Below, in pieces: positions 1 through 64,000 of a stretch of DNA of 64,000 nt. Below the pieces are notes generated by a model, which was given only the letters and a program-made list of their open reading frames with translations, had not been told where the DNA came from and made no database searches. Source of the stretch: Paraglomus brasilianum (lineage: Eukaryota). Location of the stretch: NCBI GenBank assembly GCA_910592345.1, contig CAJVPI010000012.1:1-64000 (forward strand), given 5' to 3'. A program made the translations under genes and the position numbers. Within the stretch, counting starts at the first letter, position 1, and each line of letters starts with the position of its first letter.

Positions 1-688
1 AAAAACTTCTGGTAGTATACTATTGGCATAAAGCTTACCAGTAACTGTATGCCCTTTTTTCACTACAATTCGTGCTATAACCCCATCTACGGTATAAAAT
101 ATACAAAACATTCTTTTTTTTTGAATTTTGCGCCGTTCTCACAATTTGTGGCCTGTTCTTCCCTTTTTCTATCCAAACCTTATTCGCTTCCTTACTTGAA
201 ACTGTAAAGAAATATATCCATGTTTCGTCCCCAGTTATAATATTATTGTATCCTTCTTTTAAAGTTTCCAATAGTTGTTTAGAAACTTCTACTCGTAGCC
301 GCTTATTGTCCTCCGAAAGCTTATGAGGAACCCATTTTGCACAGACTTTGTGAAAGTCCAGTTCATTGCGCAAAATATGGGTAATTCTTTCACGGGAAAT
401 ACCTACCTGAGTAGCCAATTCCGTGGTAGTAATATGAGGGTCGTCATTAACAAGTTCGTCGACTTTGGCAATTTTTTCTGACGTCACCGCTTCGCGAGGG
501 CGTCCAGAACGAGCCTTGTCAGAAACACTCTCATCTCCGTCCTTGAATGTACGAATCCAGCGTTGAATTGTGCGAAGTGATAGTGCATCTTCCCCTTCTG
601 CATTGACTAACTCGTCGTGAATCTGAGTTGGCTCCCGACCGTTCTTCCATGAAACATAAATGTAGTATCGTTGCTGTTCATAGCTCAT
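1..688 (-). CDS. mariner transposase (HTH region, WVPHKL linker, first catalytic D); one +1 frameshift in a homopolymer at 114-122
   Basis: Motifs RSGRP, KVCAKWVPHKL and IITGDETWIYFF. Removing one base from the 9-T run restores ...SKKRMFCIFYTVDGVIARIVVKKGHTVTGKLYANSILPEVF to the window edge. Likely ATG at 688. Confidence 0.85.
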
Positions 689-878
689 TTTTGTCCAGTT
701 GCTTTTGTATAGGGTTTTCAAAAATCTATTTCTCGAGAATGGTCAAATGAATTTTTATAATCTTTTTTTTCTTTTATTCCTCGAAACGTTGCGCAACGTT
801 GGATTACCTCCATTTTTGGATCGGTCAGCTGATCATTGACATATGACCCCGGCGACAAAACTTTTCAGCACCCCCACG
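1..878 (-). mobile_element. mariner (Tc1/mariner superfamily) DNA transposon, 5' part; runs off the window start
   Basis: Transposase motifs below. The terminal sequence read on the minus strand is TA|CGTGGGGGTGCTGAAAAGTTTTGTCGCC (851-878, TA at 879-880), which resembles a mariner TIR plus TA target site. The other end lies outside the window. Confidence 0.85.
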
Positions 879-896
879 TACATTTTGAAACAGAGT

Positions 897-1172
897 TTAC
901 TGCGGATATCCTACTGCATTCTGAATCTCTCCCATGCACAGTCCTAGCTCGCTAGCTAATTGCCGGTAATAGGCTTTCTCGTCTTTAGCAATATCAGCTT
1001 TAGCCATTTTAGGATTATCTTCCACCATGGCTACATTTTCTTTTGTTGCGTAGATCTTTCTTGCATTATCGATATCTTCAGCCATTATGTATCGGAAGAA
1101 TAAATATCCATTTTTGACCTTTGATTTATCATTAGGAGGAGCTGAATTCGCAGACGCATTTTTCTTATCCAA
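897..1172 (-). pseudogene. degenerate HMG-box-like ORF
   Basis: KVKNGYLFFRY resembles HMG helix 1 and DEKAYYRQLASE resembles helix 3. The ORF starts at TTG rather than ATG, and the conserved Trp is absent. Confidence 0.35.
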
Positions 1173-1390
1173 TTTTGGGTTGCATTAGATGAGGCCCTGT
1201 ACGTATGATTCTTTTTTGCACTTGTGGCATCGAATCCATTAAGTTAATGGTCTTATCCAACTACATACTGCGATTCACGAAAATGTGAGAAAAGGGTTAA
1301 AACACAATAAACTGAGCACCGAGCGAGAAGGGAAGGCGCCATTGGTAAAGATGCTGCCCTCACACACTTATTCGAAAAGAGTCAGGGCAA

Positions 1391-1436
1391 CGGAGATTCT
1401 TTATGTGAGTGCGCGGAGATTCTTTATGTGCGTGCG
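1391..1436. repeat. 23-bp tandem duplication
   Basis: cggagattctttatgtgagtgcg followed by cggagattctttatgtgcgtgcg. Confidence 0.8.
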
Positions 1437-2354
1437 TGATTTTGTCCGTATCGCGAGAATTTGATCTCGCGCTGCATATTGCCATGAAAGATCGCGGATT
1501 CTACGAAAGATTTATAGTCTATCTCCTTCGAGGCGTATAGATGCCACAAAGAAGATGGTGCTTATGGACGACCATCACACATTGTTCAAACTAAGGGAGT
1601 TTGTTCAAGCGTTTGTAATTCACTTTCGTGGTGAAAGCGACGCTTCCTTGGCAGTGAAGGGGCTGGATTATATTACTATCAATCAACACAATTGAATATA
1701 GTAAGCGAGATGGATGTGAGGAAGTTGCTCAAGTGCGGGAGAATACAAACTTACCTTTCAAATTTTCTGCCAGTATGGGTATGTCTGTAATAGGGGTCAA
1801 AGCTGACATGTTTCAGTTTATTAGGAGAGGTCATATTATATAAGAATATCGCCGCTGTAACTTGAAGGAACAAGCCGTTATTTAGGCTTTGTTGCTTCAC
1901 TTACTGTTTTGCTTAGTAAGCGAAGGAAGTACAATGTACTACAAACATAATGGTCCGTAATGAATAAAATAAGAAATCACACCACGTGTTTTCTGATCAT
2001 TATTATTACTATGAACATTTGTCTCATTGTTAATATGCTTTGTCACTCCTCATAACGATGATCCGTCATACTAATGCCTCGCAAAAGATGAACAAGTCTG
2101 ATTGAATAACGACAGACTCGGTATTCGAGTTTTGCACTATCAATATCGGTTAACTTTAAGTTGTCTTGTACAATACCTCCACAAGCGACTCGTTTAAACA
2201 TTTTCTGTAAAGTTGCTGATTAGAGTTCACAAACTTGAAAAAAGTAGGCTAAAAATAGATGTTACATGTGCTGATCAAATAAGATTCGCAAAACAATCCT
2301 GAATATATAACATTTTTGAACACCCATTTTAATTTCCAAATTCCTCTTTCAATC

Positions 2355-3562
2355 ATGTCAGATAAAGTCAAGGAAGTTACTTCGTGCGAGATACTTCTCG
2401 CATCACCTAGTCTTAATATACCAGAAACCGAAGGACTAGGCCTAAGCATCAAAGGCACTATCCGCTTTACACTTTCGGCTCCGCTCAAACTCAGCCAAGT
2501 AGTCGCTAAACTCCATGGATATTCACAATACGACAATTCTCAAAAGACGGGGATTATGAGAAATCTTAACATTAAAGATATCATCAAACAGAAAGCTACA
2601 GTCATTAATATCGCGAAATCATTCCCCGCTGGTGAGACCGAGCTTCCTTTCAGTATTAACATTAAAACACCCCAATCGCTTCTGGCAACTGTCGAAGGCA
2701 AAAATGCTGCAATACGGTACATTATTACCGTTGAACTAACAAGAGCTGGAGCACCACTCGCTGTATATAAAACTACAAAGAATGTGATTTTGCGCAAGCG
2801 TAATATACCAAAAGAATGTGATCTTAACGAAATGGTGACTGTCGAAGACGAAAAGGAGAATCTGTTAAAGTATAATTTGCGGATTTCAAAATATCTTTTT
2901 ATAGAGGATACTAACGATCAAGAAGGAGATGCTGCGAATGCGCAAAGTTCTCTAAAAGTGGAAGCTTCGTTCGATGTTATCGATAACAAAACAAAAGTAA
3001 AGGAAGTGAAAGTTGAAGCTTTTGAATACGAGATGTACAATATTGCTAAAGCTACAGCTGGTGCTAGTGGATCAGCCGGGACTAAACCGTGAGTATTGGC
3101 ACAATATCTAAAGCTAGTCCTTCCTCTAATTTAGTTTGATGGTTCACCTATCTTTTTTATTATGTCAGTTCCGGTTCGAAGACTGCAAAGCCAACTTCCA
3201 AAGCTCCAACGAGTGCAACCAGATCTCGTTCAACACCAAAAATTCCCGCTTTTTCTGCTATTTCTATTCCAAATCCTCATCACACCATACCGTTATTAAA
3301 CCCTCCGCTGACAATACCTCTGACAGAATCCGAATCTGGTGTAGTGAAATTTGAAATTCCCTTTACTGACAAGATGAAACCAGACTCGAAAGCCCCCATA
3401 TTGGAAGTGAAGCATGAGGTCGTATTGACGATTAAGTTTGAAAAGTTTCTGTTGATGCCATTAAAATTGGAAGTGCCGTTTGTGGTTGCCTCGCGTAAAA
3501 ACAAAGGCGCTAAAGGTGGCGTAAAGGAGGAACCAGCGGATGAGAATAATACAAATGAATGA
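2355..3562 (+). CDS. arrestin-N/Ig-fold domain protein, 2 exons (intron 3089-3168)
   Basis: ATG at 2355. A GTGAGT...TGTCAG intron joins ORF 2316 in frame to ORF 3344. Arrestin-like patterns: I.GT(I)RF.L..PLKL, FPAGETELPFSI, IRY.I.VEL.R, LEVKHEV.L.IKF, LEVPF.VAS. Confidence 0.7.
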
Positions 3563-4031
3563 CGAAAGTTTTGAAAACATTCTGAATTTAAATTAGAAAA
3601 GGACATTATTCATGTATTGAACGATTCACTGGGGAAACTGGCAAGGACAATTGATATTATAAATTGTTATAGAGTTTAAAAGTACTGAAATTATTGAATA
3701 ATGAGAGACTTTTAGACTTCATTTGTTCGGTCTCTTACGATTGATGTTGTTAGTAACCATGTTTACCATCTTTTTTAATTGCCCTTTATGATCTGTGCGG
3801 AACATTCAATAGTAATATGTTGACAGTTTCGCGTTTTGATAGACAATTAGCCCAATTCGCTGTGAAGAGGCTCGCTCGTGTGAACACGAACGAGAACGAG
3901 TTGTACAATTCCATTAAACTTACGTAGTTAAATTATCGATCGGAAGGTTTGATCTCACACGCTGCCTCTTTACCTCTCCATGGTAATATTAGTATGTCAA
4001 ATATATATGTAGGATTCGTATTTGCAGTATA

Positions 4032-4172
4032 CAGTCGTCCCCCTCTATAAGCACATCATATAAAAAACCTCTTATAAGCACACCATGTTGAGAACCAATT
4101 ACCTCTATATAGTCACAACCTCTTTATAAGCACACTTTGTTCCCGACAGCGTGACTATAGAGGGGGACGCTG
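4032..4172. mobile_element. MITE, pogo/Tc1-type, TA target duplication
   Basis: TA|CAGTCGTCCCCCTCTATA ... TATAGAGGGGGACG-CTG|TA, with internal cctct..ataagcac / atagtcac subrepeats. Confidence 0.8.
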
Positions 4173-4549
4173 TAATTGGGATATTTGCAATTATCATCAA
4201 TTCTTAAGAAGTAAAGAGAGAAGACTATGAAACAGTTAAAGTTTGCCAACAAGAATTTGGCAATTAATTAATAAATAGGTAAATCCAGATAGTAATGCTA
4301 TCACTTTCATATTAAAACTTAGCAGATAAACGTCAACATTAGTGCACTACGTTAATGAAGGTGTAGGCTAGTCACATGTCTTTATGACAAGTGGAACCTG
4401 GAATCTTTGTTTTAACTAATCGTATTGCTGAATATATAGTACATGTGTTAAGTTTTCGTTGTTTAATATTAACGATTCTTTGATCGACAATGTTCAATTA
4501 ATCCTGATTGCATCAATTTCTCTAATTTCAGTTCTATCCGTATAAAGGT

Positions 4550-7168
4550 TTATACATCTTCTTCATCAACATAGTTAGCCATCGGGTCCTCGTGCCTAAA
4601 GAAAAGAGAAGCACAGATTTGGTATTTCATCCAGAAAAAGGAACCGAGTCCAAATGCCTACAAATACATACGATAACTTCTTCAAGCGATAAGCCTCCAA
4701 TTCCTCTTCCGTAACTTCCGTATCGACTTTCGAATCTTTACTCATAAATGCTGAATTATACGGCCGTTTTCGATCATCTGGTTCTTCCTGTAATAGTCTA
4801 GCATGCCTTTTCGCTTCGTTCTCAATCGCCTTTTTCAATTTCTTGGAATCCAGCTGCACATCTCCTTCACCAATGTGCTTCCTCTTAATATGTATATTAA
4901 CATCATCGTCTGTTTTCGCTTTAGTAATACCTTTCCTAAGATTTTCAGTGTGCATTTCAACGAGGGACTTCTTTTCGGTCTGTGCTTGTACTGGTGTCGA
5001 CGTTAGAAGGTTACTAGAAGAGGCGGCTTCGATACCAGCAAGACCAGTACAGTAGGAATTTTTGATAAAGGCACGGCAACATTTGTAACCCCATTTTCCA
5101 TCCGCCCAAAATGAGCCCCAGATTGATGTATGGTTGTTTATATATACTAAAAGAGTATTAGAATACGTGTTAGATTTATCATATGAAGGCGAAAGCCATA
5201 TAGTTTTTTGCTCTACCAAATATCACACGATCAAAATGACCCGTAATTCGTTGGCTTGGCATATGAATCTACTTCGTATTACATTCACGCTCTCTGCACG
5301 ACATCTTCTTGCTTTCGTTACTTACCATCTTCTTCGTACTTGGATTTCGCTTTTGCCTTCTCCTGGCCTTTAATAACCCTTCCTGTCCGCGAATATTCTA
5401 CATAATGCTCTGTCTGAGCAAGCAGCAATTCCTTAGGTGGAACATCCAAATGTTCTTCTCCACCGTAAGTAGCCAAAATAGAGTCCTTGCTAGAATCCTT
5501 GAGCTTCTCTTTCTTGGTTAAATACTCTCGATGGAGCAATTCGCCTTGTGTCGGATTAGCTTGTAAATGAATGTCTGTTCCCTTTTCATAAGCTTGCCAT
5601 GCAAACAATTGCAAATTTGCCATTTGTCGAGCATCGCCCGAGTAACGAACAAAATTGTCACCAGCATACACGGCCTAATGAAGCAAATCGCAGTGTTAGG
5701 AATTAATTAGTTTGTCGACATGAGTTCATCAATATAGCTATTTCTGAATCAATCCTATTGCCATTATAGCTTGAGAAGCGCTTTGCTTGAATAAAGCCAC
5801 TTCTCGTTACCAATGATAAGGTGCATTCGGATTAAACCAGAAACCAAAATTCTATTTTACGAAACAACGGAAACTCACATCCTCAGCTGACGTGTCCGGC
5901 TTGTTCGGATTATCTCGCATAGAACGTGTTTTGGGATCGTAGTACGCAGAGTTAGGATCAAGATTTCTTAGATACTTGGCCGTATCTTCACGAATTCTAG
6001 GGGGGGAAACAAATTCGATTAATAATAAAAAACTTGGAAAATGCAATATATTAACATTATTTCTCACCTAAGGTTTCTGATTGTAGTACGTGTCTTTGTA
6101 TTGACTTTTTGACCAGGCATGTCTGAACTTTCGGCATACTTGTCCTCATCTTCTTCCTCATCATCACTAGAAAATTCGCCGCTAACTCGTTCGCCAGTTT
6201 TTTTGGCAAGCTCTGTCGTGCTTTGTTTTTCGAGCTCGCTGGCTTTTAGCTTGCGACGAGCTTCCTCGATTTTTTCATACTCTGATAATATTACATAAAC
6301 CAATTAGCTCACCCATCCTGGTGCGTCTTTAAAGAGTTACGATATAATGTTATCACCAACCTTCATAAATTTTGGCATGTTCTGCTGGATCATATCCGTT
6401 CCACCGATCTCTTTTTGCATCATAGTCTAATTCGATATCTTGTATTATCTCGTCAGCCTAAAAGTTTGCACCGTTCTGGGTTAGTTTCGTGATTTTAAAC
6501 AGGGACTCATAAATGTCTATCATACTTGAATATCTTTTCCTGTCCATTTCGCACCAAGTTTTCTTGGTCGCTCCACGCAGTCTTTCGTCTTGTGAGTCAT
6601 TGCACCGCAATTCTCACAAGCACCTTTTCGATACCTTGTAGAAGCAGGACCCTATCATACAATTCAAGTTTAGGTAAGTATCAAAATTTATACTTCTAAT
6701 CGTCAACATGGCAATGAAAAGACAATGACTTACAGCTCTTACTCCACGCATATACCATGTTTCAGGTTTGGACACAGCCTCCTCATCCCGAAGCCTTTGA
6801 TGTTTGAGTGTAGGTCCTCCAGTATCAAGGTACCCTTGAAAAGTGAAAAACTCGTTGGTTAACCATAGTCCTGGTAGATCTGCTCTTTCAGGAATTTCAT
6901 CTGATTTCACTTACAAGGCGCTTTGGCAATATATTGTGGTATATGAGGGTTAATATCCCTCCCTTCTTCATCCTGCTCAGCGGGGGCAGTACCAGCTTTT
7001 CTAGCTGCCTCTAGATCCTTCTGTCTTCGATAATCCTCCCGACTGAGTTTTGTGCCTGCAAGCGGTTGAGAATTTGATCAACTATGGGCATATCAGATAA
7101 GTATATATAGACAACGAAGCAGTACCGAATTTTGGGCACTTACTCTGAGTAAAGCCTATTGTTGACAT
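4550..7168 (-). CDS. SLU7: pre-mRNA splicing factor SLU7, multi-exon
   Basis: Motifs [37 protein letters not shown], zinc knuckle [69 protein letters not shown] and C-terminal EDPMANY. ATG at 7168, stop at 4550-4552, GT-AG introns. Confidence 0.97.
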
Positions 7169-7662
7169 TGGTGATCTTGAAGTAATGAAAGTTGATCCCT
7201 CAAAGAACGAAAGACTTCAATATTGAAAGGCTCGTGTCCAAATATTCGTGGCAAAGAAGAAGTGTATGATTGGCTGGTTTTTGGTCAACTTCTATTGGTT
7301 GATGAAAAGTTTTTAACTATCGTTGGTGTTAATAATACGCGTACCAAATTTCGCGATTATCACTACAAGAACCGATACTATATGTCAAAAGATATTCCTT
7401 ACTCGGATTATTTTGACGAATATTAATATACTGTCGATAACTGGTCCTACTCAAGCTTTATCCGCTACGCCTTTAGCAAAAGGTTGCTTCCGTCCGACCC
7501 TGTAAAAGTCTATAATTATAAGTACAAAAAGTGTCTGGAGAGCAAAACTGCGATCCTCTGAAGCGCTCAAAGGCGATTTCACTAAAGTTATCGTTCAAGG
7601 TTAGTATATTTTTGTGTGCAAATGAGCATAACTTGTTAACAACACAATCTGGCCAAATGCCA

Positions 7663-7790
7663 GATCAATACTATACGGAGTGTCCGCGCGCCACTCTGGG
7701 TTTCCTTGGCGTGTTGCTAGAATTGTGCTCTATTAAACAAAGCATCGATACTAGACGGGTGTCTGCGTGCCACCCTGGGTTTCCTCGTCG
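7663..7790. repeat. imperfect ~48-bp direct repeat, period about 80 bp
   Basis: atcaatactatacggagtgtccgcgcgccactctgggtttccttggcg vs atcgatactagacgggtgtctgcgtgccaccctgggtttcctcgtcg. Confidence 0.75.
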
Positions 7791-7989
7791 CACAATTGAT
7801 TGTCAATGTATATATTTATTTATCTTTGGGACCATTAATTAATCTCATCTTTATCTTGCTTTTGAGCTTGACAAAAAAATGTGATTAGCTAACCTTAGTG
7901 AATTAGCAAAAAATGAAGAGGTGAGCCAGGAATACGACATTAACTTTCTGGTATTCCACCCTAATAAAATGAATTATTTGCATGGCACG

Positions 7990-10040
7990 AATATCATACA
8001 TTGCTAAATAAGATATAAGGAAAGAGAAGATGATCTACTCCAGCTACCTGTTAGAATCACGGAATCCAAGCACCAGATCGACAGAGAGGAAGAGGCGACA
8101 TCAACCAAAAGGGTGAGTCCAGTTGATATATAATTTTGTAAATCAAATCAAATTAAATTGTACAGATAACTGACATATTTATATATGATGAAATCAAGTG
8201 AAAAGATTTAACAAATGTATCACTTGAAGATGATGGCAAAAGTAATACTACCAATGTTGCATATTCTGGAAAAAGTATGGATGATCTTCTTCCTGGCGAC
8301 CAAGCACATTCAAAAAAACCTCTCATGGAATCAAATCATTCTGATAGTTTGCATTCGTCATCATCTGTTCCATCTTCTAATATTAATTGCAAAGGTAATA
8401 ATGATCTTAGGTTTTTGACATTTCCGAAGGAATATAATGGATTAATTTATATGCATCACATGCAGATATCGAGTCTAAATATTACAATGCCAGGAAACGA
8501 ACAAAAATTATTTATTTGTGGGAAGATGCAATTGACAAGATTGATTTTAGAAATTTTTCAAAGAAGGATGTGAGTAAATAGTGTGGTTGCATCTACTGTA
8601 CATTAACTAACTATACTTAATTCTTTTCAGTGGATTTTTGAAAGTTACAATCTTTCCAATGAGTTCTGTGATTTTCAAAAGATTACGATTCAACAGGTCA
8701 AGGAAAAACTGCTCAAAAAATTCTGTAAGTATTGAATTCAACCCGAATTATGGTTTGTGATTTTTTTATCATATTCATTATTTTTGTGATAAAATAGATG
8801 TCTATCAAATATAATGTTGATTGAGCAGATAAAACTGACATACTTATCTTGCGATCTGGCAAGTTGGAATACTATTCGTCGAAGGAAAACATCTTCTTAT
8901 TTGCCATCAGTAGTTAACAATACAGTTCTGGAATATTCATTGGTAAGATTTAATTTTCTGATTGTTAAATTCCAATGCTACAGCACTAAACAATATCTAT
9001 TCTAGTTGTTAAATTCTTTTATGCCACTGGAGGAAATGGAAGGCAGATGGTGCAAAATTTCTCCAGAGTCACAGAACTGAATAAAGAGGATAGAACTAAT
9101 TTTTGCAAATGTCAAATCATATTATGAAACTTGTAGGTGTTACATTTGTTGTTGTCATAACTAATTCGATGCTAATATCTTTTACGGCTTTTTATTAGGC
9201 TCTATTAATAAAGATAACGAAGATACCTTTGTCCACAACACTTTACATAACTTAATCAATGAGGATTTTTCATGACCCAATGTTAGAATTAGTATGGTAA
9301 GTTTGGAAGCATTGCATGGATATAACATTCATTTTTATTGAGTATCTTCTGTATATTTGTGTTAAAAGGGCAAATAGTGAGAGCTCTACTTCAAAAAGTC
9401 GACGTCTTAACAATAAGGAAAAAGTTACTGTTAAAGGTAATAAACCTGATTTTAAAATTTCAACCAATACTAAAGATGAAGTTCTCTTCAGAGAAGTTAA
9501 ACCAAGGGACTCGTCTTCTGTATTGGTCAAAAAAGATCTAGTCAAACTTGCTGAGTTTCAGGCAGGTACCAACCAAGAAATTTGGAAATAGAATCGGGAT
9601 GATTTCTTTTGGTATATGGATATGTAGTAAGTATGCATAATAATTTGGACTGACTTTTTGGTGCATTTATTAACATTTGATTGCATTCATAGGTGAGCAT
9701 ATTCACGTCTACAAGATGGACCTTAATTATGAAGGAATATACAGGATGATCTTGGTTGCAGATGTATGTGTCCCAATTGAACGGGAAAAAATTGTAGGCT
9801 TGCTATCAGTTTTGGAAGTGGTTAAGATTATAGCTGTTTACTACATTTGATGTAAAATCGGCACCAAACATTTTAACATCCTTTTTTTTTTGTGATTTTA
9901 GGCATTGTATTTCCGAACTTTTAACAGTAATTGCCTCTGACATCCCGCCTAGTTCTCCATCACGTTCTTCCTATGGTAGAATGCCTACCCCTTCGCCAAA
10001 ACCTGTCACGGTTGCAATTACTGGTCTGCAACCAACTTGA
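7990..10040 (+). pseudogene. decayed multi-exon gene of the Mucoromycota PD-(D/E)XK-like (Crinkler C-terminal REase-type) family
   Basis: Exon remnants NEDTFVHNTLH, ANSESSTSKSRR..GNKPDFKI..EVLFREVKP..KDLVKLAEF and VYKMDLNYEGIYRM. Frameshifts near 9265 and 9570; GT-AG introns. Boundaries approximate. Confidence 0.6.
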
Positions 10041-10320
10041 TTTTTTGTATATCAATTATCTTATGTATACGTGGTGAAAAAAGATCATAAATGATTTTAG
10101 TAAAGTTTCGCCGAAATTGAGGCTGTGTTTGCACTTTGAAGAAATGAAACGCGCTTCATTTTTGATCAACGTGATATCACTAAGTATTGACGTTTGAAGT
10201 CGGTTAAATTGGTTTTTTATTATATATTTCTTTTTTAACGCTTGACGACGGGCCGCCGCCGAAATTTTTAGTTATACATTTTAAATAAATAATTGGATAT
10301 ATACAAACTACTACTAAAAC

Positions 10321-11010
10321 ATGCAATCCGAAGTTGATTCATTAAAACAACGAATTTCTGAGCTTGAAGCCGAAAAGGTTGAGCTTGAAACCAAGAATGC
10401 CGAGCTTTTAAAACATGTTACGGAAGAGAGCACCAAACGCGAAGCTGAAAATGCTGAGCTCAAAGCCAGGATCGCCAAATTGGAACAGATTGCAGAAAAA
10501 ATACTGAGCTTAAAGATAGAATCACGAAATTGGAACAGAAATAGACGCAGGCTATTACTAATAAACAGGAGCCATCTCCTACAAAAGATATTTCACCACT
10601 TATCGAGAACAATTCTGATGAGGGGAAAGGTATTACCCCCCGATCCCTTGCCTGAAATAGAATATAGCTCAACCTGAATTTTCAACGGAGCCTGAAACAT
10701 CTACAACTTCTTTACCACAAGATATTATCCATGATTCAGCTGAGATCCTTGATTTTGTAGAAACGATGCACAAGGAAAGGATTAGTAGTGAGATAAGAGA
10801 GAGGAACCGGGGAAAAAAACTTCGAGAATCACATAATAACTCCACTGATACAATTCGAAGTATCAACCCAATCGACACCTGAACCTCTGGACTCGAAAAC
10901 TGTGAAAAAGCTTTGGAATCAAAATCAAAATAAAAGCCAGGACAAAACGTCCCAATCGCACAAGAAAAAGGGAACAGAGAATATCGCTCAGGTGATAACT
11001 GATGGCATCC
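10321..11010 (+). pseudogene. frameshifted coiled-coil protein of a family common in Glomeromycotina
   Basis: MQSEVDSLKQRISELEAEK...REAENAELKARIAKLEQ. Coding-like continuation in shifted frames (SAEILDFVETMHKERISSEIRERNR; KKKGTENIAQVI). Confidence 0.55.
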
Positions 11011-11230
11011 ATATTAATATTAAAAGTCTTCTTTCTATTCTACCAGAGCAGTGCGAGAGTCAACAGGGTAGTCGGTCTATTTAAGATGAAGCACATGCGT
11101 GTTTGCACATATGAAAACGCCCACAAAGTAGCGAGTCTCTTTTCCACATAAGATTTATACCACTTGGGAACTTCGGGGTGATTATAACAACCATCATGAG
11201 TTTAACCACCCGATTCCCATATGCAACTAC

Positions 11231-11458
11231 ATCCCTCTTGCGACAAAACCTGTTAGCAAACACAAATACCTTCTCTAATTTATACTCTCACTCGCACTCG
11301 CTTTTCATATATCAAAAATGTCATCTCTCCGACGAAATACAACTTCATCACAACCCTCCATTAAGGCTGGCCCTGCCGCTCAAGAACTGATCGACCCAAC
11401 GCGGCGCTCACGCCGACAACGAAACTCTGGCCGCATACCTCGATCTAATAACGAATGG
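11231..11458 (+). pseudogene. truncated inverted paralog of the HMG gene (5' UTR plus N-terminal codons to NNEW)
   Basis: Aligns by eye to the reverse complement of 14928-15197. It has indels, no intact start context, and ends just before an A9 run. Confidence 0.9.
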
Positions 11459-14315
11459 TAAAAAAAAAGTTACAAATTTCTCTCAAAAACGTCTTGTTAG
11501 CAAATTTAGAAAACACGAAAGTAAACATGAATTGGTCCAATGTTGAATAACAACGATAGTAACAGGCTCTTGTTCTTGGAGAACATCAGGACATCGAAAT
11601 CAACGTTTGATATTTAACTCATTGACTATCACTATTAGATGAACACGTTGAAAACTAAAATTATCTTTTGCTAATTACAAATTAGCCAGTCATTGTAAAG
11701 TATATATTCTTTTCCCTTACCTTCAGCAATATCCATTAGGTGGTTCACCAACCTTGTGAAAATCGCTATCGACTCCAATCAACACGAACATGGCACTGTT
11801 TTCAATGCCACGCTAATAATCCGGCGCTATATGCTGAAATTATGCCGAGTCCATGTAGCTAGCGAGCTCTATGTTGGGAGAAAATTATTTGTAGCTGTCA
11901 ATGAATAACAAATAAAATTAGAAAATGGTACAGTACAAACATACTAATGGCGACAACGGTTATTATAATATACCTTACGTAGACCCGTACGTTTTTTCTT
12001 TCGCCGTAAATTGTCGCTGGGTACAAAGTGCATCCATTTTCTTCTGTCAGTATCCTTCAAATTCTATTAGTAGACGTGTAAAATGAATACCAATGGCGAC
12101 AACGATTGATTGTGACATCAGGCAAGTAAGTATATTGTTTGTTCCATAAAATAGATATGAAACATTAGGACGAAATTATCACAATTGCACGCATAGTTAA
12201 TAATAAATCGATTAAATTTGCATAGCCTTATTCAACGATTCATTCTATATGCCAATACGAACAGTAATACTAGTAGTATACGGTACGGTATTGATATAGT
12301 TAATACTCAATCACTAAATCAAATACGATAATAAAATGGCAGTAAATGCTTACATGGACTCTCGTTAAGACGCTTCAAAGATAAAAAGTCTCAGATCTGT
12401 GAATCAAAAATGAGACCTAGAAGGTTTACGCGTATTCGTTTATAATCCATATTAACGAATAGAATCTTCTTTCATCGATTTTCAACGACTACTATAACAA
12501 ACAGACTGGTATGTGAATAGCACTTTTTCGTAACTTTGTTTGCATTCGGTTAATGGTTCGTAAAAGATACCTCAATACGCCCGCTTGCAAGACATTTTTT
12601 ATAAAAGTCTGTTACTTGATGTATAATTGAATTGCTCCAAGTTCTTTAGCTTGCAATACAGAGGGTGGGTTTGAGCTCATTTTCATACGGTCACTCGCTC
12701 CTGCCATTTTTGTAGGTTACCCGATCTTTATTGTACAATATGAAATTCTTCCCGCTGGTTCTCATAACTCTATAGACCATGGGAAAAGTTTCTTCGGAAT
12801 ACAAGCCGTCAACCGAGGATGTTGGAAAAAGGTAACTCGCACATACTTAAACGTCTACTGAATCTGTTGCTTATTATTATGTTACCCGGACGCCAATTTT
12901 ATTATATACGACATGTTGATGTTAAATATACAAGTATCGCTCACCATGGTACTTATTGGTTTGTTACACAAGATACTTGTAAAGTACCAAGGTACAGCGT
13001 TTATGCCTTTGATTAGTATGTCCCCCATACACATTCCTAAAACCCCTCGACTTCTTCGGCAGCCGGCTCATAATAATAATGCTCTCCTTCAAATATCTAC
13101 AAGAAACCATCTTTTCTTGTTGGATTAATCAATGTAATGTTATGTTAGTATCATCTAATCTCTCACCAACTCATCATCCAAACATTCGGGTGCGCCCCCG
13201 ACAAGTCCCCTTCCCCCATCAATTTCATCCCACGCCTTTTTTTACCAATCGGAAACTGTACACAAGAGGTTCACCTGCAGCAGTCAACTGTAAGTAATCG
13301 TTAGAGCATACTCATTTCCGGATATATCCCCATTCATTATTATATCGTAAGACTTCATATTATTCAGTAGACATTTGATAAATGTGCAGTGTCAAAAAAA
13401 GACTCTGAGTCTACTAAGTTGCAACGCCGAGTCTTCTTGGTTGACAGTACGTACTGCAGTACTTTTTGTAACAACTTTTCTGTGCAAACAAACGTCTCTT
13501 TGAGGAACATTCCCGAGTACAATTTTGTCGTCACATCGCGTGTGGCTTGCATGCACTAATACTAATTCGTAACGAGTGGGCATTGATAATCATAACAGGA
13601 ATTACCATTGTGAAATAGAGACACTGTGATTGGATCCTTTTTCTTCTGGGTACATTGATATACTACAGCGGGGGGAGGGTATAAGTAGAGTACTACGCAA
13701 AGTACAATATTAATAATAACAACTAAAATTTATAGGTTTTAGTATACAGTTGTAATGTATTTTCGTCATTTTAATGAATAAACAGTCCCAACTGAAAGTC
13801 GGTTACCGCTTGAATACAATTAATTGCAAATATGCTAGCATACACAAGTTATCGGCGTAGCCCGAAATATCTACAAATTAAATATATTGTCCGTGGTGCT
13901 AACGTTGACAATTACGGAAGAGAAGAACGCATTGTCGTAGAGGAGGAGAAGCTACGATTTGTTCAAACATACGGTATGGGCATTAATTATTAGCAACTTA
14001 ATACTTATAGCGTAATGTTGTTCTTTATTTAGTCACGCTTGAAAGATAGAGTATTTTGTCTAGGTAATATGTATGAACAAGGTTTTTGTTCTTGACTATA
14101 TAGATGGCACATATGTCTGCCCCTGTAAATATATCCGATTACGTTAATCCGTACGTTCTTGTAAGTGTAATTAAAGAACCAAAGTCTCAAAAAAGCAACC
14201 ACGAGTTTGACTACTTCATAATACTACTTTTTTTTATGGTTGATCGAACATTTGCGACTTAGTAATTGCTACTGTAAAAAAGGCTAATCCTCATGCCGTA
14301 CAGATAAACTTTCGC

Positions 14316-15122
14316 CTAATAACTCGGTTCAAATTGTCTACTACTGCCATCGAACCACAAATTGTTGACGTAGCCATAATTATCGTACGGAAGTAAATAT
14401 ACTGGATCCATTTCTATGTAATTTGGTTCGTCAAAATAGACCAATCCTTCTGGGGGCAATTCCACCTCCACCTTTACGTCTTCACCCATTTCGCAAGTGG
14501 GGCTTTCCACTTCCACTTTTACGTCCTCCTCCTTATTATCATTCTTCACATCATCGTTCTCTTGCCACTCTCTAAACCCATCAAAGAAAATAAATCCCCC
14601 GCCCCCTTCGCTTTTGCATTTGTTTTGCTTCTTCGTCTTCTTCTCCCGAGGCTCGTATTTATAATTGGGATACTTCTTCCGATGTACTATTCTCGCCAAT
14701 TCGGCAAGTATCTTGAAGAACTGCTTAACACGCGGCTCTTCGTTCTCCCAGCGTGTCTTTGCTTCTTTTGAATAAATCTTTAACGTATCCCTTGTACGAC
14801 GGGAGCGCCGCACGGCTTTGTTGTTCGGTTTAGTTATAGACGATGCTGCTTCTTCCTCTTCCTCCTGTTTTATCGGCGCTTCTTCTTCCAATTTCTTGGC
14901 TGCATCTAGGTTCCTTCTATACATGATCCATTCGTTATTGGATCGTGGTATGCGATTAGAGTTTCTCTGTCGACGTGAGCGCCGCGTTGGGTCTATGAGC
15001 TCCTGAAGCGGAAGTGCCAGCCTCAGTGGAGGGTTGTGAAGAAGGTACTGTATTTCGTCGGAGAGAATATTTTTTTCCGTAATAAACAAGTGAGTTTGTT
15101 CATCAAACAGTTTGGATGACAT
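14316..15122 (-). CDS. MATA-type HMG-box transcription factor, intron-less
   Basis: RIPRSNNEWIMYRR ... SKEAKTRWENEEPRVKQFFKILAELARIVHRKKYPNYKYEPR, plus the N-terminal PP..L.L.ELI.P motif seen in AM-fungal HMG expansions. Confidence 0.92.
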   Translation of the reverse strand: MSSKLFDEQTHLFITEKNILSDEIQYLLHNPPLRLALPLQELIDPTRRSRRQRNSNRIPRSNNEWIMYRRNLDAAKKLEEEAPIKQEEEEEAASSITKPNNKAVRRSRRTRDTLKIYSKEAKTRWENEEPRVKQFFKILAELARIVHRKKYPNYKYEPREKKTKKQNKCKSEGGGGFIFFDGFREWQENDDVKNDNKEEDVKVEVESPTCEMGEDVKVEVELPPEGLVYFDEPNYIEMDPVYLLPYDNYGYVNNLWFDGSSRQFEPSY

Positions 15123-15243
15123 TTTAATAGAGTATAAATTAGAGAAGTACAGGGGAAAGTATTTGTGTTTGCTAATAGGTTCTATCGCAAGAGGGATAGT
15201 TTTTTTTGTTTGATATTTCTCTCACCGATCCGATATCGTTGCC

Positions 15244-15251
15244 TTTATATA
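15244..15251 (-). promoter_or_regulatory. candidate TATA box of the HMG gene
   Basis: TATATAAA on the minus strand about 125 bp upstream of the ATG at 15122. Confidence 0.4.
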
Positions 15252-15652
15252 CGCATCGGATTACGTCTCCCATTGACATTATGATCAAATCTGATCTGTT
15301 ACACTTATAACCATTAATTCCTAAAATTAGGCTAATTACTTTGGCATTATAATCATATATCGCTATTGTTATAGCATTGTCGGAGCAACCTTGCGTATAT
15401 CCCTATCGTTACATTCTTAGTTTATAAGAGCAGACAAAGACAAACAGTTGAAAAATATTGTATCCTGTGTAAATATTTATGTTTACTGGGGTTCAATTTT
15501 TTAGTCTCGAGCATGAGTGTGTGTTTCAGAAACCTGTAACAAAGGCAATAGCGCCATAAATATTGCAATAAAGAATAATACCATACGGACAAACGCATTA
15601 TTATTGTTCTTGAGCTTTCTATTATTAGAACGGATATTCAACCCTATAATAT

Positions 15653-15767
15653 CAGTTATCCCATCCTATATAGTCACAACCTCCTTATAGTCACGCGCTT
15701 TTTTGGAGCAGTCACACTCCTCTATCATCACTGACTTAGAGCGTGACTATAAGGGGGGAGGCTACGG
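15653..15767. mobile_element. degenerate MITE related to the 4032-4172 element
   Basis: Shares ctatatagtcacaacctc..tata and gcgtgactata.aggggg with the 4.0-kb MITE. Confidence 0.55.
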
Positions 15768-18700
15768 TCTCGTGACTTCCGGGAGTTCTGAAATTAAAAT
15801 TACTTGTGGCACACAAAACTTTTGATGATTACGTCATACATAAAATATTGATTCTTTGTTAAGCCATTGGAACTAATCAGTCTAAAGTTGTCACTCGCTG
15901 CACTTGCTGTCTCGAGCTATCATCAAGTCACGCCATCAACAAAGAACTTGACAATCTGTTAGGCATAAAAATAGTATATTATTTATTTTTATTTATTTAT
16001 TATTTATTTATTTATAATTTGCTTAAATGGATCCCCTGAGGTTAAGGTACCACAACATACATATCCGTGGGTATAAATCACGGGACAGCAAAAAAATTTG
16101 TAACCTGTTTAAGTTTAATTATTATCATGCAAGTAATTACTCCCTGAAATGTCTTTATCATTATTGGTGCAACTGTATTCGCAATCTAGAATAAATCCAT
16201 CGATAACGCCATTTTTAATCACGTATTTCCACATGCAGTCGGTCTGTGTCATAAGTAATCGACAAAATTAAACGGTGTAATAACGGGTAGAGTTTACAGT
16301 AAAAAAGCTATCGCTAAAGCGTAATACTAAAAGCTAATACTAAAACCGTTTACTAGTGCAAACAAAGTTATAAATTATGCTGTACGCAAAACTGCACGAA
16401 ATGACTATATAAACTCAACATATATCCCGAATATACCATGTATGTATGCCTGAGCTATACACCGGGTATACACGTGGTAAACTCAAATACGTTTCGATGT
16501 TTAATATCTTTTGATCTGTGCACGCTATTCTTTGTCTCCGTAAAGCATGGTAATTTTGTTTCTTATTATAGTCAGATAGGCATTGCTATTTCTGCTGACA
16601 TACGCAAATTAGATGTGACTCCATTAAATCTTTAATAGCCTTTACCTGTAAAATTAGCCATACTACCGAACTTGCAGATTATCTAAACAAAAGTCTCTAT
16701 GCATAAAATATAGGTAGGCACATGTAACAATTGTTGGACAACGCGATAAACGGCCATCGAATTAGCCCTTGCATAATTTATTCTTGTTGACCCAAACTGC
16801 TCACAAACGAATCTTATGTCGGAGATCATTCTGTGTGATGGCATGACAGGGTGCATAAAACTTTGTCCGTGAGATAATAATCACGTTCAATATAAATTCA
16901 GTCTATCAGGCGTAGAATAAGTATCTGGTGATCAACAGCCTTCTTACACTGCATGAATGTATTCTATTCCGGCATATTTGGCCTTGTTGGCCAAAATTAG
17001 ACAATGAACTTTGCAATTGACACGAAAAGAAGTTTAGTATTTGGCGCTTATTAAGAAGGCGTGTTTTGTTACACGTTTAGTGTATTGGCTTGACTTTGTC
17101 ATATTCATAGTTTTCCTTATGTTAGATATGTACAAAAAAATTTTCGATACTTGGTCTTACCAAATAAGTGTACGGGGTTATTCAGTTGCAATACGATTAT
17201 CAGAAAGAATGTTAGACGCAGCATACAGCAAAAGTGGCCGAAATTATTATACTATATTCGCGGAATTTCCTACGTAGTAATAATAGTACTAATACTTGTA
17301 ATTTTATAGAACCCAAATATAGCTTAATTGCCGACTTTTTTATCAACTTTTTGTAGCAAAATATCTTTATGCTCTTGTTACTATCATTACATCACAGATG
17401 TCTCGCGTTTAAGCCATTTACCAAGTTTTTGAGCGCAAACAAGCATTACGCCTTTTAATACTTTTGACCTTAAACTTGTGTGGGGTACTAAAACGTTTGT
17501 CGATGCTATGCAAAAATAGAGCTGATTAATCGTTCGCAACGTTTCAGGAATGAATTTTATTTCGCCGTTCTCGATAAACTATTTTTTGAAAAATCCAACC
17601 AAACAAAATGAGCCACAAACGACAGCGATAATACTGTACGTTTACGTCTCGGTAGGAATGTCGGGAGCCAACTCGGGTTCGCAGGAGACAAGCACTATCT
17701 CAACGCACGATTTAAAGTTGGATTTTCATACATTCAACGAATAGATATGAAAGCATTCGTGTGAAGCAGTGACGTAAAAACTTTGCCAAAGTCGATAACT
17801 TTATCAACACTGACCCTCATATTTACTACCACAGAAAATGGCTAGTCAAGTAAGTGTTTCCCGTATAAGCTTTATGCAAATAGTATAGTGCCAAAAGTAT
17901 TTTCAAACGCTATGGACAAAAAATGTTCAGATGTCATGTTTTACTATAACAATGCTACTCTACATAAGTCAGCAAGTATCCTCAAAAGTAACAGATAACA
18001 CTCCTTTTAATAATGTAGGGTTATTCAGACAGACTATCTCAAAAGTTGACTATGAAAGTTCTTCCAGAGTTGGCAGGATTGTCTGCAAAATTGCACATAT
18101 GTATGGGGGCTACTTTGAGGAAATCAAATAGTTTTTTAAATAGTTGTATTTAGAATCATCAAAATAAAGAATTGAGAACAAATCTTTTCAGCACTTCCAC
18201 GTATTCTAGAGTAAACTTGCCGTTCCAAACAAAGTATGCATAGGTTCGATAACATAAGTCACAAATTAGTTGTTAGTTATTGTATGCAAAACTGTACCAG
18301 TATTCCAAACCCAAAAGTATAATGGATAAGAGACGACCGCTGAGACATGTATTTGACCGATTTTCAGTATACAAACTGATACTAAAACTCTAAAAAGCCG
18401 TTAGCTTTATTAAAAGCTCCAAATCCCTTAATATTAAGACGACGGGCCATTCTTATTATTATTGTAGTCCTGTAAAGTATTACGCTTTAACTACTTTTGA
18501 ACGCGTTCGCCCTTGCAATTATTCACAGTTTTGTTAATTAAGGTGTTCGTCCAACTTCCATAGATTATGAACATAATTTAAAATTACAATATCATTTTCG
18601 AAATAGTCAGACGCGTCGAAAGTCTATATTAGTAATATACAGTAGACAAATGTGAAACGCCTTTGTAAGTTCATCAAAGTGAGACAGCATGGAAATTTTT

Positions 18701-19282
18701 TGTGCTACTATATGTTACAACCCCTTGTCTCAAGAATTTATAATTTCGTCCATTCCTATTTGAAATTCTCAAACAAATTCCGAACCAAAAGCATATGGTG
18801 TGCAAACATCACCCCGAAGGTTATAATTACAACCTGTTTATCAGAAATATAGACCAGTTTGTCTGGAACAATTCCATTATTGAGACCATGAATTGGAATT
18901 TACACAAAAATCCCTTGTCAATCGAATAGGAATTTTTTTATTTTTGGAAGTCATTGTCTGCCGTATTACTGTTGTACCTCAGTTGGAGTTCTGGACCGAT
19001 TCTGGACCAAGCGTCTGGGTTTGGAACTGAGACAATTGAGTTCTAGACTGATTGAGGTTCTGAACTGAGACAGGTCCCCAACTCAGACACAACATTTTTA
19101 CTATGCACGGAACAATACTGTTTGAATGTACGTGTCGAAAACAATGATGGAAGTACATTATTTCTATAAAGCCGCAGTTCAGCGAAGTCACAGTATATAT
19201 GGGGCATGCTGCAACAAAACCAGACAAAGACTATGTGAGTTAAAATGGTTGGTGTGGCCGAAAAATTAGCCAGTGACTGATA

Positions 19283-19309
19283 ACAGTTTTGCTTTAGTGG
19301 CAAAACTGT
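19283..19309 (+). terminator. terminator-like hairpin at the left edge of the code-4 island
   Basis: acagttttgc-tttagtg-gcaaaactgt: 10-bp perfect stem with 7-nt loop, starting at a TAA that ends a short code-4-compatible frame. No clear U-tail. Confidence 0.3.
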
Positions 19310-19457
19310 GGTTAAGACATAAATTTGGAGACTATCTTATAGCAAATACGACTGAAATTTAACTTTATTTTAATTAAAACTGCACAGATAATTATGAAAA
19401 ATTAGGATTATATCTATATAAAAATATTAATATGAAACTCATTTACATTAATTCACC

Positions 19458-19790
19458 ATGGAACCAAAGAATTACAGTACAATTAGAAGTATTTTAAAGA
19501 AAGCTCAAGGAGAAAAAATTGCTACATATATTTTTAAAATCAATGATACCAAAATCCTCGAGAAATATCTAGATAAACTTATGAAATCTATCAAGAAGAA
19601 CGAAAAATAAAAAAATATATTAACAACAACTTATGATGAACCAAGAAAGAAACGGAAATATAAAGCAAAGAATTTAAATAATTATTTTCTTTTTATCAGG
19701 AGTATTATTTGACGAATAGCAAGAGCAATATTAGTATCAGAATTCTATATTCTAATCTCATATAATTTACTTATTTTTTTGAAAAATAAA
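19458..19790 (+). pseudogene. decayed small AT-rich ORF with a hydrophobic C-terminal segment, code-4 compatible
   Basis: MEPKNYSTIRSILKKAQGEKIATYIFK..., then in shifted frames YINNNL(TGA)(TGA)TKKETE and IIIFFLSGVLF. Confidence 0.35.
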
Positions 19791-20396
19791 AGTCTGAAAT
19801 TTTTCCTTAGCTTTTTCTTTCTGTTTTTTAGGTAAAGCTGGTAATTCTTTGGTTGCTAAATAATCTCTTCTGCCTATTTCTTGATCTTTATTTAACAAAC
19901 TGTTTTCTAATCACTTTATTCGATCTATAAGCCTGCCTATTTCAGCATTGTGCTTTAACACTGTTTCAGGCATTTGGCGCTTTCTTCGCCTCACAGCTGC
20001 ATTCCAGTGCTTTCTCGCTCAATTTCCACTTCATTTTTTAACTTGCTTCTAATTCTTCTTTTTCTCAGTAAGTAAAACTAAAACTTTTTGTGCTTCCTTA
20101 CCGAAACTTTTAACAGTATTTTCCGGAGTAAATCCCTCATTAAAAATAACTTTTCCAATTTCAAGTCCATTCTTTTCTGGGTAGCTTACTCAACCCTTGT
20201 CAGGTCAAGTAAATCTTTCTAAAGTTCTTAAAGTAGTACCAGTATATTCTGAACTTTCAGTAAGGCTGTGAACAGCATTTCAAATTCTTAGTTTAAAGTT
20301 CTCTTCTTTATCTGCTAATTGTTTCTTTAACTTTTCATTTTCTTCTAATGATTCTTTATTTCTCTGTTCGAGTTCTGTTATTATTATGTTTGCCAT
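19767..20396 (-). pseudogene. MRE-like hypothetical protein (code 4), frameshifted
   Basis: From ATG 20396, 115 codons run to TAG at 20049-20051 with three TGA and no TAA/TAG (..FKLRI*NAVHS..ERFT*PDKG*VSYPEK..). The shifted C-terminus reads RIK*LENS..KELPALPKKQKEKAKEKFQ. Confidence 0.65.
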
Positions 20397-20591
20397 GCTT
20401 TTCTTTTTTATTTTTAATGCACTTATACCCTTTTTATGAGAGTATATTAAGTATATAATTATTTTAATATTTCTTTTTATTTAAGTTTTAAAAATTAAAA
20501 GCGGGAAAGCTAGCAATATTCACTGAAAAATTAGATAAAGAACTTAATGACAACGAGAAAATTAACGAGCATTGAAATGATGGAGAGGATT

Positions 20592-22232
20592 TTAGTCTAA
20601 ATTGCCAGTATAGGTTGGTCTTTGACAAGTAATATCCTTGAATTCATCTCTAACAAATGGGCGGGTATTATGATAAAGATATTCTTACCTTTTACAATCC
20701 AAAGGAGGAGGAGTTAGTACGAGGATGGAAAAGAATTTAATTTCTTAGTAATTTCAGAAACACTTGCTTTTCTAGTTTTTAACAAATTAAATTTAGTATA
20801 AGCACCATTAGCAATCAGCTGAGCTTTGACAACTCCAGGTTGAGCTGCTTCAAATAGAAAATGCTGATATTTTTGTAAACCATTCAATTTCTTAAAGAAA
20901 ATTCCCAACACAGAATTAAGATCTAAGTATTGAAAGCCTTTTCCATTGTCGTAGCACTGAGCTTTGTTTAATCCTGCTGTACTTGATTTTTTCATAACGA
21001 TCCACGCAATCTACTGTTGTCTTTCTATAGAGTTTTTTAATCAATCCATCACACTTGAATTTAGTATGTCCGGGTACCATGAAATTCAATGGTTTCATAA
21101 TAACCACAAATTATTAAATACAGGTAAAATCAAATGGTAGCATTATTTTTATTCTGACCACCCGCGTTATCGCAGGTTTAAATTTTTTTCGCCTTTATTC
21201 AATCTCTTAATTCCATCGAATACCATGCTCAGCGTTTGCCATTAGGACCTTTGCCGATAACATCAAGAACGTAATTAATTTGTTCGCGTACTGCTTTATC
21301 TTGAATACTTGTTGGTCGAATGGGGCACGTAAACGTTTTGCGCTCAATCGTAACTGTAACAATAATTAGCTTTACCTCTTGTTATAAAATGCTCATCTAC
21401 CAATTTCCTCTGCTGTTCTGCTAATTTCGTATTTTTGTTGTGATAATTTCTCTCTAATTTAACCTTAACTAAATGTTCTTTGAATTTTTTCAGTAAGTCT
21501 CTCGCTTCTTCTTTCTTACGAGCATTATACTGTAAGCCACTCCGAAAATGTTGGCACGTGTCACATAAATCCGTTCGTGGACTCATAATTTGAATATAAG
21601 GTGTTAATTGGTACCATAACTTGCGGAATGCATCATATTTTAACAATTCTAAACTGCTATCGTTTTTGATACCTGCAATAAAATTACGATAAACCGATTT
21701 GTAACTCGTTTTAGCTGGTAAAAGCGTAAGCAATTGAGTAATGCGATTAACATTTCTACCAGGACTTGGTAACCCATGAATTTCAGCATGGTTTTCGAGA
21801 AAATTTTTTACGGCGATAGCAACGGTTATATCAACGGCACTTTTTTTACATTACCATGAACGCGCGGTATTATACCATTCGTCGCTAGGTAATTTCTGAC
21901 GTTTTCGAAATGGGTACGACCAATTCCTAACATATTTTGATACGTTTTCTGACAAAGAGGCGCATTGCAATCTCAGTAGTAAAACGTTCTTTATTAGTAC
22001 GCGCTTTCTTTTTAAGACGTCGGCTGGTAGTTATTTCTCCACCATTCATTGCTTTCAGCTGGGCCATTAAAAATATACCTTGTTCGGATCTAGAGAGAGC
22101 TTGGAACGCCTCACGTAATTCGGCAAACCTTTCTCTCGGCACCTTTTCTGAGCAACCACATTTGCAACCTAATTCCAAGAAACGTATAGCTTTTTCATAT
22201 TCAGTCGAACCATTATAATTGTAATTTTCCAT
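20592..22232 (-). pseudogene. Sola-like DDD transposase, intron-less, TGA at predicted Trp sites, several frameshifts and deletions
   Basis: Motifs CKCGC, PRVHGN, FLENHAEIHGLPSPGR, FRKLW..PRTDLCDTC, SYD(TGA)AQNV, GKGPN, CDNAGGQNKNNATI(TGA)FYL, FMVPGHTKFKCDG, YQHFLF and RPFV..EFKDITC. Confidence 0.7.
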
Positions 22233-23537
22233 ATACGGGTAATCCTATATATTAGTTTTATCAAGTTTATATTTTATACTCTTTTATTAAAGCCCTATAT
22301 ATATTGTATATATTTTTCTTATCACTTTGTATTAATTCAGTATTTTTGAGCCTCCAAGAAATGTATGGTCTGAAATTTTATTATTGTTTTTATGCTAATT
22401 ACGTCAGAGAATTGACTTGTCATTAAACAATTTTAGCACCATATATTTACTTTGGTATAAAGTCATTAATGTAACAAAAGACAATCTCTCTCATCTGCAT
22501 TGCACGATATCTTACCATGTCGCTTATCTCGACGAAAGCATCGTTATGGTAACGGTGAAGAAAGTAGAAAGGTTTTATGTATTCCGCCCTCTCTAAGACA
22601 ATTGGATATGTTATGTCACGTGATACAAGAATCGGCGGCGGGCTGCGACGTAGGAGTAAGTCCACTTATTTTAATTGATTGGCACATGGTTAATGGTTAC
22701 TATTACTATTAAGCATGCTTTTTATTGGCTAGAAGGGCAGCGATGTTAGCACTTGTATCACATGAGTGCTAGGGAGAGTTCTCGCGTAGTACTAGCCTCG
22801 CGCCTTTCGTTGACAGGTATCGTTTACGCGAAAGAACGGTCGCTTCCTGAATTTACCTGCTTCTACTCCTGTCTTTGTCCTTTCAACTCTGTTGCCTGTG
22901 TTTTCTCGCAATTTTTGTGTCCACGGTATCAACGCGCCTATTGCATTTTTCGTGCCTCTGCCTGTTCTGTTCGGTACGTCTCACACCCTGTTACTAATTT
23001 CGACGTTCTCTACGATCATGATCTCCTCCCACACTCGAACTGTTATCAATTAGCATTTTTCATACGCTCATATTTTTTCCAGTATCTTCACAGTTACTTT
23101 AGAAGGCATCATACATTATCCAATACCTGAAATGCAGCTTTCTCCTGAATGTCGCAACTCCATAAACTTTTCAGGTGACTGTTGTTTTTCTTCCGATCAG
23201 TTTATAGGCTGTTGGTTTTAACTTCTAAATTCAAAATATAGATTTTTGGGAAAGTATCGATGAGCCGTCTCTACAAAAATTTTTGGTTTTTCGCCTTTCT
23301 GCTGGTGATTTGAATGATGAGTCTGAAGAACATCACCGATACATTACTGAACTGAAAACCATCAAGAAATATTATGCTGAAGCCTCTGAAATGGGTAGAA
23401 ATATTTCTAAATGGATAAATCGGTTTAAGGTAAATGTTTATTTAAGTGCTTTGGGCCGTCGTTACAACCTGAGTACACTGACTACCCTGCAGAGTGCGTC
23501 TTTGTAGTGGGAATCGGTGCGTCCTCTCTGGGAATCG

Positions 23538-23820
23538 GACGTCTCATTACGTCTTTGAAAAAGTGCAAATAGTGCAATTGCAATTTGATATGAAGGTAAA
23601 TGGATGCATTCTTGAATACGTTCAAGATCACGGTCCACTCGTTCGAGTAAGAAACCAGTTCAGACTGAGAATCAATCGCTCTGGACTGAGGGCTATTTTC
23701 TATATACGAATGGTAAGTATATCTTCGCTTCGCATGCATTTTTGCATGTTCGAAATGGCAATAACTAAGTTAAAATGTTATTAATACCTACTTGGCAAAA
23801 TTTCAAGGGCTAGAATTTAA
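23538..23820 (-). repeat. inverted copy of the IKS1 upstream region, exon 1 and intron 1 (source 56431-56752)
   Basis: Long near-identical blocks. The ATG context is deleted and the donor GTACGT is changed to GAACGT. Confidence 0.92.
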
Positions 23821-23827
23821 CGCATAC

Positions 23828-24321
23828 TACACAGTCAGCCTCGATAAGCCGGCCAACAGGAGCTGGTTCTGGATGGCCGGCTTATCGAGGCGACCGGTTT
23901 ATTGAGACCCACGGGATACAAGATATTTAATTACACAATTTAAATTAAATTATTATTGTACATGATACTGCTCTAATCGTATGATCTAATGATATAATGC
24001 TGCTCTAATCATATAATTATAATGTAGTGACATGTATCTTGGATTAATCGTATGACTGTAGCGCTTTGATTGTTGATTGCAATACATTTTAGTGATTTGA
24101 TTTATATATCGGTTCGGATTATACGATTTAATAACGATATATATATAACATGTTTATTTTAAACGAATGATAATTGCCGTACAAGTTGTGATCAACCAGT
24201 TAAATTTGACAAACACTGTCACATATTAAAAAATCACGTGGACCGGCTTATCGAGGTACATTCAACTAAGACCCGGCTGGAGCTGTTGGCCGGCTTACAG
24301 CTTATCGAGGCTGACTGTGTA
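23828..24321. mobile_element. MITE, pogo/Tigger-type
   Basis: Perfect inverted ends tacacagtcagcctcgataagc / gcttatcgaggctgactgtgta, with internal ccggcttatcgagg subrepeats. Confidence 0.88.
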
Positions 24322-25849
24322 TTACTATTACGGCGTATTGATTAACATTAACAACTCATTGCCTCTACTCTCTTTGAAATCTTAGTTCCACGAAATCAGA
24401 AACCATTATCTTCCAGTGACTCTTAACTAGAATTAAAATAAGCAGCCTAAGAGCTCAATAGACGCATAAGTAAAGACAGGCACATTGTTTTGGTGTTATT
24501 TCCAGATATATTTTATTTTAGCACGAAAGACAAATATTTATGATGATATCACAAGATATATCCCTTGTGCCATTTAAATGAGCCAAAAGCAAAAGACATT
24601 GTTAAAGAATTTGTGGTTGAAAGATTTTCATTCAAGATATGATAAGGTAAGTATTACCATATTTTTTTCTTTACTCAAATCGCATTTATTTTATTTCAAT
24701 AAACACACATATTAATATGCGTGAAGCTTACAACGAAAATAGCAACAATCGCCATAATTGTCGATTAAAAAGCATTGATCGATTAAGCATTATAGAGCAA
24801 GATTTGTAATTGACCCACACCAACGAAAATCATATAGTCTAGTGACCTATAATAAAGGCCACATATAATCTCATATATCTTCTGCTTAATTTGTTTTCAT
24901 CGTGATTGATTGATTGATGATCAAGCAATTATGGCTGAGACGTTCAGAATATTCGATCTTCCTACACTTGAAATATGTTTCATCTCACGACACAGACCTG
25001 GCTATCTGGAGAAGAGTTGTTAAACGTAAAACCCAAATTGTAAAAACGATTGTGGCATGGTAAGTCGTAGGGTAAGTAAGCTGTTATAATATGGTATTGT
25101 TCAAGACTATGCAATACTAACGGAAATGTCAAAATATCAACATGGTTAGAGTATTGTTACGAGTATTAGTATGTAACCCTTTGCTTATAACTGCGCGCTA
25201 ATGTTTATTATTTAATGGTTATTTTTACCTTTCTAAACAAGTGTTTAATTATCGATACAACAGTATAACAGGCTGTATAATATTGTAAATGTCAACAAAC
25301 GAACAATTAATACGAACAATTATCGGAAGCCGACAATAGCAATTGTAATAAGTATCAGATAATAGTATTGTTTATTACAGTCTTAATTGTATGACTACTG
25401 TACTGAATATGTGCGGTTAACGTTTGTCATAATAATATATCAGCGTAAGTATGGTTCATTCGTTGACTTAGTATAAAGCGTATTCAGAAAAAAGTTGGAT
25501 ACTATGGAAAGTAAGCATTTCCAACTGGTGTAAAAATGATTGATTATGAGCAATATCTTTATCCTATTGTATGTTGTCCTTGCTATCACGCGTACGTGAC
25601 ATCATTATTAAATTACGACAATTAAGTCTTTCGCCAAACACAGTTTGTAGCAGTCGCTGTTATTATTATGTTTGAATACGTAAGGCAAAAAGTATTCTCT
25701 ACGTTACGATGGTTATGTAACATGTTTTGAGATTTACGCACCTTGCAATTGCATTATTAGCGTACTCATCGATGTCAAGCTCCAAAATAAGATTTTCTTT
25801 TATATTTGCTTGCAAACACGGAATGTATCAATGCAGTACCGGCGAAACG

Positions 25850-26030
25850 CTGTCACCTCACGCAATTACTCTCGATAGTATACTCCAGTTCTGCAAAAGT
25901 TTGGCTTCTCTGATACGACTTTGTTCTGATTCTGCCACAAGTCAGATATTTTCTTATCTTGACAAATCATTCGTATTCCATATCAATAGTAGTTTTATCT
26001 AAGCATGTTTTCTTCAAAATAAATTTCGCC
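25850..26030 (-). mobile_element. possible pogo/Tigger transposase N-terminal remnant
   Basis: Fragments LDKTTI..KYL..SRIREAK/FAELEY resemble the psq/CENP-B HTH region; heavily decayed. Confidence 0.3.
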
Positions 26031-27313
26031 AGAAAAAATCCCGATCATATGGCATCGTCAATACATTAGCGTAATGGCGCTTAAGTGTTTAAACGAATAA
26101 TTAATTGATTGGATATGAGCCATGCGATGAAATTTTGAGTAAAGCTATTTTTTACACAAAGTGTCAATGCGTTGTTGTGTCGCGTCATGTGTCGATTTTG
26201 CAGCGGAGTTTCTTTTTCGCATACTCCTGATTCGCGTCATATGACTGATGCGGATGAAACCAATTCCATTTGCAATTATTGTAACACGCATTGGATGTCT
26301 CGCTCGTTCACTCGTAGCATTCAAACTGTTTATCGAGTTCTCATGGTAATCATGGTAACGTGCTGTTCCGATTACTCATAGACAGAATCCTTTTCGTATT
26401 CATATTAACATAGTGATAGTTTTCCGCAGTGACCCAGGATCACGTCGCTAAGAAATTGTGGGTTCACAATCCATATTAATTTGTAATTTGCATGTGATCG
26501 GTGGAGATTCTATTTCAGAACCACAGAATGTGGCACGGCGAATTAACTTCTACAACTTATTTTGTGTAATGCTAAACAGAAGATAATAATAATGTGCAAA
26601 AATGTATATTGTCATACCCATCAAAAAAAAGCTGAGTCAGCTGTTTGGTGGATAAAATTGTTATTCTAAGCTTGGAAATAAAGCATTCCGTACAATTGAG
26701 TTTAGAAGATTTAATAAACAAGCCATCAAGGCGGATCCAAGCAATGGAACCGCTATTTATATTGACTCTCCCATTATGGGAGTGATCTTCGTTATATAAA
26801 AGAGGGAGAGAAAGAGCTTTATTGTTTAGTTCCTTGAATATATCCATAATATTTAGCACTGTCTCCTATAATCGAGTATTTATCCGCCGCTTCACCGCGT
26901 TATTCCGCTTTTCCCGTAATAATTTCATTATCACGGTTATTTAGGTTTATTTTTAAGTAAGTATTAGTATAGATTTTTTGATTTATTATTATGACCAATA
27001 ATAAACATGTATTTCTGGACGGTATTATTCCAGCCGGATTATTCAAGAGTTTGCAGATCACGGCGGATAAATTGACATTCACCTACATAGAATTTACGCT
27101 AACTGGTTCTGTGGTGTGTTTCGCTGCATATTTATTATTTACACAGATTTACCACGACTGATAATCAATCATGATCACCCGTGACACATGTGACAATTCA
27201 CTTCGTTAAAATAAATAACCTGTTAGATCATCGACACAAACAAAAACTCATCGGAGAAATATTTAAATATTTAAATATCTATCACTACACTCTCCAACCC
27301 ATCCGAAGCAATA

Positions 27314-29613
27314 ATGACAAAGTTGTACACAAACGAAGAAGTTGCTCAACACAACACTGAATCCTCGATGTGGATTATTGTCCACGACAAGGTTTATGAT
27401 GTCACTAATTTCCTCAATGAACACCCTGGTGGCAAGAAAGTCTTGATCAAAGTAGCCGGTACCGATGCGTCGAAACAATTCGACAATTTCCACAACAAAA
27501 GCGTTCTGGAAAAGTACAGTCCCCAACTATATATCGGGGACATCGGCAGCTCTGCTCAAGAAGACGACGCAGTACATGGTTCGGATGAGGGTCCATTCGG
27601 TGATATGGTTCCATTTGGTGATCCTTATTGGTATCAGGACTTCTATAGCCCATACTACAATGATTCGCATCGAAGATTGAGAGCTATAGTAAGGAAGTTT
27701 ACTGATACTGAGATTATGCCTTACTGCTTTGAATGGGATGAGGCAAAGAAAGTTCCAAAGGAATTGTTTGCAAAATTCGCCCAAGTTGGTTTATTACCTA
27801 GTGTCTGCGGTGCACCATGGCCAAAAGAGTATGTATGAGTGAAGATCGTATTCAATTAATCATTCCCTGGTCCATAAATCGAGAGAGTCATTCTAGAGAG
27901 AGAAAAAAGAAACAACGAAGCCATCAATCCCGCATACTTTTGAAATAATCTAAGATAGGGTGGCGTGTCTAATACACTGGCGCATTAGTAGTTTATCGAC
28001 TCAAATTTTCCCAAAACTTTCGAATTTCATTGCCCATGAATATTTCGACATTGCCTCCTCTATACACAATAACATTCTATTGTCCATTATCATTTTTTCC
28101 CCCATATAGCTACACGGATATAGCTCCTGCCGCAGGTATCGCGCCTGAAGATTTTGATGGATTCCATGAATTGATTGTTTGCGATGAAGTCGGTCGATGC
28201 GGATCTGGTGGCTTACTGTGGGGTCTCATGGGTGGTAAGTGATAACAAAACGTTCAAATAGCGATGAGATTTATTATTCCATTACGAGTGATTTTCAATG
28301 ACTGCTCCTAAACTATTCCAATATGCATTTTCTTATAAGGCCTTGGCATTGGTCTTCCACCGGTTCTGAAGTTTGCTCCCGAGGAACTGAAACAGCGCAT
28401 TGCTCCAGACTGTTTAGCCGGACGCAAGTTCATCTGTCTTGCGATTACTGAACCCTACGCTGGTTCGGATGTCGCGAGCATCAAAACCGAGGCCAAACTT
28501 ACCGATGACGGAAAACACTATATTGTCAACGGTGAGAAGAAATGGATCACCAACGGTGTCTTTGCTGACTACTTTACCACTGCAGTAAGGACAGGCGGTC
28601 CAGGCATGGGAGGTGTCAGTTTGTTGCTAATTGAGAGGACTATGCCCGGTGTCAAGACTAGGCAGATGCAGTGCACCGGTGTATGGAGTTCTGGAACAGC
28701 ATACATTACGTTTGAAGATGTTAAGGTGCCAAAGGAAAATTTGGTCGGAAAAGAAAATGGCGGATTTAAGGTAAAGAATAGTTGAGGGATTGCCTGCTAG
28801 TTTCCGAGAAGATTTATAATAGATTTATTATTTCCGTTCAAAATCAGCTTTTTTGATTTTTGTTAACCCATTACCATCATCTCTTCCATTTCGTTTCGAT
28901 CACACCAGTGTATAATGCATAACTTTAACCATGAGCGTATGGGTCTTGCAATGCAAGCAAGCAGATTTGCTCGTGTATGTTATGAGGAATCACTAAAATA
29001 CGCCAGCAAACGGCGCACGTTTGGCAAAAAGCTCATCGAACACCCAGTGATCCGCAACAAACTTGCACACATGGTTAGGCAGATCGAAGCTACACATGCG
29101 TTAATGGAGTCTTTGATTTATCAGACGAATAGGCTGCATGGAACGGAGGCTGCAAACAGATTGGGTGGCCCGATCGCTTTGTTAAAGGCGCAAGCAACGC
29201 AGACATTCGAGTATTGCGCACGAGAAGCAGCCCAAATTTTTGGTGGATTGTCGTATTCGCGTGGAGGGTATGTTTATGAAGGAAGAGAGATAGAGGTTTC
29301 GTTAGCAATAAGAGAGATGGCAAATGCATACACGTAGCACTCTCAAAGATTGTTTTCATGGTGTTTGATGGTGTTTGATGCTATTTGATGGTGTTTGATG
29401 GTGTTTGATGGTGTTTAGATCAACTCTATTAATTCACTTTTTGAAAAAAAATTTTCAATTTTTTTTTTCATTTACAGACAAGGCGAAAAAGTCGAAAGAC
29501 TCTACAGAGAAGTCCGTGCATATGCAATTCCTGGTGGTTCTGAAGAAATCATGCTTGATCTTGGTATCAGACAGTCAGTCAAGGTTGCTCAGCTTTATGG
29601 AGCTAAGCTATGA
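27314..29613 (+). CDS. cytochrome b5-acyl-CoA dehydrogenase fusion, 5 exons
   Basis: b5 motif VYDVTNFLNEHPGG. ACAD motifs CLAITEPYAGSDVA, VNGEKKWITNG, NFNHER, REAAQIFGG and YAIPGGSEEIMLDL. Stop at 29611-29613. Confidence 0.95.
29358..29416. repeat. 10-bp minisatellite (atggtgtttg) x ~6 in the last ACAD intron
   Basis: Directly visible tandem array with one variant unit. Confidence 0.9.
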
Positions 29614-30008
29614 ACAGAATGTAACCTTGTAAGAGGAACTCATATATGCAACTATCGAAATTTTTATTCTACAGTGATTTCTGCCTGAATCGAATAAGTG
29701 ATGTATGTCTCTCTTCTAAGATTATGCGTAAATCTTTTCTGGTTACGAATTTATTGTCCCAAAGAGCTTAGTAATAGATCATGTGTCCTTAAAGGGGTTT
29801 ACAATTTTGGTATAGTAAATAAACCGTTAAAGTCTTCCTTTTTTTTACTACTTGCTGGTAACTAAACTGCAAACGAATGGGGAAAGAAGATTCTCTCTCG
29901 ACCGTAAATAAAGGCGATGGAATGCATTCGTAAAATTCTTATAAACAAATCGATCCGATATCTCAATTAATGTCCAAGTCTTTCTCCATCCTTATTAACC
30001 ATCCAAGG

Positions 30009-30455
30009 TCACGGCACAACCTTAATCCCCATGCCATTGGCAGTACTAATCACTGCCCGACACATACCCCTCAAGCTAATTCTCTCCAGCCCAACCTGTT
30101 CCTTCTTTATCTTTGCGATTTCATAAATATGCTTCAAGCTAACTTTCCCTACAATTTCGCTCCCGGGTTTTGCTGCTCCTTTTTCTATCCCAGCAGCTTG
30201 TTTCAATAACCATGTTGTCGGAGGGAGTTTTGTTATGAACGAGACGGTTCGATCGGGTTTTACCGTTATTGATGTGGGAATGGGTGTGTCGGGAATGAAG
30301 TGTTTTGTGCGTTCGTTGAATGCCCTACAAAAGTCGATGGCCTTTACACCGCGTTGACCGAGAGCTGGACCCAGCGGCGGGGTTGGAGCGGCTTTGGCTG
30401 CTGATAGGAGGATGCGGATTTGTGATTGGGATGCTTGTCTAGTCGATTTAGACAT
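30009..30455 (-). CDS. MRPL19: mitochondrial ribosomal protein uL11m
   Basis: AAPTPPLGPALGQRGVKAIDFCRAFNERT, PDRT.SF..K.PP, GKVSLKHIYEIAKIK, TA.GMGIKVVP. Confidence 0.93.
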   Translation of the reverse strand: MSKSTRQASQSQIRILLSAAKAAPTPPLGPALGQRGVKAIDFCRAFNERTKHFIPDTPIPTSITVKPDRTVSFITKLPPTTWLLKQAAGIEKGAAKPGSEIVGKVSLKHIYEIAKIKKEQVGLERISLRGMCRAVISTANGMGIKVVP

Positions 30456-31022
30456 GGGGGAAAGATAGTAATAGTTGATCTTTTTTGATTAAATTCGTCG
30501 ATCTCGTAAATTACCCAGATTTATTACGTAAAACAATGCGATAACAGACTATGTGAATAAAGTGTTGATTAGATGTTGATTATTGGCGGGATATCTAGAC
30601 AAAGTGTATTGGGTCGAAACATTTTATAATATTGTCTTCATATATGGTTTATACACAAACTTTCTCGATGTCAGCAATTTATCCTAATGCTGACATCAAT
30701 GCAGACGATACTCCAATCCATAAATCACGTCAGTAAGGAAATATAACAAGTATTCCGTAAAGTTAACCTTTACAGGTGCATTCATCTTTAATGCTCAGTG
30801 AGTTGACAAAGAATAAACTTCTTGACTAAGATGCAGTAAGACCTGTTGTCAGTTTTATAGGTAGATAACATCTAAAGAAATTCCCCTTGTTGATTACTTA
30901 GGCACATTTACCTGCTTTCATGGATAGTTTATGGCTTAAATTGATGTGTTGGTTTGTGACGTTAACAATGTTGTATACAAGAAATCAAACTATTATCACA
31001 GTCCTGTACCGCATACTTTGAC

Positions 31023-31188
31023 GCGTTAGTAGCTTATCGACTCAAATTTCCCCGAATATGTCAAACGTTCATGAATTTTGAATATTTCGAATGCCTCCCT
31101 ATAATACTTTATAACGTATCGAATTTGATGGAATCCATGAATTGATTGTTTGCGTTGAAGTTGGTCGATGCGTATATAGTGGCTTACT
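31023..31188 (+). repeat. decayed direct copy of ACAD intron 1 and exon 2 (source about 27980-28218)
   Basis: ttagtag.ttatcgactcaaattt and tttgatgga.tccatgaattgattgtttgcg.tgaagt.ggtcgatgcg shared with the ACAD gene. Confidence 0.85.
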
Positions 31189-31994
31189 TTCCTCCCAATC
31201 AACGAGTTAATTAATAACGTAATCTAGAAATAATTATGCTATAAACGGCGACCGTTATCCTACTGTTGACTTGCGCTTGGATTCGGTAGCATGGTTTTAA
31301 GGTGAATGAGATGCGTGAAAAGACTACTGAAACTACCAAATAATTATATACATATTAAATAAAACAACGTTTATAAATACAGTCTCGCTTTAACATAAGC
31401 TTTTTGCAAAGTCTCTACATTTTTAAACACATCCTTCACTAATCGTAAAATCATGTGAAAGTTTTGTCTCAGCCAATAGTCGAGCTAAGGCTCTAACACG
31501 CTGACAAAAGAGGGACACGCCAACTTGAAATAAATGATACTATACATAGTAGACAGAATAATTTCAAATTCCAATTTGGGCTAGAACATATATATATTTC
31601 TTACTACTTTTCGTTGGCGGTAGGTGGCAGTTTTGGTGGTAATAATATATAATGACGCAGAGCGTGGAAGGAGGTTGCCCAACAGGACAGGCTCATTAAC
31701 CACACTTGATCGACTAGATGCAAATAAAGTCTTGCTTAAGCAAGCTGCAAAAGTTTACAAATGGTATACTGAAAATACCGACCGGAACATTCCCCAAAGA
31801 AAATTGATCGATTGAAAAGCGCGGGAAACTTTTTCTTTTCTCCTACGGAAATGACTTGTTTTATATATAGTAATCGTTGTATTCTGTGCATTGACAGTTT
31901 CTGCACACCGGTTATCATTGGTCATTCTTGCAATGTAAATTGTAGATCAATCAGATGTTCTAAATTTTTTCATTCTTCGACTTGTTCTCGCAAG

Positions 31995-32624
31995 ATGGAT
32001 TATTCTATGCTGAACGAAGCTGAACGAGCACATATTCAACGTCTTATTGAGCAGAAACAAGTATGTATTATTAAAATAGAAGGTGATCTATGAAAACGGG
32101 CATTCATGACATATATTCCATTTTGTAAGTTTTTCCGTTTTCCTAAATCCACCGCTCCCTTCCACTCGCCTCCCAAATTAGAATAAAAGGATAGCCAGTT
32201 TTTGAACCTGGCCTTGCATTAATAATAGTAATCACGATCGAGTTTATTGATCAGGTGCAAATTCATCATATTCTCTAGATGCGCGATGTTATGAGATTCT
32301 ACACTGGACTAGTGGAACGATGTTTCAACGACTGTGTGAACGATTTTACATCTAAAGTATTGAGCTCGAAAGAGGTGCGCAAAATGTCAATGATGCAAAA
32401 GGAGATTATGCTTGATACGGTTACGCTAATTATAGTAATTTGTCGAGTGATAACATATCGATCGCGTTCGTTCATCTTTATCCAACTGCCTATAGGAGAC
32501 TTGTGTTCTTCGCTGCACCGAAAAGTTCATCAAATATAACGAGCGAGTTGGACAACGGTGGGCCGAAATGAACCAACAGTTGGCGCAAGCTCAGAACCTG
32601 CAGGGAACACCGTTTCCTAAATGA
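31995..32624 (+). CDS. TIM9: mitochondrial intermembrane-space chaperone Tim9, 3 exons
   Basis: [51 protein letters not shown]; twin CX3C motif. Confidence 0.93.
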
Positions 32625-33187
32625 GAGAGAGATATAAGAATTGTATTTTATATACGAGTAAATAGAAATAATCTTGTGAATGTAATCTACTAATCTTGTG
32701 AATTTTAGACAGATGACGACACAATAATAAATAGCTCTAAACTACCCCCCCCTCCAATGCCAGATATTATTCATCAAATAAAAAACGCTTTCATTTTGCT
32801 CTTCAAAACCACGGGAACAAAGATCGCTGAGGCTTTTATTAAAGTATCGAAAATAAACAATATGATGTTTTCACCACGCAAAATTTCAGAAAATAATTAG
32901 TTATCCGAGTAAAGGTAAAAAAAAAGGTAGAAATGAATTTTTACACAAAATAATATAAAGAGTCTATGAAGAGAAGAAGCCATGTACCAAAACGTAACAA
33001 GATATATAAAAAAAAATATACATTAGATCAACATTGGCGTACGCCAAGCTGAACACTAAGAATTGATGTGACAAAAATGTTCGTATGCTTGTTCAAGAAA
33101 ACAATGTGTTTTAAAAAAAACGTTAACTAATAAAGAAAACAAGTTTAATTAACAACCGCCATTTCTTTATATCCCGTTGCTCACCAT

Positions 33188-36100
33188 TCACCGTTTACTC
33201 TCACTCACGACTGACATCCTCTTTGTATTGATTAATTTCTTTCCCATCAATCCATTCCCAGAATCAGTTAATATTACACTCTTTGGCCTAGTCCTACTTC
33301 CATTCACGTTGGCTGTCTGCCTCCTCTGTGGCTTGTTAGCATCCTTTCCCGGCGTGTGAGGTCTCACTGGTATAGATGACGCTCTTATTGGCTTCAGCGC
33401 ACTATTACCTGATCCGACTTTCTTAAGGGCCGAAGCTATACTTCTAGGATCCGGCGTTACTGAAGTTGGTGTAGAGACGCTCGATATACTCGATGTCGAG
33501 GAATTCGACGAAACACTACTACTGCGTTTAGGCCGCCTGATCGCCGAGTTAGGATCTAAATACATCGACGAGCGTCGACTTTGCGATGGTGTATTATTTC
33601 CTGTCTCGTTGCCGTTGGGAATGGCCACGCTAGGTCTCCTACTTTGACGACCGCTCGGCGACGTTCCTCGTTGAGGTCTAGTACCATTCGTGTCTGCCTT
33701 AGCATCGATGTACATACTGCCACGACGGCTGGCACGAGTTGGAGAGGATGGACGTGATGTTGCTGGAGATACTGGGGCAGACGGACGAGTAATGTTTCTT
33801 GACCGGGCTTGCGCAGGTGTTTTATTTCCATGTTCGAAACCAAAGAACATCTTATTCACAACACGCTCGCTGATTTCTTCCTCCTATTTTTTTTTAATCG
33901 AGTAGATGAGATTGAACAACAAGTAAGGTGAAATTGCGACAACCATGAAGTAAAGATAGTTATGACTTACAAGACCCTCTAGGTATCGTTTGCCTTCGTG
34001 CATAAATGGCTTTCTCTCATCTATTGTTAGAAAAGAAAAGTCGTACCGTTAGAAATACCAAACAATAGATTTTGCCATGTTACAATTATTTTTCTAACTC
34101 ACTTGTCTCATACTCCAAACAAGCATCGACGAGTCTTTTCTCAAGTCTAACCAAGTTGGGCCAACAGGTCTTTCTCCACTTCTCTTCTTCGAGCAATCTG
34201 AACGAAGATTGGAACAACCTCTTTGGATCCGACGCATGTTTTTCGAAATCTATCATTTTCTAATAAAACCAAATCCCATTCTTAGAGAAATTCTTTCGAA
34301 TAAAATTGGAAAAGTAAAGCGATAATCTTACTTCGATCAGCGATTTCCTTTCGAGCATAAGGCGATATATTTCGGCACATTTTGCATAGAGTTCTTGCAA
34401 TCTGGCAACTTCCGACGCAAGGACATGGTAAACTTCCTCACTCGATGAGACTGAATCATAGAAACGTTAGAATTAAGATGGTGGAGCGTGTGATCAAAAG
34501 GGGAAATCGAGATGTAAAAGAGAGAACTTTTATAATGTATAAATCTATTTCCAGACCAAATTACTTACTCTCGTGCAAGTTAACAATAAACTCGGCTCGC
34601 TCGCTCTGCGGAACAAGACATTTATCCCAGAGATCTTCCAACTGTGCTGTGTACTATTCGTTGATAAGAGAACAAGCGCGTTAGTGTCGACATTGTACTA
34701 GGGCTGTAAGACAGGTGTTCAATAAAGTGACTTACTTCTTCGATCGCCTTTTGAACGATCTCTCGCATAATTGCACGAAGTCGTTCGTGCTCTGCAGACA
34801 GCTGATAGTATAAACAAAGTTTAGCCAATTAAAACCAATTTCTACAATACATTCCCATTCGCGCTGTTTTTATAAACTCTTCTTTCCATTATTCTCATAC
34901 ACGAACCTCGTTCAAATACTCTTCCTCGACTGAATTCCTAACAATCACTCTTCGATCGTCCTCGGGTATACTCAATTCCTCCCACAAACCAGTGATAGTT
35001 TTAACCATCGCATCCCTTCTATCTCTTCTCTCGACATAATCTCGCTCGAAGAAGGTAACTTTGTTCTGTAATGCCTCCAATTGTTCGTCAGAGAGAAACA
35101 GGCCTGACGGAAGTGATGTGGAGTAATAAGTGTATGTCAGCATAGGCGGTGGTGTGTAGGGAGTGCTGAAATACGTGTAGCGTTCGGAAGGAGTGGAGGA
35201 AGAGGATGAAGATGACGTTGTAGAGATAGTGGATGTAGATAGTGAAGACGTAGATAGTGAAGACGCAGATAGTGAAGACGTAAAGGCCGATATTTGCGAC
35301 GTAATTGCTGCTTTGGATGTTACTGGCAGTGTATACGAGTTGGCGGTATTGGCATTGATGTGATTAGGAGTGACGGAAATATCTCCGTTTTGAATATCAT
35401 TCTTTACTAGCACTTGATCATCTTTCTCATTCGTTGTCCCGCTTGCTTGTTCGTCGGCATTACTGTTATTATTCAGAGCATCCATTAAGGAAGGCTTGTC
35501 CGCGAATAACTTTGCGAGAGCGTGATCTATGTCGTCGACAGGAGCGTACGAAAATGCTGTCCAATAAAAGTGAAGCTTTATAGCAGAATCTTCAAACGCA
35601 TCACGGCGAGTTGACTTGTGATTAGAGAGAGAGAGGATATACAGTGAGCGACTTGGTCAGCATTTACCGCAATCAATCTATGAATACTTACTATCAAGCG
35701 ATTTAATGCATCGTACTTGAACCAGATCTAACATGGTTGAAACATTGGAAACGATATTCAGTTAAATATTGTCAAATTTAAATCCTATATCGCATATATA
35801 GTAGACTCACCGGTTGGACTGCTGCAGTGCTTAGATCGTTTTCAAAGTTCTGTAATAGAGGTCGATTGTCAATGTTAATGAAAAAGTTGATTCTTGCAGT
35901 AGATTCTTGCAGTAGCTGTAAATTTCAATCTGATCAGGTGTGGCGTTCTCCGACGTCAGGTGATCTCTATCTCGTGCTTACTATTGCCCAACGTATACCC
36001 AAATGCCCTATTTCATTCTCTCATCTTGCATACCTCAATCGATAAATCCAATTCTGTAGTTCCTAGTTCCTTGACGATTTGCTTGATTCCCTCGATCCAC

Positions 36101-50993: not shown

Positions 50994-52626
50994 TGATCTA
51001 TGCCACTTGGGGAGGGCTAGATTAACACTGGAGATAGCCAATCAACTGTCACTAGCAAATTTTCCTATGATTAACGGGCTTGCCGTCAATAAAATTATCT
51101 TTCAGTTTTCAGGAGAGAAGTTTGGTTGTTGGTGAATCTCCCTTTTTTTAATGTGATCCCACAACCTGAACCACCAAATTAAAATACAACTCGCTTATGG
51201 GATGGATTCAATTATTATCTTGTTTTTATTACCGCACTTATTAGAATATATGAAAACCACATTTGATACGGCAACATCATAAATGTTGATTTCCTGATTT
51301 ACGGTTTATCTCTTTGTATTTGACACAATAACAAGTGATATTCATCGTGCAACTCACATTATTATAAAAAGGAAAGATGTATGTTCTTTATTAGCAAAAA
51401 AAAGGAGCCGTTGACGGCTACTTGTTATGTGAGTAGTGAAATGGTTTCAGAGGCAACATATTCACATCGTTTACAAAGAGGTAAAGTTTACATTGGATAA
51501 CGCTTTTATAGACAATGATTTGTCATAGTATTACTCCCAACTACAGCACAACCCCGTTGATATATTTCGCGAAACTCGTCTCTGTTATTTTGAGAATAGC
51601 ACTTGTCAAGCAAGCATGTATTCCGGTGAATCTATCGATCTATCACTATTGTTCTGCTGTATATTGCCGTTTTTGCCTTATATTCTAAGACACTTTTTTC
51701 AGTCTCGAGATTGTTACAGCTTATCTATGAATTATAAGAAAAGAGATTATTGATGTATAGTTAGTCATCTACACATTACAAGATCTGAAATGACCTCATT
51801 AACGTTAATATTTCTACCAATAAGAACGGTAGAAGTCTACGCTAGATGAGGCATTGACAAATACTAAATACTAATCAGCTAATTGTTAACAGTGATACTT
51901 ACTTTAGGTTGTAGTGAGGTTAATTACGATCAGATCTTATTGGTACATTCGATTAGAGAGGTTCTGTATTAGAGTATTTATTTCGTGCTGCATTAAAACA
52001 AGTTTATATATTTTCTGTGTGGGTAAAAAACTGTGTACAAAATTGTCAACTACTCACACCTATCATTATATCCCTTCCATTTCTAAACATTACTGTGAGA
52101 TTGGGAGCTGGCCTGATAAGTTCTGCAATGTTTGCTACAGCAAGACAGCAAGAACATTTTATAGTGCAGACATCAACAACAAGACATTGTATACATACGG
52201 CCCAATCTGAAAATATTATAGTCGAAGCATGTGGGAATTTTAGATGTGAAAGAGACGCTGGTGAATAGTTATTTGTTGCCCATTGCAGCATTGTTGCCGT
52301 AGTTGTTGATTATTATTATTATTATAACTATCGCGAGGAACTTTTATTCACAACATTATTAACAAGTAAGAGAATTTTCATTATGTATATCCCATGGTTT
52401 GTGATCAGCCAATTATTTATCTTGATCTATACAACATCCATAAATGGCAATCTCGATCACCGAAACACAGTTCATTGTCTTATGTATATGCAGAATCTGA
52501 GCATCCGTGGTTTGAGAAAGGGTGTCACATTATCAATATTTCAACAAGGACGAAAAAAAAAATCAACCCGAATGTTGTTAACATTATTAGACGTTCATCA
52601 TACCTGGTTCTCTCGAAACTATTACA

Positions 52627-55577
52627 ATGAATAACACTGCGAAAATATTCGTTCAACCTTGTTCATTATCTACGTCTGTCGCATCTAATTTATTCAGTGC
52701 GCACGTATATGTTCCAACGGAAGGCATTTATGCATATCCCCATAAATTACAAGTAGAATTATGGTCCACCCTAACGTCTCCAGACTGGAACGCCGTAGCT
52801 TTCCAGGAAGACACAAAACGACAAGTATTCGGTCGCTCTAATGGCACTAAATTTCGTGTATTCAAGTTAGAATATCCTTTGGATAACATCAAACCTGGAT
52901 GGTATGAGTTTACATATCGCATAAGGACGTCAGCCACACCATATGCCGACTGGACGTGGCTGAATGAGCATGGAGGATGCAACGGTCGATTATACGTGAC
53001 TGGTCAGAGTGATGGACTCGACATTAAATCAAGCGAATTGAGTGATGTGTTTTATGAAGTACAGGCACCAGACGATCAATATAGCGCATCAGATGCGAAG
53101 ATTTGGTACGTTAGAGCAAATGCAGAGTGGAATAATGGACAACCAAGTTACGTCGATTATGGACAGATTAAAAACGCTATCAGATATTTGGGAATACAAC
53201 GAGCAGCGTAAGTTAAATTTTATTATCTCAATTTTAATGATCGGTTTCTTTCCATCGTCCAAGTTATACTCATTCTATTGTTTTCCATAGCACCCATTGG
53301 CTCACACCTTTGACAGGAATCAACCACCCAAACATAAAACACAATGATATCCAGTATCTTCTCGTCCAGCAAGCATCGGGTCATTATGTTGTCTTCATAC
53401 CAATGACACTAGATCACTGTTCTTCGTCTCTGCGGTCAGATGACGAGGGTCGTTTGAAATTGAAAATACTCAACGAGAAGGGAGAAGATAGCAGTATTGG
53501 ATTGGTCATTGGTCGTGGATACGATCCGTACACACTCACTAAGACTTGCATGGAATACGTGAAGAGAATACTCGGGCGTAATTCGGAAACGAAGACGGCG
53601 CATGCCAAAGGACATGAGGAGTTGTTTTACTACGATAAATTGGGTTATTGTACTTGGGATGCGTAAGTACCAGTAATCATGTTTGGTAAGTATGCATACA
53701 ACACATCAGCCTTAACATTGGATTTGCTGTTCTATTCGCTAGTTTTCGCGAAAAGGTGAACAGAGATGATTTATTTGCAGCACTACAATCATTGCAGAAT
53801 GAACACGTCCCAGTAGGATTTGTTATTCTCGATGATGGATGGCAGCAGACATCTCCGGGAAGACAACTAAGAGGATTCGAAGCAGATCTTACCAAGTTTC
53901 CAGGCGGATTAAAAGAATTGGTGACGGTTGCCAAAGAACGATTTCCATCACTGGAACATTTTGGGATATGGTAATGTTCAGCATGTTGTCTAACGTCTCG
54001 TTAGACCAGCAGTTATTTTAGCTTGGCTTCATCTTATTTATGTCTCTACCCTATCTTTTCTTTCCCTAGGCACACTATCTGGGGTTACTGGAATGGCATA
54101 GAACTTCCTTCCAAACTTCCACATCTTTACAAAATGCAATCAGTCACTCTTTCCTCCACAGACATTCATCAGTCAACGACAGCAAGTCTGGTCACTGCTG
54201 AAGACGTTGAACTTTTCTATTCCGACTTTTATTCTTTCCTATCCGCACAGGGCATCAATCTTGTCAAAGTCGATGCGCAAGCTAGTTTCGATCTCATATC
54301 TGCAGAAGGGAGAGAACACCGTTTATTATGGAGAGATTATCAAATCGCTCTAGATAAAAGTTGCAAGGAGCACATGAAGAGGGAACAGATGATTTATTGT
54401 ATGGCAATGGACCCGAAAACAATATTCTTTTTGCTAAAGGGGGACGAAAAAGAGATGAATAATAAAAAATGTCAGAAAGTGCTTAGGTTGGTAAAGATGG
54501 ATTCGACCGTATTATGGTTTACAAACATAAACTACAATTTACACTTCAAATAGGAATAGTGATGATTTCTCGCCCAACTCTGATTCTCACGGATGGCACG
54601 TGTACGTGAACACTCTCAATAACTTATGGACGAGTACGTTTGACATTATTCCAGATTGGTAATAGTTAATTACATATAACGTATTAATATATTTTACCGC
54701 TTATGAGCGACTGAACTCAATTATTTACAATACACTTAGGGACATGTTTCAATCAAACCACGAGTTTGGTGCATTCCATGGTGCATCACGGGCAATAAGT
54801 GGAGGACCCATTTACATTACGGATCCTCCAAATAAACACAATACATCGGTACTTAGAGCACTGATTGCAAAGACAAAGCACTCCCATCGGATTCTCCGGT
54901 GCGACCATCCAGCTCTACCCAGTCCCTCTTGTATATTTGAAGATGTGACGAAGACAGATAGATTACTCAAGACTTCTAATACGAATGGTTCGGTCGGAGT
55001 TCTTGGACTATTTAATTGCAGACCAACGGAACAATTGGATACGTTCAGTTTATCCGATGTTCCGGGCTTGGCAAAGCCACAGACGACTGCTGACGATCAG
55101 AGCAACGATTACGCCCTATTCCTATTTAACGATCGTTCGGTACACCATATCTCCAGTCACCAAAGTCTGTCCATATTTCTTCCTCCAAATTCGTTTGAAC
55201 TAGTGACGTTCGCACCAATCGCTTCCCACAAGTCCTTCCAAATATCTTGCTTCGGCCTCATCGACAAATACAATGGATCACGTGCTATAATAAACGCTGG
55301 TTTTCACACCGATTTCGCCAACATCAGTCATCGAAAAAAGAAGATTCTTGTGTATAGGATAGTATTGGCGGCATATGGCGAGCTGGGTTTATACTTGGAA
55401 TCGCCGAATTTGAGCAGAGGAAGCAGATTTAAGGTTTTCCTGGGAAGTAAAATGATGAAGGAGGGTGATGTTGTATTTGACTATGAAAGTGGGTTCTTGA
55501 AAATTATAATAGATGATGGGAACGCGAATGAGAATGATGCAGAGAGTATTGAAGTGTTTCTACAGATTTTAGTATAA
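52627..55577 (+). CDS. Sip1/raffinose-synthase-like glycoside hydrolase family 36, multi-exon
   Basis: LGYCTWDA, VILDDGWQ, W|HTIWGYWNG, VKVDAQ, RNSDDF, PDW|DMFQS.H..GAFHGASRAISGGPIYITD. Confidence 0.92.
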
Positions 55578-56599
55578 AAAGCTGTAAGACTGTTTGTAGA
55601 GAATGGAGGAATGGTTGATTCTTTCCTACAGCCCTCACTTTTGTAAGGTAAATTACCATCATTAAATCGGCGAACACAGGATTCATTGATCTTGTATCTG
55701 TATGTACAGCATGGCTTTCAAATTGGCGAGAGCAAAGCTATCCCATATCTCTGGCATAATTAGATGGAAATGATAGCATTGTTGGCATTCCATTCTTCAA
55801 CTAAACTCATTTACGTTTTGGATAAATTCTTCCTTCAAACGCTATTTATCCTTGCAGGTTTTTTATTTGGATTATGTAATCTTACTATTTAACAATAAAT
55901 TGCGGCCAGTATTTGCAGTGTCAACGAAATTTTCACATCAACATGGAAAATTAAAGATCGATAATGGAATGTGAATGTTTTTAACACATGAAGAATGATA
56001 TCAGATGCGGGACGAGTAACGTAAACTTAAATCAAGATAAGTCTGGTAACGATGAGGTAATGATTTGGGATTGAAATAGAAGACAAATATGACTAGAAAT
56101 ACGGGATCACGTTTACATGATCGCAATGCAATAAAATGCTGTTCATTAATTATCATGTAGTGCCTGAAATGGAATCTGCTTGCGTATTAAAACAGTATTA
56201 TCTTTTGCTAGTGTAATTAATGGCGTTCTTTGTTAGTTACACGAGAATTATGTTATCTAATAACGCTTTTTGGCATACTGAATATCAATTACGTCTTGAT
56301 GTATTACTCTTAAGACGCGGCGAGAACGATTGTGAGGCACGTGCAAAAACTGTATTATGGAGTTACACCTCATATATACTAATACTAACGCTGTTAATCA
56401 ATACGCCGTAATAGTAATTATAATAGTAAATTAAATTCTAGCCCCTGAAATTTTGCTAGTAGGTATTAATAACAGTAACATTTCAACTTGGCGTTATTGC
56501 CATTTCGAACATGCAAAAATGCATGCGAAGCGAAGATATACTTACCATTCGTATATAGAAAACAGCCCTCAATCAGGGGCCTCTTACAATACGTCCGCC

Positions 56600-59500
56600 A
56601 TGAGCGATTCTCAGTCTGAACTGGTTCCTTACTCGAACGAGTGGACCGTGATCTTGTACGTATTCAAGAATGCATCCATTTACCTTCATATCAAATTGCG
56701 ATTTCATCAAAACATCACTATTCGCACTTTTTCAAAGACGTAATGAGACGTCAGGTCAGATTGTTCTGTACAACCCTTCCGATCGTCAAGTCTCAGTAAG
56801 ACAACTACCTCTTACGAGAACTACTGCTGTCACTTCTCCAAGAGTAAGCTGGATAAATCAAGTTTTTGCGAATTCAAATGGATGCGCTATTAAGTGAGGT
56901 TCTTCTGTTAGTTTTTGACATCATCACAATTTTGCGCATTATGTCATCGACCTTTTGAACGTCATGGATCAGAGGAGAGCAACGAGGTAATGATATTTAT
57001 TTATCTTAGCTTGCTACCGTTACTGCTATCGAATAGCTACTTGTGATCTTAACTCTTGTGATATTTATCCTTTGCTTGCCTCACCACTATGTAGCTTCCT
57101 CGACCAGACTTCATCCACAGAAATTATTTCCGTCTTTTAGAGGACACCGAGAGGCAATCAAGGTATTCGGTCTATTCGAAATTTACAAAGCAGATCCGTC
57201 CGTAGTATTCGCAACACGACTTTCTGTCTTTATAGGCCATCATCTTCAAGTGGACAGCCACCACCGCCTACCCAAGAATATGCTTTCCAGCCTCCCCCCG
57301 ACGATCAGAGGTGGCATTTGTCCGAAAGTTCATTTAATCAGGGGTATTATGAGAGGTTTTTTATTGAAGAACAGAAACTTGGTAGGGGATTTCGCGGGAG
57401 TGTTTATCTTTGTCAGGTTGGATTATTTATATGGAATTCTGTGTGGCTATGGAGATGAGCCAGACGTGATTGAATTTACATGCTCTTTTCTCGTAGCATG
57501 TCCTTGATAATGTACATCTCGGAGAATATGCTGTCAAGAAGGTTGTTGTTGGTAAGTAGGATCTTTGTGAGTTATTACAATAAGCTTAATTTTATTCCCA
57601 TTTAGCGTTCTCTAACAATTAACAATGCTAAAAATTATTGTTACTATCGATTTCTTTATAGGGGATAACCATTCCTGGCTTGTAAGAATGTTACGAGAGG
57701 TCCACTTGCTCGAAAAACTGCACCATCCAAACATTATAGATTACAAACATGCTTGGTTAGAATATCACCAACTCACCAGTTTTGGTACGTTGTGTGTAAT
57801 TTCCTCTATCCTCTGGTAGGTTTCTATGTCCATCCCGATTCAAACCAAGTTACACTTCCCTCATATGCACGTATTCTCTTTTCTTCTTTCACAAGGCCCT
57901 CAAGTACCATGTTTATTTATTCTAATGGAATGCGCAAATGGCGGTAATCTCGAAGAATTCATAAACATTCAAGCGTCACCCATCGACACACATGCACCAA
58001 ATGAGAATCTCACTCCAAGAGAACGAGCTATTCGCGAACGTCGCTTGCGTCAAGCGAGTTTCCTAAATGACGCGCGATCATCTGCCACTCCACGACCGGC
58101 CTATTCTAGACGAATCCTCCAGTTAGATGAAATTTACGCTCTCTTTGTGGACATTTGTGCTGGATTGATGCACCTTCACGATCAAGGCATAGTCCACCGA
58201 GACCTCAAACCGCCGAATCTTCTCCTACACTACTCTAATCCAGCTCACAAAACGGGTATTCCGAGAGTGCTAATATCTGACTTTGGAGAATGTGAGATTC
58301 TCGACCAGTTAACTGAGCGAGATAGAACTGGCGCGACGGGGACTCTGGAATTTATGGCACCTGAGCTTTTGACTGTAGATAGTACTGGAAAATATTTGAA
58401 GGAATATTCGCCAAAGTCAGATATGTGGTCGTTGGGGATTGTACTTTATTACCTTTGCTATTCGCGGTTACCGTATCGACAGATTGAAGACGTGGATCTG
58501 TTGAAGGATGAGATCTTGCACTTCAGGAAGTTAGTAGAGAGAATTATCAAAAATTAGATTAGTTTCTTACTCAAAGGGATCCTTGCTATTGAAATTCGGA
58601 TAAATTACTAACGACGAGTGTTGTTTATCTAAATTAGTGTTCCGTTTCCAGATAGCGACCTATCTACAAGCGCAATTCGTCCAATTCCAGCACAGTTGAA
58701 GGCGCTTATATCAAAGTTACTTGCGATTAATCCAAAGAACAGACCATCTTGTGATGAGATACTAAAATTGGTTGCGGAGGCAAGACACTCTTACGCGGCG
58801 CCAGCAAATAGTGCATACCCGAACGCAGTAAGATTCTTCGTATTTTACTCGAAACAATAAGAAGTTCTTACACGTGACTTATCTCTCATTGCTTCGCTTT
58901 CAGTCACCATCGTCATATGTTGAAGTAGTCAGCTTGTCTCCTCCGCCGTCCACGATACCATTATCTTCTTCCAATGCACCCATTTCGTCTTCACCACCAC
59001 TATGCCAGCACATCCCCTCAACTACGTCTCTCCCAGCACAGTCACTAGTCCAACGACGTCGTACGTCTTCTACAGATGACAGCGTACCATTAACACAACC
59101 AAATGAAGGTATAACAACCGAGTCTCTCAGAAAATTGTAAAGTTACTAAGTTACGTGATGCCCAACATATCATATAAGACTTATCAAAGTATTTCTCTTG
59201 TTGCGCAGATGACGACATCGATGATATCAACGACATCGATGATATCAACGACATCGATGATACAGATCGGATGTCTGATACTTCAACAGCAGTAGTACGG
59301 ATTTTACCACCTGCTACTCGACGAGGAGTTTTTAGTGTTGTGATTGGGAAAATCCTGACGCGTTGTGACTTGTGGAGAATCATTAAAGGATGTATTTTTC
59401 TAGTTAAGGTTAGAATGATGGGTTGTACTGGGACTGGAATTTGAAAGTATACAACTCACTTTCATATATTTGATTAGGTCATAATGTGTTTGTCATGGTG

Positions 59501-59761
59501 CTCGCCATATTCAGTGTTATTATGGGTCTCTTTTCCTACCTTAGTATTGGCTTCGTTTGATTTAATGTCGTAAGTATTGTCTATCTATTTACTATTAAAT
59601 TACTTTCATTTATTGACCGGATGTCTTTAAACATATAAATTTCAAGTCTACCGACTTCGGTCAGTGTCATATTAGCTTTAATCCACATCTTTTTGTGGGT
59701 CACTGCTAGTATTATCGGTGGGTTATGTCAACAGAATGAAGGCAAAACAGAAGTTTACTGA
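56600..59761 (+). CDS. IKS1: Ser/Thr protein kinase, IKS1 family, multi-exon, hydrophobic C-terminus
   Basis: NYFRLL, FNQGYYERFFIEEQKLGRGFRGSV, YAVKKV.VGDNHSWL, CLFILMECANGGNL, HRDLKPPNLLL, RVLISDFGE, GATGTLEFMAPE. ATG at 56600. Confidence 0.88.
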
Positions 59762-59898
59762 ATTGTCAATATGAATTGGACAATGAGCCGTATATTAATT
59801 AATTAACAAAAAATAATTACATGATATGTTGCATTCAAATATGCACTAAATACCGCGTGACTGAATATAAGTTCAACACAACGATTCAATTGAATCGC

Positions 59899-60479
59899 CT
59901 ATTTCTTTTTATCTTTATCAAAATTAGAGTTCTTTATCGTTATCTTTCTCTCCTTTCTTAATGATTTCTTGGAATAAGGATCCTTGTACACTTCAGCCAT
60001 CTTCTCCTCGTCCAACAGTTCCCATAACCACTCTGGGTATTCCTCATCTGGCAATGCTATTGGATCTTTGCCTTTTACCATAAAATTTAGGCCTTTCAGA
60101 ACAGTTCCCGCGGGAACCGAGGATACGGGGCGCTTTTTAGGCTCTAATCGGGTAGACGAAGTTTATGATTAACAGTAAAATTTTGGATTGAAGGTGAACA
60201 AGACGAACATTTTTGTGAGAATGGAAATGACATTGTTAAACTGGTTTCAAAGAATCCTTAAACCCCCGGTAATTGGACTAGTCAAAGACGAAAAGCACCA
60301 AACCGCCAAAATAATTACCAACCTACTCTAAAATTAATATATCAAAGAAAATGATTATGGTCCTAGCCAGCACTGTTACCTGGTTGGGTTGCTGATTGTG
60401 AAACCGATGTCGAGTACCTGGATAGATTACAGAATACGCGAGAAGCAATGAAAGTTGGCCGCGAAAGAATAGTTATCAT
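59899..60479 (-). CDS. MRPL37: mitochondrial ribosomal protein mL54, 2 exons
   Basis: SSVPAGTVLKGLNFMVKGKDPIALPDEEYPEWLWELL...IKNSNF; presequence-like exon 1. Confidence 0.9.
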
Positions 60480-61191
60480 TGTGATTTGAATGATTTTAAC
60501 TTGGTCAATGATTGAAATACATGATTGGGCGAGTATCTAAAATTCCTTTTTGGCGTCAGATCCTTAATATAGTAGTAACCTAGAAATGGCGAAAAAAAGG
60601 GTTGGATCACGTGGAATTTTCGTTACACCGAGTACAACTATCACTTATTCCATATCTGCATTCAAATAACACTAGATTTTTTTCACACCCACGAAAGATC
60701 GTTATTTTATTATCCCTACACTTCATTAATGACATTTGCTTAAGCAATTGCCCTTCACTGGAAGGTTGTCAACTTATCTGGTGATAGACATCATAATACA
60801 ATAATTATTGTGGGGCTATGATTACTTGTCTCACCAGAGGTGTGTTTTCTTCGCATTCGTAGTGTCGATGTTTAGAGACACTTAGACAACTTTATCATAA
60901 GAACGTATAATTAATAAATAAATCGTGTTGTGTACGCAGACTCACCAATGTTTCGGATATATCTAATAGGCAACGGATAGCTTTGATGTGTAAGACCACT
61001 TCGATCTGCTTACGTAGAATATCGATTACAACGGTACACTAATATATGGCAATAGTAAGTACAAATCTGGCTGAATACTAAATGCACGTGCCATAATCTC
61101 AATTCGTCAAGACGATCGTCAGATCTGAGTTTATAAATTTTTTAACTCCGAATAGACCGCTCGGTTGCGCTCGCTGAACATACATAACAAA

Positions 61192-61853
61192 ATGGTACTT
61201 ACCAAGATCACTTTTCGACAGTTATGTCAGATGAGGTTAACTGAATGTTGCGTACTTATATAAAGGCCGCACGATTAATAGCACAGATCATTGTCATGGG
61301 CGTTCAAATCGTTGGAAGAGCTTTCATAGAGGCATCTAAGCAGGCCGCTGCGAGTTTGTATTTATATTCCTACAAATATATGTAATATCTCCCCTGTACA
61401 CCCTCTTTTATCACTGTATTATTTTAATTCTTGAACATTTTACAACTCAGATGCCGCCAGAAATGGTAGTTCGGCCGGTGCGGGACCAGCAGTTAAAGCA
61501 TCAGCAGACGCTCTCACAAGGAAGACTGGCATGACTATTGATGAGGCATGCCAAATATTAAACATAAAGAAAGAGGCAATGGAAGACATGGCGCAAGTGG
61601 CAAAGGTACGCTTGATGTTGATCGTTCAATCGAACGTCAAACAATGGGGGAATTCACCACTTTTTGTGGACTAGTTGGTAGAACTAAACCAAACTTTTAC
61701 TGTCTCTATCAACAGAGTTACGAACACCTATTCAAAGTCAATGATAAATCCACAGGGGGGTCATTCTATTTACAGTGCAAAGTACAGAATGCTAAAGATC
61801 GCATAGAAGCTGAACTGATGGAACGAGCAAAGAAAGACAATAAAGGCAGTTGA
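61192..61853 (+). CDS. PAM16: presequence-translocase motor subunit Pam16/Tim16, 4 exons
   Basis: M|AARLIAQIIVMGVQIVGRAFIEASKQAA..GMTIDEACQILNI..YEHLFKVND...GGSFYLQCKV..AKDRIE.E. Confidence 0.93.
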
Positions 61854-64000
61854 TACTAGTTATGGTCGTGTTTGCTGTTATGCTTTTTCTTGAAGAGCAA
61901 TGCAAATTATCTGAACACTAAAGTAGTTTAATAAAACCGCGTTATCGCTTTAAATGTAGCACCAATTACTAGACAATTAGTCGATAACGTCTTTCTAGAA
62001 TAATCTTTCATAGTTCGCTAAGTTTCTTTTTAATCATGCAACTATTAAAACAAATCAATTATATAAATTAGGAGACTGATGTAAGTAAAGTCCACCACGG
62101 AGTCCAATGTATTCGCTGTCCAGAATTAAGTATCAATGAACACTGACCTCACGTGATGCTGTGTATAGACTTTCCTAACCTCAGTTTTATATTATAAAAA
62201 CTAACAGAATTTTTGTCGACTTTTGTTGTCTCCAGCGAACGAGTTTTTCGCTTTAATATATTAAATAAACAATAGAATGATCACATTACTATTTGACAGT
62301 GTTATTTGCACCCTACGATGGAGTAGTCTTTTTATAATGAGCGTAGCTACTTTTGTTCCTACAACTTGAGCATTGTCATTTGCCAAGCAAAGAGTCATTA
62401 TTTGATAGTTATGTTCTTTAAATACTTTAAACATTCCAAGCATTCTGTATAATCCAAGTACAGTCAGCCTTTCCATTTAGAAGGTTACATTAATAACACT
62501 AGCTTATGATGAAGGGATAAAGACCCGACAACGTAAGATAGAAATTTTAATAGCAGCGACATATTATTATAAATGAAGACTGTAATCTTGGTGTTATTTT
62601 AGTCTAATCCCAATCGTTAACACATTCACACAATGCAAATAAGTCTAATGTCGGATCAATACGCGTGCATATATTATTGATCTTGAGATTTAACTCTTCG
62701 AACAGACCTTTGATTATTTCTATGGTGCAGGTCATCTATAGCTCGAAATAAATTATCTAACTTTCAAAGCCTAAGGCTTTTGTTTAAAGGGAATGGAGAA
62801 AACCTAATCCGTAAGAATGATAGAACAGACAATGCAGAACAAAGTTACGGTTTAAATTTTAAGAAAAAATAGAAATTTCAGACGCACTGTTTTGTGCAGC
62901 TTCTATTATTTCACTATGCCTTGACCAACTAAAAGAAATGCCGCACATAAAAAGTGTCTCGAGATAAAGAGGCAAATTTATTAAAGGAGATGAACTCAAT
63001 TTCATCGATACAGAAGCAAGCACATTGTCACCAATGGAGACGAATTGAATGACGATTCATTAAGCGGGGAAGTAATGTTGGGAGCAGCCAAACGATACTG
63101 TTTTGAAAAGTAATGAATTTTTAAAGACAAGCACGTATTTCCATGGCATATACTGCGCAAATAACGCGGACCTGGATTCCCTCTATCATCATAGTCTCAG
63201 CAAAGTGAAATTTACAAAAGAAATTCCATTTAAATACTACATATTATTCTTTGCACACATTCTTTTTGCAAAGCTTTATTTTAAATCCTCAGGATCTGGC
63301 AAATCTTTTTATTAAGAGCTCGGGTGGGGATTACCAATTCATCAAAATCTGGTCTACAGATTAAGGAATAACTGCTAAACGAAATTATCTTCGACATGAT
63401 GCGAATTTCGCCAATCGCGTAATTTAATTCTTGCTGCTTATCGACAAATTATATGTTATAAATTCAAGATTCAATCAAAGTCTGACACACGAGCAGAAAA
63501 TGCGGCTTCCCTAACATTCCCTGACTGAAATACGTTAGCTGCTGATCACCCAGCGATTCGTCAACTACAAACAAGTTATATTATGTATTCAGTCAACTTA
63601 CAGAATCCAATTATAATCGAACTTGTTTAATTGTTTAGTGTCCTCGAGTGACTCTAAGACACTGAAGCAGTGACAGTGAACCAAACTTATCGCTGCCCTT
63701 TCAATTCATCAATTTGCATTCAGTTAACCAACAATTTCTGCAATTTGTGAAATGTAATTCCTATTCAGTAAATCAGTTTTTTTCGTAATAGCTTCGTACT
63801 ATACTTTTTGTATATGCTAAAATTATCATCCAAAAACGTACGATATTATGAACTCTAATCTCTTATTATCATGATGCATCCAGCAGGACGCAGCTGACAC
63901 TAAAACGGAGAATCTAGTTATTTTATTATGACAAGTCAAACCATCCAAGAGTTGTCTACAGTTCTTATTATTCGGCTTCTTCGGTGCATCAATTATTTAC

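Follow-up and report, generated by a model that had tools for sequence, protein, structure and literature searches.

The window analysed here is a stretch of 64,000 nucleotides from the forward strand of a Paraglomus brasilianum contig (CAJVPI010000012.1, positions 1 to 64,000). Positions 19201-22296 are taken up by one decayed copy of a DNA transposon that exists in many copies. Besides one terminal repeat, this copy contains a DUF7869 transposase of putative Sola1 type, a pair of passenger genes in operon-like arrangement and a small ORF of convergent orientation (Table 1). It had been described as an AT-rich island of foreign code at 19225..22400; its limits were redrawn to 19201 and about 22296, and AT-richness holds for 19201-20600 only (GC 0.285), whereas the GC content of the transposase part (0.355) equals that of the flanks (0.354 and 0.357). 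Decay through frameshifts and small deletions, also proposed earlier, is borne out by the indels counted against the relative L002, and the differences of the window copy are mostly transitions. The window copy is dead and nuclear. No description of an element with these properties was found in the literature searched, which left out key papers on Mycoplasma-related endobacteria (MRE) and on Sola.

Table 1. Features of the decayed transposon copy and its borders.
Feature	Position	Strand	Remarks
Tetranucleotide ATAT	19197..19200	.	Adjoins terminal repeat; candidate target-site duplication with 22297-22300
Terminal repeat	19201..19229	+	29 bp, 5' GGGGCA; sole copy in window
Small convergent ORF	19432..19680	+	Frameshifted and deleted in window; intact about 88 aa
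Passenger gene 2, first codons left	19741..19761	-	Alignment to L002; remainder deleted
Passenger gene 1	19767..20396	-	4 TGA(Trp), 6 indels; intact 233+ aa
Transposase pseudogene (DUF7869, putatively Sola1-type)	20601..22232	-	3 TGA(Trp); 12 indels vs L002, 9 of them frameshifting
Upstream leader	22233..22296	-	Likeness to other copies stops here; without second terminal repeat

Seven in-frame TGA codons had been reported, and each was recovered on the minus strand. The four in passenger gene 1 (20280, 20205, 20190 and 19911) align with W39, W64, W69 and W172 of intact relatives. The three in the transposase (21973, 21344 and 21130) correspond to W87, W311 and W402, the last of which was read directly from the codon, since the alignment slipped there. 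At five conserved Trp sites of the transposase, TGA and TGG exchange and neither TAG nor TAA occurs, which upholds the proposed reading of TGA as Trp. Across 10 copies, the 41 covered cells of these sites hold 22 TGA, 17 TGG (one of them the window's W402, which is TGA when read directly), 1 CGA, 1 misaligned codon and 0 TAG/TAA. The transposases of intact relatives are open under code 4 only; seven of these frames, 459-586 codons long, contain no TAA or TAG, and each has 20-25 Gln codons, all one step away from a stop. Passenger genes carry up to 9 TGA in 268 codons. The reported frame of 115 codons, which contains three TGA but neither TAA nor TAG, was likewise found, at 20396-20052. Dinucleotide shuffling never produced a frame of this kind from 19751-20500 (1000 shuffles), but did so in 20 of 500 when the whole 3.2 kb was shuffled. 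The last ~12 codons of the observed frame lie out of the true frame because of a 10-bp deletion at ~20087, and the frame 19767-20048 contains two further TGA, both outside the true frame.

TGA is a stop codon in this host. The host ORFs for ribosomal L11 and a beta-lactamase terminate with TGA, and the L11 domain stops 2 residues upstream of it; the island is therefore untranslatable under the host code, as the preliminary description held. In 18 host ORFs, 52 TGG were counted in 4122 codons; since such ORFs lack TGA by definition, the count is no test of the code.

When TGA is read as Trp, the transposase and both passenger genes show purifying selection. The dN/dS of the transposase is 0.09-0.17 in 20 of 21 pairs (the remaining pair is identical), with dS up to 1.38; values are 0.19-0.56 for passenger gene 1, 0.16-0.59 for passenger gene 2 and 0.05-0.18 for the small convergent ORF (5 copies). 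The private changes of near-identical cassettes amount to 22 synonymous, 24 non-synonymous and 0 stops, a ratio of 0.20-0.26.

The intact L002 transposase scores 61.2 bits against PF25273 (DUF7869; Pfam cut-off 26, E 1.3e-16); the window's fragments alone gave no score in a Pfam search. Positions 1-30 and 108-124 of the Sola1 profile, which describes an RNase H-like core, fit P0110 in its PGH motif and in the spacing from the first Asp to Pro, in a comparison by eye, without a computed score, that covered 47 of the 124 positions. This by-eye match suggests a cut-and-paste transposase of Sola1 type (DUF7869). Sola1 DNA transposons are recorded in Rhizophagus in an excerpt of PMC5751038, with which the element shares, by eye, the same core at both profile ends and the same span of ~124 residues. 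AWWT before the terminal repeat and abundance in AM fungi are further common features. The element differs in that its genes are open only with TGA as Trp, in its two bacterial-type passengers and convergent ORF, and in that none of the copies examined has a second terminal repeat. Two structure predictions, examined for an RNase H fold, were poor (mean pLDDT 43) and gave no Foldseek match at E 0.001; a sequence search of the PDB returned no relevant match.

The terminal repeat matches the window once, with 0 matches expected, and recurs with 27-28 of 29 identical bases in L002 (two copies) and L012. An AWWT tetramer precedes all four complete termini (window, L002 twice and L012); Sola1 transposons reportedly make a 4-bp AWWT target duplication. 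The ATAT beside the repeat recurs at 22297-22300, but within an AT run, and is unmatched in L002, L011, L023 and L025. Paired terminal inverted repeats were not found: the whole 64-kb window holds a single terminus, and L002, L011, L023 and L025 have no upstream partner within 5' flanks of 1.7-3.0 kb. The repeat adjoins many different flanks (X5, X7 and X8), and its summed contig depth reaches 102,000-184,000 compared with 116 in the flank (X3). The element is thus multi-copy and resides at many insertion sites.

Intact relatives lie on soil-metagenome contigs beside standard-code fungal genes, and the same gene order is found in independent loci. The nuclear residence claimed earlier is supported by the loci with a 5' flank, in all four of which the flank carries fungal-type ORFs that use TGG (three have kinases), and by named AM-fungal gene models, some of which lie on contigs 248 kb to 1.19 Mb long. 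The preliminary description had called for junction-spanning and host-level coverage, which was obtained in part. The right junction is bridged with 0 differences by contigs covering 22223-23609 (X1) and 22234-23609 (X3), both from one sample, and the depth of window-identical contigs is 101 and 103 compared with 81 and 50 in the flanks. At the left junction, contig X8 from an independent soil-metagenome run enters 5 bases of the terminal repeat from the left flank, and none of the contigs listed covers 31 bases on both sides. The matches listed include no empty-site contig.

The element is widespread in AM fungi. The least-gapped models, from Geosiphon, Ambispora, Funneliformis and Dentiscutata, are 83-93% identical over the best-aligned stretch. 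The Dentiscutata model P0058, which is partial and lies on a 1.9-kb contig, is 93% identical to L002 and keeps Trp at all 4 sites covered, which makes this TGG-using sister a helper candidate. CpG observed/expected is 0.05-0.13 in a second clade and 1.2-1.3 in the window's clade. The CpG loss fits the flanks in L023 and L025, not in L011, where a simple tracking of the flank fails. The copies also contain basic, NLS-like stretches, and TAG|G is conserved upstream of two start codons. Immediately upstream of the transposase, 3 loci and 7 named fused models have differing host kinase/Crinkler-like genes; their protein similarity to each other is weak, and they were rejected as one conserved passenger.

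Passenger gene 1 encodes a coiled-coil orphan with 149 relatives by profile. Passenger gene 2 encodes a Cys-rich protein with a coiled coil, ~200 aa when intact, with 356 homologs, of which the 120 listed all lie on contigs of <=8.1 kb. The gap between the two genes is 1-13 bases in 8 of 8 loci. In the 2.4-kb locus L005, a passenger-1 homolog lies amid TGA-only ORFs beside a bacterial DUF2442 gene (E 1.8e-9); this is the one locus of 25 metagenome loci with a homolog in a bacterial code-4 gene context, and it concerns passenger 1 only. The spacing and the L005 neighbourhood look bacterial. The MRE origin proposed for the island is plausible for the two passenger genes, as a candidate link; the other half of the island, which the preliminary description missed, is a transposase of the eukaryotic family PF25273. 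None of the named matches is an MRE-labelled protein; most matches are unnamed, and MRE genomes lay outside the search. A GTDB scan with exact 8-residue patterns of passenger 1, a weak method, gave a single unrelated locus, which was regarded as a chance match (37% identity; genome of 63% GC). Viral contigs contained no relative, and plasmids and phages gave no match. A pattern search for the terminal repeat hit one GC-rich phage contig without a transposase, also judged chance. The small convergent ORF occurs in 10 of 26 loci and, when intact, has no Trp and a basic C-terminus. No Pfam family scored above its cut-off, the Atlas leads are unnamed clusters only (score <=0.82), and the proteins of the loci gave no match in support of the ORF being the first exon of the upstream kinases. 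A promoter scan remained at chance level.

We lean towards the reading that the element is translated in MRE and repeatedly lands in host nuclei, with MRE as its presumed home; its selection under code 4 would likely reflect translation inside the fungus's MRE. The bacterial look of the passenger spacing and of L005 favours this reading, and an excerpt of PMC10507103 annotates MRE with table 4 and lists Glomeromycotina-derived kinases in them. We infer a five-step route from MRE entry to host spread. A eukaryotic Sola1 element would have entered MRE or an MRE replicon, where TGG would have drifted to TGA and MRE genes would have been captured. Host nuclei would then receive copies, either as DNA or as transpososomes out of lysed bacteria. 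There, TGA copies would be unable to make transposase, and may spread in trans via rare TGG-only sisters or MRE-made enzyme before they decay. MRE that switch hosts could bring the element across distant fungal genera. Several observations count against translation in MRE. All copies with a long flank lie in fungal DNA and none in a code-4 chromosome; L005 has no transposase, and no named match is an MRE protein. A summed depth several hundred times that of the flank is much for repeated one-way arrivals, and the CpG loss resembles that of methylated nuclear repeats. The NLS-like stretches and the TAG|G leader look eukaryotic, and the helper candidate P0058 is a single partial model.

The main rival, which we consider unlikely, is a purely nuclear element in a fungus that reads UGA as Trp through a suppressor tRNA, context-dependent readthrough or UGA-to-UGG RNA editing. 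Every flanked copy is nuclear, intact and abundant, selection persists to the tips, and the CpG-depleted clade, the eukaryotic-looking leader and the lack of MRE-labelled matches are in keeping with such recoding. It is opposed by host genes that end in TGA, by up to 9 TGA within one 268-codon passenger, by the absence of tRNA genes from 14 loci and the window and of Rfam matches from 4 loci, and by the operon spacing and L005, which point to a bacterium. A-to-I editing prefers UAG, whereas TAG is absent at the Trp sites. Translation by another code-4 replicon (a mitochondrion or its plasmid, a different Mollicute or a virus-like element) is improbable. Excerpts of PMC7082362 state that fungal mitochondria read UGA as Trp, which together with the missing MRE label would suit it, but also that G. 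margarita mitoviruses are without UGA; moreover, the passengers are not mitochondrial-like, the DUF2442 neighbour is bacterial, and viral contigs, phages and plasmids lack a match.

That a piece of MRE chromosome was inserted once and passively, the view taken in the preliminary description, is very improbable. Code 4, the AT-rich passenger part and the host-level depth agree with it, but it is largely refuted by a terminal repeat with many flanks, by a gene order shared among independent loci and by a eukaryotic-family transposase that makes up half of the island. There is likewise very little chance that host and MRE contigs were joined in an assembly chimera. The left junction lacks a listed contig with 31 bases each side, and the sample behind X1 and X3 may be the source of the assembly; against this, the right junction is bridged without differences, X8 reaches into the repeat, the same element lies within fungal DNA elsewhere and this copy is decayed. 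The idea of a common dead fungal transposon whose TGG codons became TGA by neutral nonsense change is refuted: transitions do dominate and a TGG-using sister exists, but TAG and TAA are missing from all 41 Trp cells, the seven long frames have no other stop, and the transposase dN/dS stays low.

Translation in MRE with landings in host nuclei could be part of a two-kingdom life cycle, put forward tentatively, in which the endobacterium translates the element and keeps it under selection, the fungal nucleus multiplies it, and genes travel with it in both directions and between distant fungal genera; the cargo would be MRE genes on the way to the host and host kinases on the way to MRE. Nuclear inserts of endosymbiont DNA, of the Wolbachia-to-host type, also bring symbiont-code genes into host chromosomes, where they decay; this element differs in being self-mobile, present at many sites and equipped with a motor gene of a eukaryotic family. 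Excerpts of two MRE reports (PMC4916391, PMC10507103) describe comparable gene traffic between Glomeromycotina and MRE under table 4, with host-derived genes, fungal kinases and many mobile elements. The transfer in these excerpts is host-to-MRE with bacterial IS families, and a eukaryotic transposase and a return route do not appear in them. In R. irregularis, Pack-type transposons adjoin kinase genes (PMC8647823, in excerpt), similar to the kinase/Crinkler-like genes directly upstream of the transposase; the superfamily differs, and the upstream genes are known here as neighbours and candidate cargo. A eukaryotic-superfamily transposase selected in a code foreign to the host nucleus implies either a bacterial phase or hidden fungal recoding, and either would be new. 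Genes are known to pass between AM fungi and endobacteria, without an explanation so far; the element would be a concrete vehicle for this exchange, as well as for the spread of transposons through asexual fungi.

A systematic annotation error comes to light as well: fungal gene models lay false introns over the element's TGA codons. The named AM-fungal models (n=20) skip the same Trp sites: W87 is kept in 2 of 13, W311 in 1 of 16 and W402 in 3 of 12, compared with 0.75 as the median for 354 invariant positions.

The element is a real, unusual Sola1-like transposon that is written in mycoplasma code, is widespread in arbuscular mycorrhizal (AM) fungal nuclei and is dead in the window. The intact transposase belongs to PF25273/DUF7869, and its core matches by eye the Sola1 profile in the consulted part of the published supplement (PMC5751038). 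Metagenome contigs scanned with passenger gene 1 gave at least 597 pattern matches, resolved into at least 25 loci, which are biased to passenger-bearing copies because they were found via this gene; DNA similarity to the window extends into the transposase in 15 of the 25 loci listed. L002, an intact copy flanked on both sides by fungal-type ORFs, is 81% identical to the window over 2672 bases and shares its gene order. Compared with L002, the window copy carries 12 indels in the transposase and 6 in passenger 1, and passenger 2 is almost wholly deleted, which bears out the decay proposed in the preliminary description. The passenger genes of six loci (L002, L003, L006, L010, L022 and L024) are modular mosaics, in which N-terminal, middle and C-terminal parts have been exchanged between copies with the frame kept.

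Features of the window, of the intact copy L002 and of the metagenome contig L005
Sequence	Position	Feature	Details
Window	19201-22296	Element copy	
Window	19201-19229	Terminal repeat	
Window	35-742	Mariner-type transposase fragment	Standard code, Mos1 HTH; short second remnant at 17763-17864
Window	14316-15221	HMG-box-like ORF (by eye)	No Pfam match; 71%-identical partial copy at 11231-11458
Window	19056-19100	End of second high-copy repeat	Unrelated to element; 100 bases from terminal repeat
Window	23538-23820 and 56431-56752	Inverted dispersed repeat	82% identity across 323 bases
Window	23825-24324	Small MITE-like element	25-bp inverted ends (96% complementary), internal 18-bp inverted repeats; depth raised in X3
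Window	43120-43821	Crinkler-type kinase	CpG 0.21
L002	First in order	Transposase	586 aa; 4 TGA, 1 TGG
L002	After transposase	Passenger 1	6 TGA, 0 TGG
L002	After passenger 1	Passenger 2	3 TGA, 0 TGG
L002	After passenger 2	Small convergent ORF, then terminal repeat	
L002	5838-6348	Second terminal repeat and small ORF	330 bases from first, head to head; stops at splice-donor-like site
L005	1-2403	DUF2442 and passenger-1 homolog	All code 4; no transposase

The seven in-frame TGA codons and the 115-codon frame of the preliminary description were all recovered in the window; shuffling the AT-rich part produced a frame of this kind in none of 1000 trials, and shuffling the whole 3.2-kb stretch did so in 20 of 500. 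At five conserved Trp sites, the 41 cells covered by ten transposase copies (L010 and L025, identical in sequence, are both counted) contain 22 TGA, 17 TGG, one CGA and one misaligned codon, with no TAG or TAA. Seven transposase frames of 459–586 codons are likewise free of TAA and TAG. Purifying selection acts on all four ORFs; the transposase dN/dS is 0.09–0.17 at dS up to 1.38, and private changes among near-identical cassettes (excluding the more distant L010) give a ratio of 0.20–0.26 with no stops. In an independent sample of 20 named fungal gene models, found via the transposase, the models skip or stop at W87 (kept in 2/13), W311 (1/16) and W402 (3/12), while W135 and W214 are each kept in 11/16, close to the median of 0.75. 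In a third clade of the 36-row tree, 9 of the 16 long-contig proteins examined start just after W135 and four others just after W87; judged from the proteins rather than the DNA, these are the starts that a TGA stop would produce. TGG-only sister copies probably exist, since one Dentiscutata model retains Trp at all four sites that it covers. The element uses TGA as Trp, and its sequence demands a system that has read UGA as Trp over long times.

The element is mobile. Read upstream from the transposase, the copies cease to resemble one another some 60 bases beyond its start; differing host genes lie further upstream (kinases in the loci L002, L023 and L025), and seven named fused models carry differing host-type N-terminal parts ahead of the transposase. 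Contigs leave the terminal repeat into differing flanks (10 in soil run X5, 5 in read set X7 and 7 in soil set X8), and an AWWT tetramer precedes all four complete termini found; no partner terminus lies within the 64-kb window. Summed contig depth, which is no copy number, over the transposase is 9,900–26,000 in X1 (flanks 81 and 50), 33,000–65,000 in X3, 880–1,430 in X5 (flanks 2–4) and 180–650 in X6; it is about 5–12x the left flank over passenger 1, and reaches 102,000–184,000 over the terminal repeat in X3. The neighbouring second repeat has a summed depth of ~135,000 in X3, with many differing flanks behind 19094.

The window carries split fungal nuclear genes (arrestin, cytochrome b5/acyl-CoA dehydrogenase, ribosomal L11, beta-lactamase, cupin and raffinose synthase), in line with the proposed location in fungal DNA, and contigs that match the window exactly within the element are at host-level depth (101 and 103). 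Contigs bridge the right junction without a mismatch in X1 and X3, two sets from a single sample that may have supplied the assembly itself; among the pieces listed, none bridges the left junction by 31 bases on both sides, and those of X8 and X7 enter the terminus by 5 bases and one base, respectively.

Where the element is translated can be weighed among three compartments. Mollicutes-related endobacteria (MRE) are the obvious candidate because the sections cited place them inside AM fungi (PMC12306442), use table 4 for their annotation and describe fungal kinases in them (PMC10507103), and credit them with many mobile elements (PMC4916391). The passenger genes look bacterial, since they lie 1–13 bases apart and a homolog stands beside DUF2442 on L005, itself likely an MRE fragment. 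Their C-terminal motifs presumably resemble MRE orphan proteins. Against a shuttle through MRE, no MRE name appears among the matches to the element's proteins, the transposase was not found in a bacterial context and every copy with flanks is nuclear. CpG is also depleted in one clade, as expected of methylated nuclear repeats, although a CpG-methylating mollicute could likewise cause CpG loss. CG methylation of AM-fungal repeats is described in the consulted part of PMC8647823. Of the endobacterial origin first proposed, the reading of TGA as Trp stands; the bacterial phase would be an MRE shuttle that we consider slightly favoured.

The element's named relatives all come from AM fungi. Recoding of UGA as Trp on the host side appears unlikely. 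TGA terminates the ribosomal L11 and beta-lactamase genes of the window, so the host uses TGA as stop. Translation in another code-4 compartment would also accommodate the TGA codons and is more improbable still. The literature considered, which covers MRE genomes and Sola elements in part (excerpts of PMC5751038, PMC4455052, PMC7082362 and bioRxiv 10.1101/2021.09.26.461848 included), yielded no description of an AM-fungal transposon that reads TGA as Trp; PMC5982333 states that the bacteria-derived genes it treats are not from known MRE. Elsewhere in the window, the low CpG of the Crinkler-type kinase in otherwise undepleted DNA suggests a foreign or repeat-borne origin of this gene.

Follow-up and report, generated by a model that had tools for sequence, protein, structure and literature searches.

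We lean towards reading the transposase gene at 20592..22232 (minus strand) of the window, by which we mean the whole 64,000-nucleotide stretch of Paraglomus brasilianum DNA analysed here, as a dead nuclear copy of a two-code, Sola-like cut-and-paste transposon family that likely shuttles between fungal nuclei and MRE, the uncultured Mollicutes endobacteria found inside these fungi. This relic points to a real family that is widespread; its architecture is well supported, and its endobacterial stage is likely. The transposase is under purifying selection in translation table 4 (code 4), which reads TGA as Trp. The copies have common termini, their cargo genes contain GT-AG introns and use only TGG for Trp, and the elements are inserted beside eukaryotic DNA. 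The joining of standard-code, intron-bearing cargo and a code-4 transposase in one element is very probably real.

The transposase relic and its code-4 relatives

The window copy runs on the minus strand from an ATG at 22232 to a TAA at 20594-20592. By alignment to an intact relative, it is the decayed gene of a code-4, Sola-like DDD transposase of about 585 aa when intact. In a global alignment with the intact relative L003, 1450 of 1639 aligned bases are identical (88.5%). Compared with L003, the window copy shows nine frameshifting indels and three in-frame deletions, has lost 131 bases and has gained a stop at codon 559 through a CAA>TAA change. It is a pseudogene, a dead relic in fungal chromosomal DNA. 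The ordered set of transposase motifs listed in an earlier note on this DNA, which was made from the letters alone, was recovered completely and in the same order, yet split among three reading frames. The same note had pointed to three TGA codons at sites where an aromatic residue or Trp would fit, at 21130, 21344 and 21973, and to one retained TGG. The alignment to L003 reproduces both observations: TGA stands at the conserved Trp sites W87 (21975-21973), W311 (21346-21344) and W402 (21132-21130), all of which are TGA in L003 as well, TGG is kept at W214, and a deletion has removed the codon of W135.

The spectrum of substitutions between the window copy and L003 is symmetrical, with 35 G>A, 37 C>T, 34 A>G and 38 T>C, and at the observed G>A rate the chance of three of four TGG codons changing to TGA in the window is low (p ~0.004). 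Hypermutation, which the earlier note had set against its own reading in case the nearest relatives should carry TGG, is out as the source of the TGA codons, since the intact relatives share them and neither the spectrum nor this probability agrees with it. The TGA codons of the window were almost certainly inherited from a family selected in code 4 and did not arise by mutation.

The relatives were obtained from a scan of JGI metagenomes, and the best 80 of 133 confirmed relatives (the L loci) were used; clustering them at 98% nucleotide identity gives 57 groups. One or more of the conserved Trp sites are occupied by TGA in all of these best 80 of 133, and 60 of the 80 are covered by a single uninterrupted HSP. 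The five conserved Trp sites of the same set contain 211 TGA, 155 TGG and 2 CGA codons, with neither TAG nor TAA, and TGA and TGG replace each other within clades at these sites in the manner of synonymous codons. The transposase genes are intact under translation table 4, a property expected of an MRE insertion sequence or of MRE-derived DNA. The transposase family is under purifying selection in code 4, with a median dN/dS of 0.096 among 17 full-length copies (49 of 136 pairs passed the filter of dS between 0.05 and 1.2). In place of the one-off, partly recoded gene supposed in the earlier note, there is a large family that is still selected in code 4 and whose members carry intron-bearing nuclear cargo. 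Some contigs are mosaic: L016 equals L017 at the left (98.7%) and L020 at the right, so that the apparent intactness of some metagenome contigs may be a consensus of many young copies. An identical 334-bp spacer between two elements standing tail to head occurs in L016 (5504-5837) and L020 (6745-7078); it may mean that one locus was assembled two times, that the elements form a tandem array or that a circular form exists.

An intact relative matches DUF7869 in a Pfam search. The residues D310, D389 and D431 recur in 90% or more of the 104 sequences that were aligned and, judging by their position, constitute the putative DDD catalytic triad. The AlphaFold2 model of L003, which was based on the 104-sequence alignment, has a mean pLDDT of 91.5. 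Its top Foldseek matches are IstA (E 2e-4), TnsB and retroviral integrases, with low whole-chain TM values of 0.17-0.23, and the predicted structure agrees with an RNase H-like transposase/integrase fold.

A profile search returned 6260 relatives of the transposase. The named relatives in the ten clusters that were looked up belong to a sponge, a clam and Gigaspora and to two bacterial MAG entries on short contigs; a Rhizophagus homologue (P0029) shares 38% identity. Distant Sola-like homologues from Desulfobulbaceae and Thermodesulfobacteriota MAGs, located on contigs of 2-6 kb, are found in the P0172 cluster and are either bacterial copies or binning contamination. The midpoint-rooted tree comprised 74 rows: 54 were database proteins of our own choice, 19 came from the loci and one was the read-through of the window copy. 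The code-4 clade, which includes the window copy, has 100% SH-aLRT support and is followed outward by sister fragments, Rhizophagus and Gigaspora proteins and, outermost, animal proteins. The eukaryotic, Sola-like origin assumed in the earlier note is upheld by this topology: the code-4 clade is nested within the Sola-like proteins that arbuscular mycorrhizal fungi possess, and the sponge and clam homologues branch outside.

The sister group of the code-4 clade consists of P0031, P0035, P0042, P0170, P0173 and P0178, and also P0186 and P0227. Its named members lie on small contigs of the Ambispora leptoticha and Racocetra persica assemblies, for both of which MRE contigs are listed in the available part of PMC11423566 (Table S1). 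These sequences are good candidates for MRE-resident relatives. The copies of a 33-member cluster are located on mostly long contigs (39-236 kb), and their frames open right after the W135 position. The P0007 and P0009 clusters count 37 members, most of which lie on contigs 37-236 kb long. Several members are open from just past W135 to the end; perhaps the clusters reflect a burst of insertion in one genome. In P0072, a gene model from Dentiscutata, the frame continues across four of the Trp sites. There may therefore be TGG-rich copies, which leaves room for their nuclear activity.

Termini, passengers and cargo of the element

The earlier note reported no convincing terminal inverted repeats, which is wrong for one end. 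A terminus beginning with GGGGC, the outer end of a terminal inverted repeat, lies at 19201..19229 on the plus strand and is conserved in the relatives. It is adjoined by ATAT at 19197..19200 (plus strand), the candidate target-site 4-mer; the other end is missing in the window. Besides position 19201 of the window, the conserved terminus gave 12 matches in 10 of the best 80 of 133 relatives. Across loci the same terminus flanks the transposase on both sides, and the inverted repeat of L016 is about 430 bp long at 93%. The 4-mer before the full termini (n=12, with the window included and L016 and L020 sharing theirs) is ATAT in 10 cases, ATTT in one and ACTT in one. AWWT is found at 11 of these 12 termini, each element being seen with its flank on one side only. 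Contigs from RNA runs part from L013 right past the terminus and show loose ends in all four runs, as is expected from many insertion sites.

The segment 19201-22293 of the window is collinear with L016. The gene order in the relatives is terminus, start of c5, cargo, transposase, c1, c3, c5 and terminus, and the window retains the right terminus, c5, the first codons of c3, c1 and the transposase. The AT-rich leader common to intact copies is present at 22233..22293 (minus strand), where the family similarity stops. No left or second terminus and no cargo remnant was recognisable in the window, and the region 22281-30000 gave no tblastx match to the loci. In L017, terminus, cargo and transposase are all located on one contig. 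At L058, L065, L078 and L007 a copy of a sub-terminal repeat motif stands directly before the transposase ATG, which suggests an older compact left end or a site of transposase autoregulation. Left of the terminus in the window, the plus-strand frames 17492-17845 and 18542-19243 are open only under code 4; they match neither Pfam nor the loci and may be due to chance.

Sola2 termini follow a 5'-GRG rule, and the GGG of the present element fits it. In the available parts of PMC10741241 and PMC3627910, Sola elements are described with terminal inverted repeats of 11-1124 bp, a size of 2-9 kb and a 4-bp AT-rich target, and Sola1-3 are reported from Rhizophagus irregularis in those of PMC5751038 and PMC11075540. 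The element shares the DDD transposase with them, and its inverted repeats, size and candidate AT-rich 4-bp target are in the Sola range. Set beside these partial descriptions, and compared with Sola2 by description only, it fits Sola and Sola2 best (candidate AWWT target). It differs from Sola in that its transposase and two passengers are read only in code 4 and have a bacterial-looking layout, and in that it also bears standard-code, intron-bearing cargo.

The passenger gene c1 is present in the window at 19767..20396 (minus strand) as a decayed code-4 coiled-coil gene. Compared with c1 of L016, 557 of 629 bases are identical, four of six in-frame TGA codons are kept, one is replaced by CGA and one is deleted, and there are five deletions and one insertion. 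Only the first codons of c3 remain at 19700..19761 (minus strand), the remainder having been deleted; the ATG stands 5 nt past the c1 stop, and the start matches that of c3 in L016. The intact c3 product is Cys-rich and contains a coiled coil. The c5 remnant (19432..19658, plus strand) reads inward from the terminus, lies partly in the long repeat, contains one frameshift and shares 54-88% amino acid identity with the c5 ORFs of nine loci. Each c1 and c3 gene has 2-9 TGA codons, the TGA:TGG counts being 61:16 in c1 and 34:5 in c3. In 8 of 10 loci examined c3 starts 1-13 nt past the c1 stop, a spacing that resembles a bacterial operon. The dN/dS is 0.25 for c3 (17 of 55 pairs) and 0.42 and 0.64 for c1 (12 of 28 and 8 of 28 pairs). 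Database searches revealed no named bacterial homologue of c1 or c3, and PHROGs and NCBIfam gave coiled-coil noise only for the passengers, so that the label "MRE-like" rests on the code, the operon spacing and the ecology. The claim of the earlier note that the transposase returned with bacterial neighbours stands in part: the neighbours are code-4 genes, but they are passengers within the element's own terminal repeats.

At least six unrelated types of cargo gene are located directly upstream of the transposase in the same orientation. The cargo varies by locus and includes kinases, NTPase-like and nuclease-like proteins. Its Pfam matches are to kinase, DUF6826, PD-(D/E)XK and AAA-ATPase-like models and, weakly, to STAND; no Crinkler model matched. 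The cargo may be Crinkler-like, CRN proteins combining an N-terminal header with nuclease, NTPase or kinase domains. GT-AG introns were read by eye in the cargo of L017, L003, L060, L064 and L037. In 25 cargo ORFs, which were not de-duplicated, 133 TGG and 11 in-frame TGA codons were counted. All 11 fall within the first 14 codons or the last 30; the early ones lie in read-through intron sequence, and the late ones are likely stops. The dN/dS of cargo was measurable in one pair (0.083), and in none of 21 pairs of c2 and none of 10 pairs of c7. CpG depletion of the transposase tracks that of the cargo (rho 0.58, p 0.009, 19 loci, three clades only). In one clade the CpG values are 0.05-0.13 for the transposase and 0.12-0.29 for the cargo, and in the clade of the window they are 1.2-1.5. 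The GC3 of the transposase does not track that of the cargo (rho 0.37, p 0.12).

Copies and flanks in fungal DNA, and the search of bacterial DNA

The window is eukaryotic nuclear DNA, most likely from a fungus. Its short, exon-like ORFs match arrestin, an acyl-CoA dehydrogenase that is broken into pieces, ribosomal L11, cupin, raffinose synthase and protein kinases of fungi. On its right side, L013 is flanked by sequence for the C-terminal end of a Tc1-like transposase, whose best match in the PDB is Sleeping Beauty (E 0.0017). Gene models of Geosiphon, Ambispora, Diversispora, Funneliformis, Gigaspora and Glomus fuse pieces of cargo, transposase and c1/c3 in the order that is found in the metagenome relatives. 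The contigs that bear several of these models measure 69 kb to 0.9 Mb, and in some models the Trp sites of the transposase are skipped by splicing or end the frame. In small shares of four RNA or presumed-RNA runs, the transposase, c1, c3 and the terminus are covered by short, divergent and partly deleted contigs, and most of the L013 cargo is uncovered.

Several further features of the window were recorded. A split host gene for a beta-lactamase-fold hydrolase is located at 46409-48015 (minus strand), a raffinose-synthase-like host gene at 54023-55577 (plus strand) and the N-terminal part of a Tc1/mariner-type transposase at 35-721 (minus strand). The ORF at 14316-15122 (minus strand) has no Pfam match and presumably, by its motif, encodes an HMG-box protein; a decayed, partial look-alike stands on the opposite strand at 11103-11816 (plus strand). 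Nested inverted repeats at 23825-24324, with 25-nt arms at 96% and an 18-nt perfect hairpin, are MITE-like.

No copy of the element was recovered from GTDB contigs in two pattern-limited scans of a collection that may not include MRE genomes, nor from IMG/VR, plasmid and phage collections, where the contig scans were likewise pattern-limited. The name of MRE is absent from the 52 full-length matches and cluster members that were read, most of these records carrying no name. Among named MRE proteins, in collections of uncertain MRE content, no homologue of the passengers was found. In the portions of the sources that were available, MRE genes are annotated with table 4 and include host-derived ones (PMC10507103), and MRE contain many transposases and mobile elements (PMC4916391).

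The proposed shuttle and its alternatives

The transposase requires TGA to be read as Trp and the cargo requires splicing, and MRE are code-4 cells inside these fungi; from this combination we infer a shuttle. The translator of the transposase is probably MRE, and we are somewhat inclined to believe that the element lineage truly cycles through nuclei. In the first step promoters of bacterial type would drive the expression of the transposase and of the c1-c3 operon in an MRE-resident element. Bacterial lysis in the shared cytoplasm would then free transposase-bound element DNA, or the transposase would act in trans, and the element DNA would insert in nuclei at AT-rich 4-mers. In the nucleus the transposase gene would be silent, being stopped by its TGA codons, and the copies would decay; the cargo would be spliced and translated there. 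Occasional re-uptake of a nuclear copy by MRE, sometimes with a newly captured host gene, would give rise to a new subfamily.

We tentatively consider that the shuttle may be obligate and trans-kingdom, that is, mobilised only by endobacterial translation, landing in nuclei, capturing intron-bearing effector-like genes and carried between distant soil fungi by MRE that switch hosts. Host switching is among the MRE traits, next to table 4, host-derived genes and many transposases, that the available parts of PMC10507103, PMC4916391 and PMC11423566 cover between them, and the role of MRE is described as experimentally untested in that of PMC12306442. If this is true, the endobacteria are a vector for fungus-to-fungus gene transfer, and there is a concrete mechanism by which DNA could pass in both directions between the endobacteria and their hosts, the arbuscular mycorrhizal fungi and related ones. 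The shuttle predicts that new insertions depend on the presence of MRE, and it would account for a class of fungal gene models in which the TGA codons are wrongly annotated as spliced out.

Traffic in one direction only is an unlikely but serious alternative. The active lineage would then live wholly in MRE as an insertion sequence, with the host genes as inert passengers and the nuclear copies dead on arrival. This agrees with the fact that all measured transposase selection is under code 4, with the broken state of the window copy and the fungal gene models, and with the many mobile elements (PMC4916391) and host-derived genes (PMC10507103) which the accessible sections of these papers describe in MRE. 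However, at least six unrelated cargo types sit in the same place and orientation, and the cargo has kept its introns clean and its Trp codons as TGG throughout, in contrast to c1 and c3 with their drift to TGA, which is hard to explain for long-resident passengers in an AT-biased code-4 genome. The frequent exchange of cargo with intact introns and the parallel CpG depletion of transposase and cargo in one clade, out of only three compared, also argue against purely one-way traffic.

The shuttle is also to be weighed against a purely nuclear element, for which the fungus would decode UGA as Trp, whether through readthrough, through editing of the mRNA or through a change in its nuclear code. 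We regard this as improbable, because TGA seems to serve the cargo of the same element only as a stop and nowhere internally and because c1 and c3 combine many TGA codons with operon-like spacing. The codon context for programmed readthrough is CUA or CAR, and it was found at none of 45 TGA codons. An element-borne suppressor tRNA was considered and rejected, as no tRNA gene occurs in the window or in the 45 of 80 loci that were scanned. What speaks for a nuclear element is that every interpretable flank looks eukaryotic, that the 33-member cluster on 39-236 kb contigs starts just past W135, and that the two GTDB pattern scans returned no bacterial copy.

Slightly less credible still is translation of the transposase in fungal mitochondria, with movement of the elements between mitochondrial and nuclear DNA. 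NCBI table 4 does cover mould mitochondria, and the layout is AT-rich, intronless and operon-like, but the ORF clusters and flanks that were examined contain no recognisable mitochondrial gene, and we know of no such element from fungal mitochondrial genomes. That cargo and transposase were linked only through misassembly of nuclear repeats with bacterial ones, as the mosaic overlaps among L016, L017 and L020 might suggest, is very improbable: the same order recurs in many independent metagenomes and on long contigs of fungal assemblies, and in the window the terminus, c5, c3, c1 and the transposase are collinear within eukaryotic DNA. A relic of an ordinary fungal transposon, with its TGA codons derived from TGG by mutation, would suit the heavy decay of the window copy and can practically be dismissed, given the same TGA codons in intact, selected relatives, the symmetrical spectrum and the lack of TAG at the Trp sites in the best 80 of 133 relatives.

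The proposed shuttle has partial counterparts among known systems. In Agrobacterium T-DNA transfer, the mobilising machinery is located in the bacterium and the cargo is expressed in the eukaryotic nucleus; the transfer is one-way and uses type IV secretion. Mobilisation expressed in the bacterium and cargo expressed in the nucleus are what we propose for the present element, which, unlike T-DNA, is a DDD transposon that originated in eukaryotes and bears cargo derived from the host. MRE, or Ca. Moeniiplasma, are comparable in that they have received kinases and further genes from fungi, carry many transposases and use code 4, but the available parts of PMC10507103 and PMC4916391 give accounts of single transferred genes and not of a code-4-active eukaryotic transposon that inserts into nuclear DNA. 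A two-code, two-compartment mobile element was not found described in the literature covered, which included the available parts of PMC13443276, PMC11291939 and PMC10386755 and did not extend to the original Sola paper, the two MRE genome papers of 2015, the 2016 MRE mobile-element paper or the Diversispora epigaea genome paper, in which MRE-like transposases in host DNA may already be mentioned. Sola2-Fanzor1 of Dictyostelium and Polysphondylium, as the available part of PMC3627910 describes it, is likewise of Sola2 type, with exchangeable cargo and ATAT, AAAT and ATTT targets; it differs in that all its genes use the host nuclear code and its repeats are short (12-21 bp).

At L065 an ORF on the minus strand (3-911), upstream of the code-4 transposase, shows a D...TS...C4 zinc finger...RD pattern. 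It has no match in Pfam, PHROGs or NCBIfam. The pattern is that of Fanzor/TnpB in the available part of PMC3627910, and the ORF is possibly a Fanzor beside or within the element.
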